DNA of 63,063 nucleotides, the filler included, from Octopus bimaculoides (Eukaryota): assembly GCF_001194135.2 (NCBI RefSeq). It is 4 parts of 4 records of this genome, joined end to end, with 100 filler letters (N's around TTAATTAATTAA, not from the genome) between each part and the next. Parts side by side here need not be neighbours in the genome. Positions count along the whole stretch, not along the records: positions 19,825 to 49,862 come from NC_069004.1; 3 more parts are not named here. The stretch is one strand, 5' to 3'. Below the pieces are notes generated by a model that saw only the letters and a list, made by a program, of their open reading frames with translations, was not told where the DNA came from and did no database searches. A program made the position numbers and the translations under genes. This document shows positions 1 to 63,063 of the stretch, in pieces (position 1 is the first letter of the stretch; each line of letters begins with the position of its first letter).

Positions 1-38
<38 letters not shown>

Positions 39-411
39 AGGTGGTGGTGGTGGTGGTGGTGGTGGTGGTGGTGCTTGTGGTGTTTAAATCATAGCAACTG
101 TGGTCGACCAGACAGACAGTCAAAGGCATGCCAGACATGACCATCACGTCTTGTTCCCGAGGCAGAGTTATCTAAGTAGAACTCTATAACCCAATGTATC
201 CATTGCTTTTGTTTTTTTTTTAATGTTAGAGTATGATCTGAGGGAGATTTGGCTGCCATTCCTTGTAGGTCGAACGACTGCATTGTACGGGTATTCAATA
301 GAAAGAGCAGCAGCAGCAGTAGTAGCAGTAGTAGTTGTACTACTACTGCTACTACTAATAGTATTTGAGGTAATAGTAGTAGTAGTAGTCGTAGTAGTAG
401 TAGTAGTAGTT

Positions 412-452
<41 letters not shown>

Positions 453-546
453 AGCGTTGGAAGCAGTTGTAGTAGTAGTAGTAGTTGTAGTAGTAGTAGT
501 AGTAGTAGTAGTAGTTGTTGTAGTAGTAGTAGTAGTAGTAGTAGTT

Positions 547-581
<35 letters not shown>

Positions 582-612
582 TGTAGTAGTAGTAGTTGTT
601 GTAGTAGTAGTA
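1..612. repeat. (GTA)n/(GGT)n trinucleotide microsatellites
   Basis: Visible AGT/GGT runs at 1-75 and 303-612, running into an N gap. Confidence 0.95.
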
Positions 613-1200
613 NNNNNNNNNNNNNNNNNNNNNNNNNNNNNNNNNNNNNNNNNNNNNNNNNNNNNNNNNNNNNNNNNNNNNNNNNNNNNNNNNNNNNNNN
701 NNNNNNNNNNNNNNNNNNNNNNNNNNNNNNNNNNNNNNNNNNNNNNNNNNNNNNNNNNNNNNNNNNNNNNNNNNNNNNNNNNNNNNNNNNNNNNNNNNNN
801 NNNNNNNNNNNNNNNNNNNNNNNNNNNNNNNNNNNNNNNNNNNNNNNNNNNNNNNNNNNNNNNNNNNNNNNNNNNNNNNNNNNNNNNNNNNNNNNNNNNN
901 NNNNNNNNNNNNNNNNNNNNNNNNNNNNNNNNNNNNNNNNNNNNNNNNNNNNNNNNNNNNNNNNNNNNNNNNNNNNNNNNNNNNNNNNNNNNNNNNNNNN
1001 NNNNNNNNNNNNNNNNNNNNNNNNNNNNNNNNNNNNNNNNNNNNNNNNNNNNNNNNNNNNNNNNNNNNNNNNNNNNNNNNGAGGAGGAGGAGTAAGATGC
1101 CGAAATAGTTTTCAACTGATTCATCAAATGTAACACACACACATAAAGATACACATACACACATACACATACGTACATTACACACGTATGAACAAGCAAT

Positions 1201-1247
<47 letters not shown>

Positions 1248-1320
1248 CATAAACATTAGGTTAGCTAGGAATTCTGCAATGTAATCATACCAATATGGCG
1301 TCCTTTTCTAAACGAAGATG

Positions 1321-1322
1321 TT

Positions 1323-1353
<31 letters not shown>

Positions 1354-1377
1354 CCACCATCACCGTCATCATCACCG

Positions 1378-1415
<38 letters not shown>

Positions 1416-1450
1416 GCCACCATCATCATCATCATCATCTTCATCATCAT
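1321..1450. repeat. (CAT)n microsatellite
   Basis: Visible CAT/CAC run; source of the poly-M/H/S ORFs. Confidence 0.95.
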
Positions 1451-2001
1451 TGGCAAGTGAGCAAGCAAGGCTCTCCCACCTTCAGTTTTATGGGGATGCC
1501 TGGTGTGTGTGTGCGGTGGACGGGATGTGGTGAGAGTGAACTAATCGATTGGATCGAATCCTGTGTCCTCGACTGCTATTTCGTCTTCTTGACCTACCGA
1601 AGGATGAAGGTCAAATTTGACCTGGGCGAGGTCACCAAAGCTAACTAAAATGTCGCAATTTAATTTGTTCTCCGCACCACAGATTCTCTTACACAGCAGA
1701 GTTTCCTATCGAAGCATGATTAACTTAAAATAACTGACGCTGCACTGAGAGCCATTAGTCATTAGTCATTAGTCATTAGTCGCGTATCATTCAATGTAAT
1801 ATAGTTCTAGCGCATACACACACTCACAGTTCTCTCTCTTTCTCTCTCTCTCTCTCGTTCTGTGTATGCGTGTATGTATATAAATGTGTGTGTGTGTGTG
1901 TACAAATAAACACACATATATATACATACACACGAATACATATATATATATAGTATATAAATATACATATACACATACATAAACATATCTACATATATAT
2001 A

Positions 2002-2043
<42 letters not shown>

Positions 2044-2084
2044 TATCTATCTATCTTTCTCTCTCTCTCTCTCTTCCTCTCTCT

Positions 2085-2122
<38 letters not shown>

Positions 2123-3428
2123 CATGTACATTCGTATAATACCACATGCAAACGCACACATATACACACGCACACTCACACACACGTATAAACACAGGTT
2201 ATTTTTACAAAAATTCTCTCTTGGCAAACGGTCAATTTTTGGTAAGAATTGGTGGGAAGAGTCTCTTAAATCTGACACCACCAGATGAAAGAAAAGTCTG
2301 CGCGAAAGCATCTATGTGGTTGCTCATTCTGCTGGAAACAGCAGTCAAATCTTTAGCGTATCGTACCCAAACAAAAATATGGCCATTTTGGGTGGATTAT
2401 GTTGACACCGTTATACAATGGCTGAAAATATATTGTATTAGAAAATAATATTATTATAGATCTGTTTGATTAAGGCTACCGGTGTGAGGTGTGTGTGTGT
2501 GTGGGGGGGCGGATAATACCCCCCCCCCATAGCCATAATCAATAAACAGGAACGGAGTATCTATGTGGTCTTTCAAACTGCAAGCAATAGCAGCTAAATT
2601 TTTCTTCAATCCACATCCGCATTGTCTTAACTGAGGACACATTGGATAATACAGTCTGGTTGGATNNNNNNNNNNNNNNNNNNNNNNNNNNNNNNNNNNN
2701 NNNNNNNNNNNNNNNNNNNNNNNNNNNNNNNNNNNNNNNNNNNNNNNNNNNNNNNNNNNNNNNNNNNNNNNNNNNNNNNNNNNNNNNNNNNNNNNNNNNN
2801 NNNNNNNNNNNNNNNNNNNNNNNNNNNNNNNNNNNNNNNNNNNNNNNNNNNNNNNNNNNNNNNNNNNNNNNNNNNNNNNNNNNNNNNNNNNNNNNNNNNN
2901 NNNNNNNNNNNNNNNNNNNNNNNNNNNNNNNNNNNNNNNNNNNNNNNNNNNNNNNNNNNTCCCGAATGGCATTTTTGGCCGCCGATCTACTGAAACAGCC
3001 AATTCACCAGCGAATATTACATAAATTATTTGTCATACGATGACAAGTTACTTTGCAAGTATGCTTTTGTCACGCTGGATCATATCGTGAAATATGGCAG
3101 ACATACAATAATTAAAATCCAACTTTTATCATATTTCTCACTTCTTATACAAGATGATGAAATGAATATTAATTTTCAAGTGAAAAATATTTATTAGCAT
3201 AAAATAAGATTAGATAAAAATTTCTCGTTTCTATCTTCGCAATAAATATTTTGCTATTAAATTCAAATTACGATGAACGTAAACAAACAAACGAAGTTTG
3301 CTTTGAGAAGCGTTGAGATGTCTTAGAAAGTTAAAGAAATGATTTTAAAATTCTCAAACGCAGAATAATGCTAATAATATAGCCCGAACAGGATAAGCTA
3401 CCCCCATTTTGCAGGAAAAAGTGTTGGC

Positions 3429-3505
3429 GGCCACCTATGAGATTCGAACTCACACCTCCGTGATTACGCATCGCGGAGCTCTAGACCGATTAGGCTAAAC
3501 TGCCC
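3429..3505 (-). tRNA. tRNA-like sequence (pseudo-tRNA or SINE head) with a Pol III-type T5 terminator
   Basis: Minus strand GGGCAGTTTAGCCTAATCGG...GTTCGAATC...AGGTGGCC. A box and B box present; anticodon-arm-like CCGCGA-TGCGTAA-TCACGG; acceptor stem imperfect; TTTTT about 8 nt downstream. Confidence 0.55.
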
Positions 3506-3879
3506 TCAAATTACATTCTTCTGCAAATTTAAGATGTATAGAAATCTCGCTTTATGAGACGCTATCATAGCATGGTCGCAATCTGCTTCATCAAAAACCT
3601 ATTTCTATAAAATTTCATTAAAACAATGCGTATCATTCAGGAAGTTTTGGCACTCATCCTGCTCCTCTTACGTTAACTCTCTCTGTATCTTCCTGTTATT
3701 TTTCTCCCCCCTTTCTCTCTCTTTACGATGTAAAGCGTGACTGAAGAACTCAACTAACCAACCAACCAACAGACATTTATAACGGGTATTACTGCATAAA
3801 GATTGATTTTAGAGTGTTGTTGGGTGCCCTTTGCTCTCTACCAGTCGGGCAATGCAGTTAGTGGAAGTTTTATATTAGC

Positions 3880-4660
3880 AATATATAGAAACATAGCGGT
3901 ATGTAAGATCGTTGACGTTCTCGAGGAAACTCTAGAATCAAGGAGAATGAACTTGCTATTCCTTTCCGATAACTTTCGGGCTCGTTTCTACCATGGATAA
4001 CTTCCGGAAATCCTTGGTCTGGCAGTGCTACCGAAGAGCATGACCTGTTCGAGATTACCTCTTCAGGTAAGGAAGCGCTCCGAAGCGGGAGTGTCCGAGA
4101 TGCGCGTGGAGCGACGAAACCGTTCTGCACGCGCTTGGGTAGTGTCCGAATATTGTTGATTTGTGGAGTTATGCCGATCGGCTGTTATCGCGTGTGGGGC
4201 AAATCCTACTATCGGGTAAATCCATCGTGAGGATTGCCCTAGCACCCACGTTTAACAAAGCAGGACGGGCGGTGTTCCTCTGTCTAGTGGCTATGGCGAA
4301 AGAAACTGTAAGTTGTACGAGGCTGAAAGGATTGAGGACAAACAGCTTCCTCTTCGGTCAAGCCCTCATCGACTTTTTAAAGTTCCATTTGGAAAGAAAA
4401 GTAAGAGTGGAAAGGGAAGTGCTACCCGCAAATGAATTTGTGAAAAAATGGGCAAGATTGGCAGAAAATGGTAAGAAAGAATGACTACCCTAAGCATGCG
4501 CCTGCAGATTGGAGGACAACACCTGAGCAACGGCTCGTGTCTTTGGTGGTCAGTGTAATCTTGAATCTGTGAGGTCTCTTGATAGGCCGTTGTTGGAATT
4601 TCACCAGTATCAGGAGGACTGCATCATTCATGTATCAAGATAAACAATGCATGATCTTGC
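3880..4660 (+). mobile_element. L1/Tx1-clade LINE, decayed 3' end of ORF2 plus 3' flank
   Basis: Frame of ORF 4161-4484 extended upstream reads CPRCAWSDETVLHALG*CP from 4092, the CxxC..ETxxH..C knuckle of L1/Tx1 ORF2, with an in-frame stop; C-terminus FLKFHLERKVRVEREVL. Confidence 0.8.
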
Positions 4661-4661
4661 A

Positions 4662-4975
4662 GGTGGAGCCCAGTTAGAATAGCCCATCCCGTTCAAAAGG
4701 CCTGAATAAGGGGGTGGAGCCCAGTTAGAATTTTATTCAGGCCGAGTAGCCCATCCCGTTCAAAAGGCCTGAATAAGGGTTACCTAAGGATGTTGAATGA
4801 CGCACCCATATTTCCAAAGGTTAATTATCCAAACCCCAAAGAATTCCTCTCAACACATGGCTATGATGCTCCCCCACTACTTCTGCTCATGATCAGAGAT
4901 GCACATATCGTCAGTCACTGAGTGACAAGGTCAGCTGGTTAAGATCAAACAACTGACAAGCAAATCTGTGGTAAT
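4662..4975. repeat. Interspersed repeat fragment with a tandemly duplicated 5' segment (family not identified)
   Basis: GGTGGAGCCCAGTTAGAAT...AGCCCATCCCGTTCAAAAGGCCTGAATAAGG present at 4662-4712 and 4713-4779. Confidence 0.45.
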
Positions 4976-4989
4976 TTATTAATTTGTGG

Positions 4990-5018
4990 TATCATTATTA
5001 TTACTGTTGTTGTTGTTG

Positions 5019-5063
<45 letters not shown>

Positions 5064-5123
5064 TTATTATTGTTGTTGTTGTTGTTGTTATCATTATTAT
5101 TATCATTATTATTATTATTATTA
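4990..5123. repeat. Compound (TAT)n/(TGT)n microsatellite
   Basis: Directly visible. Confidence 0.95.
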
Positions 5124-5967
5124 TGAATTAGAGGACAGGTTAGCGCTTATGAAATTGTTCAAGTCTGTAAGAGTGACGGTGGGGTGGGATAAGAAACGAA
5201 GTTATCCGAACAGTGGAACTTGAACCAAATTCTTGAAGCAATAGATCTGCAAAAAAAAAAAAAAAAACACCAGAGAACCATAAAATGATATTGCAATCGA
5301 GCAAAGAACTGGGTTTGCCATTCCAAGAATGGGATCTTCGAACACGTGCCAAAATATTTTGCATAGAAGATCTACTGGCGATTGGATGTTGTGTATCTAG
5401 GATTACATTATCCAATGTGCAAAATTGCTTGTCACTTACATGCTTTATACATCACTGGTGCTCCTGTGTGTCTCGTTACTATCATTTTAAATATTCATGT
5501 GTATTGACCCCCTTCTGATAGTCACTCCATGTCTTGTTGAAATACAGCTTTCTTTTTTCGGTTATAGATTTATTGATTATTAATTAGCTCATAATTACAA
5601 GCGGTATGAAAGAAGATGGCGAGAACGATGTGCTGATTAAGGAGGACAGGAAGCATTACTAGAATTCACGAGACCCTTCACTGACTATTCATAGAAACCA
5701 TAGCCATTGTCTACCGTCACCTGAATGGGCGTTTCTTTCTCTCTGTTTTTACCTGGGCCAACACAAAAGAAGGTCGCGTGCACTTTTCAATGAATCCGGT
5801 TCTAGTAGGAAGACTGAAAAGCGAGCTGAGATGCGGGATGTTCTTATCCAACCGATCAAGTGGGTTTTACACTCGTCTGGGATTGGTTGCCCTTATTTAT
5901 TTTGTTTCTTTTAATGATATTCCATGCATACTTTTATATACTCTTTACTCTACTCTCTTTTATATGT

Positions 5968-6162
5968 GTTTCAGTCATTTGACTGCGGCCATGCTGGAGC
6001 ATCGCCTTTAGTCGAGCATATCGACCCCAGGACTTATTCTTTGTAAGCCTAGTACTTATCCTATCGGTCTCTTTTGCCGAACCGCGAAGTTACAGGGGCG
6101 TAAACACACCAGCATCGGTTGTCAAGCGATGTTGAGGGGGGCAAACACAGACACACAAATAT

Positions 6163-6247
<85 letters not shown>

Positions 6248-6409
6248 TACGACGGGCTTCTTTCAGTTTCCGTCTACCAAATCCACTCACAAGGCTTTGA
6301 TCGGCCCGGTGTTACTGTAGAAGTCACTTGCCCAAGGTGCCACGCAGTGGGATTGAACCCGGAACAATGTGGTTCATGAGCAAGCTACTTACTACACAGC
6401 CACTCCCAC
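5968..6409 (-). mobile_element. tRNA-derived SINE family 1 (CORE-like body, internal CA/TA microsatellite)
   Basis: Minus-strand head with A box and B box (GGTTCAATCC) then CACCTTGGGCAAGTG; homologous copies at 6446, 9681, 50020. Confidence 0.85.
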
Positions 6410-6445
6410 TATATATATATATATGTGTGCATGTGTGTGTGTGTG

Positions 6446-6674
6446 TTCTTTTATTCTTTTATTTGTTTCGGTCATTTTGACTGCGACGACCATACTGCAG
6501 CACCACCTTTAGTGGAACAAATCTTTGTAATCCTAGTACTTATTCAAACGGTTTCTTTTGCCGAACCACTAAGTTACGGGGACGTAAACACACCAACATC
6601 GGTTGTCAAGCGATGGTGGGTGGTCAAACAGACACACAAACATACACTCACACGCACACAAGCAAACACACACT

Positions 6675-6713
<39 letters not shown>

Positions 6714-6872
6714 GACGGGCTTCTTTCAGTTTCCGTCTACCAAATCCACTCACAAGGCTTTGGTCAGCCTGAGGCTATAGTAGAAGACACTTGCCCAAAG
6801 TGCCACACAGTGAGATTGAAGCCGGAATCATGTGGTTGGTAAGCAAGCTACTTACTACACAGTCACTCCTGC
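6446..6872 (-). mobile_element. SINE family 1, second copy in tandem with the first
   Basis: Collinear homology with 5968-6409 including the internal microsatellite; AAAGAATA-type tail. Confidence 0.85.
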
Positions 6873-6908
6873 ACGTATATACACATACATATATATGTCC
6901 TTTTTAGG

Positions 6909-7835
6909 CAGGTAGTGCATGAAAGCATTCGATATTCCTCATACAAGATGAGAAAGGGCCAATTTTTATCCCAAGCCACCAGGAACAAGAGGAAAGACCG
7001 CGCTACGAAGCTTTTCAGCAAACTCAAGCATCCCCTCCAATCGAACATCCTTTGGTTTTTCTCAGGCGAGAAAAATTTCTGCCAGGATCAGATGGTGAAC
7101 ACACAGATTAACTGTTGGCTTGCTGTGTCCCCAAAACACGTACCGGGAGTGATAAAAATCAAACATGCGCTCAACATCATGGTGTTTGGAGTAATAACGA
7201 GTGTTGGCCACGTCATGCCTCCATTCATCTTCCCACACGGAGACCTACATCAAGCGCCCGGAAGAGGTAGTGCTGCCCTAGGTCAAGAAGGTGATTGCTG
7301 GAAGACCCTATGTCTGGCAACAGGACTCTGCACCATGCCACAAAAGCTGGAGAACCCAGTCATGGCTGTCAGACAATTTCTGCGACCACATCACCCCTAA
7401 CATCTGGCCACCTAACTCCTCACACTGCAACCCCCTTGATTATTATGTGTGGGGCGCAGTTGAGCGAGAGACCAACAAAACTCTTTGTAACACCAAAGAT
7501 GAACTGAAGGCATGGATTATGGCAGCATTCGCCAACTTAAACAAAAAGACCGTCCAGAAGAGTTGCAGGTGATTCCGAAGTCGTCTGGAGGCCATGGTTG
7601 AAGCCAATGGCGATTTTATTGAATAAATTTACTTATTAATATTTCAAGATATTAAGGCTGCGAGCTGGCAGAATCATTTGCACGCCGAGCGAAATGCTTA
7701 GCAGTCTTTCGTTTGTCTTTACGTTCTGAGTTCAATTTCCGCCGAGGTCGACTTTGCTTTTTCATCCTTTCGCGGTCGATAAATTAAGTACCAGTTGCGT
7801 ACTAGGGTCGATTCATATACCGCACCTTGTGTATA
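6909..7835 (+). mobile_element. Tc1/mariner DD37D (maT-type) transposon remnant, frameshifted, with a SINE inserted in its 3' end
   Basis: ORFs 6915-7400 (WFFSGEKNF, first D mutated) and 7291-7572 (QQDSAPCH...WPPNSSHCNPLDY); 37 residues counted between D2 and D3; possible right TIR CGCACCTTGTGTATA at 7821-7835. Confidence 0.85.
7656..7812 (+). mobile_element. SINE family 2 (GGCGGCGAGCTGGCAGAATCG head)
   Basis: Homologous to copies at 15474, 15845, 16742, 16881, 56894. Confidence 0.85.
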
Positions 7836-9375
7836 TCATAAAAGCTGATATGCTGGTTAGTTGATCAGTTAATTGACTGAGTTCTCCAGTTACGCTTTAT
7901 ATCGTATAGAGAGGAGGGGAGAGAAAGAGTAAAAGACAGATACATAAAGAGTTAAGTTAAGAGGTGCATACAAATTTAAGAAGCAGGCGGTGAGTAATGG
8001 ATCCCTTGACGGAATCACGTGAACCTAAAGCCACAAAAGATAAATCTACAATAAAAAAAAAAAATATTGCGTTAGGTGAAAAGATAACGGGATGAAATCC
8101 AAGAATCTTTAATTAATAGATTGTTGGTGACAATCAAGGAATAGTTATCGCGCATTCAATGGCGGCTGTAGGAGAATTCGTGTTCCGCTCCAAACCGAAA
8201 GTGCTAATGCTTGCTTTCAGAAAACCCGCGAGAGGCCGATTAATTGAATTTTGCCTGTAGATTACAATAACGAGAGGACAAAGTATTTCCAGGGTGGAAT
8301 GTAGTCGGAGTTCTGGTTGCTCTGAAATCCGTTTGGTGGCGCATTCTCACTCCCTTGTTGGTGTGTGCCTTTGTTTATTAAAATTTGTATAACGTTTTGG
8401 CACCATTGATAGTATATGCACTTGTTTTCTAACTCTTCTGCATGACCTGTTTTGTGTTACATGGTAAGTGCCTTCTGGCTAATAAAGAAATTATTGTTGT
8501 TGAAGTCGTTTCAAGAAAACATCTAATGTGGACACCTCCCGTCACCTTCCCAACAAATGGTCGTGATTATTGGAAAACAAGGGAATAATGAGACTAACAA
8601 AAGCGTAGCCTAAATAGAATGGGTGATAGTCCTGCCTTGGTTTAAGTAAAAAGGCAGCTGACTATCTGTCATGCTTGCAAAATATTGCCGGAAGCAACTG
8701 ATGAATGTCACCGCCATTACTTTCAATGAGCTTCCGGTTGATTTGACTGACGGCGAGTTATCAGCAAACAATATTTTTAAACCAACCCCGTTCTTCGCTT
8801 CCAAGTGAAGTCGACAGCAATTAAAATTTGATGTTCGTTTTGTTGTTTCACTAAGGAAGAACGGAGCGTTTTGTTCCTCTTTTAAATCTCTTCTCATCTC
8901 TCTCTCTCTTTCATTCTTACTCTCTCTCTCTCCCTTTTCTTTCTCTCTTCTCGTCCTTTCTCCTCTATCTCTCTCCTTCTTACTCTGTCTCCGCCTCTAA
9001 TCTTTTAAATAACAACAACAATGAAACAAAATAAGAGATGCTAATCAAACGTTATTTGTCCTCATAGAAAACCACTTAGTAAAGGGATTTTCCTTCTCAA
9101 ACTCTCTTCAATGAAAAAGAAAAAAAGAAAAAAAAGAAAAAATTGAAAAATTGAAAAAAATCGTTTTTTTTTTCCAAAAAAATGTAAATTAATTTATTTT
9201 TCTATTCTGTTTGATTAAACTTGCTGAATGATCTGACAACTATACACCCTTTTAACATGTTTTTTTTTGTTGCTTTTTCTTGTTTTTAATTTTAAATTCG
9301 TGTTTAAATTAAGAAATAAAAAATATTTAAAGGCTTAAGTTTTTTCTCGTTTGTTTTATGATTACTTTCACGGTT

Positions 9376-9391
9376 TCTTCTTCTTCTTCTT

Positions 9392-9422
<31 letters not shown>

Positions 9423-9447
9423 TTATTATTATTATTATTATTATTAT
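9376..9447. repeat. (TTC)n(TAT)n microsatellite
   Basis: Directly visible. Confidence 0.95.
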
Positions 9448-9680
9448 NNNNNNNNNNNNNNNNNNNNNNNNNNNNNNNNNNNNNNNNNNNNNNNNNNNNN
9501 NNNNNNNNNNNNNNNNNNNNNNNNNNNNNNNNNNNNNNNNNNNNNNNNNNNNNNNNNNNNNNNNNNNNNNNNNNNNNNNNNNNNNNNNNNNNNNNNNNNN
9601 NNNNNNNNNNNNNNNNNNNNNNNNNNNNNNNNNNNNNNNNNNNNNNNNNNNNNNNNNNNNNNNNNNNNNNNNNNNNNNNC

Positions 9681-10035
9681 ATGGTTCCGGGTTCAGTCCC
9701 ACTGCGTGGCACCTTGGGCAAGTGTCTTTTACTATAGCCTCGGACCAACCAAAGCCTTGTAATTGAATTTGGTAGACGGAAACTGAAAGAAGCCCGTCGT
9801 ATATATGTATATGTATGTATATACATATATATGTTTGTGCGTCTGTTTGTCCCCCCAACATCGCTTGATAACCGATGCTGGTGTGTTTGCGTCCCCGTAA
9901 CTTAGCGGTTCGGCAAAAGTTACCGATAGAATAAGTACTAGTCTTACAAAGAATAAGTCCTGGGGTCGATTTGCTCGACTAAAGGCGGTGCTCCAGCATG
10001 GCCGCAGTCAAAAGAACTGAAACAAGTAAAAGAGA
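9681..10035 (+). mobile_element. SINE family 1 (5' end lies in the gap)
   Basis: GGTTCAGTCCCACTGCGTGGCACCTTGGGCAAGTG; body homologous to 5968-6409. Confidence 0.85.
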
Positions 10036-10250
10036 ATGTATATGTATGTATGTATATATGCATTATGTGTGTGTGTATGTATGTATGTATGTATGTATGT
10101 ATATTTGTGTATGAGTGCGTGTATGTTTGTCTGTACACACACACATATAATTACATAAACAAACGTACACGTATACATATGCATATACACGCACATTCAC
10201 GCACACACTTATCATCAAATTATAATTAAAATGTGCATGTGTGAATGTGA

Positions 10251-10281
<31 letters not shown>

Positions 10282-10315
10282 CATATATATATAAATATAT
10301 GTGTGTATATATGGA

Positions 10316-10360
<45 letters not shown>

Positions 10361-11530
10361 GTATATATATATATATATATANNNNNNNNNNNNNNNNNNN
10401 NNNNNNNNNNNNNNNNNNNNNNNNNNNNNNNNNNNNNNNNNNNNNNNNNNNNNNNNNNNNNNNNNNNNNNNNNNNNNNNNNNNNNNNNNNNNNNNNNNNN
10501 NNNNNNNNNNNNNNNNNNNNNNNNNNNNNNNNNNNNNNNNNNNNNNNNNNNNNNNNNNNNNNNNNNNNNNNNNNNNNNNNNNNNNNNNNNNNNNNNNNNN
10601 NNNNNNNNNNNNNNNNNNNNNNNNNNNNNNNNNNNNNNNNNNNNNNNNNNNNNNNNNNNNNNNNNNNNNNNNNNNNNNNNNNNNNNNNNNNNNNNNNNNN
10701 NNNNNNNNNNNNNNNNNNNNNNNNNNNNNNNNNNNNNNNNNNNNNNNNNNNNNNNNNNNNNNNNNNNNNNNNNNNNNNNNNNNNNNNNNNNNNNNNNNNN
10801 NNNNNNNNNNNNNNNNNNNNNNNNNNNNNNNNNNNNNNNNNNNNNNNNNNNNNNNNNNNNNNNNNNNNNNNNNNNNNNNNNNNNNNNNNNNNNNNNNNNN
10901 NNNNNNNNNNNNNNNNNNNNNNNNNNNNNNNNNNNNNNNNNNNNNNNNNNNNNNNNNNNNNNNNNNNNNNNNNNNNNNNNNNNNNNNNNNNNNNNNNNNN
11001 NNNNNNNNNNNNNNNNNNNNNNNNNNNNNNNNNNNNNNNNNNNNNNNNNNNNNNNNNNNNNNNNNNNNNNNNNNNNNNNNNNNNNNNNNNNNNNNNNNNN
11101 NNNNNNNNNNNNNNNNNNNNNNNNNNNNNNNNNNNNNNNNNNNNNNNNNNNNNNNNNNNNNNNNNNNNNNNNNNNNNNNNNNNNNNNNNNNNNNNNNNNN
11201 NNNNNNNNNNNNNNNNNNNNNNNNNNNNNNNNNNNNNNNNNNNNNNNNNNNNNNNNNNNNNNNNNNNNNNNNNNNNNNNNNNNNNNNNNNNNNNNNNNNN
11301 NNNNNNNNNNNNNNNNNNNNNNNNNNNNNNNNNNNNNNNNNNNNNNNNNNNNNNNNNNNNNNNNNNNNNNNNNNNTTTATATTTCGAAAGAAATAAACCT
11401 GTCTTCTGTTTATAAGGGTTCACCATATTTTCCAAGAAAGTACGAGATGAAAGAGAATTGAGAGACGCTTTTTGTTTGGAAATGTGTTACTGTGTGAATC
11501 CAAAATCCACTCTTTCGGCGACAAATTAGA

Positions 11531-11629
<99 letters not shown>

Positions 11630-11644
11630 AAGAAGAAGAAGGAC

Positions 11645-11677
<33 letters not shown>

Positions 11678-11858
11678 AATAATAACAACAACAATAATTA
11701 TAACAACAACAATAATAATGATAACAACAACAATAACAATAATAATAATGATCAAAATAATAATAATAACAACAACAACAACAACAACAATAATAATAAT
11801 AATAATAATAATAATAATCAAAATAACAATAATAACAACAACTATAATAATAATTATA

Positions 11859-11920
<62 letters not shown>

Positions 11921-12009
11921 CAAAATAATGATAATAATAATAATAATAATAATAATCAAAATAATGATACTAATAACTATAATGATAACAATAGTAATAA
12001 TAATAATAT
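11531..12009. repeat. Long compound trinucleotide tract (AAT)(AAG)(GAT)(AAC/AAT)
   Basis: Directly visible; source of the poly-I/R/M/T ORFs. Confidence 0.95.
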
Positions 12010-12673
12010 TAACTGAGAGAAATAAGATAACTGTTTCCACCCACTCACCTCTTCCAATTAGCTCCTCATCCCAATCTCGCAAATGAAATTCTTTCATGAA
12101 TGTGAAGATAATGGAGCGATGACGTCAGAGACAACTAACAATGTTAGAGCAAGTAACTTTGGCTTCTTTTCTTGTCTATAACCGGAGACTGTCTATGTTG
12201 GAATTTGTACAAATTATTCCTACAGATAGAGAGAGACACACACACACACGTGAATATATGCATACATAGATATAAGCATATGTATATAAATACACACATG
12301 CAAACACACACATACTCTCTTACACTCTCACACACAAACACAGACATACGTATATGCGCGTGTATGCTTGTATGCGACACTTCTCTCTTCTCGGCATGTA
12401 CTTAGGTGTACTTGTACTTGCTATGGATCCAACTAGTTTCAATTGAATCAAGTGACGACGAATAGCAAGAATTTGATATGGAAATTCCAGATTCTTCACT
12501 AATTTAGCTTTCGACCAGCACTCTACAAGGCGCTGGAACATTTCGCAACTGCCATCATTTAATATACTTCTCATGTCTGATGTTCACAAAAGGTTATCTA
12601 CCGACGCTAATCCTCGATTCCTGACAACTAAAATCTACATGATTTTCTAACAACATTCTTCTAACTGTTCTCT

Positions 12674-12735
<62 letters not shown>

Positions 12736-13509
12736 NNNNNNNNNNNNNNNNNNNNNNNNNNNNNNNNNNNNNNNNNNNNNNNNNNNNNNNNNNNNNNNNN
12801 NNNNNNNNNNNNNNNNNNNNNNNNNNNNNNNNNNNNNNNNNNNNNNNNNNNNNNNNNNNNNNNNNNNNNNNNNNNNNNNNNNNNNNNNNNNNNNNNNNNN
12901 NNNNNNNNNNNNNNNNNNNNNNNNNNNNNNNNNNNNNNNNNNNNNNNNNNNNNNNNNNNNNNNNNNNNNNNNNNNNNNNNNNNNNNNNNNNNNNNNNNNN
13001 NNNNNNNNNNNNNNNNNNNNNNNNNNNNNNNNNNNNNNNNNNNNNNNNNNNNNNNNNNNNNNNNNNNNNNNNNNNNNNNNNNNNNNNNNNNNNNNNNNNN
13101 NNNNNNNNNNNNNNNNNNNNNNNNNNNNNNNNNNNNNNNNNNNNNNNNNNNNNNNNNNNNNNNNNNNNNNNNNNNNNNNNNNNNNNNNNNNNNNNNNNNN
13201 NNNNNNNNNNNNNNNNNNNNNNNNNNNNNNNNNNNNNNNNNNNNNNNNNNNNNNNNNNNNNNNNNNNNNNNNNNNNNNNNNNNNNNNNNNNNNNNNNNNN
13301 NNNNNNNNNNNNNNNNNNNNNNNNNNNNNNNNNNNNNNNNNNNNNNNNNNNNNNNNNNNNNNNNNNNNNNNNNNNNNNNNNNNNNNNNNNNNNNNNNNNN
13401 NNNNNNNNNNNNNNNNNNNNNNNNNNNNNNNNNNNNNNNNNNNNNNNNNNNNNNNNNNNNNNNNNNNNNNNNNNNNNNNNNNNNNNNNNNNNNNNNNNNN
13501 NNNNNNNNT

Positions 13510-13808
13510 TTATTGAGCGAAAACACTTAAAGCTCCACGAGGCTCCGGCAGGGGATGGTGGCGAACGCTGCTGTACTCTTTCACCACAACTTTCTCTCAT
13601 TCTTACTTCCTGTTTCTGTTGTGCCTGTAATTCAAAGGGTCAGCCTTGTCACACTGTGTCACGTTGAATATCCCCGAGAACTACGTTAAGGGTACACCTG
13701 TCTGTGGAGTGCTCAGCCCCTTGCACGTTAATTTCACGAGCAGGTTGTTCCGTTGATCGGATCAACTGGAACCCTCGACGTCGTAAGCGACGGAGTGCCA
13801 ACAACAAA
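13510..13808 (+). mobile_element. SINE family 3 body and tail
   Basis: Homologous in reverse orientation to 59509-59793; ends in a CAA-type tail. Confidence 0.7.
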
Positions 13809-14550
13809 TAACAATCATAAAGACTAAATGTTATAGCTTCAAATTTTTAAATTATTAAATACCCATAAAGACCTTTATCGATTTTATGATTCAAACTAGA
13901 CATACATACATATACAGAGTGGCCCTTACACACACAGAAACACATACATACGTACACACATCCACACATGCGTCCATATGCTTCAATAAGAAAGAAAATT
14001 TCACCGTTGTTTAGACAGGTGCTCATTTCATTCCCCTTGTACATTCCAGTCGTGTTATTTTCTGCCTCTCGTAGCGGATGGTATTTAGGGCACTACATCA
14101 CACGGAGATCTAGTCTCTTTCGACATCAGCTGAAGAAATGAAAGATCGCAGAAACATCTTGGTGTCTTGGGTGTGTAGATACTCTCACATACGTTTCTCT
14201 TACTGAAGTATGGGTGTGTGTATACACACACACAGCGCCTTGCCATTTCTGTGATGGGGAATTGTGTTACCTTTTCAACCCAAGAATGTTACGCATAAAC
14301 TTCACACTCTCTGACGATTGCACATCCATTCTTTACGATGTGATTTACATTATTTAACAAATAATCACTTCATGTTACTGAAACGTACGTAAAATGCTTT
14401 CTCGTGTTTTGCTTTGTTTTATACACACACACACACGTGTAAATAAGTATATATACAAACATATGTAAATATGTATAAATATGTACATATGAAATATATG
14501 TTTGTATAGATGGGATAATATATGCACGATATGTTAGAGCGGTGAGCTGA

Positions 14551-14610
14551 CAGAGTCGGCCCGAGGCTGTAGTAGAAAGACACTTGCCCAAGATACTGCA
14601 AAACACAACA
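14551..14610 (-). mobile_element. SINE family 1 fragment
   Basis: GGCCCGAGGCTGTAGTAGAAAGACACTTGCCCAAG matches the family 1 body. Confidence 0.6.
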
Positions 14611-15473
14611 GTGAGCCTCCCAAATCATCAGGCTGTACGGTGTTGCATAAGATTAAATATCAACGTGCCCCTGGACAAAAATGGAAGGAGGCTAAAATGT
14701 AATGGGCCAGTCGTAAGCGTTGGTAGTTGTATTAGGCTCTCCGAAAATGTAGACATTAGGAGATGAGAGAAAAGATAAATGGTACTTCCTATCTCAAAGT
14801 TCCAATGATTGTGGCAACAGTGTGTAGAGTAAGCGTGTATTAACTCTTTTCAGTGGCGCCGAATAGAAATTGTTCTTAATTCTTTGAAGAATGCTGTCGA
14901 CGTTATTTACAAAGAGACCATCTGTTCAATTTTATTAGCTTACTTCATTAGCTTAATTTAAGAGATGTCGAGTGAGCATGTGGGCTGCGCTGTTTAAATA
15001 ACTCTAGTAGTTGTGGGTGCAACCAGTATAACAGAACAGCAGTGCCGAAGATGGTACACAAGTGTGAATTAACTGGGACATTGCAAAGTATTATATATAG
15101 AAAGAGAGGGGGGAGGGAAGAGGGGGAGAGGGGGAGAGGATATAAGGGAGAAAAGAAATAAAATAAAAGGATAGATCGTAGAGGTACCTATGGTGAAATC
15201 GGCACAAACCACTGTTAGAGAAAAGCGGAGTAACATTACTTCGGGCAAAATAAAACAAGCGTGTATATTAGATATAGAGAAGTGTTTATAGACATAATTT
15301 GTATCTAATTGATAAAGATACAAAATTATGCTAATTAGAGTAGCAGAAATTTAGAATTACATCTTTTAAATGGTAATTCCAGAACTTTGACTATGACTTT
15401 CGGAATTAACAGAAAAGGAAGAACAGAATTAATGGTCACCTTAATGGAAGTCGTTATTATAACTATACTTTAA

Positions 15474-15690
15474 GGCGGCGAGCTGGCAGAATCGTTAGCA
15501 CGCCTGGCGAAGTGCTTAGTGGTATTTCGTCTGTCTACGTTCTGAGTTCAAATTCCGCCGAGGTCGACTTTGTCTTTTATTCTTTCGGGGTCGATTAAAT
15601 AAGTACCAGTTACGCACTGGGTCGATGTAATCGACTTAGTTCCTTGTTTGTCTCCTCTATGTTTAGCCTCTTCTGGGCAATAAAGAATTA
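15474..15690 (+). mobile_element. SINE family 2
   Basis: Full head GGCGGCGAGCTGGCAGAATCGTTAGCACG; AATAAAG tail. Confidence 0.85.
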
Positions 15691-15844
15691 ATTATAGCTA
15701 TACTTCGTAATTAATAAGATAAAGAATAAAAATAAGTAAGTAAAACCAGTCACTAAAATAATCATACAAAATAATATTATCAGTTTCTGTCTAAATAATG
15801 CATATTAGGTATCGGTCAAAGAAATTGAAAATAAAAATCAATAT

Positions 15845-16051
15845 TCTTTTTTGCTCAAAGACAGAAATTTTTGGGGAGGGGACCAGTCGATTAGATCGGC
15901 GCCAGTACGCAACTGTTACCTAATTTATCGACCCCGAAATGATAAGAGGTAAAGTCGACTTCGGCGGAATTTGAACGCAGAACGTAAAAACGGACGAAAT
16001 ACCGTTAAACATCTCGCCCGGCGTGCTAACGTCTCTGCCAGCTCGTCGACT
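15845..16051 (-). mobile_element. SINE family 2, inverted relative to 15474
   Basis: Reverse-complement head CGTGCTAACGTCTCTGCCAGCTCGTC at 16023-16048. Confidence 0.85.
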
Positions 16052-16741
16052 TAAAATAAAACCAATATTAGAGCGATAGAAATAAAGGATAGGAACAATG
16101 CAATTAGTATTACAAGATATGTTGATGAAGGAGGCAAGCTGGGGATCTATTTTAAAACGGGGGCCACATTTTTCATTAATGTTTTACGTAGTGTTTTTGG
16201 TACCGAAAGACTTTCAAACTTCGTATACTTATCTATTTTGTGTTATAGAACAGAAAAATATTTTTGTATTCGAATTTATTTCATGCAAAAAATTGTCTTA
16301 TTTCGATAATTTCAACCAATCACTGACAAGTATTCAGTTGTTTANNNNNNNNNNNNNNNNNNNNNNNNNNNNNNNNNNNNNNNNNNNNNNNNNNNNNNNN
16401 NNNNNNNNNNNNNNNNNNNNNNNNNNNNNNNNNNNNNNNNNNNNNNNNNNNNNNNNNNNNNNNNNNNNNNNNNNNNNNNNNNNNNNNNNNNNNNNNNNNN
16501 NNNNNNNNNNNNNNNNNNNNNNNNNNNNNNNNNNNNNNNNNNNNNNNNNNNNNNNNNNNNNNNNNNNNNNNNNNNNNNNNNNNNNNNNNNNNNNNNNNNN
16601 NNNNNNNNNNNNNNNNNNNNNNNNNNNNNNNNNNNNNNNNNNNNNNNNNNNNNNNNNNNNNNNNNNNNNNNNNNNNNNNNNNNNNNNNNNNNNNNNNNNN
16701 NNNNNNNNNNNNNNNNNNNNNNNNNNNNNNNNNNNNNNNNT

Positions 16742-16865
16742 ACGTTTTGAGTTTCATTCTTTTGGGGTTGATAAATTAAGTACCAGTTACGTACTGGAGT
16801 CGATCTAATCGACTGGCCCCTCCACCAAACTTCAGGCCTTATGCCCACAATAGAAAGGATTATAA
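16742..16865 (+). mobile_element. SINE family 2, 3' part after a gap
   Basis: GATAAATTAAGTACCAGTTACGTACTGG...CGACTGGCCCC. Confidence 0.75.
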
Positions 16866-16880
16866 GGATATGTTGATGAA

Positions 16881-17090
16881 GGCGGCGAGCTGGCAGAATC
16901 GTTAGCACGCAGAGCGAAATGCTGAGCGGTATTTCGTCCGTGTTTTGAGTTCAAGTTCGACCGAGGTCGATTTTGCCTTTCATACTTTCGAGATCGATAA
17001 AATAAGTACCAGACCAACACTGGCGGTTGATATAATCGACTTAACCCCTCCCACCAAATTGTTAATCTTGTGCCAAAATGTGAAACCAAA
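16881..17090 (+). mobile_element. SINE family 2
   Basis: Full head and body. Confidence 0.85.
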
Positions 17091-17278
17091 GTTATAAGTT
17101 AGGGTATCCTATTATATTGTCTCAACCATGACACCTTTGATGTTGCCTAAATATAAATTAAAGCAATAGAAAGTATTCAAAACTGTTGAGAGGAAGAAGG
17201 AATTAGAGTAGTAATGTTTCTAATACAGCGAGAAAAGATATAGAAGAAAATTAAAATATAAAGAAAATTCTTCGAATA

Positions 17279-17759
17279 CCGTAAATCCTCGAGTATAGTC
17301 CGCCCTTGAGTATAAGACGCAGGGGATTTTTAGGGGGGTGTACCTCTGAAAAGCCTAAACTTTGTGTATAATACGCACCCCTTCTCTAACTTGAGACAAG
17401 GAGGTCTATATAACGTCCTTGGTTTGTAAACATATATACAGTAACGTCCTTTATTATTATTGTATATATAACATAATGCTAACGTGTAGCTTTTTGGTGC
17501 ACTTTGCAGAAAATAAAGAAATAACAGTAATAACGTCAGTGAAAAATAAATATTAAGTAAATTGCCTTTATCTATTTATCACTCAGTTACAAGCCCGACA
17601 TCACAAAATGCGTCTGAATAAACATTGCCGGACAACAAATAGAGACTCGGACATTGCTTAGAAAATATTTTTTCATTTTTAACCTCGTATATAGCACGCA
17701 CTAGGGATTGACCTTTAAATTTGGGGGAAAAAATGCGGATTATACTCGAGGATTTACGG
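17279..17759. mobile_element. Non-autonomous Tc1/mariner-superfamily MITE (Tc2/pogo-type termini), 481 bp
   Basis: TIRs CCGTAAATCCTCGAGTATA(G/A)TCCGC match 24/25; TA on both sides (17277-78, 17760-61); subterminal GTATAAGACGCA-like repeats; no ORF. Confidence 0.9.
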
Positions 17760-18318
17760 TAAAATGTGGGTATTTGATCCTCAAATCAATAAATTTATTA
17801 ATACAGTTATTTGTGCATTTCAATATTTCCAGTATTTCAAAACAACAGAGATTACAACCAAACTTATTACTAATATAAAGCTTATCACATCTAGCAATGC
17901 TCTACGATAAGCGATAATCGATATATTATCTTTTAATTCTCAGCTTTTCGAGACAAGAGTCATTGACCTCACCTTATCTCGCCTTCGCATTCTTGCTTTG
18001 AAATTGCATGATGTTGCATTCTCGAAAGTTGACACTACTAAGGAAAAGCAAAGGCTTATTGTCTAGAGAGAAGAGAACAATCGAGGGCACTTGTTTCTAC
18101 TTCAACCGGCGTCATCAGTACGATAGTCTTCTAACCTTATCTCCCATAGCCGAGTGATACAGACTGAAGCCAAAAGAGTAGGGCACATGTATGGCTTAGA
18201 TTGACCTTAAGTAATAGTCTGTTCTTTTCCTTTGATGGTCTATCGAGGTTGGAGAATCCTGGATTCTCGAGATCATCGCCCCACTCCCCATTTGGAGCTA
18301 ATCTTCCGAGTTCGATTC

Positions 18319-18453
18319 CACTGCCTGGAATCGAACTCGGGATTTTGAGGCTAGTAGCCCGCTCTCTTAACCACTACGCCATATGCCCGTGGGCGTAGTG
18401 GTTAAGAGCGCGAGCTACTAACTCCAAGACTCCGAGTTCGATTCCAGGCAGTG
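18319..18453. repeat. Head-to-head inverted pair of tRNA-like SINE heads (palindrome)
   Basis: 62-bp arms 18319-18380 and 18392-18453, 54/62 complementary; each has an A box (GGCGTAGTGG) and a B box (GTTCGATTCC). Confidence 0.85.
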
Positions 18454-18921
18454 NNNNNNNNNNNNNNNNNNNNNNNNNNNNNNNNNNNNNNNNNNNNNNN
18501 NNNNNNNNNNNNNNNNNNNNNNNNNNNNNNNNNNNNNNNNNNNNNNNNNNNNNNNNNNNNNNNNNNNNNNNNNNNNNNNNNNNNNNNNNNNNNNNNNNNN
18601 NNNNNNNNNNNNNNNNNNNNNNNNNNNNNNNNNNNNNNNNNNNNNNNNNNNNNNNNNNNNNNNNNNNNNNNNNNNNNNNNNNNNNNNNNNNNNNNNNNNN
18701 NNNNNNNNNNNNNNNNNNNNNNNNNNNNNNNNNNNNNNNNNNNNNNNNNNNNNNNNNNNNNNNNNNNNNNNNNNNNNNNNNNNNNNNNNNNNNNNNNNNN
18801 NNNNNNNNNNNNNNNNNNNNNNNNNNNNNNNNNNNNNNNNNNNNNNNNNNNNNNNNNNNNNNNNNNNNNNNNNNNNNNNNNNNNNNNNNNNNNNNNNNNN
18901 NNNNNNNNNNNNNNNNNNNNN

Positions 18922-18967
<46 letters not shown>

Positions 18968-19655
18968 CACATGTAAATGCATATGGAGGGAAGGAGAGAT
19001 GGAGTGGAAGCTTAGTAATTAGGTGAACCGCAAATAACACACAACGACATAGTCCGACCTTCAGATCAATGGATCAATGCCTGATCGATATTTACCAACT
19101 TAAGAAAATTGTACAAACATGGCCCAATAAGATGTAGAACAATATTAACAAGCAGAAAACTGGCAAAGCATGAGATTGTTTCCTATAGGACGATAGTATC
19201 GGCATTAAGGACGGTGAAGTTTAGTGTTAAAATAGGGTTACGTGATAAGTAATAAAGGAAACGTGAGTTGTATGGAGAGAAATCGGTCAACAAATTGGTG
19301 AGTGAGGTGCAAAAAAAGAGCAGAGTAATAAGAGTGAAATACAGAAAACGAAAGAAAATATGAGAAAAGGAAAATGGGCGAAAGATATATATTGGAGAGG
19401 GTGAGAATGTGAGAGAATGAAGTGAGAAAGAAGGTACGCCAGTTGCAGGGAAAGTCGATCGAAACTAATATATTCTGAAAGCATTTACACCTAAGGAGCG
19501 TTTCAATTTGCAATGTTTCGGAAACATATGAAATGGTGACCGAAATAGATATAGATCTATGTATACATATACGTGTGTGTGTGTGTGTGAATGTATGTAT
19601 GTATTTATGTATGGGAGTGTCTGTGTGTAACATACATACATGCATACGCACACAG

Positions 19656-19689
<34 letters not shown>

Positions 19690-19724
19690 GTATATATATA
19701 CATACATACATATATATATATATA

Positions 19725-19824
19725 NNNNNNNNNNNNNNNNNNNNNNNNNNNNNNNNNNNNNNNNNNNNTTAATTAATTAANNNNNNNNNNNNNNNNNNNN
19801 NNNNNNNNNNNNNNNNNNNNNNNN
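19725..19824. other. Artificial 100-bp scaffold-joining linker N44-TTAATTAATTAA-N44
   Basis: Identical construct at 49863-49962 and 61773-61872; six-frame-stop 12-mer. Confidence 0.95.
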
Positions 19825-19845
19825 AGTTATAAGAATTACATGAGA

Positions 19846-20100
19846 AGAAAAAACGTTAAACACAATGAGAAACGAAAACATAAAGACGAAGACAGAAAAC
19901 GAACTCTTTTTTTGAACAACGAAAAAAAAATAGAGAAACGAGACATGCAACATAAAGAATATTTCCCTTCTTCAGTTGTCCCTGTTCCATCTACTCCGCG
20001 TTGCGAAGGCAAGGGCAATACGCGACTTCGTTGGAACAGTCCTTCCCGCAAAGCAAATTAATTACATTTGGAATTTTTTGCGGAGGGTGAAAGTGTAAAC
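19846..20100. repeat. Interspersed repeat, first of two direct copies (possibly Penelope-like pLTR)
   Basis: 19846-19999 recurs at 20717-20869. Confidence 0.55.
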
Positions 20101-20716
20101 AAGAACAGGACAGTGAGAATAAGACAGTGAAGACAAGACAAAACAGTGAAAACAAACGGTAAGGGCTGTTAGGTCAAGACGATAGAAAAATTATTATTTT
20201 GAACGTGAAGTTAGATGTGAATGAGAGACAAAAAAANNNNNNNNNNAAACAGTGAAAACAAACGGTAAGGGCTGTTAGGTCAAGACGATAGAAAAATTAT
20301 TATTTTGAACGTGAAGTTAGATGTGAATGAGAGACAAAAAAATTCACGTATTCTCTATAGGAAGGCAGGAAGTAGAAAGAAAGAATCCCTTTCGTCACGT
20401 GTCAGCGACGAGAGGGTTAAAGAGGAGGAGTGAGAGAGAGGGAACGGTGAAAGGAAGAGAAGAATAGGGGAGGGTTGGGAGAGAAAAACAGAATGTATGA
20501 AGAACAAGAGAGGGAGAGATATAGACATGGAAGGGATAGTAATAGTAGTAGAGTGCGCAGTAGAAATTATTAAGATAAAACTTACTTGGAGACTGTGCGT
20601 GGCATTCGATCATATAATAACATAAATAATATATAAATATATGCATATATCCATACATATATGTACATACCTACATCTATATGTATACATACATGCATAT
20701 ATGGGTACAGGACATC

Positions 20717-20869
20717 AGAAAAAACGTTAAACACAATGAGAAACGAAAACATAAGGACGAAGACAGAAAACGAACTTTTTTGAACAACGAAAAAAACAAA
20801 CAGAGAAACGAGACATGCAACATAAAGAATAATTCCCTTCTTCAGTTGTCCTTGTTCCATCTACTCCGC
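20717..20869. repeat. Second direct copy of 19846-19999
   Basis: Collinear near-identity with a few substitutions and indels. Confidence 0.7.
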
Positions 20870-20939
20870 ATGCGCGCGCGTGTCTATGAGCATATAAGTA
20901 GGTGTGGAAGTGTATTATATATATATATACATGTGTATT

Positions 20940-21120
20940 CGACAACTGGACTCAACACGTTTTTTTCATTCTCTCTATTTATTTCCTCTTATTCCTCCCA
21001 GTCGAAGAGCGTAGGCTCGAAATGTAAAAGACTTCTCCATTTTTTTCCAGAGCATCAAACTAATACACTTTTTGTTCGTACACCTGCCTCCGTCTTTGTT
21101 TTTTTTTATAAATTTTAACT
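20940..21120 (+). mobile_element. Penelope-like pLTR fragment with a degenerate hammerhead-like motif
   Basis: CAGTCGA-A-GAGC-GTAG-GCTC-GAAA-TGT at 20999-21025; family assignment is inferred from the motif. Confidence 0.45.
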
Positions 21121-21232
21121 ATATGCATACATATATATATATATATATTCTTTTATTCTTTTACTTATTTCAGTCATGTGANNNNNNNNNNCTGGAGAGA
21201 CAAACACAGACACACAAACATACGCGCGCGCG

Positions 21233-21270
<38 letters not shown>

Positions 21271-21299
21271 CTTATATATATTAGAAATGATACATTTCT

Positions 21300-22150
21300 A
21301 AATGTCTCAGAGAGACTTAAGCAGGAGTGATACGATAAAGTAGTTGTATACTGTCAACTTAACGTGACAGTCCTAATAAGGGAATCATACTACTGCTATT
21401 TAGCCCTAGGTAGCTGCACCGCTTCCTGTTGGCCTTGACACATTTCCTGTGTTCTTATATTTACCAGGGGGAGACAAGCACCTCCACCCAGCCAAGCCTG
21501 CATCCAGGGACATGTTTCTGAGTTTTTGCTCGTCATCAGCCTGGAATAGTATGACTTTTCTCTTTATTATAGGCATGTAGCCTGAGACAAAGAATAGACA
21601 TTACAAGGACAGACAATACAAAACGTGGGGTACATTTATCAAATGATGAATTTGAAATGGTATATTTACAATGAAAGAGTGGAATGGCTTACGAGCCCCC
21701 TAAAGCTCGCAGTTTCATTTTACGGTTCTTTAAAACAGTTTATAATCACTTTTCATCTGTTACGTGTTCTATCAAATCCTCTATTCCAATTATATTGGGC
21801 AAATTCTCGTATCGAACGTATATCTTACTTGTTTTGATCCGCTCTTTGAACTCAGTTAGCCTTTCCACTCTGTCTGCTTCCACCAAAGTTGCTCTGTGAC
21901 TTGGGTCGAGCATGTCCGTTTCTAACTTCACTCTTATCAAGTGCATATACTTTTCATTCTGGTCCATCATTAATTTTCGACGAACTGGAAAGTACTAATA
22001 TCCTTGACTGGGGATATTCTATAATTTTCTTACTACTTTCTCTCTCCTATGATGGAATACTAAGCTTATGTGAAATCCTTACTCTATGTTATGATCCACA
22101 TGCTTGGCTATTCCAGAAACAACTGTAAGCGACTGCATCTTTTTATTATA
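21300..22150 (-). mobile_element. Probable Penelope-like element remnant
   Basis: Contains a hammerhead motif and short decayed minus-strand ORF pieces (21746-21970); no RT or GIY-YIG motif seen. Confidence 0.4.
21503..21545 (-). ncRNA. Minimal type I hammerhead ribozyme motif
   Basis: Minus strand TCCAGG-CTGATGA-CGAGCAAAAACTCA-GAAA-CATG-TC-CCTGGA: perfect 6-bp stem I, complete core, palindromic ACATGT stem III, GUC cleavage triplet. Confidence 0.8.
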
Positions 22151-22212
22151 ACTACTCTACACCGTGCTTATTTATATTCCCTATTCAAATTAAGTATTTT
22201 TTTAGCGATGCT

Positions 22213-22830
22213 ACTAAAGTGACAGAGGGTGTTAGTAAGCTCCAGCATTGCTAGAAATAAGAGTCAAAACAACTCTTAGCCACGTGAGAGCACTTTTCTA
22301 ACGGTTGGCAAGAGAGACAGACTCCCTCCACACGACAAGTAAGATGGAGTCATGTCAGAGCTGATTTTAGACTTAATCAGTTTTCATCAGTGACCCATTA
22401 CTTCGTCGCCGAAGGAGTCACCTTGTGACGACCGTACTTGTTGCCTATCGGCTGTAAATTGCGAATAGCCACCTTAATAATTTATAATTCTCATTTCACT
22501 ATTTTTGAAATCGGTCGATCTTTTCTCTGGTCTTCTATTTAAAGATGACAAGGCGACTTAGGTTCTTTAACGTTCGGTGACGGGGTAATAGGTCACTGAT
22601 GAAGATTAATTAAATCTTAAATCAGTGCCGATATGAATCCATCTCGCTTATCATAGGGAGGGAGCCTGTGTCCCTTGTCAGCCGTTAGAAAAGTGCTCTC
22701 ATGTGGCTAAGAGTTGTTTTGACTCTTTTCTCTAGCAATGCTGGTGCTTACTAGCACCCTCCGTCATTTTAGTGACGACTGTACTTGTCTATCAGTTCTA
22801 AATTACGAATAGCCACCTTAATAGTTTATA
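22213..22830. mobile_element. Combined inverted and direct repeat structure (Penelope-like pLTR architecture)
   Basis: About 188-bp inverted arms at 22213-22400 and 22586-22773; about 60-bp direct repeat at 22425-22487 and 22772-22830; ends in (TA)n. Confidence 0.6.
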
Positions 22831-22844
22831 TATATATATAAGTT

Positions 22845-23115
22845 CAAAAAAGGAAAAAGACAAGAAAACAACAACAAAAAACAACGTGAGGACGTGATAC
22901 AGATTATGTTACTAGACGCTCGGGAAAGGAAAGAGAGAGAATATGACGTTTCGAGCGGAGCTCTTCGTCGGAAACAAGGAAAGTCCAAAGAAGGGAAAAA
23001 CGGAAGAAGAAAAAATCGCCACCGATGTCCACGAGGTTACAATGTGGAAGGACCGGAAGGGGAAGGGGTGGAGGAAAAGTTCTTTCTAAGACAGAAGAGT
23101 GCAAGAGGGAGGTAA
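22845..23115 (-). mobile_element. Penelope-like pLTR fragment with a degenerate hammerhead-like motif
   Basis: Minus strand CCGACGA-A-GAGC-TCC-GCTC-GAAA-CG-TC at 22945-22971. Confidence 0.45.
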
Positions 23116-23259
23116 GTATGTGTGCGTGCGCGCGGGTCCGTGTGTGTGTGGTTTGGCTATTTATCTGTTAGTGTGAGTGTGTGTTTTTGTGTGTGTGTGT
23201 TTGTCGTGTGACGTTGTGGAAGGAATTAGTAGCAGGAAAAAATTGGGAGTGGTTGTGGA

Positions 23260-25400
23260 CAATGGTCAGTAGAAAGTGGGCAGGCAGTTTTTGAGTATGT
23301 GTGTGTTGTGTGGGTGTGATTTTCTAGTAGTGTGTGCCTGTATTTTTGTGTGCGTGTGTGTATGTGTATATATACGTGTGTATATGCGTGCGGTTTGCTC
23401 TGTGGATCGCACGTGGGTTATTTCGTGTATGTGTGTGCATGTGCGTGTATATGCGTAGTATGTGTGCGTGTATGTGTTAATGTTTGTTGTGTGTGTGTGA
23501 GAGTTATATGTGGGTTCATTTGCGTGTGTGTCCATGTATGTATACCTGGGTGTGTGTGTTGTGNNNNNNNNNNNNNNNNNNNNNNNNNNNNNNNNNNNNN
23601 NNNNNNNNNNNNNNNNNNNNNNNNNNNNNNNNNNNNNNNNNNNNNNNNNNNNNNNNNNNNNNNNNNNNNNNNNNNNNNNNNNNNNNNNNNNNNNNNNNNN
23701 NNNNNNNNNNNNNNNNNNNNNNNNNNNNNNNNNNNNNNNNNNNNNNNNNNNNNNNNNNNNNNNNNNNNNNNNNNNNNNNNNNNNNNNNNNNNNNNNNNNN
23801 NNNNNNNNNNNNNNNNNNNNNNNNNNNNNNNNNNNNNNNNNNNNNNNNNNNNNNNNNNNNNNNNNNNNNNNNNNNNNNNNNNNNNNNNNNNNNNNNNNNN
23901 NNNNNNNNNNNNNNNNNNNNNNNNNNNNNNNNNNNNNNNNNNNNNNNNNNNNNNNNNNNNNNNNNNNNNNNNNNNNNNNNNNNNNNNNNNNNNNNNNNNN
24001 NNNNNNNNNNNNNNNNNNNNNNNNNNNNNNNNNNNNNNNNNNNNNNNNNNNNNNNNNNNNNNNNNNNNNNNNNNNNNNNNNNNNNNNNNNNNNNNNNNNN
24101 NNNNNNNNNNNNNNNNNNNNNNNNNNNNNNNNNNNNNNNNNNNNNNNNNNNNNNNNNNNNNNNNNNNNNNNNNNNACCATATATATAGTACATGTGTGTG
24201 TGCGTGCATGTGTGCGTGTGTGTGTGTGCGTGTGTGTCTGTATGTATGTGTGTGTATATTTTGTGCGTGCGCTTGTATATATGTATATGTGTATATTGTG
24301 TATGGTTTTGTGCGTGCGTGTATTTTTGTATACGTGTGTATGTTGTGTATATGTTTGTATGTGTATGTTGTGTATATGTGCGTTCCTGTGTACGTGTGTG
24401 TGTGTGCGTGCGTTTGCTTCTGTACGTGCGTGCATGTGCTTGTGTTGTTTATGCCCATGTGTGTGTAATTGTATGCGTGTCCTTGTGAGTGTGTTGTGTT
24501 TGTGAGAGGTGTGTGTACGTGCGTGTGCGAGTATGTGTGTGTATGCGTGTGCGTGTGTGTATGTGTGTACGTATGTGTATGTGGGTATGTGTGTGGATGT
24601 GCGTACGCGCGTGTGTGTGGGATTGTGAGTGTTACGTACGTGTGCGTGCGTGTGTGTGCGCGTGTGTGTATATGTGTGTCTGTATGCGTGTGTGTATATT
24701 TTTTTGTGCGTGCGCGTATGTCTGTATGTGTGTATTGTGTATGTTTTCGTGCGTGCGTGTGTGTGTGTATGTGTGTGTATATGTGCGTTCCTGTGTATGT
24801 GTGTGCATGTGCATGCGTTTGCTTACGTACGTGCGTAAGTGCGTGTGTCATTTAAGCCCCTTGTGTGTGTAGTTGTATGCGTGTTTGTGTGAGTGTGTGT
24901 TGTGTATGTGAGAGGTGTGTGAGCGAGTGTGTGTGTGTGCATGTGTGTGTGTATATGTGTGTGTGTATATGTGTGTGTGCGTGCGTATGTGTGTGTGTGA
25001 GCGTAAAGATGTGTGCCAAAGTATGTGTGTTTTATTGCGTGTGTGTACCCCTGNNNNNNNNNNTGTGTGCCAAAGTATGTGTGTTTTATTGCGTGTGTGT
25101 ACCCCTGTGTGTGTGTGTGTGTGTGTATATGTATGTGGCTGTGTATGTATGTGTATGTAGGCGTGCACGTTATGTATGCGCGTATATATGGGTGTGTTTG
25201 TGTGTGTGTAGGGCTGTGTGAGTAGGTGTGTGTGAATAGGTATGTGTGTATCACTGTGCGTGTGTATGTGTGTATATATGTGTGCGTTCGTCTATATGTG
25301 TGTGTGAGCAATCATGCATGTTTGTCATGCATGTTGTCAGGTGTGTGGGCGGTATATATGTCAGGTGTGTGGGAGGTGTATGTGTCATATATATATATAT
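23260..25400. repeat. Degenerate TG-rich low-complexity satellite with about 400-bp higher-order duplication
   Basis: Cryptic (TG/TA/CG)n; blocks near 24330-24520 recur near 24740-24925. Confidence 0.8.
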
Positions 25401-26499
25401 ATATATATGAAAGAAAGTTTGAAAATGCACTTATTTTTAAAAAATATTTATTTACTTAACCAGTTTCACTTTTTTAGAAAAAGATTATCAAAAGTCTTTG
25501 AGAANNNNNNNNNNNNNNNNNNNNNNNNNNNNNNNNNNNNNNNNNNNNNNNNNNNNNNNNNNNNNNNNNNNNNNNNNNNNNNNNNNNNNNNNNNNNNNNN
25601 NNNNNNNNNNNNNNNNNNNNNNNNNNNNNNNNNNNNNNNNNNNNNNNNNNNNNNNNNNNNNNNNNNNNNNNNNNNNNNNNNNNNNNNNNNNNNNNNNNNN
25701 NNNNNNNNNNNNNNNNNNNNNNNNNNNNNNNNNNNNNNNNNNNNNNNNNNNNNNNNNNNNNNNNNNNNNNNNNNNNNNNNNNNNNNNNNNNNNNNNNNNN
25801 NNNNNNNNNNNNNNNNNNNNNNNNNNNNNNNNNNNNNNNNNNNNNNNNNNNNNNNNNNNNNNNNNNNNNNNNNNNNNNNNNNNNNNNNNNNNNNNNNNNN
25901 NNNNNNNNNNNNNNNNNNNNNNNNNNNNNNNNNNNNNNNNNNNNNNNNNNNNNNNNNNNNNNNNNNNNNNNNNNNNNNNNNNNNNNNNGAAATTAATTTT
26001 GTGTAACTAAACACGTTTGAGCTTCGGACACTGGTAGAATGTGTAATATAAAATATCTTTTACTCTTAACGTTGTTGAGACAAGTTTCTATTTACGAAGT
26101 TATTTCGTGTTAAATTTGTCGTATATCGGTAATTTCAACCAATCAATGACGGGTATTCAGCTGAATAAAATTACTGCTGTTGTTTGTCAACAACAACTTC
26201 CGGCGGTGTATATTTTATTTGTCTTTGTTATTTATGACATATTTCATCTCGGTTACGTTCGTATGACTATACGAGTGTAACTGAAGCACGTTTACTTGTC
26301 TCAGCAACTGTAAGACAACGTCCCACAACCCTACAACTTTCACTAGCTCTAATTCTGTTCTCTTACAACTATCGCTATCTGTGGATTACTACTAACAATT
26401 TGTGTACGCCAAACTATGCAAAAAAAAAAAAAAAAAGAAAATTCTACCACATCTAACTTTCTTTCGCATGCTCTCGGATATTATAACCTGCCCGTCGAG

Positions 26500-26600
26500 G
26501 TATAGTATTTGCTGACTTTTCCGATTGTCGATAAATGACTGAGTGACCAAATCCAAGCTTCTCTCCCGTCGTTAGATGACGTATGAGGGTTCAGCAATTT
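26500..26600 (-). mobile_element. Short mariner transposase fragment related to 27038-27904
   Basis: TTTGCTGACTTTTCCGAT...CCAAATCCAAGCTTCT is shared with about 27395-27457. Confidence 0.55.
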
Positions 26601-26689
26601 TTTACCGAACAACCACACAGATGATTTGTTTATAGTGATCAAATGTTTGTGTAGACATAAGGTCACTCCCTCCATCAAATCGACATTAC

Positions 26690-26995
26690 CTGTACAGGTG
26701 CACCATGAGCCACATGCCAGATGATGAAATGATCACAGAGCAACATGAAATGAAGTGCTTTGCTCAAAAACACAACGCAACACCCGGTTTGGGAATCGAA
26801 TCCACGATGCCTTGCCTTGACTTAATGTTGTAAATGAATGTCACAAACTTGCAATAAATGTCCTTCATTTCCATTCTTCCGAGAAAACATGTCTGGTCGC
26901 GGGGAATATTATCTTACTTGGAAAAAGGTATGGGTTGGTAACAGAAAGAGTATCCAACCATAGAAAATCTACCTCAGCAAATTCCATCTTACCCA
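26690..26995. mobile_element. SINE fragments (minus-strand B-box head and a second tail fragment)
   Basis: GGGAATCGAATCC (reverse B box) with TTGCTCAAAAACACAACGC body; later GGTTGGTAACAGAAAGAGTATCCAACC tail-like segment. Confidence 0.5.
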
Positions 26996-27037
26996 GTAAA
27001 TGATGACGATGATGATGATGACATATATATATATATA

Positions 27038-27904
27038 TTGGTCACCCATAAATAATTAGTTTTTTTTATACTTTTATTTTTCAAAATTAAAATAAACAGA
27101 TTTCTTTTAAATCTAAAATATAATCTCCTTTATTTTCTACAATGCTTTTCCATCTGTCTGGTAGACTTGCAAGGCCCCTCTTCCGAAATTCACTTGTCCA
27201 TGACGAAAAATACTCCTCCAGTACTGTTCTGACCTCGTCTACAGAATTCATATTTTTTCTGTCCAAATGATTTTGAAGACTGCGGAGTAAATGATAATCA
27301 GAAATTGGCAATGGATTATTCGTGAGACGTGACAGCAAAGAAGAGCACACATTCCCTCTCTGCACGGAAAGTTTGTGAGAAACCCATTGACTCAATTTGC
27401 TGACTTTTCCGATAGCACACAGTGTCAATGAATGGTTGAGTGATTAAATCCAAGCTTCTTTGCTTGTTCCTCAACAGTTACAATGGGATTTTGTTCCACC
27501 AGGGTTTGCAGGACGTCTTCGTCGAGTTCTACAAATTTTCCAGGACAGGGTTCGTTTTCTAGGCTGTAGTTTCCGGCTCGGAATTTCTGGAACCACCGTT
27601 GACACTGGCTTACGCTTATTGTCTGATCCCCAAATATTGCATTAATGTTCCTCGCACTTTCCATTGCGTTTTTACCTTTATTGAACTCATAAAGTAAAAT
27701 ATGCCGAATATGCTCTTTGTCCCTTCGATTATAGCTTTGAAAAAATAACTGTTAAAATCGAACTGCACTCTTCAAAACTTGCACTAAGAAGGTAAAAATT
27801 ACTGCCTGCTTTTATAGCAAGTTGATGCAGGTAGTTTATCCCGTTCCCCTCCGACTTTTAGTTCATGCAATTGAAAAAACCGCATTATTTATGGGATGAC
27901 CCAA
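27038..27904 (-). mobile_element. Internally deleted mariner transposon (Mos1/Hsmar-like), 867 bp
   Basis: About 28-bp TIRs TTGG(G)TCA(T)CCCATAAATAAT with flanking TA. ORFs give an N-terminal HTH (QRWFQKFRAG), QWVSHKL (WVPHEL) fused directly to PISDYHLLRSLQNHL...LPDRW; the first two catalytic Asp are deleted. Confidence 0.9.
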
Positions 27905-28333
27905 TATCTATCATATATATATATTCAATAAATTTATAACGTATTTAGAGGTTTTGATTTTTTTAAATACTATTAACTGACATAAAAATGGTAATTTATA
28001 CTTGTATAAATAGGGGTAAATCTTACACTAAATTATTAATTCCTGTAATGTTTATATATAGATAGGTTGTAGAAGTTGATGTGTTTATAATATAGTCGTT
28101 GAGGGTTTCTTTATGCTTAGCATTTTCTATATATATCGGTATTGTATTTTTAGGTGTTTAATTTTATCAATTTTGAAAATTTTTCAATTTTAAAAATTTC
28201 TTAATTTTTACAAGTATATTTGTAATTTATATATTTTTATTATATTTTTATTCATATTCTTATTTTTCTATTTAATATGTCTTAGAATACGTAGTTTTAA
28301 CTTTGATCCGTTAATAATAATAACAATAAAATA

Positions 28334-28419
28334 AATAGCCTGAGGACGCACGGGTGGATTTATGTATTAGGTATAGCCTGGATAAACACCCCACCAGCGC
28401 AGAAACACGTGTAGCGTTG
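28334..28419 (+). ncRNA. Type I hammerhead ribozyme motif with a long stem II
   Basis: CTGAGGA at 28340-46; stem II CGCACGGGTGG/CCACCAGCGCA 8/11; GAAA at 28402-05; palindromic ACACGTGT; GUA triplet; stem I only partly paired. Confidence 0.65.
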
Positions 28420-29399
28420 ATTAAAAATATCTTTTTTCCCTATAGACTAATAACAGGTAAGTTATATATATATTTTCAAATATTTTTAAAATAATTTTTT
28501 TATAAATAATTTAATTGTACTTTATAGTAGGTTTTAAAATGCTTATATTATTTTATTATTATATTGGATGTAACTTTCTATGTGTATTCCTGACAATAAG
28601 GTTGTCCTGAAATAGGAGTTGCGGTTCTATTGGTAACATCCCGAATTTGTAATAATATTATAAATGGTACTGTTTACATTGCATTCGTAAAGTGTAAAAT
28701 AGTAAATGTCCTGATAACCTGGAAAACTTATTATTCCCCAAGTTTTTTTTTAAATNNNNNNNNNNNNNNNNNNNNNNNNNNNNNNNNNNNNNNNNNNNNN
28801 NNNNNNNNNNNNNNNNNNNNNNNNNNNNNNNNNNNNNNNNNNNNNNNNNNNNNNNNNNNNNNNNNNNNNNNNNNNNNNNNNNNNNNNNNNNNNNNNNNNN
28901 NNNNNNNNNNNNNNNNNNNNNNNNNATATATATATAAAGAGCGATAGGGAGATAGAGAAAGAAAGAGAAAGAGAAAAAGAAAGAAAGAGTACTATGTTGT
29001 CTAATGCATGCCAGCCTTTTTAGGATGTGATTTGAGTGGAATTGCGGTGCTATTTCTAGCTGGTTGAGCATCCAAGTAAAGGGTCTCTTGTTAGTTTGGG
29101 GTTATAATTTTGTTGTTGAATATTCTGGGTTTGTAATAAATGCACTTTTATTACACAATATTGGCTAGTGATGGATGATGTCAAGTGTCATAGTGGAGAA
29201 TGAGTGGCAATCAAGCTAATGAAGGAGTCTCAATGCTAGAAATGGAGAAGTACACGGTTGTAAGTAAACTTTCACCAACATTTAAATTTAAAACTGGCTC
29301 AGTAACAAGGCTTCTAAAAGTCCATATGAAAAACATGGTTGAGACCAAGCATAGGCATCCTTTTTCAGCCACTGAGCCACATGATTAACTGGGTTACAC

Positions 29400-29765
29400 C
29401 ACTGAAAGCAAATATTAGCACATTCTTTTTTGTCTTGCAAGTTACTTGGTGACCCTGCCAGTGCAGGCACCACTTAAAAGCACCCAGTCCACACTTTGGT
29501 TGGTGTTTGGAAGGGCATCCGGTAGTAAAAGCCTTGCGAAAACTGACCTCATTTGTGCTTGTGCCACGTAAAAAGCAATAAGTCTACTCTGCTGAAAGGT
29601 TGGTGTTAGGAAGGGCATCCAGCTGTAAAAATCCTGCCAAAACAGTTACAGAAGTCTGCTGCAGGCTTCTGCCTGGCCGGCTTTTGTCAGACCGTCCCAC
29701 CCATGCTAGCATGGAAGGCAGGCGTTAAACGATGCTGCTGCTGATGCTGATGATGATGATGATGA
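29400..29765 (+). mobile_element. SINE/LINE-tail repeat with an internal tandem duplication, ending in (GAT)n
   Basis: GGTTGGTGTT(T/A)GGAAGGGCATCC occurs twice (about 29498 and 29599); (GCT/GAT)n tail. Confidence 0.55.
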
Positions 29766-30479
29766 AACCTTCAAAATGACTTCTCCCGTATAACATGAAG
29801 TATCCTTGACAGAGCCCCTCCTTACTCACCTGGATCTTATAATTGCCTGCTTCACCTCCCTCAAAAACCACACACTCTACATCAGCTTACAGTATACACC
29901 AATTGGAAAAATGACTTGTCTTAGTGTTCCCTTCAGGAACACACCTAGATAATGAACTCAAAGCACTTGGTCTCTGATAAAACAGATGTACCACCCTTGG
30001 CCTAGATGTGCCACACACAATAGCAGGTTATACAATTTCTGCTGCTCATAGAGCTTACAATTTAGGTTACTCATGACAGTTACATGAAATCATTTATAAC
30101 TTGATACCATCAAATCAGTCACCTCCACATAACAACTGCCATTGCTAAAGTACCACACCTAATAGAATAATGACAAATTAACTGATTGGTGTCAACATAT
30201 TGTCTACTCTGCAATAATCAATGTAAAGAACTGATGTCATTGAATGCTGATAAAGGGCACCAACATCCTGTCCTCACAAATTGCAGCTAACAATAAAACA
30301 ACTAATGTTGCTATGATAGCAAAAACAACCTGAACAGATCAATGTAGGCTTAAATACATTAGAAGCCATATAAAATTTCTTTTAGCTTTTTTCCATTCTG
30401 TCTCCAAACTTCTGATGAAATGGACATGTCCTAGGGCCACAAAGCTTTGAGTGATGAGGAGTTGAATCATATTGTTATT

Positions 30480-31563
30480 AAATTCATGTAGTTCCAACCA
30501 AATGTGTTGAGTGCTACTTTCTTTTTTTTATTTATTTGTGCGCAAGTGTGTGAAGTTAGGAGACAGGTATATCTAGCTAGGGAAGAAGTAGAAAGGAAGT
30601 GCTCATCAAACAGCTTTACATTTAGCAAGTGTACTGCATTCGAGTAAACTTTGTTTACTCGAACGTAGAAAGTTAAAAAATGGGAAAGGTGTTGGGCAAG
30701 GCTGCATACTTTCTCCACGCTTGTCCAAAATGTACACTAAGTAGATAATGCAAAAAGCAATATAGGAAGAAGATAATATTAAAATACATAGCTTGCATAT
30801 TTCTAATCTAAGGTATGCAAATGAACTGTTCTACTTGTCAATACTGAAGCCTGACTACAAGTCGAGTCGAGTCGAGAAAGTATCAAATATGAACAGTCTT
30901 TATCTCAACCATAAGAAAGTAAAAGACATGCCTGTAGGGAAAGAGAGAGAACATGTTAACGTTAAACTTGGCAGTGCGAGGATCAAACAGGTTGAATTGT
31001 ACAAGTATCTTGGATCCCAAATTTCTGATGAAGTACATGTAAGAAATAAATTAAGATATGGTTAGCCATGGCAAGAATGTCAGTGAAAAAGCTTAAGAAC
31101 ATTTGGAATTGCAAAAGTGTCCCAACTAAGTTAAAAACAAGGCTAGTGTGAACATTCGTTTGCCTAATGGTTATCTATTGTTACGAAGAATGGACTCTGA
31201 ACAAATTTACAGAAAATATAATCAATGCGTTTGAAATGTGGGTGTATAGGAGAATGTTACGAGTCTCTTACAAAGTTCACCGGACAAATGAATGGATATT
31301 ACAAATAGGTAAAAGAGCATTGTGAAATAACAAAAGCTCATCTATTATGACCATATTTGAAGAATTAGAGGTCTGGAAAACATTATCATGGAAGGAAGAA
31401 CAAAGTGCAATAGATCGAGAGGCAGGCAAATAATGCAATGAATGGACAATATCACGAACTGATTGGATAAGAGTGACAAGGCAGTTGGGGAACTCGCGCT
31501 TAACCGGGAAGACTTCTTTGCGGTGTCATCAATGCGCTGCAGGCATACGATACATAACGACGA
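30480..31563 (+). mobile_element. RTE-clade LINE, decayed RT and 3' end
   Basis: ISNLRYANE (YADD-like), LNHKKVK, YKYLGSQI, YEEWTL...INAFEMWVYRRMLRVS; ACG/ATG tail. Confidence 0.85.
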
Positions 31564-31564
31564 T

Positions 31565-31821
31565 GAATAATTTCTTGAGCAGAAACAAACCTATAAATAC
31601 CTAGTAATAAATGAATGCTTTAGCATTCAGCATGCAAACATGAAAGAGAAGATCAGAAAGAAATGTTACGAGCAGTTCAGAAATCTGAACTGAATGCGCA
31701 TAACAAGGTGTTAGCCATAAATTCCTTAGCAGTTCCAATTGTTACTTATAGCTTCAATGTGTTAAACTGGAATGTCAGTGAAATAAAGTATGCTGCTGAC
31801 TTGTACGAAGATGCACCACCC
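31565..31821 (+). mobile_element. Dong/R4-type RLE LINE piece D1a (continues at 43614)
   Basis: LEQKQTYKYL...SELNAHNKVLAINSLAVPIVTYSF...LLTCTKMHHP; interrupted at the CACCC TSD. Confidence 0.85.
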
Positions 31822-32188
31822 TATTATAACGTAAGACGAATTATAATATTATACTCAGATGATAACTTTAATAAAAGAACGAAGAAAACATTGCAACAGT
31901 TCCAAACTGAAGGGCAAAATGGTGAGCTGTAACTTCAATTGTCCACGATGCAAGATGAACTATCTGTACCACAGTAAGTGTGCTAAGGTGAAAAGGGCAA
32001 ACCCTTAACAATGAGTCGATGGATATCTAACGTCACCTGGTAGCGTTCATAAAGTGTTCCCTCGGACGAGTCGACGTAAGCTTAAATAATAAACGATGTG
32101 GGAGTGAAAAACATCACGATAGAATCGTGTCCACTGATTGAATGACACTTAAACAATATTTTGTGTCGAGACAACTGGAGTTGTCTCG
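31822..32188 (-). repeat. Element A 3' LTR (367 bp)
   Basis: Direct repeat of the split right LTR; adjacent PPT TGAGAGGGAAGA (minus strand). Confidence 0.9.
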
Positions 32189-32583
32189 TCTTCCCTCTCA
32201 TTAAAAGATGAATAGTTGGTATATGAATAAGTTTTATTTTGAGAGTTTACCTGTATGTGTTCAACCGGTTTTCTATTTCCACAGGACCTTCGTAAATTTG
32301 ACGAAGTAGTTTCATTTTTAGGGTTTACCTGCATGTACGCAACAAGTTTTCTATTTCGACTGGACCTACCTAAATTTGACGAAATAGTTTCTAATTCAGT
32401 TTAAATATCTTGATTTTTCGTATTTCCTTGATCTTGATTCATAAAAAGTGGTATTGATGACTCTCTCTTCCGTCTTAACTGGTTGACGTACCGCACTAAG
32501 GTGAAAGGTGCAACTAATTTCTCATATATGACGTTACTTCTCTGCTTTATCAACTGACCATCTTGCCACTTGGGATGACCTGG

Positions 32584-33480
32584 TCAAGTATCAAGTACGT
32601 ATACTAGATCTCTTCGTCTGTACCTTGGTATACTAGTTAATTTTGGTGAAAGTTTTGCATTTCTAGATTTCATCATATCAAAAACATTGCGAAATTTTCT
32701 CTGAGACATTATTTCTGCAGGTGACTTGCTTCCAAGCACAGCAGCATTCGGTGTTATTCTGCAGTTCATTAAAAAGAGTTGCAAATTTTCTTCTAACTTA
32801 CCACTCCTCTCAATTTTGAGTTATGAACACTTATTGGTATCCACGAATATCTCTGCTAACCCATTAGATTGAGGATGATATGGAGGAGTTCTTACATCAT
32901 TGATAAGTTTTCTTACAATTCTAGAGAAGTGAAATGTGAACTGTTATCCGATGCTAAAACTTCAGGTAAGCCAAATCTTGAAAAATACTTGACGTAGCTT
33001 TTGTTTTGTGGATGAAATTGTTGTTTGACACATAATGAAAACCTCCGGCCATTTAGATAATGTGTCGACCATAATAATAATAAAAAACAATAGTTGCCAT
33101 TATGAGGTCCTGTAAAATCGATGTGTACTCTAAACCATGGTTCTTTTGGAACTGGCTGAGAGCTTATTTGAATAGGTAATTTTTGAGGCTCTTGCACATT
33201 TCGAACATGCTGGCATAAGAGACTCATTATGTTTGTCAAGTACCGGCCAATAAATGTAACTTCTTGCTGAAGCCTTCATTTTTGAAGTTCCTGGATGATG
33301 TGTGTGAAATTAGTTCAGCACCAACTTTTTAAGACTTTGAAATAATAGTACGACTAGCCATCATTAAGCTGTCATCAACAACTGAGAGATAATCACGCTT
33401 CAAATAGAATTGTTGCATATCTTTATCGCAGACTTTTTTCTAGCCAACTATACCTATGATATTTAATAACTTCTTTTAGA
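32584..33480 (-). pseudogene. Element A integrase remnant
   Basis: PWFRVHIDFTGP, SDNSSHFTS and FLMNCRITP...SPAEIM motifs across frameshifted ORFs. Confidence 0.85.
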
Positions 33481-33582
33481 ACAGGTTCATTTAATGTTTC
33501 TTGTTTTACCAGTTCTAAAGTAACAGATAAAAATTTGATTGAATCCGTTAGCACTTGGTGGGTCTTAAGTTCAATATTTATA

Positions 33583-34014
33583 TTAGCAAGTCATTGCTGG
33601 GTATTCATTTATTAAGCGTGAAAGACTATCTGCATAGGTAAAAGATAAAGTTAGCACATTACTTATATTGAAATTATAGCCCAAAAGCATGGTTGCCCAG
33701 CGTTTCAAACGATTCAATGTATATACTGGGACTCCAGATTTTGAACATAATAATTTCAGGAGTGGTTTATGGTCAGTTTGAAGAGCGAACATTCTACCAT
33801 GTATCATGCGATGAAATTTTTTTACTGCATAAAGAATTACCAATGATTCCATTTCGATTTGTGAACATTTCTTTTCAACTTTTGATAAACTTTTTGAAGT
33901 ATGCATAACTGGCTTATGTGACCCATCAACCGTTTTATGCCAGAGTACTGCTCCTATTCCATTATCTGACGTATCTGCAGCAATGATAATCTTACTTAGA
34001 TCAAAATGAGTCAA
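33583..34014 (-). pseudogene. Element A RNase H remnant
   Basis: AADTSDNGIGAVL, SQIEMESL, QTDHKPL, YADSLSRL. Confidence 0.9.
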
Positions 34015-34079
34015 TGTCAGGTCAGAAGATAATATTTCTTTGAATTTCTCGAATGCTTCTTGACATTGTGAAGATCAGT

Positions 34080-34551
34080 TCATTTTGCGTTGCTAACAAG
34101 TAATGACTTTAGTGCACGCCTTAATTGATGTATGTTAGGTATAAATGAGCTGTAATAACTAACAATTCCTATAAAATAAGTTAGTTTAGTTACGTGTGTG
34201 GGTGGTGGTAAATGCTTGATAATTGCCGTTTTTTCAGGATCTGGAAAACGTCCATCTTTATTCTCGACAAAACCCAAATATGTTAACTGAAGAAGAAAAA
34301 AACAGTTAGCATTTTTTTTTGGTTTTAGACGAAGACCATATTTCTTAATTTGTTCCAAGAGATTCCTTAAATGTTCTTTATGTTGATTATATAACAATAG
34401 TGTCATCAGTACACAAAGACGTACAAAAAATCCGCAAGCATACTATCCATTAGCTGTTGAAAAATCCTTGGGGCAGACTTTACCTCAAAAGGTAATCTGT
34501 TACATTGGTACAATCTACGATGAGTATTTATGGTTAGGAGCTCTTTTGATG
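34080..34551 (-). pseudogene. Element A RT C-terminal half (N-terminal half at 38200-38438)
   Basis: Removing element B restores DLVETYLTIAVSNASKELLTINTHRRLYQCNRLPFEVKSAPRIFQQLMD; the YxDD motif has a 2-nt deletion (TAC T GAT GAC). Confidence 0.88.
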
Positions 34552-34887
34552 TGTAGTGATATCAGTATGTGACAATCTACAATTTTACAGTTGCGTACGA
34601 GAAAGAGGGCTCACCGTCTTGTATGCAAAACGACGAGAAAATTAAGAACTTGTGGGACGTTCATAATAAGTAATAACATATTTATTACTGGATGTAATGC
34701 GTTAACATATAAGAATGGTTTGAAAGAAAAGACTTGTAATATATTACATGAACATACTTTGCAACCACATGTCTCAAAGCAAATGAGGCGAATATGCGCG
34801 CGAGCGGTGTGTGTGAGAGTGCCTTGGCTAAATGCGTACGACTAGGAACCGACAGGCAAAAGGAGTGCGAAATTAGAATTGCGTTCG

Positions 34888-34939
34888 CTTTATATAAGAG
34901 ATGAACCGGAAGTCCCTGACATCCACGTCATCCGGAAGT
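34888..34939 (-). promoter_or_regulatory. Element B LTR promoter module (ETS-CRE-ETS-TATA); also at 38047-38098
   Basis: Two CCGGAAGT sites flank ACGTCA; minus-strand TATATAAAG downstream; AATAAA at 34681-86 (minus); retained in both LTRs. Confidence 0.6.
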
Positions 34940-35577
34940 TAAGTGAAAGCTTCTAGAATATCCGAGAATTTTCGAGAAGATCGAGGGATATTACTCTTGC
35001 TAGATCCCTTTTTCGTTTTGCTTTCCTGCTTGACCGCCAGGGCTTACTACATAACTCACTCCTCCGACGAGAAGTCGATAAGCAAAATCATTGTAGTGAT
35101 CCAGGACAGGTACGAAGCAAAACGAGGTAGTAGAAACATGTGCTTGCAAAACAAGTAGTAAAATGGGAGAAAATCAATATATGCATCATAATAGGTACTG
35201 AATATAAATGCAGAGTTTGGTGCAGCAAACCTTTAGCTACACAGCTATGCACCTCAAACTAAATGCAAAACATGACAATACGAAAAATACAATGTGAAAC
35301 GTGCATGGGAAAAATGTTTTTGAACAAACGTTCTTTTGTAAAAGAAATAGCAAACAGTTTATTTTGTAACACAACGTTAAATATAAATGGTTCTGGATAA
35401 ATTTTGAGGCCAATGTACTGTTCTGCCACTTCTTGTGATATAAGGTTTAAAGGTATGTTGTGTTTGCGGTGCATGTGGCGGTGTTGGTGTAGGAGTGAAT
35501 GTGCGTGGTATGTCAGGTTCTGGAATGAGATTTTCTGAGAAAGCCGTCTTTATTCTGTCGATGTTTCTTTTCGACCA

Positions 35578-35870
35578 TTAACGTCGACTATGAATTTTTT
35601 GGTGAGTGCGACAGTACACGATAAGGTCCAGAATAAGGTGATGTAAGAGATCCTTTAACGGAATCGTTCCGAATAAAAACATGTGTCCACTCAGGGATGT
35701 CTGATGGGAGAGCAGAAGAAATGGATTGGTCCCGCGGAGACATTGGTGGAAGATTGGAGAAGTAAGAACGAAGTCTGTTGACATATGATGTCGTATCAAA
35801 ATCTGATGAATCAACTGGTGTTAACATTTGACCGGGAAGCATCAAGGTGGTGCCGTAAAGAAGTTCAGCT
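35578..35870 (-). pseudogene. Element B integrase C-terminal remnant
   Basis: AELLYGTTLMLPG...FIRNDSVKGSLTSPYSGPYRVL. Confidence 0.85.
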
Positions 35871-36561
35871 AAGGAGAATCTTTTAAGTTGTGTAGAGGAT
35901 AACGATCGGGCGTGGTGATAGCATTAAGTCTCCTGTAATCACCAACGGGTCTAAAATCCGCTTCACCCTTCGGAGCTAAGTGTAGCGGAGATGCCCAAGG
36001 GCTAGTAGAAGGACGTATAAGACCGAGCTGGAGCATGTGCTCGAATTCAGCGCGGGCTTTCTTGAGCCTGTCTGGTGCTAATCTACGTGGACGAGAGAAA
36101 ACGGGTAGACCAGTTGTAATAAAATGTTGAGTCGAGTGGACTGTCTGAGTAGGCTTAAATGAGAGATCCGTTAACTCGGGAGACGAGGCAAGAAGAGTAT
36201 GGAAATGGTTACTGGCATCATCTACAAAAAATGATGGGCTGAGGGTAGCAGCGATAGATTCGCGTGCAGGCGTAGATAAAGATGTGGTAGTATCCACAAG
36301 TCTCTGTTTCCTGACATCTACCAGGAATGAATAGTGGTGTAAGAAGTCCGCCCCGAGAATAGGACGAGGCAGGTCGGCGATGACAAAAATCCATTTAAAA
36401 TTTCGACGCAAGGCAAAGTCTAGAGTTACAGATATCTGCCCGTAGGTTTTGATGGGAGACTGGTTCACCGCGTATAAGGAAATACTGGATAACTGTGGCT
36501 TGTTAAAGCTGAACCGTAATGGCAAAATACTGCAACTTGATCCTGTATCGACCATAAACAA
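35869..36561 (-). pseudogene. Element B protease and RT N-terminus
   Basis: FMVDTGSSCSILP; SPWASPLHLAPK...RPVGDYRRLNAITTPDRYPL; truncated. Confidence 0.9.
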
Positions 36562-36645
36562 CCTGTCTGAGACTAGGTCCCTAATGAAAAAAGCACGATT
36601 AGCTTAAGTTGTTAGAGAGGTCTGACGTGCTCAGGCTCTCTAGGT

Positions 36646-37373
36646 TCAGTTTTCCGACACTTTAAAAGCATAAGGCTTGTTACAATGACGTGCCTTGTCG
36701 TGAAAACGTGCGTGGTACCAACACACCGAAGAATTGTTGATTGAAAAACTGTTGCGTCGTTGAGAAGAGAAAGACCGGCTTCGCGAACGCAGTCTAACTC
36801 GATAGAATTTAGCTATTTGGCGCGTTAAACCATCGATAGCCTTTAACATGGCGTCTCCATTTTTAGTATCAGGTTGTTGTTGAGAAGACAATGAATCAAT
36901 AACCGAAGCAGCCGCGGTGGGTCTGTGAGAGATTTTCATTATCCTATCTGCAGATGAAGCGATTTGGTCTATAGAGCTGGTGTCAACCATATTCGCCAAT
37001 ATCGTCTGTACAATAATTGTTTTACGAAGAAGCTGTCCTCAGGTGTATCGTCACTGAGTTCTAGGATCCACTTAAGAAATTCCGAAGGAGTTCTGTCACC
37101 CAGGCTCTCATCTTGTAACAATGCACGGAATCGGCTTTCTGATGATTTAGAATTTCTGCGTAGTACTTCTGTTCTTAAAGAATCGTAGGTTATGCCTTGT
37201 GGACGATCTGTGATATCTTTAACAGTGTCTGCTAAAATGGCGGGAATGCCACTAATAAGCACGTGTAGCTTTTGTTGAGCGGCTTGTATTCCACGTGCTG
37301 TGAAGTAAGAATCAAGCTGTGCAAACCATAGCTTAGCATCACCAGAATAAGCTGGTATGGAAGTGTTACTCAT
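36646..37373 (-). pseudogene. Element B gag (frameshifted)
   Basis: LWFAQLDSYF...LGDRTPSEFL; C-terminal CWYHARFHDKARHCNKP. Confidence 0.88.
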
Positions 37374-37606
37374 GATTATGACACGCTTTTCCAGCGGAGC
37401 ACAGGATGTTCACAGGTATGCTTGTTCAGTTGAAAGGAGACACAATCGTTTATGACAAAGAACAGGCGTGATAAGTGGACTTTCTTGTTTAACGCGGAAG
37501 ACACGAAATTATTTCAAAACTAGAATATCAGAGGAGCTGGTAGAGTAATGTAGAAATTACCTTGAAGAGTGTAGTACGGCGTCAGTTTACCGTGTGCTGT
37601 GGGTTG

Positions 37607-37723
37607 CGTATTCAAACGTCAAGTTCACCATTTTGTAATAGCTAGCGTATTCAAAAGTTGGGTTCCCTATTTTGTAGCGGCTATCGTATTCTAACGTCGG
37701 GGTTACCATTTTGTAGTGATGTC
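37607..37723 (-). repeat. Three tandem 39-bp units of LTR-end stub plus PBS
   Basis: Units start at 37607, 37646 and 37685, each CGTATTC.AA.GT....T..C.ATTTTGTA; unit 3 is the functional PBS/LTR junction. Confidence 0.9.
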
Positions 37724-38199
37724 AGTATGTGACAACCTACAATTTTACAATTATATGCGAGAAAGAGGGATCACCATCTTGTACGTAAAACGATAAGGAA
37801 AATAAGAACTTGTGAGACGTACATAATAAGTCATAACATATTTATTACTGGATGTAATGCGTTAACATATAAGAATGGTTTGAAAGAAAAGGCTTGTAAC
37901 ATATTACATGAACATACTTTGTAATCATATGTCTCAAAGCAAATGATGTAAATATGTGCGCGTGCGGTGTGTGTGCGAGTGGTGCGGCTCAATGCGTACG
38001 CCTAGGAACCGACAGGCAAAAGAGCACGAAATTAGAATTGCGTTCGCTTTATATAAGAGATGAACCGGAAGTCCCTGACTTCCACGTCATCCGGAAGTTA
38101 ATTGAAAGCTTCTAGAATATCGAGAAGGTCGAGGGAGATTATTCTCGTTAGATCCCTTTTTTGTTTTGCCTTCCTTCTTGACCGCCGTGGGTCACTACA

Positions 38200-38438
38200 G
38201 ATGCATTGCTTACAGCTATTGTTAAATATGTTTCAACTAAGTCAATCTTGGAAAACCATCCCCCACCCCACCCATTTAATCTTGTAAATAAGTCTTCGGG
38301 AACAGGTAGTGGATAGCGATGTAGCGCTAATGAATCGTTAAGTCCCGTAGAGAAATCAGCAAATATACGTATAGAGGCATTTGTTTTTTGTCTTTTATAT
38401 ACTATAACAATGGGCGCAGCCCATGATGAATAATTCAC
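38200..38438 (-). pseudogene. Element A RT N-terminal half
   Basis: YSSWAAPIVIV...IRIFADFSTGLND...YPLPVPEDLF...FSKIDL. Confidence 0.9.
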
Positions 38439-38744
38439 TTTTGATATTACATTCCAATTTGCTAATCTATCCAGCTCGTTTTCAACTAGCGATAATTAGG
38501 CATAAGGTACTGGACGCTTCGGCTTGGAAACATGCCTGGCATTTGGTTTAAGATACAAAGATGCAGAAAATTTTGTGCATAATCCTAAGTCAACTTTGAA
38601 AAGTGATTTGAATTCTTGCTGAAAATTTCCAATACGGTTAGTGTATGTAACATGTTCAACGTCAACACTGCCACTCCTTTTTTATATGGGTATGTGTTAC
38701 TTTACGTAGTGGTATATTTCATAACCCAAGTTTCTCAATCCAGT

Positions 38745-39454
38745 CTATTCCGAAGATGTCCAGGTAAGGATTCCCTGCAGAATCCCGAATAAATGGAAGT
38801 CGAGTCTCTGAGTGAATAAAAACATGATGTTTTTCCTTTGATAACCAATGGCTGGTTGGAAGCATTCAGTGGATAAAATGGTTGGTTTTTCGATTTTGTG
38901 CCATGTTTCTTCAGAAATGATGCTATTTTCGCATTTTTTGTTTATACGCCCAGCATATGCAATAAAATCTTCTTCAGGGCGTTTTTCTAATTCCAAACAT
39001 TTACATCTGCTGTTAAACAATGATGTTGTCTCACCAAACATGTTTGTAAGTAGGTCCACTGTAGTTTTAAAGTCAAATTCATTAAGATGTTGGGTATGAC
39101 AAAGTTAAAGTACTTGTATTCAATACTGCCCAATTTCCGTAATAATAGTCTCGCCTTGCTTGAACCATCTAATTCCGCTGCTTCAGTGACAAAAAGATCT
39201 TAGTAACGGTTATACTTGGATGCAAAAGTTAGTTCGTTTTGTTCGTCATATTCAAAGGTATGAAGCATGCCGAAAACGTTTGAAGTAGCGCTGCTTTGAT
39301 AGTTAATCGATGTAGTTGGATTTGACTGCATAAGCTTGGAAGCTAAAGCTGTTAAAATATCCAATTGCTGCTTGTCACGTTGTTTTTGCATTTCTAAGAA
39401 CTCTTGTTGCATGCGCAACAAGTTAATGAGATCTGCATTACTTTCCATTTTCAC
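38745..39454 (-). pseudogene. Element A gag remnant (Mag/K02A2.6-like)
   Basis: FEYDEQNELTFASKYNRY; SLFNSRCKCLELEK..EEDFIAYAGRINKKCE. Confidence 0.82.
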
Positions 39455-39463
39455 TCGTCACCA
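39454..39463 (-). promoter_or_regulatory. Element A primer-binding site TGGTGACGAG (probably tRNA-Ser GCT)
   Basis: 5 nt inside the 5' LTR; one mismatch to TGGCGACGAG; tRNA assignment from recalled eukaryotic tRNA-Ser(GCT) 3' end CCTCGTCGCCA. Confidence 0.65.
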
Positions 39464-39849
39464 AATAATGTTATAACGTAAGACGAATAATAATATTGTG
39501 CTCAGATAATAGCTTTATAAACGAATGAAGAAAACATTGCAACATTTCCAAACTGAAGTGGAAATTGGCGAGCTATAACGTCAATTGTCCACGATGCAAA
39601 ATGAACCGTCTGTACCACAGTAAGTGTGTTAAGGCGAAAAGAGTAAACCCTCAACAATGAGCCTATAGCTTTGTTAAGCTATACGCAAATAAACCCGTGG
39701 AGACGAGAATGTATTTATCAAAGGTTTATATTGTTGCTTCTACTTCTCCACCGGAAGTCCGCCTCGCTGCTGACCAGCTCCCTAGCTAGCCCGCAGCGAC
39801 GTCCCTGTCTACAGTTCGTCTGTCATGAATCCTGTCCTACTGTTCACTG

Positions 39850-41245
39850 TCATTGGAACCGGGAAGACGTTTTAATTGCCCTGCCCGTGCGTGTTGTTAC
39901 TCGGCTCTTTGGTGACTGTTCCTTGTCAAAGGTTGGTGTGATCTGTTTGGGGCGGCTCCTGTTTGGTGGTTGGTCTACCTGAACGGGGCTGTCGATATCG
40001 AGATAGGCTGATTTAAACCTATCAATGGAGACTATGTCTTGTCGTCTGCCAATTAGGAGTTGAAATGATTTGTCTTCCGGATGTATGATTTCATACGGAC
40101 CATCGTAGGGTGACTGGAGGGGTTTTCGTCGTGTGTTACGTTGAACGAACACAAAGTTAGCCGTGCGGAGGTCGTTCGGTACGGATGATCTGGGTATACC
40201 GTGTGTTGGCATGGGAATAGGGCGCAACTAGCCCACGCTGTCTCTCAGTTGAGCAAGGTACCTTTTGACATTCGGATCTGACTTCGTATTCGGAAGGAAC
40301 TCTCCCGGCACTGTAAGAGGAGCATCATACACCGTTTCCGCGGAGGAAGTGTTGAGATTTTCTTTTGGGGCGGTGCAGATTCCCAGCATCACCTATGGGA
40401 GTTGATCAATCCAATTAGGCCCGTTAAGTCTGGTTGTCAGGGATTCCTTCAGGCGGCAGTGAAATTCTCCACTAACCCGTTGGCCTGTGGATGGTAGGCT
40501 GTTGTGCGGTTCATTGTGATTCTAAAAAGGTCACACATGTCATTCTACAACTTTGAGGTGAATTGTGGACCCCGATCGGATTAGATGCTGTCTGGGACAC
40601 CGAAACGGGCGACCCAGTTTGCGGTGAAGGCTCGGCTGACTTCTTGTGTTTCCGTGCCCGAGAGGGATAGCTTCAGACCAACGGGTAGCAGTCTACCGAG
40701 GTCAGTAGGTACGAGCAACGCTGCGAAGGTAGTAGGGGGCCGATAAGGTCGATGTTGACGTGGTTGAAACGGGCCTGTGGTAGTTAATAGTTGCCGAGGG
40801 GTGCTTTAATGTGTTGATGGACCTTGGCTTGTTGACAGGGGATGCAGGTCCTGGTCCATTCCCCACTCTGTTTGGCCATACGGTGCCAGATAAATTTGCT
40901 TGACAGCAGGCGCTGTGTGGCTTTAGTACCTGGATGGGACAGTCCGTGAATGACGTCGAAAAACTTTTTGCGCCTCGCTGACAGGACGATCGGTCGTGGC
41001 TTCCCAGTGGATACATCACACAGTAGGGTTGTGCCGTTAGAGCCAAAGTGAACATCCTGCAAGGAAAGTGAGGTCACAGCAGTGCGGTAGGCCCTAATCT
41101 TGTTATCTGTCTGTTGGGCTGCAGCCTTAGCCTCGTAATCCAGGCCTTCCGTTATTGGGGCTAGGTAGGTGTGAGAGCAGATAGTAGCACGAGAGAGGGC
41201 GTCAGCGACTAAGTTGCTCTTGCCGGTTATGTGTTGCACGTCCAT
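39850..41245 (-). pseudogene. Element C integrase remnant
   Basis: HITGKSNLVADALSR; IHGLSHPG...CIPCQQAK (HHCC); QSPYDGPYEI...VSIDRFK. Confidence 0.9.
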
Positions 41246-41252
41246 GGTGTTC

Positions 41253-42260
41253 TCAGAAATGGCCGATAGCTATCGTTGCTAGCGTGCAGACCAAGGCTCT
41301 GAGAGCTTGCTCATAGCAAAGGTGAGTGGATTGTGCTGCGTTTTTCAGATCAAATGGTATACATATGAATTCGTACAGACCGAAAGGAGTGATCACAGCG
41401 GTTTTCGGTACATCGTCGTCTTGTATTGGTATTTGGTGGTAACCGCGGATGAGGTTGACTTTTGAGAAAACCGAGCACCTGGCTAGCTGGGCTGAGAAAT
41501 CTTGTATGTGCGAAATGGGGTNNNNNNNNNNNNNNNNNNNNNNNNNNNNNNNNNNNNNNNNNNNNNNNNNNNNNNNNNNNNNNNNNNNNNNNNNNNNNNN
41601 NNNNNNNNNNNNNNNNNNNNNNNNNNNNNNNNNNNNNNNNNNNNNNNNNNNNNNNNNNNNNNNNNNNNNNNNNNNNNNNNNNNNNNNNNNNNNNNNNNNN
41701 NNNNNNNNNNNNNNNNNNNNNNNNNNNNNNNNNNCCATATTGTCAAACTCGGCCTTCGCAATAGCAAGTTTGTCAGGTGATAGACGACGTACGCGGCTGT
41801 GCACTGGGGGCCGGTGGTGGGGATGTGGTGTGTCACCCCGTGGCAGGCTGTAAGTTTGGAGAATGTCGGGGTAGTGAGATTGGGACGACGCGCAAAGAGA
41901 TTCGAGAATTTGTCCTCGGTCTGCGAGACGGCTGCTATGCGGGGGTGGGAGCATGTGCAGATGTTGCCAGAGACACGGAAGCGTATGTTGCTGTTGATGA
42001 GTTGTCTCCCATGCAAATCAACCAGTAGCAAGTGCGCTTGAAGAAAGTCTGCCCCGATAATGGGCTGATGGACATCGGTGATAGTGAATGTCCATGTGTA
42101 TTTTTGTTAGCTGATATTGAGAGAAAGGGGGCGGCGACCGTATGCCTCAATTGTGGACCCCTTGGCGGCTGTTCAAGGTTGACTCTGCTTTCCGTAACGG
42201 AGGTCCTTTGCTGACGCCGGGATCCTGCCGACTTCTGCTCCGGTGTCGATTAGGAACCTA
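41253..42260 (-). pseudogene. Element C protease and RT remnant (RT cut after KNAAQS and fused to the end of RNase H)
   Basis: FLIDTG near 42240-42256; RGYHQIP...KTAVITPFGLYEF; junction near 41328. Confidence 0.88.
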
Positions 42261-42690
42261 CGTCCGGAGCTCCGATCGCGGACATAGAGAAGCAATTGAT
42301 CGTGTCTGTCGGCCACCAGGGCATTCAATGGCGGCCGGCCCTGGAGTTTCCCTGAGCCAGTGGTGAAGGGGTCCCGAAGCTACATGGTTGTNNNNNNNNN
42401 NNNNNNNNNNNNNNNNNNNNNNNNNNNNNNNNNNNNNNNNNNNNNNNNNNNNNNNNNNNNNNNNNNNNNNNNNNNNNNNNNNNNNNNNNNNNNNNNNNNN
42501 NNNNNNNNNNNNNNNNNNNNNNNNNNNNNNNNNNNNNNNNNNNNNNNNNNNNNNNNNNNNNNNNNNNNNNNNNNNNNNNNNNNNNNNNNNNNNNNNNNNN
42601 NNNNNNNNNNNNNNNNNNNNNNNNNNNNNNNNNNNNNTCGGGACCGACCCTATGGCATTGACCATAACACCACTGGATAAAAAATGCTTG

Positions 42691-43140
42691 TCAGATGTGC
42701 AGGTCCTTATCTCCGTCTGAATTATGAGGGCCTGGACCTGGGTGATAGTTTGCGGAGGAATATTTTCCTAAACGAAAAGGAAGGTGACTCACGGGGTAAG
42801 GGACTAATGCCAACATCCTGTCCATCAACTCCGAACGCTTAGAATCGCTTAATTCCTCCTCCAGTATCTTGGCTGTCGCTTCTCGTTCGCTGCGCCGGAA
42901 TGTATACACAAGTCTGTTTTTTAATGTGGTGTATTTGTGCGTTGCTGGGGGTTGGGTTAAAATGTCCAGCACCCTTGTTGCCTTGCTTTCATCCAGTGCC
43001 GCTACAACGTACGAATATTTCGTTAGGTCTGCAGTTATTTTGTTTATGATAAATTGGGCTTCCTCCTGCGCGAACCATAGTTCAGCCCTCTTTGGCCAGA
43101 ACTGTGATAGCTTCAGTGTTGTTTTGCGATCGCTTGCCAT
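42691..43140 (-). pseudogene. Element C gag remnant
   Basis: LKLSQFWPKRAELWFAQEEAQF...TKYSYVVAAL...SELMDRMLAL. Confidence 0.9.
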
Positions 43141-43613
43141 GTTTATTTCGATAGCGAGCGCTGTTGTTCTATCGTCGGAGTCATCAGTTATAGCTTTGTT
43201 AAGCTATACACAAATAAACTCGTGGAGACGAGAATGTGTTTATCAAAAGTTTATTACTTTAAGTACACTAGGGCGGTAGCCGCCAGTTACTTCTGTTTAA
43301 ATAATTCAGATTCATTTAACGCTTACTGCTTATATTATGCTGCTTCTACTTCTCCACCGAAAGTCCACCTCGCTGCAGACCAGCTCCCTAGCTAGCCCAC
43401 AGCAAAGTTCCTGTCTACAGCTCGTCTGTTATAAACCCTGCCCTACAAGTCGATGTTTATCTAACGTCATCTGGTAGCGTCCATAAAATGCTTCTTCGGA
43501 CGAATCGACGTAAGCTTAAACAATACACGACGTGAGAGTGAAAAACATCACATGATAGAATTGTGTCCACTTAACAAACAATGTTTTGTGTCGAAACAAC
43601 TCGAGTTGTCTCA

Positions 43614-44535
43614 CACCCAGACAGACGTGGATCGTCTTTACCTTCCCAGAACCCAAGAAGGTCGAGGCTTGATCCAGTTTGAACTTACAAAACTACTACA
43701 TCTGGACTGACCAGCAAACGACGAGATGTTAAAACTTGTTGACAGTCACGAGAGGTGTAAGAAACTTTATTCTATCTTGGAGGAAAACGAAAAATATGCT
43801 ACTGATTTCCTAAATAATACCCAGGTTGAACAGCCTGAGAGAAATGTGGCAACTGTTGTTGCAAACAAAGTAACATTAACGCCAAAGTAAAAAAGAGCAT
43901 GAATAATTGGCTAGTCGATGAGAGCAGAGACTTCACATGGCATATATGTGGCCAGCAGCAAACAAGCTGATGTTGACCAGAAGTGCATCTATCAGCGGTT
44001 ATGAAGCTCAGGGCTAAAGGTAGAAAGCGAAGGCTTCATCTTAGCTGTTCAAGATCAAAGATTATTGACCCGGAACTACCGAGCCAATGTAATGAAAAAT
44101 GGAGTAGATCTAAAGTGCTGATTCTGCTATGATGATGCTGAAATAGTGGATCACCTAATCTCTGGATGTAATGTTTTAGCACCAGTAGAGTATAAATCAA
44201 GGTGTGAAAGAATTGTCAATATTCACACTGGTTAATATGTCGGCATTATAAAATCAAAATTGTTGACAAGTGGTATAGCCGAGAGGGAAACTGTAACGAT
44301 CTTTTGAGACTTTCTTGTCCATGTAGACATTGTTGTTGTAAAAGATCAAAATAATAAAGTCTATTTATTGAGCGACATGAGTATCTCTTATAATCATGAT
44401 ATTGCACTAAAACTATTTGACATTCTCAGAAATTATAAAGATTTGCTCACGGAAATCGAAAATATATGGCATCTCAAGGCGGTTACAACATCAGTGATTG
44501 TAGGAGTACTTGGAATGACGGAAAATGGAACTGAA
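43614..44535 (+). mobile_element. Dong/R4-type LINE piece D1b (thumb, CCHC and RLE remnant)
   Basis: DVDRLYLPRTQEGRGLIQ; SEGFILAVQDQ; KC*FC...DHLISGC; KAVTTSVIVGVLG. Confidence 0.88.
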
Positions 44536-45413
44536 GGTAGTAGGTATAGATATTTAGGGATCTTGGAGCTGGATAACATTCTACATAGAGAAATGAAAGT
44601 CAAGGTCAGCGAGGCGTATCAAAAAAGGGTGAAGATGGTGTTGAAATCTAACCTGAATGCCAAAAATTTTATTACTCCACTGAATATCTGGGCAGTTGCG
44701 GTGATCAGATATAGTAAGTCCATCCTCAAATGGACTAAGGAGGAAATATCAACACTGGATAGAAGGATGAGAAAGTTGATGACGCTGCATGGGGCGCTAC
44801 ATCCTAAAGCAAATGTAAACAGACTGTATATGAAAAGAAAGAATGGTGGCAGAGGACTAATTAGTACAGACCATTGTATAAGGAGTGAAAGGAGAGCGCT
44901 TGCCGAGTATTTGATAAATAGTGATGAAGACCAGATGCAATATGCCGTGAAAGATATGGGTGTAAATGCAGATGAAATGATGGGCGAGGAAGAGTTTAAC
45001 CAAAGAGCCGAGGAGAAGAGAAAAGAAGACCTTGAAATGAGAATGCATGGACAGTTTGAAAGGAATAAAGAGGTCATAAAGGGTAATACAGCATTGTCGG
45101 CATGGCTTGAGCGAGATGATTTGAAGCGTACCACTGAAAGCCTGTTCACTGCTGCACAATAGCAGGCTCTCGCTACCAAGTCGGTGAAGAATAACATTTA
45201 TAAAATTTCTGACTCCCAGAAATGCAGACTCTGTGGAAATAGCGTATTGAAACTTCAAGACTTCTTAAGGCAACTGGAAATTGATGTCTTGCAAAAAGCA
45301 GCCTTATTAGGCACAGTACACATCTTAAGGAAAGTATTAGCTGTCTGAGGTCCTTGTTGTGACTAAAGACTCCGGTGCATTTTTATATGTGTTACGAGGG
45401 AATAATAATAATA
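44536..45413 (+). mobile_element. Dong/R4-type LINE piece D2 (different subfamily; internal RLE deletion; (AAT)n tail)
   Basis: YRYLGILE...LHPKANVNRLYMKRKNGGRGL...MHGQF...CRLCG, then LQKAALLGTVHILRKVL; AAT tail at 45399-45413. Confidence 0.88.
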
Positions 45414-46118
45414 ACTTACCAGAACATCCTACCCAAACTTACCACAATATCCTACCGAAACTTACCAGAAGATCCTACCAAAACTTACCAGCACAAACAT
45501 GGGAAGACATCACAATAGCAGACCTAAGGATAATACTCACGAAGACTCATAAGTGGAAATCTCCTGGTAATCATAGGGTGCCAAATTTCTAGCTCGCCTT
45601 GCTCCCGTGCGCACAAGAAAAGTCAGTCCTGTTATTCAATGAAATTATGAAAGATCCTACGAAAACACCTGATTGGTTAGCAAGGGATATTACTTATCTA
45701 CTCCCGAACAATAATGAAATCAAATTTCCCCAAAACTATCGGCCCATAACATGTCTATCTACCACGTATAAAATTTTAACATCCATGCTCGAGGAGAAAA
45801 CATACAAATTTATGGAACAGAACGATATTTTCGCCACTGAACAAAAAGGGTGCTGACGAGACTCATATGAATGCAAAGACCAACTCTTAATCAATCGCAT
45901 GATCCTTGAGAAATGTCATAACAAACGTAGAAATCTCGGTTCCGTATGGATTGATTATAAAAAGGCCTTTGACAGCATTTCGCATTCATAGATTTTGAAA
46001 TCGCTGGATATCTTCAAACTTTCTCCTGTGATTTCATACTTCCTGAAGCACATGTCAGTGTGGAATACGAATCTCCAATGATATACCACTCTAATGGAGC
46101 ACTGACCACAAACAATAT

Positions 46119-47378
46119 TGATGCGACCACCGAAAATACAAATTAATGTGATATCCCTATCTCCCGAGCTGGGTTTTGAAACCATGTTCTGGTTGTTGGT
46201 GACAATGGCATTTCCTTTGTCTTGTCAACTACCACAGCTATTTTTAGCGTAGGAGTGATCGCTGACCCTTTCCGGTCAGCGAAAGTTCAGAAAAACAAGA
46301 TAGGATTTGTACTGAACTGATCCAGCTTTGGGAGGGGGTAAAGTAACACTATTGGGCTACGGTATTTGTGATAAATACGAGAACAGGAATTGGCGCGAGG
46401 CAGTTGGCCGAGGATTTGGGTAGCAGTCGAGTTGGCGAAGGCGAGTTGGCCAGTCAAGTTGGCCGAAGGAGTTGGCCGGGGGTAGTGGGATCAGGCAGTT
46501 GGTATCAAGCGAGTTGGCCAGTCGAGTTGGCCGAAGCAGTTGGTGAAGGCAGTTGGCCTGGGAGTTGGATGAAGAACGTCAGCCAGTGAAGCTGAACAGT
46601 GATAAGTCTGGCAGAGAGAGGCCGAGAGAGAGGGTCTATAGTCAGCAGGTACGAGTAAGCAGAAATGCATAGAGTCTCAGAGAGAGAGGGACAGAGAGAT
46701 GGGACTGTTGCGGCAAGCAAAAGAAAGTAGTAGGCTACTTTGGTCAGTTCTTGTGAGAGCTTTGAAAGAAAGGAAATTATTACAGTAAAGGTTTGTGTAA
46801 ATATTCTTCCAAGAAAAATGTACTTGTTACATGTGTTAAAAGAGATTTCGTTAATTGTGATGTTAACTTAAAAGAAAAGAAAAGAAAGAACTTTGTTACA
46901 TGTGGGGTAACTGAAAAGAAGACAAAGAAGTGAAAAAACTTTTAAAGGACTTGATGTACGAACTCGTGTTTATGTAATGATTGTAAACCTTTGATTATGT
47001 TGCATGCGCTATTATATGCTATTGAATTTATTGTTACGCAATGCTATGTTTTGTATCGATGTAATGTTTTATTCTGATGTTTGATGTAAAAAGAAAAAGT
47101 TAGTTCCGCTACCCAACGTATGGTCTCCGTGTTATTTCTTCCTCTCCTCCTTTTGCCTGTTGTTCTTCGTTGCGTGCTCCGGCCGGGGCTTATTGGTGGC
47201 CGTGGCNNNNNNNNNNNNNNNNNNNNNNNNNNNNNNNNNNNNNNNNNNNNNNNNNNNNNNNNNNNNNNNNNNNNNNNNNNNNNNNNNNNNNNNNNNNNNN
47301 NNNNNNNNNNNNNNNNNNNNNNNNNNNNNNNNNNNNNNNNNNNNNNNNNNNNNNNNNNNNNNNNNNNNNNNNNNNNNA
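46119..47378 (+). mobile_element. Probable solo LTR (or collapsed LTR element), about 1.09 kb of visible sequence
   Basis: Starts TGATGCGACCACC and ends GGTGGCCGTGGC[gap]A (imperfect inverted termini); CAATAT duplicated at 46113-18 and 47379-84; removal restores the in-frame LINE reading TNNINITCG. Confidence 0.7.
46400..46570. repeat. Cluster of about 11 AGTTGG(C) motifs inside the LTR
   Basis: Directly visible recurring CAGTTGGCC/GAGTTGGCC. Confidence 0.85.
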
Positions 47379-47769
47379 CAATATTAATATCACCTGCGGC
47401 ATTTTCCAAGGTGACTCACTTTCACCTTCAATTTTTTGAATAGGCCTAATACCCCTTACAAGAACAGAGTATTGATATAAAATTGACAAGAAAATAAGTC
47501 ATATATTTTATATGAACGACTTAAAACTCTATGAAAGAGACGATAATGATCTTGAAGGATTATTACGTACTGTGAAAGCATTCAGTGATGACATTGGGAT
47601 GGAATTTGGTCTTGTTAAATGTGCCAAGGCCACTTTCCAGAAAGGGAAATTGAAGACCTCACATTCAGTGGTGTTGGATGTTGACACAATTATAATAGAA
47701 CTCGAGCAGGAACAAACCTACAAATACCTCGGAAAAAGTGAGGGCTCTGGCATTCATAATAATACCTAA

Positions 47770-49466
47770 AACTTTTCGCTAAAAGTGCCATGGAATCTTA
47801 TTAAAGTTGTCCATAGTTTCAGCAAGGACATCGGAATGAGTATGGGGCTGGACAAATGTACCGGAGTTACACTGAGAAGAGACAAATTTATCAGCACTGA
47901 AAGCATTGCATTCATCATAGAGACAGAAATTAGAGAATTAGACCACAATAGCCCGTACAAATACCTAGGAATAGATGAAACAGCTAAACTACAACGCACA
48001 GAAATGAAAAAGAAAATTAGAAGAGAGTATTACAGAAGAGTTAGACTAATATTAAACACTGAACTTAAGATGGCAGGGATAAACACACTAGCCATACCAG
48101 TCATAAATTACAGCTTTAACATAATAAAATGGAAGATCAGTAAATTGAGAAACCTTGATAGAAAAACCAGAAAACTTCTAACAACGTACCGAAGTCACCA
48201 GCCCAAATCAGACGCAAACAGAATATATTTGCCTTGCTCAGGAGGAGGCCGTGGCCTGATACAGATAGAAAACTATTATAAAATAACAACAGTTGGGCTA
48301 GGAAAGTACTTAGAAACAAAGAGCCGGAGACTAGCAACGCGAGAAAAAGAAAATGCTTTTCGCTATAAACAAGGAGGCGACAAAATACAAAACAGATACA
48401 ATCTACACTGATACACTGACCTCAGGTGATAACACAGCAGAAATAGTCAAAGAGACAAAGAACAACATGAAAACAGAATTAAAAAAGGTACTGAAGAAGA
48501 CATGGAGAGAAAAATCACTCCATGGCCAATACCCTGCAAAGCTTGATAGAGTAGAAGTGAGCCTAAGTAAAAGCCAACAATGGCTCAAAAACTCTGAACT
48601 AAAAGCTGAAATGGAAGGAGTAATTCTCGCTGCACAAGACCAATGCCTGACTACAAACAACCATAAAAGCAAAATAATGAAAACAGGCCCTAACACTAAA
48701 TGTAGAATGTGCAACCAGCACAATGAGACAATTGACCACATCATCTCGGGCTGCCCAGTCCTTGCCAAATCTGAATATATACAACATTAAAACTGACAAT
48801 AGGTGGTATAAATATGTGCCAAGCAAGGTACAAGACAAGGACCAGGCCACAATCTTCTGGGATATGCCGGTTCAAACCGACAAAGGAATAAAAGCTAATC
48901 GCCCAGACATAATAATCAAGGTCTGAGAAACAAACACTGCTAACAGAGACATTGTAGTCACTTTTGATCAAAATATTGTCTTAAAAGAAGTGGAGAAATT
49001 GTCAAAGTACAAAGACTTCAACATTGAAGTATTAAAGATGTGGGGCACGAAGGTAAGAACAATACCAATAATAATTGGAGCATTGGGAATGCTAAAAAAC
49101 CACATGAACAAAAACATAGAAGCTATACCCGAATCCTCAACACTACATACTATCCAAAAAATAGCCCTACTAGGAACAGCCCACATCCTACGCAAGACAC
49201 TATTAATTCAATATAACAAGCTAAACAAAACAACCCACAAACACAAGACACAGCAATAACCCAGTGAAATAAACTTCCACGGGCAATCTAGATAACCATC
49301 GCATTACACACTCAACACGCAATACAAGCGAATAAGCCTGCGCTACACTTCAAGAGAAAAAGAAAAATTAACACAATACAATAGCGGGAAGAGTTTGCCC
49401 ACTCCCAACAATAGAAAAGAACACACAGTGTTGCAGTAGAAATTTGCCTCAAACTACCAAATGTTG
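47770..49466 (+). mobile_element. Dong/R4-type LINE piece D4 (RT C-terminus, CCHC, RLE, 3' UTR)
   Basis: GLDKC, YKYLGI, DANRIYLP..GGGRGLIQ, LHGQY, CRMCNQHNETIDHIISGCP, NRPDIII, IIIGALG, QKIALLGTAHILRK. Confidence 0.92.
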
Positions 49467-49520
49467 AATAATAACAATAATAACAATAATAACAATAATA
49501 ACAATAATAACGACGACGAC

Positions 49521-49603
<83 letters not shown>
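49467..49603. repeat. (AAT/AAC)n(GAT)n tail microsatellite
   Basis: Directly follows D4. Confidence 0.95.
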
Positions 49604-49604
<1 letters not shown>

Positions 49605-49862
49605 AAACACAGACAGAGTGAACCATTCATAAGTTTAAAACGCCACAAAAAACAAAAACAAAAAAATACACCATGCCCGGAGATAAATCTATCAACAAAA
49701 AAAATACAGACGAATACCGATCTGCTAGCCTTAAGAAACTACGCTACGAGCAATGTTTACATGCTGAGAACACGGTGACGGTGTTGTCTCAAAAAATTGA
49801 CCCTAAACAGACAAATCCGTCCCCTAATGTCAACGCCAAAACTCGTCATGCCTCAATGATAA

Positions 49863-49962
49863 NNNNNNNNNNNNNNNNNNNNNNNNNNNNNNNNNNNNNN
49901 NNNNNNTTAATTAATTAANNNNNNNNNNNNNNNNNNNNNNNNNNNNNNNNNNNNNNNNNNNN
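49863..49962. other. Artificial 100-bp scaffold linker
   Basis: N44-TTAATTAATTAA-N44. Confidence 0.95.
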
Positions 49963-50019
<57 letters not shown>

Positions 50020-50410
50020 GGCGCAGGCATAGCTTTTGGTAAGAAGCCTGCCCTCACCCCCAGCCGCATGGTTTCGGGTTCAGTCCTGCTATAGCTTCGA
50101 GCCGACCAAAGAGTGTATTTAGTAGACACAAGCTGAAAGAAGCCCGTATGTACGTATGTATGTATATATAAATATAGATATTGATGCATGTGTGTCTTTG
50201 TTTCTGTGTTTTTCTCCGTATCATCGCTTGACAGCTGATGTTGGTGTGTTTACGTTCGCTTAACTTAACGGTTCATCAAAAGAGACCCATAGATTACGTA
50301 CTAGGCTTACAAAACATAAATCCCGAGGTCGATTTCTTCGAATAAAATTGTATAAGGCGGTGCCCCAGCATGACCTTAGACAAATGACTGAAATAAGTAA
50401 GAGAATAAAT
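50020..50410 (+). mobile_element. SINE family 1 (decayed)
   Basis: Head GGCGCAGGC...GGTTCAGTCC; body GAAAGAAGCCCGT...GGCGGTGCCCCAGCATG. Confidence 0.8.
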
Positions 50411-50565
50411 ACATACATACATATATATTGAGTTGATATTTGGAATTTAACATGGAATTTGTACCCTTTAACCAGGTATAATATCCCAGTTTCTGTGAGA
50501 TTTTTGCTACCCTGGAAGTTTTTCAACCAAGATAATATGATAATATTAATATATACATAAATACA

Positions 50566-50613
<48 letters not shown>

Positions 50614-52897
50614 CATATATATGTGTGTGTGTGTGTGTGGTGCAAACATAAAAGTTGCAGACATCTTCTAAACTATTTCAATGTTTGTCGACTTACATTT
50701 CCTGGAATGCCTCGAAATACTGTATCTTAGTTTCTCAGTATGTACTCACACAAAGTACCGCACTCACACAAAGAAACACACTCACACAAACACACACACA
50801 CTCATGTCTACATATGCGTATGTATAATTATACGTATATATAGTTCTTTGTTTATGTGCATGTGTGTGTGTGTGTATTTTTGTGTATGTATATGTGTGTG
50901 AGCTTGTGTTTGTATATGTGTTTTTTGTGTGCCTGTGTGCACACTCATACAGTCTGTTATAACAAATAAACATATATTGCCTTCTTTAAAATATGTTTTG
51001 CAAATGTATAGCTAAATCAACAAATTTGTTCACTGCATACATTCAGATATAACACACACACACACATATATATACACCGAGATATACATAGGTAAATGAA
51101 TTGATAGATTTACTTGCTTCTACGTACCGAAACAAAGATTAGTGATTCTAAAAGCAAATGTTTTCTTGTAAACAAATATAAAACTATTTGAGCAGAACAC
51201 GAACGATTTTCAAATTGATACAGACTTATTTCTTCTGTCACATTCAAAAGGAAAACTTAACAACAGATAAGTTATCTCACCATTTGTCAATATATCTAAA
51301 AGCCATATTGTTAAATGTAACCAAACAGCTATATACTAGATAAATATTTTACTACTAATATGTTTAACCCTATAGATGTGACAATGTCATGTGAAGCTCG
51401 GTGTATATAATGTAAAATGATATCTTTTGATTAAACATGCGATTTATTTTGTCTTTTAGGCAGTAAAGTATATAAATGTGAGGCAACTCTTTATTACACG
51501 TACTTACTGCGATGTCGAGGTTACGTGAAAATGGTTTGATACACGGATTTGCTGAAATCGTAACTGAATAGATTGATATTGTTTTTGCAATGATACACTG
51601 CGTCTAGCAGCTGCTGCCATGTTCTGACCACCACAGCTGAATAATTAGAAAATCAAAATCAAAATCTGAAAGAAAAGAAAGAGACAGAGTGAGTGAGAGA
51701 GAGGGGAAACGGGAAGAGAGATAGTGAGACATGTAGTATATATAATTAGATAACTTTAAACAACACGGAACTTAATAGTTTCATTCAGACGCTGGATTAA
51801 CCATCGGGTTTACAACTACTGTTATCCTCTTCTAGTCTTTCTTTCGATCAAATAATGATATTATTCCGCTTTCATTTACTGAAGGTTTGCATAATAACAA
51901 GAAGCAAGTATGTTTCGAATAAGTCTATAATCACGTCCAAGCCATTTATATTTATGCTTTCCCATAGAATATAGTTCCCAAAGAGAATATAGTTCTTTTT
52001 CATTGGAAGTTAAGCAGCTAAATACCTCTTTATATGTATATCCGTTGTTTGCGTATATACATATTCATATGCATACATATATATCCCGTGATAAGGCTCT
52101 CTTTCTGGAGTAAAGAAATTTTGTGGAGTTTTAATGTGCCGCTTAGTATTACATACAAGTCTGCGCTGATGATAAATGTTCGCACCTGACAAGTGCCCCA
52201 GTGATATAGCAGAATATGATCCTTGCTTTAAAGCACACAGAACCCGCTGGAGGGCCGCCCTTCTCCAGACATGTGACTCAGAAGCCCACTGATATTACAA
52301 GAATTACTTCACATGCATAAGGCTTAAATACGCCGAGTGCTTCAAGACTAAGTACGAGAAAGTAGGAGACTGGTAGAGCAAACTATACACTATCACTGGA
52401 AACAACAGCTGTGATGTTCATAGAAAAACCGTGAATTTTCAGACTAGCATTGACATCCACTAAGGCTAGGTCTCAAGGCATGACCTAAGAGGAGAGTAAA
52501 AAGAAGAGAAGGAAGAGGGGGAATAGGCGAGGAAGAGAAGGAAGACAAAGAGAGAAAGAGAGAAAGAGAAAGTGAGAGAGAGAGAGAGAGAGAGAGAGAA
52601 AGAAAGAGAGAGAGACAGACAGAAAGAGAGAGAGACAGACAGAAAGAGAGAGAGAGAGAGGCTATTGTTTGCTCATTTCTCATATAGTTTAGCAAGCTGT
52701 ATAACTTCAAAATAACAGATAATATGAGCATTAAATACGTTAAATTAAAGAAACACCTTAATTTTAGATATTTATCAATATAGGTTTAAGTCTTCCAGTT
52801 TAAAGTGTATTCATACGGTTTATATTTGAGGCTTATTTCATGTTTGCAAAAACGAACTAAAGCAATGTGACCTTTCATCCGACATCATCGGCATATC

Positions 52898-52953
<56 letters not shown>

Positions 52954-52970
52954 GTGTTTGTCTGTCTGTG

Positions 52971-53003
<33 letters not shown>

Positions 53004-53241
53004 NNNNNNNNNNNNNNNNNNNNNNNNNNNNNNNNNNNNNNNNNNNNNNNNNNNNNNNNNNNNNNNNNNNNNNNTACGTACATACATATATATATATTTT
53101 TTTATACGTATGTATGTTTGGTATGTATGTATGGACGGATGGATGTATGTTTGGATGGATGGATATATATATATATGTATGTACGTATGTATGTATGTAT
53201 GTATGTATGTATATATGTGTGCATGTATATATGTATGCATG

Positions 53242-53272
<31 letters not shown>

Positions 53273-53399
53273 GCGTATATGTATATAGGTATTTATGTAT
53301 GCATGTATGTATGTATACATGCGCTTGCGCGCGCGCACACACACACACACATATATATACTCGTATATACATACATATATACATGGCGGTTGTCTACTC

Positions 53400-54160
53400 C
53401 TTATGCAGAGCTTGACCACCTCTTGTACTTACACCTAAGACCTATCATAGCGTCTGATGTGGCTCTTTAAACCAGACAATGTTTTGAAAATACACGCACA
53501 TAAAGAACTGCAGCTAAGTTCTGATCTTCGTGGATCTTAACATGTCGTTTGAAACCTCCGTTAAACTGACAGATCTTATGACATACATGGATGGTATGCC
53601 CAGATAAATAGATAATGTAGTTGGCGGAGGTTCGTTTATCATGAGTCCACAGGTGATTGTTGAGCCCAGCAAAAGAAAGTCTCGGCCTGTCACAAATTGT
53701 GCACACAAAAAGCTGGTTGGGGTTCATTTCCCCGTTGACCGTAGCATTTTTCTTTAAATTTTTTTGAGCTTCGCATGGGTCATCCTGGTTTCTTCAAAAC
53801 CTTTCACACCACTTCACACTTTTATTCACCATCCAGCTCGATCTCAGGCAAGTGTTTCTATGACCTTCGGATCCATTCCAAGTGACTTCATGTTAGTCTT
53901 TTTACAGTCCTTAAACCTCTTTTTAGGTTTACACTGATCATTTTTTCCGTTCTGAAAGTTGGCCATAAAAAAAATTTGGATGTGCAGTCATCCGGCATTC
54001 AAACAATGTGGCCAAACTATTTCATTTGATTTTTGAAGTTCATTGGTTTACGTCAACTGGTGCCTGCAGATGCAAGGATATCTGTGTCTGGAATAAAAAA
54101 AAAATATTCCTATTAATGTTTAAAATGAGACGAAGGCATTTTAGGTGGAACCGTTCTAAC
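53400..54160 (-). mobile_element. RTE-clade LINE 3' fragment with C-terminal C2H2 zinc fingers
   Basis: LERFHLKCLRLILNI; KPKKRFKDC..TNMKSLG; fingers CTICDRPRLSFAGLNNHLWTH, HVCHKICQFNGGFKRHVKIH and frameshifted CSSLCACIFKTLSGLKSHIRRY. Confidence 0.8.
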
Positions 54161-54201
54161 ATACATACATACGTACGTACACACATACATACATACATAT
54201 A

Positions 54202-54234
<33 letters not shown>

Positions 54235-54568
54235 TTATATATATATGTATATATATATATATATATATATANNNNNNNNNNNNNNNNNNNNNNNNNNNNN
54301 NNNNNNNNNNNNNNNNNNNNNNNNNNNNNNNNNNNNNNNNNNNNNNNNNNNNNNNNNNNNNNNNNNNNNNNNNNNNNNNNNNNNNNNNNNNNNNNNNNNN
54401 NNNNNNNNNNNNNNNNNNNNNNNNNNNNNNNNNNNNNNNNNNNNNNNNNNNNNNNNNNNNNNNNNNNNNNNNNNNNNNNNNNNNNNNNNNNNNNNNNNNN
54501 NNNNNNNNNNNNNNNNNNNNNNNNNNNNNNNNNNNNNNNNNNNNNNNNNNNNNNNNNNNNNNNNNNNN

Positions 54569-54605
<37 letters not shown>

Positions 54606-54667
54606 TTCATGTGTGTCTGTGTGCGCCAGCGCGCATATGTAGTCACACATGTCGACATTATTATGGC

Positions 54668-54703
<36 letters not shown>

Positions 54704-55075
54704 AATTGTAAGGTAGATTCCTGAGAGTACTTGGTTGTTGATTTCATTTATTGTTGATGTCAAATATGATGTTGATAGGTTGGAATGTTAGACATAATTC
54801 CACATTTACGTATCTCCAAAAATTCAAAAATACTTTTCTACTTAACATAGCTTTGGAATGTTCATTATTTAGGTAAAAATTCAGGTCAAGATATTTATGC
54901 TCAAAATTTGAACAATTTTATTAATTCGTTCCTAATTCTGTCAGTTTTCTGGCCATTTTATTGTTGCGGTATGGAAAAATTCTCCATTGTCACTGTAAGT
55001 TCCTCTGACGATTTTCTTTACTGTCTTTTGTATGCATAAAGTTTGAAGTTCATTTCTAATTCGCATAAACTCTTA

Positions 55076-55308
55076 GGGCCGGCTTCCCAGTTTCCATGGC
55101 GTATATATTCTCCACCTGGACTGGACGCCAGTCCGTCGCAGAATTAATCACTTTTGACAGCTGAGCGAAGTGAAGCAATGTGAAATATTTTGTTCAAGAA
55201 CATAATGTTTTGCTCAAGAACATAATGCGCCGTCCGGGCCAGGAATCGAAAACCGCAATCTTACAATCATGAATCCAACTAACTAACCACTAAGCCACGT
55301 GTCTCCAC
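55076..55308 (-). mobile_element. tRNA-derived SINE with a 20-bp internal tandem duplication
   Basis: Head GTGGCTTAGTGGTTAG...TTCGATTCC; TTTTG(T/C)TCAAGAACATAATG twice at 55188-55227. Confidence 0.8.
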
Positions 55309-55776
55309 CTTTTGTATGAATTTAGATACGAATAAGTTCTGATAGTTTCACAGAACTTCTAATAATAGAATAACATAGAAAAAGTATTTTAATATTTGGA
55401 TAACAATAGTTTTACCAGTATTGTTATCCAAACAGTACAAACTTAGAAAATAAAAGCTTCCTAATACACTCGATAATTTGAATCGGTATTGTGCTATAAT
55501 CGATTTAATATGAATCGATTAGTTGCACAGAACCATCACATCTAAGGATGCTTAAATAACAGACATGTATGGGCATCTTATATGCTGTAGAATTTTTGAT
55601 CAAGGATGTATAATTCTCCATTCCTTATTATCTCTCTCTCTCTCTCGCTTTCTCTCTCTCTCTCTCGCTTTCTCTCTCTCTCTCTCGCTTTCTCTCTCTC
55701 TCTCTCNNNNNNNNNNNNNNNNNNNNNNNCTCTCTCTCTTTCTCTCTCACTCTTTCTTTCTCTCTCTCTCTCTTTT

Positions 55777-55809
<33 letters not shown>

Positions 55810-55844
55810 ATATATAAATGTGCGTATGTGAAAGACTGTGCATG

Positions 55845-55889
<45 letters not shown>

Positions 55890-56893
55890 ATATATAGCTG
55901 TATTAAGGTATAGGCATGTATGAATGCGCATGCGTGTGCATTTATGTTTGTGAACGTGTATATGTGTGTATTTGTGTGTGTTTTTATATTCCTTCGGATT
56001 GAGCTTCATTTGACAATCTTTTGAATGGCTGATGCAGGAAAAGTTGCTTTACACAAACTCTCATCACATAAACACCAGCAGATACTAACATACACGCATA
56101 CACAGGCACACACAGAGCCGCACACTAATTTATGACGAAGATCTACTTGAACCGAGTGTAATCAATTTTTATACATCAACGACAACTCTGACTAAATACG
56201 AAGTTCTCTTTTCTTTCTTTTCGTCGTTTTTGCTTTCTTAGATTACTCTTCAGTGGGTTATAAACTACGCCACAATTTGAGCGTTTCTGCTCGCTGTTGC
56301 AACTCGTTCATTTGACTGACACGCTTAGAAAGCATCAAACCTACCTGCAGTTCAAAGCATTTTGATACACAAGCCACTTGCAAATTTGGCTACGATACGA
56401 TATTGCCATCCGATATCAAGAGAAGCATGATGCCGCTCATTATTTATTAAATCCGTTTTTTTCGCAAGATACATTATACATATAACAAAATTTGATTTTA
56501 AGTATTGCCTTGAATTCTTTTCCGGAAATGATTCTGAGGTTCCATATGGCATGCAAGGCGTTTAAGATGGCTCTACGCTATGCACTTATTCTCATACATA
56601 TTGATGTCAATGTTGGATTTTCATTTCAAGCGGTTATTGTATCTTTTCATCAAGCAATATCGCTGGTAAATTTACTATACAATATTCATTTTGGTGATCA
56701 AATCTCTTCCAGGTGTACTCCTGGTTAATATTTCACTCTTATGGACAAGATACATTAAATGAACTCTTGGCAGTACTAAATCCAGCACAAACGACTTACT
56801 GGAACCAGATGGGAGATGATGTAGCAACCTAAAGCACACGCATGAACAGGCACACACACGCACACACACATACAAATACACACACACATACAA

Positions 56894-57125
56894 GGCGGCG
56901 AGCTGGCAGAAACGTTAGCACGCCGGGCGAAATGCTTAGCGGTATTTCGTCTGCCGCTACGTTCTGAGTTCAAATTTCGCCGAGGTCGACTTTGCCTTTC
57001 ATCCTTTCGGGGTCGATTAAATAAGTACCAGTTACGCACTGGGGTCGATATAATCGACTTAATCCGTTTGTCTGTCTTTGTTTGTCCCGTCTGTGTGTAA
57101 CCCCTTGTGGGTAGTAAAGAAATAA
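56894..57125 (+). mobile_element. SINE family 2 (well preserved)
   Basis: Full head, body and tail. Confidence 0.88.
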
Positions 57126-57802
57126 CACACATACGCATACACACACACACGCGTACATGTGGTACCGATTCAAACTATTATATATATATATGTATATGCA
57201 TGCACACACACATACGTGTATATATNNNNNNNNNNNNNNNNNNNNNNNNNNNNNNNNNNNNNNNNNNNNNNNNNNNNNNNNNNNNNNNNNNNNNNNNNNN
57301 NNNNNNNNNNNNNNNNNNNNNNNNNNNNNNNNNNNNNNNNNNNNNNNNNNNNNNNNNNNNNNNNNNNNNNNNNNATACATATGCGTGTGTGTGTATATAT
57401 ATATACATACATAAATAGATTTTATAGTTAAATACTTGTCTCTCCACCCTGAAGATGGAAGCCGCTTCTGTCCACTGTTTATTTGCTTCCATTATTGGGT
57501 TGCATATTTTTGTTGAACAACAGTTGCCAATATTATAAAGTAACTTAAGTCCCCAGAAACAGCTGTCGGACTTATAACACCATACCGTCTTCAATTTGAT
57601 TTTTCTCTGTCTTTGTACTGTGTGTAAATATACAAATATCTATATACTCTGTAAATATATATATATATATATATATCTATATACTTGTGCTTGAATATTC
57701 ATCGACTGAAAAATGTCAGTCTTTGCTTTATCTCTATCGACATATATGTAGGTATGTATATCTTGTATATGTAACCCAAGGAGTTTTATTTGTTTATTTG
57801 CA

Positions 57803-57884
<82 letters not shown>

Positions 57885-58422
57885 NNNNNNNNNNNNNNNN
57901 NNNNNNNNNNNNNNNNNNNNNNNNNNNNNNNNNNNNNNNNNNNNNNNNNNNNNNNNNNNNNNNNNNNNNNNNNNNNNNNNNNNNNNNNNNNNNNNNNNNN
58001 NNNNNNNNNNNNNNNNNNNNNNNNNNNNNNNNNNNNNNNNNNNNNNNNNNNNNNNNNNNNNNNNNNNNNNNNNNNNNNNNNNNNNNNNNNNNNNNNNNNN
58101 NNNNNNNNNNNNNNNNNNNNNNNNNNNNNNNNNNNNNNNNNNNNNNNNNNNNNNNNNNNNNNNNNNNNNNNNNNNNNNNNNAAAGGAAGTCTTGCGTAAA
58201 GGAAAGTATTTCTTATTATACATTACGTATTAAATGCTTTCAAAATAACATTTTTCGGTTTGATTTCATTAATTACTTTATTACGATTTATACGACTTCA
58301 TGCCAGCAAAAACTACCCTGACTTGCCTTTATTAACACGGATTTCCTAACAAGGATTTGGGAAAAGTTAGTCGAAAATTCCGGTACTGTCCATCGTTTCT
58401 AAGCAAAACAAGAAATATATGA

Positions 58423-58453
<31 letters not shown>

Positions 58454-58599
58454 TGTATGTATGTATGTATGTTTGTATGTGTTATGTATATATAGTTCTC
58501 TTCTGTTTTTATGTCTTAATTTTGCCTTTGAACAAGAAGCTGGTTTCTAACAAAGATGGAAAGCCCCATCGTGGAATGTAGCTAGCGAAAACAATGTCA

Positions 58600-59160
58600 C
58601 ATTTTAAATTTGTGAAAAGTCTTGTATATATTCACTGTTCCAATTACAGATGGAATATGTAATATGCAAGTTAGTTGGTTGATTACTTTTTCTGGGAATC
58701 ATAGTTTATCGAGACTATCAGTTTGGTATTTACTCAGTAAACCAAGTGCAGCATTTATTATTGGCATAAACGTAAACGTTTATGCAATCTGGGTAAAGCA
58801 GCTGGAGGTCTCAAAGCAGTTCTCTATAGTTATCCTCTTCCTCTTTCAATTTTCAAAGATATATTCATATCAGCCGCACAGCTGACCTCTATCGCGGTAC
58901 GTACAATTTTGTCTGTCTCAAACAACAATATCTGGCGTGTTATGCTTTCACCTGATAGATGTTGCGATTGGAATGTTCTACCAGTCGTACTTGTGTTCAT
59001 ATATGTGTATGTATTCAACAACTCCCGAATTATTCCAGGAAATCTCTTCCAGGTGGCATTGTACGTTGTTTTGCCGACAATGTCGTGCCGCATGGGGAGG
59101 TGGTAACTTGACGATACTTTTGGGCTGCTGCTAATTTCTTGTGTCATGTTTTCCACAAAA
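58600..59160 (-). mobile_element. RLE-type (R2/R4/NeSL group) LINE 3' remnant
   Basis: RHDIVGKTTYNA; IEVSCAADMNISLK; downstream frames give NYRELL.DLQLLYPD and FTFMPII..ALG. Confidence 0.72.
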
Positions 59161-59508
59161 ATATGTCATAAGCAATATATTTATGTATGTATATATATAT
59201 ANNNNNNNNNNNNNNNNNNNNNNNNNNNNNNNNNNNNNNNNNNNNNNNNNNNNNNNNNNNNNNNNNNNNNNNNNNNNNNNNNNNNNNNNNNNNNNNNNNN
59301 NNNNNNNNNNNNNNNNNNNNNNNNNNNNNNNNNNNNNNNNNNNNNNNNNNNNNNNNNNNNNNNNNNNNNNNNNNNNNNNNNNNNNNNNNNNNNNNNNNNN
59401 NNNNNNNNNNNNNNNNNNNNNNNNNNNNNNNNNNNNNNNNNNNNNNNNNNNNNNNNNNNNNNNNNNNNNNNNNNNNNNNNNNNNNNNNNNNNTATACATA
59501 TACATAAA

Positions 59509-59793
59509 GGAGTACTCCACGGGTTACGACGATGAGGGTCCCAGCTGATACGATCAACGGAACAGCTTGCTCGTGAAGTTAACGTGCAAATGACTGAGCA
59601 ATCCACAGACACGTGTACCTTTAACGTAGTTCTCAGGGAGATTCAGTATGACACACAGTGTGACAAGGCCGGCCCTTTGAAATACAGGTAAAAGTCATTT
59701 TTGCCAGCTGAATGAACTGGAGCAACGTGAAATAAATTGAACTCACGATCTTACAATTGTGAGCCGAATGCCCTAACCACTAAGCCACGCGCC
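59509..59793 (-). mobile_element. SINE family 3 with tRNA head
   Basis: Minus-strand head GGCGCGTGGCTTAGTGGTTAGGGCATTCGG; body homologous to 13620-13800. Confidence 0.8.
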
Positions 59794-59836
59794 TTAACAC
59801 ATATGTTTATACATATATATATACATGCACACACAC

Positions 59837-59880
<44 letters not shown>

Positions 59881-60424
59881 GTGTGTGTGTGTGTGTGTAT
59901 GTGTGTGTGTGTGTGTGTGTACGTATACATGTGCAAATACATATGTTTGTCGTCTGAGTGATTGTATGAAGCGATGTACTTATATATGCACGTTGTATGT
60001 ATGTTTGTACTGAACGCATGCATATGCCTATAAATGTATTGAAGATAAGATATATCAAGGAATAGGTATAGATATACACCACTTATACAAAAGTACACAA
60101 AATCTCTGACACAGGCAAATATGCAAACATTTATGAATTTACACTTTCAAATACACATAACTTCACACACGCACATGTACTTACAAGGAAGAAAATTAGC
60201 CAAAGGACAGATTGTAGTAAGTCGCCATTCAAGTAATGTTAAGCAGAATATACGTGTTAATATGCCAGGTGACAGAGATTCAAAATCATTTTCTTTTATT
60301 GACTTAACAAAGGAGCCGCAAGGAGATGTTTGCTGAAAGATATAGAATGAGTTAGGGAAATAAGAGAATGAATGTGTGGTATTTGTCTATAATCTTCTGT
60401 ATTTTGTTATTATTGTTGTCATTG

Positions 60425-60461
<37 letters not shown>

Positions 60462-60517
60462 GTATACAACAAATTCCCAAAATTATACATATAAAACATA
60501 CAGGTAACGCAAATGCA

Positions 60518-60568
<51 letters not shown>

Positions 60569-61214
60569 GTAACTANNNNNNNNNNNNNNNNNNNNNNNNN
60601 NNNNNNNNNNNNNNNNNNNNNNNNNNNNNNNNNNNNNNNNNNNNNNNNNNNNNNNNNNNNNNNNNNNNNNNNNNNNNNNNNNNNNNNNNNNNNNNNNNNN
60701 NNNNNNNNNNNNNNNNNNNNNNNNNNNNNNNNNNNNNNNNNNNNNNNNNNNNNNNNNNNNNNNNNNNNNNNNNNNNNNNNNNNNNNNNNNNNNNNNNNNN
60801 NNNNNNNNNNNNNNNNNNNNNNNNNNNNNNNNNNNNNNNNNNNNNNNNNNNNNNNNNNNNNNNNNNNNNNNNNNNNNNNNNNNNNNNNNNNNNNNNNNNN
60901 NNNNNNNNNNNNNNNNNNNNNNNNNNNNNNNNNNNNNNNNNNNNNNNNNNNNNNNNNNNNNNNNNNNNNNNNNNNNNNNNNNNNNNNNNNNNNNNNNNNN
61001 NNNNNNNNNNNNNNNNNNNNNNNNNNNNNNNNNNNNNNNNNNNNNNNNNNNNNNNNNNNNNNNNNNNNNNNNNNNNNNNNNNNNNNNNNNNNNNNNNNNN
61101 NNNNNNNNNNNNNNNNNNNNNNNNNNNNNNNNNNNNNNNNNNNNNNNNNTATATATATATATATATATATATATTGCCTGGGTTGCAGTCAATTTGATTT
61201 GGAAATCCAATAAG

Positions 61215-61765
61215 GAATCGGTTTATCGATTATTGGGCATCCAACCCTTAGCCTAAGAATGTGAGGCGGAAGCCCTGCTGGCTCCAATGAGTTGAGAAAC
61301 TCGACAGGGCAATTGACAATGTCTTGGAGGTCAGAGGTCCGGTCGGTTGATTTGTAGATGTGCTCCTCACCCAGAATTTGGCTTATGAGCTGGTCGTTGA
61401 TAGCACTGACAGCTACGTTTTGGAGGGGGCCAGGATGGTTCTTTCACTGAGCCAACTGATGTCTGCATTGTTACGTTCCAGATTGGGGAACACTCTTTCC
61501 AAAAGATCGGAAGGGTTGTCCACGGTGTTGCACAGTTCAGAGATGGATATGTCGCCCCTATCATTCTTAGGATCCTTGCCTTCTCCAAGGACTAAAATGT
61601 CTTCGCCAAATGCTGCAGACGTGCTATCAGCAAGCAAGTGCGCACGCATGTTTGTGCTTAGGCTTAAGGTCTTAATCTGCAGCCACAACGTGGATGACTT
61701 AAGGCATGCGCGCACTTCATCAGTCTGGCATTTGTTTCTCGCGACAAATCTTAGCATGTATTAAT
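61215..61765 (-). mobile_element. Helitron PIF1-family helicase fragment
   Basis: DEVRACLKSSTLW...LSTNMR; WLSERTILAP; PVEFLNSLEPAGLPPHILRLRVGCPI. Confidence 0.9.
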
Positions 61766-61772
61766 TGTGTTA

Positions 61773-61872
61773 NNNNNNNNNNNNNNNNNNNNNNNNNNNN
61801 NNNNNNNNNNNNNNNNTTAATTAATTAANNNNNNNNNNNNNNNNNNNNNNNNNNNNNNNNNNNNNNNNNNNN
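61773..61872. other. Artificial 100-bp scaffold linker
   Basis: N44-TTAATTAATTAA-N44. Confidence 0.95.
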
Positions 61873-63063
61873 ATCTTTTAAATAGGAAATGCGTTTGCCA
61901 AGATTCGTAGAATGCTAAGTTCTATACAGAAACGGCTGAAAATGTTTATGTAAACTAGATTTCCAAATTGTAGCATACGCACCTGTGTAATAATATGTAC
62001 GGTCCCTTGTTAGTACCTTACACTGATACACTATATCATTCCATAAACATTGATTTATTTACGGATAAATACTACTGTTTTTGAAAAAAAAGCAACATTT
62101 ATTCACTTGTATGTAGTACTCCTGCTAAAAGTATTAGTACTAAACCGCCTCTCAGAAGTAGCTTTGTGCTGATAATAGTTGACCTAATACAAAAGTGATG
62201 CAATGTTATGGTAATGAAAATATTATATGATGAGACTGCCGTCATATGCGGATAGCGTTCGAAATATAACGACATACACTTCATATATAGATATATGTAA
62301 CATAAATTTGAAATATGCTGAGAGTAAAATGTGAGAAATATACATTGATAAGGAATACATACTAATATGGTTGCATATATTACTAAAGATATCATGTACA
62401 CAGACAACGGATAAAAAGTTAATAAAATTTACATTTGTGACAAATATTAATATTTGGTTGAATGATGCATGTATCATATATCATAACATCTAATATATAT
62501 ATATATATATGTTGTGTATCTATACCGTTTAAACATATCGAGAGNNNNNNNNNNTATATATATATATATGTTGTGTATCTATACCGTTTAAACATATCGA
62601 GAGGACTACAATTTGTTGAGACAACTTAACCTACCTGTATCAATATATAAGTAGTAGACAGACCTCTTGGTACAGTCGACCTATGACACTATATTGCAAT
62701 ACATTTCACGCATTTACGCAGTTATGTTGATTTCTAGATAAACATACTTTATGACAATAATGAAAATATTTCTATATACATCGATGTGTTTGCCACTCCT
62801 ATGAAAAAATGCCATTAGTGGAAATAAGCTACGTATATGTTGATAAAAAGTGATTTATCATATACGCGTTTGCATATTGTACATCATTTATATCATCATA
62901 TCGTTTAGATATCATGTTATATAGGGATGTGTTTGAGAGAAATCCATAAGCGATATAATTTTTAACGTGTGAATTACGATGATACAATTTGAGAGAAGCT
63001 AATACAGCTGACTTACACTGTAATGATTCATATAGTTATGTTCACCTTGTAATCACTTTCTAT

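What the first reader, a model, noticed from the sequence alone, without database searches (positions are those of the whole stretch)
37568..37723. Tandem array of LTR-end plus extended tRNA-Trp primer-binding units in a Gypsy leader
Seen: three exact-period 39-bp units. On the element strand each reads stub-TACA-AAA-TGGT(A/G)ACCCCGACG-like-TT(T/A)GAATACG, and only the variable stub and PBS core differ (ATCACTACA, GCCGCTACA, GCTATTACA). A very degenerate fourth unit may lie at 37568-37606. Established: CsRn1 elements prime with tRNA-Trp, and a normal PBS is at most 18 nt because m1A58 stops copying. From the recalled eukaryotic tRNA-Trp 3' end (GGTTGCGTGTTCAAATCACGTCGGGGTCACCA), the match runs through the whole T-arm to about 29 nt (unit 1: GGTTGCGTATTCAAA---CGTCAAGTTCACCA) with a shared 3-nt deletion. 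Inference: a repeat-and-variable-stub record of successive read-through and mis-transfer events that added att+PBS units. Possible functions are alternative priming sites or decoys for 3' tRNA fragments that silence LTR elements via the PBS. I know of no description of this arrangement.
Basis: partly seen in the sequence, partly recalled or inferred. Interest (0 to 1): 0.82.

Follow-up and report, generated by a model that had tools for sequence, protein, structure and literature searches.

The report
Triplicated tRNA-Trp primer site in retrotransposon
An old, broken CsRn1-type Gypsy retrotransposon in an octopus-like genome carries three 39-bp tandem copies of its "LTR tip + tRNA-Trp primer-binding site" cassette, and an older copy buried inside the LTR suggests that such duplications let the element move its priming site and lengthen its LTR.

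Summary
TRF finds a 39-bp repeat with 2.8 copies and no indels at 37606-37715. It lies at the LTR/leader junction of a 3.6-kb minus-strand LTR element (34552-38199) with a 4-bp TSD, a CHCC-type gag motif and a tRNA-Trp PBS, the published hallmarks of the CsRn1 clade.

Each unit reads TACA-AAA, then a 14-nt acceptor/CCA complement, then a 10-15-nt complement of the tRNA-Trp T arm and variable loop. Three tRNA nucleotides (60-62) are skipped.

- All units share the 3-nt skip and the same mismatch opposite G53, so they were copied from each other, not captured separately from tRNA.
- The "stubs" fit diverged tRNA variable-loop complement better than foreign LTR tips.
- A fourth unit is not significant.
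- Units differ by 23-33%, the LTRs by 10.5%, so the array predates this insertion.

New here: a 17-nt cassette head (TACA-AGA-TGGTGATCCC) lies 68 nt inside both LTRs and in a relative's LTR. This implies a past shift of priming to a downstream copy.

Function of the extra units is unproven. No other copy of the family could be retrieved. I rate it a new variant of known kinds, of moderate interest.

The parts
34552..38199 (-). Element B: an internally deleted CsRn1-clade Ty3/Gypsy LTR retrotransposon (3648 bp), inserted in the RT gene of another retroelement
   Evidence: LTR pair (D4/D8), termini TGTAG...CTACA and TSD. ORFs are gag, PR plus the start of RT, and the C-terminal part of IN only. 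The PR-RT region is 91% identical at nucleotide level to an Octopus sinensis locus.
37712..38199 (-). 5' LTR (488 bp). Its last four bases, TACA, are the head of array unit U1.
   Evidence: Identity to the 3' LTR is 89.5% (437/488).
34552..35051 (-). 3' LTR (500 bp). It ends ...ATCACTACA exactly where U1's TACA ends, so the last round of priming used U1.
38200..38203 (-). Target-site duplication CATC, 5' copy
34548..34551 (-). Target-site duplication CATC, 3' copy
37684..37722 (-). Unit U1: LTR tip ACATCACTACA, spacer AAA, PBS core TGGTAACCCCGACG (37695-37708; 13/14 to tRNA-Trp), T-arm complement TTAGAATACG. This is the priming site used in the last cycle.
   Evidence: predicted duplex with the tRNA-Trp 3' part -38.3 kcal/mol, against -36.6 for a canonical 18-nt PBS
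37645..37683 (-). Unit U2: stub TAGCCGC, TACA-AAA, decayed core TAGGGAACCCAACT (9/14), intact T-arm complement TTTGAATACGC
   Evidence: -27.2 kcal/mol; T-arm part P=0.0035
37602..37644 (-). Unit U3 (37606-37644) plus AACC (37602-37605): stub TAGCTAT, TACA-AAA, core TGGTGAACTTGACG (11/14; two of the three changes would be G.U wobbles in RNA), T-arm/variable-loop complement TTTGAATACGCAACC (14/15)
   Evidence: -41.8 kcal/mol; P<0.0005
37767..37783 (-). Relic cassette head inside the 5' LTR, 68 nt upstream of U1's head: TACA-AGA-TGGTGATCCC
   Evidence: the pattern TACAAAATGGTGACCCC with up to 3 mismatches hits only the three units and this site in each LTR (5 hits, 0.07 expected). The homologous site in L001's LTR reads TTAAATGGTGACCC.
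34607..34623 (-). The same relic cassette head in the 3' LTR: TACA-AGA-CGGTGAGCCC
35055..35065 (-). Polypurine tract GGAGGAGTGAG, just 5' of the 3' LTR
36969..37373 (-). gag N-terminal ORF (134 aa, DUF7041)
   Evidence: Homologues are Octopus proteins.
36646..36999 (-). gag C-terminal ORF carrying CWYHARFHDKARHCNKPY = CX2HX9CX3[C->Y], the CHCC signature
   Evidence: motif definition from PMC2582038
35869..36561 (-). Protease plus the first part of reverse transcriptase. The rest of RT, RNase H and most of integrase are deleted.
35588..35845 (-). Remnant of the integrase C-terminus
   Evidence...YSGPYRVL motif. The assignment rests on my own knowledge of the GPY/F module; Pfam gave no hit.

Best explanation
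The array is a tandem triplication of the element's LTR-tip/primer-binding cassette. It arose before this copy inserted, in at least two rounds of 39-nt duplication. The cassette consists of the last bases of U5 (TACA), a 3-nt spacer (AAA) and a bipartite tRNA-Trp binding site. That site has 14 nt complementary to the CCA end, acceptor strand and part of the T stem (tRNA 63-76); it skips tRNA 60-62; it then has 10-15 nt complementary to the T loop, 5' T stem and variable loop (tRNA 45-59). Shown: the last retrotransposition cycle primed at U1, because the 3' LTR ends exactly at U1's TACA. Shown: the units are copies of each other and are older than the insertion. Inferred: the duplications arose by microhomology-guided template switching or slippage (CAC precedes TACA in the LTR, and CAC ends the block after U3), most likely during reverse transcription. 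Inferred: because each copy carries both an integrase-compatible ...CA tip and a PBS, priming from a downstream copy gives viable progeny in which everything upstream becomes U5. The cassette head now lying 68 nt inside both LTRs, and in the LTR of relative L001, is the trace of one such shift. Inferred: the T-arm complement is a working second half of the PBS, analogous to Ty1 boxes or the Ty3 bipartite PBS. It strengthens annealing of full-length tRNA-Trp. U2 and U3 are decaying spare copies, and U3 may still bind tRNA.
For: Array and anatomy. LTR boundaries, TSD and PPT. tRNA-Trp alignment with the shared 3-nt gap: using the sequence; the last 18-22 nt are identical in mouse and mosquito small RNAs. 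Units copied from one another: all have T opposite G53, whereas L001 and element A have C. U2 and U3 share the GAAC core change and the TAGC stub, giving the tree ((U2,U3),U1) and at least two events. Array older than the insertion: 13, 12 and 9 differences per 39 nt against 4.1 expected from the 10.5% LTR divergence (Poisson P=3e-4, 1e-3, 0.02). In-LTR relic: (5 hits against 0.07 expected), conserved in L001. T-arm complement retained in a second, distant family: L008 (O. sinensis) has GAACACTCAACC 17 nt after its PBS (P=0.001), and B has GAATACGCAACC; each differs from the tRNA complement GAACACGCAACC at a different single base. Predicted RNA duplexes with the tRNA 3' part: U1 -38.3, U3 -41.8, inferred ancestral bipartite site -54.3, canonical 18-nt PBS -36.6, 14-nt core alone -29.5 kcal/mol. 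The array RNA has no stable fold of its own (z=+0.98), so it would be free for intermolecular pairing. Precedents: PMC3286476, PMC8599865.
Against: Only one copy of family B with a leader could be examined. The O. sinensis relative L003 is 5'-truncated. DNA-pattern, gag-profile and array-ORF searches found nothing. The closest relative with a leader (L001; gag 68% aa identity) shows no detectable tandem structure; only a roughly 49%-identical stretch occupies U2's place. The host's own tRNA-Trp was not available, so the T-arm part rests on the human sequence. In L001, element A and L009 the T-arm complement is only a 5-6-nt GAACA match and is not individually significant. Two other octopus families (L005, L007) have plain 11-nt PBSs, and L010, L011 and L004b have contiguous 18-nt types. 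m1A58 could not pair in the proposed duplex. Better conservation of A/T-rich blocks than of the CpG-containing core could reflect mutation bias rather than selection. Enrichment of tandem duplications at PBS junctions is not significant once B, the ascertained case, is set aside (1 strong and 1 borderline of 10). The stub-origin comparison (5/7 against 3/7) is weak.
Confidence: 0.6

Rival explanations
1. One reading: each unit was added by a separate event in which plus-strand strong-stop synthesis read through m1A58 into the tRNA primer and then mis-transferred. On this view the units are independent captures of tRNA sequence, and the stubs are LTR tips of different origins.
For: tRNA complementarity does extend past position 58. 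Incorporation of reverse-transcribed mature tRNA, with a duplication of the LTR end, is documented for cqgypsy_1. The U3 stub AGCTATTAC resembles AGCTATAAC at the LTR/PBS junction of element A when offset by 2 nt.
Against: All three units share the same 3-nt deletion and the same mismatch opposite the universally conserved G53, which independent copies of the tRNA would not share. No unit, and no relative, has the contiguous 32-nt read-through product; relatives with a contiguous PBS stop at 18-19 nt. U2 and U3 stubs differ only by three transitions. An end-anchored comparison of the stubs with 11 collected LTR tips gives no convincing match. The original extension may still descend from a single ancient read-through.
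Confidence: 0.1
2. A neutral minisatellite: host replication slippage after integration duplicated 39 bp that happened to span the LTR/PBS junction. It has no connection with reverse transcription or priming.
For: Tandem repeats with periods of 27-54 bp occur elsewhere in the piece. About 1.5% of 200-nt windows score as high. Tandem repeats in 5' UTRs of Gypsy elements are common.
Against: Units are 23-33% diverged against 10.5% for the LTRs, so at least the U1/U2-3 split predates the insertion. A further cassette head lies inside both LTRs and in L001's LTR, which requires passage through reverse transcription. The block boundaries coincide with the functional module. The U2/U3 split (P=0.02) could still be close to, or after, the insertion.
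Confidence: 0.1
3. A selected multi-site array: the extra units are kept because they bind additional tRNA-Trp molecules (for primer recruitment or packaging), or because they soak up 3' tRNA fragments that would otherwise block or silence the real PBS.
For: The T-arm complement and TACAAAAT blocks are nearly invariant among units while the cores decay. U3 is predicted to bind the tRNA 3' part as strongly as a canonical PBS. The array RNA is unstructured. The trade-off between priming and tRF silencing at the PBS is an established idea (PMC7472051).
Against: There are no population or family data and no small-RNA data. The conserved blocks are A/T-rich and the decayed parts hold CpGs, so mutation bias could explain the pattern. 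L001 shows no maintained array. A decoy for 18-nt tRFs would need the intact core, which U2 has lost.
Confidence: 0.15

Closest known systems
CsRn1-clade Ty3/Gypsy retrotransposons (CsRn1, PwRn1, AgCR, Kabuki)
   Same: tRNA-Trp PBS, 4-bp TSD, gag CX2HX9CX3C motif, and TG...CA LTRs (PMC2582038).
   Different: The clade descriptions I could read mention a single PBS. They do not mention a tandem cassette array, a skipped bipartite site or an in-LTR PBS relic. The paper's PBS alignment is an image that I could not read.
Extended or bipartite primer sites of yeast Ty1 (PBS plus boxes 0, 1, 2.1) and Ty3 (bipartite PBS); U5-TpsiC-loop pairing of tRNA-Trp-primed avian retroviruses (all from my own knowledge, not checked in the library)
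   Same: The genome pairs with the T arm or loop of the primer tRNA in addition to its 3' end.
   Different: Here the second segment lies directly 3' of the core, separated only by a 3-nt tRNA bulge, and covers tRNA 45-59. Function is untested.
Lentiviral complementarity to tRNA-Lys3 beyond the 18-nt PBS, up to the base before m5Um54, as a 'second RT stop' (PMC8599865)
   Same: Conserved genome-tRNA complementarity past position 58. It would let plus-strand strong-stop DNA that reads through A58 still pair after transfer.
   Different: The lentiviral case is contiguous and about 4 nt long. Here the extension is 15 nt, reaches the variable loop and carries a 3-nt gap.
Culex quinquefasciatus cqgypsy_1 (Osvaldo lineage): a dimer of mature tRNAs in place of the PBS, with a 26-nt direct duplication of the 5' LTR end (PMC3286476)
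   Same: Sequence derived from mature tRNA (with CCA) beyond PBS length sits directly after the 5' LTR, together with a duplicated LTR end.
   Different: cqgypsy_1 has two whole tRNAs arranged head to head. Here there are three direct 39-bp partial units (tRNA 45-76 minus 3 nt), already diverged.
Tandem repeats in 5' UTRs of Gypsy-like elements (gypsy insulator, ZAM, Culex Mag-like cqgypsy_24/25/66)
   Same: A tandem array in the leader, between the LTR and gag.
   Different: Those repeats lie downstream of the PBS and act, where tested, as DNA regulatory sites. Here the repeat unit is the LTR-tip/PBS junction itself.

Membership tests
CsRn1 clade of Ty3/Gypsy | PBS complementary to the 3' end of tRNA-Trp | tested here: met
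   U1 core TGGTAACCCCGACG matches 13/14, three bases after the LTR end. The clade feature is stated in PMC2582038.
CsRn1 clade of Ty3/Gypsy | 4-bp target-site duplication | tested here: met
   CATC at 38200-38203 and at 34548-34551.
CsRn1 clade of Ty3/Gypsy | Gag CHCC signature CX2HX9CX3C | tested here: met
   CWYHARFHDKARHCNKPY has the correct spacing, but the last Cys is mutated to Tyr in this dead copy. The paper notes imperfect motifs in some members.
CsRn1 clade of Ty3/Gypsy | RT/RH/IN phylogeny placing the element in the clade | not tested
   Most of RT, RNase H and IN are deleted in this copy and no tree was built. The PR-RT fragment's homologues are Gypsy-type RVT_1 proteins from octopus, spiders and flatworms.
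Tandem repeat (minisatellite-type array) | At least 2 head-to-tail copies with a constant period, above chance | tested here: met
   TRF period 39, 2.8 copies, score 129. Self-match score 38, in the top 1.1% of 1354 windows.
Extended/bipartite PBS (Ty1/Ty3 type) | A second genome segment complementary to the T arm of the same primer tRNA | tested here: met
   TTTGAATACGCAACC against the tRNA complement TTTGAACACGCAACC gives 14/15 in U3 (P<0.0005 by shuffles) and 10/11 in U2. A distant family, L008, gives 11/12.
Extended/bipartite PBS (Ty1/Ty3 type) | The second segment is required for tRNA annealing or initiation of reverse transcription | not testable with these tools
   Only predicted duplex energies are available.
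tRNA read-through capture (cqgypsy_1 type; aberrant plus-strand strong-stop products) | A contiguous copy of mature tRNA, including CCA, running past position 58 | tested here: not met
   The match passes position 58 but is not contiguous: a 3-nt gap is present in every unit. It also stops at G45, with no match to tRNA 1-44.
tRNA read-through capture (cqgypsy_1 type) | Independent capture events for each unit | tested here: not met
   The units share the same gap and the same mismatch opposite G53.
tRNA gene, pseudogene or tRNA-derived SINE on the + strand | A tRNA-like fold or model hit, with no encoded CCA | tested here: not met
   ARAGORN finds 0 genes. Rfam gives no tRNA hit even at E<=10. 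CCA is encoded, and each copy abuts an LTR tip.

The most novel reading that the evidence does not exclude
In this lineage of cephalopod CsRn1-like elements the unit of evolution at the 5' junction is a portable cassette (integrase-ready CA tip + spacer + bipartite tRNA-Trp site). Duplicating it creates spare priming sites. Using a downstream spare moves the LTR/leader boundary and makes U5 grow by swallowing older cassettes. On this reading the 3-nt skip at tRNA 60-62 plus the T-arm complement is an adaptation: full-length tRNA-Trp gets about 29 paired bases, while the 18- and 22-nt 3' tRNA fragments, whose 5' ends fall in the skipped or bulged part, pair only through their last 14 nt. The element would thus keep priming while evading tRF blocking and silencing.
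Probability: 0.15. Interest if true: 0.75.

Novelty: new variant of a known kind. Interest (0 to 1): 0.45.

Why it matters
How LTR boundaries and primer-binding sites change over evolutionary time is poorly documented. PBS switches are usually inferred only from comparing families.

This locus preserves three stages side by side:
- an old cassette head now inside U5;
- the cassette used in the last replication cycle;
- two spare copies in the leader.

That gives a concrete, testable route for moving a priming site and lengthening an LTR.

The skipped, T-arm-extended tRNA-Trp site also bears on two current questions. One is how retroelements cope with read-through of tRNA position 58 (PMC8599865). 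The other is how they balance tRNA priming against silencing by 3' tRNA fragments (PMC7472051). The practical weight is limited, because this is a single, old, defective copy and nothing functional was tested.

Tried and rejected
- **Whole-tRNA retrocopy.** tRNA positions 1-44 do not match the sequence upstream of U3 (score 12 against a null of 14). Rejected.
- **Fourth unit.** Not significant.
- **tRNA gene, SINE or structured RNA.** ARAGORN, Rfam and RNAfold were all negative.
- **Finding other copies of family B.**
  - An exact look-up of the gag protein found nothing on record.
  - The gag search returned only relatives at or below 68% identity.
  - The O. sinensis copy L003, 91% identical, lacks the LTR and leader.
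  - An array DNA pattern gave 0 hits in metagenome contigs.
  - A gag-profile scan confirmed no relatives.
  - The 40-aa ORF that runs through the array has no homologue.
- **Unit 2 in L001.** By eye I thought L001 had a second decayed unit. The tandem-score test does not support it (score 7, P=0.84), and TRF finds nothing. I keep only the weaker point that about 49% identity to U2 is seen in the alignment.
- **Shared 3-nt-gap extension in element A, L001 and L009.** These are only 5-6-nt GAACA matches and are not individually significant. I downgraded them to 'suggestive'.
- **Enrichment of tandem duplications at PBS junctions across 11 junctions.** Not significant once B is excluded.
- **Stubs as LTR tips of other families.** The U3 stub resembles element A's junction only with a 2-nt offset. 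End-anchored comparison is poor, so this was not adopted.
- **Homology between the 3' UTR and the leader around the extra ATCACTACAA.** Not significant as an alignment (P=0.33).
- **L002, L004, L006 and L007.** These gave little usable junction information.

Full report
**What is there**

On the + strand, TRF reports a 39-bp repeat at 37606-37715, with 2.8 copies, 76% matches and no indels. Read on the minus strand the three units are:
- U1 (37722..37684): ACATCACTACA-AAA-TGGTAACCCCGACG-TTAGAATACGA
- U2 (37683..37645): TAGCCGCTACA-AAA-TAGGGAACCCAACT-TTTGAATACGC
- U3 (37644..37606): TAGCTATTACA-AAA-TGGTGAACTTGACG-TTTGAATACGC, followed by AACC

Of the 39 columns, 22 are invariant. Variation is concentrated in the 7-nt stub and the 14-nt core. 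The suggested fourth unit is not distinguishable from chance (P about 0.1).

**Context**

The array sits exactly at the 5' LTR/leader junction of a minus-strand LTR element spanning 34552-38199.
- The LTRs are 488 and 500 bp, read TGTAG...CTACA, and are 89.5% identical.
- There is a 4-bp TSD, CATC, and a polypurine tract before the 3' LTR.
- The gag N-terminal ORF carries DUF7041.
- A second gag ORF carries CX2HX9CX3 with the last Cys mutated.
- Protease plus the first part of RT follows, then only a C-terminal integrase remnant.

So this copy has lost most of pol. A tRNA-Trp PBS, a 4-bp TSD and the CHCC gag motif are the published hallmarks of the CsRn1 clade (PMC2582038).

The nearest proteins and DNA come from Octopus. 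An O. sinensis locus is 91% identical over 984 bp, so the host is an octopus-like cephalopod. The element is itself inserted in the RT gene of another retroelement.

**The tRNA match**

I used a published human tRNA-Trp sequence (bioRxiv 10.1101/400127). Its last 18-22 nt are identical in mouse tRFs and in a mosquito small RNA.
- U3 aligns over tRNA 45-76, 25/29, with one 3-nt gap (tRNA 60-62, or equivalently 59-61).
- U1 aligns 20/24 with the same gap.
- U2 keeps only the T-arm part, 10/11.

These are the top matches in the 30-kb piece. Nothing matches tRNA 1-44. No tRNA gene or Rfam family is detected.

**How the units are related**

All three units share two features: the 3-nt gap, and a T where the tRNA complement has C (opposite the universally conserved G53). 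The related leader L001 and the neighbouring element A have C at that position. The units are therefore copies of each other, not separate captures of tRNA.

U2 and U3 also share a core change (GAAC) and the stub start TAGC, and they are the most similar pair (77% against 67-69%). This gives ((U2,U3),U1) and at least two duplication events.

Units differ at 9-13 of 39 positions, where the LTR divergence predicts about 4 (P = 0.02 to 3e-4). The array, or at least the split between U1 and U2/3, therefore predates this insertion and has passed through reverse transcription.

The stubs need not be foreign LTR tips:
- U2 and U3 stubs differ by three transitions.
- Their inferred ancestor TAGCCAC fits AACCCAC, the sequence after U3 (tRNA variable-loop complement plus CAC), at 5/7.
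- It fits the element's own LTR tip ACATCAC at only 3/7.
- CAC occurs at both ends of the 39-nt block, a plausible microhomology for slippage or template switching.

This last point is weak evidence.

**An older cassette inside the LTR**

Searching TACAAAATGGTGACCCC with up to 3 mismatches gives five hits in the window, against 0.07 expected. Three are the units. The other two are one site in each LTR, 68 nt upstream of U1's head: 37767-37783 TACA-AGA-TGGTGATCCC, and 34607-34623 in the 3' LTR. The homologous place in the LTR of L001 reads TTAAATGGTGACCC.

The 3' boundary of an LTR is set by where the tRNA primes. A cassette head inside U5 of both LTRs therefore means that an ancestor primed from a downstream copy, and the older copy became part of the LTR. 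This is an inference, but a tight one if the motif is truly homologous. A unit that carries both a ...CA tip and a PBS is exactly what such a shift needs.

**Is the T-arm complement functional?**

- A distant O. sinensis family (L008; LTRs 93% identical) has TGGTGACCCCGA, then 19 unrelated nucleotides, then GAACACTCAACC (P=0.001).
- B has GAATACGCAACC. Each differs from the tRNA complement GAACACGCAACC at a different base, while the leaders are otherwise unalignable. This pattern suggests constraint.
- Predicted duplexes with the tRNA 3' part are -38.3 (U1), -41.8 (U3) and -27.2 (U2) kcal/mol. A canonical 18-nt PBS gives -36.6 and the 14-nt core alone gives -29.5.
- The array RNA has no stable fold of its own.

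Against generality:
- L005 and L007 have plain 11-nt sites.
- L010, L011 and L004b have contiguous 18-19-nt sites.
- In L001, element A and L009 the evidence is a short GAACA match that is not significant alone.

Known analogues are:
- the Ty1 boxes and the Ty3 bipartite PBS (from my own knowledge);
- the lentiviral extension of complementarity to the base before position 54, which tolerates read-through of A58 (PMC8599865).

**Other junction duplications**

- L008 has a 42-bp x2 duplication of the PBS 3' half plus the T-arm complement.
- L011's 5' LTR carries a second TATAA-A-TGGTAA head that its 3' LTR lacks.

With B set aside as the ascertained case, one strong and one borderline case among ten junctions is not a significant enrichment.

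**Comparison with the literature**

- Tandem repeats in Gypsy leaders are common.
- Reverse-transcribed mature tRNAs with a 26-nt LTR-end duplication at the PBS have been described for Culex cqgypsy_1.
- A phrase search for natural duplicated or tandem PBSs returned nothing relevant, within the limits of that library.

I therefore file this as a new variant of known kinds, not a new category.

**Limits**

- No second copy of family B with a leader could be obtained.
- The host tRNA-Trp was not available.
- Nothing functional was tested.

**A note on handling**

In early scripts the 3.6-kb defective copy, which lacks most of RT, RNase H and integrase, was written to a scratch file as a BLAST query. 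The file was deleted.

Noticed in passing
window 35091-35100 (minus strand): An exact copy of the LTR-terminal 10-mer ATCACTACAA lies about 40 nt upstream of the 3' LTR, just 5' of the polypurine tract. The 9-mer occurs only three times in 30 kb (0.23 expected). It is also the reverse complement of the LTR start TGTAGTGA, so it could close a hairpin around the PPT.
   Followed up: partly
window ~39664-43442 (minus strand): A second DUF7041-gag element (A), with LTRs TGTAGG...GCTATA, a TSD-like G(A/G)CT and a tRNA-Trp-like PBS TGATGACTCCGACG followed by ATAGAACA. It is nested inside an LTR of a third family, whose pieces are at 39500-39663 and 43441-43551, with another copy at 31868-32117.
   Followed up: partly
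window 38148-38438 (minus strand), continuing below 34548: Element B interrupts the reverse-transcriptase ORF of another retroelement. The ORF reads straight into B's LTR, and the RT-like frame resumes after the TSD.
   Followed up: no
L011 3523-3576 and 7808-7885 (ENA ERZ21867824): The 5' LTR carries a 23-nt extra segment holding a second LTR-tip/PBS head (TGTATAA-ATGGTAA), 30 nt before the functional one (GTTATAA-ATGGTAAC). The 3' LTR lacks it. Either the junction alone was duplicated or the 3' LTR lost the segment.
   Followed up: partly
L008 4347-4430 (Octopus sinensis CM016860.1): A 42-bp x2 near-identical tandem duplication (35 nt at 97%) covers the 3' half of the PBS, a 19-nt spacer and the T-arm complement GAACACTCAACC.
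   Followed up: partly
L010 4012-4060 (ENA ERZ21867824): A contiguous but C-to-T-decayed 19-nt tRNA-Trp PBS (TGTTGACCTTGATGTGATT) is followed about 28 nt later by a second partial PBS-like stretch (ACCCGACGAGATTCA). The repeat tools did not pick this up.
   Followed up: no
window 38188-38199; L009 2987-2998; L005 4550-4561: The LTR 5' ends of several octopus CsRn1-like families are conserved (TGTAGTGACCC, TGTAGTGACACC, TGTAGTAGCACC). In B the start TAGTGACCCA resembles the PBS core TGGTGACCCC.
   Followed up: no
window 24193-25310: A long TG/CA-rich low-complexity tract (about 1.1 kb) generates many overlapping TRF rows and spurious long ORFs.
   Followed up: no
L009 ~588-622 (minus strand; Octopus sinensis CM016863.1): An isolated B-like junction, CACA-AAAAAT-TGGTAACTCCGACG-TAAGAATA (84% identical to B's junction over 32 nt), with no recognisable gag downstream. 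It is probably a fragment of a B-related element.
   Followed up: partly
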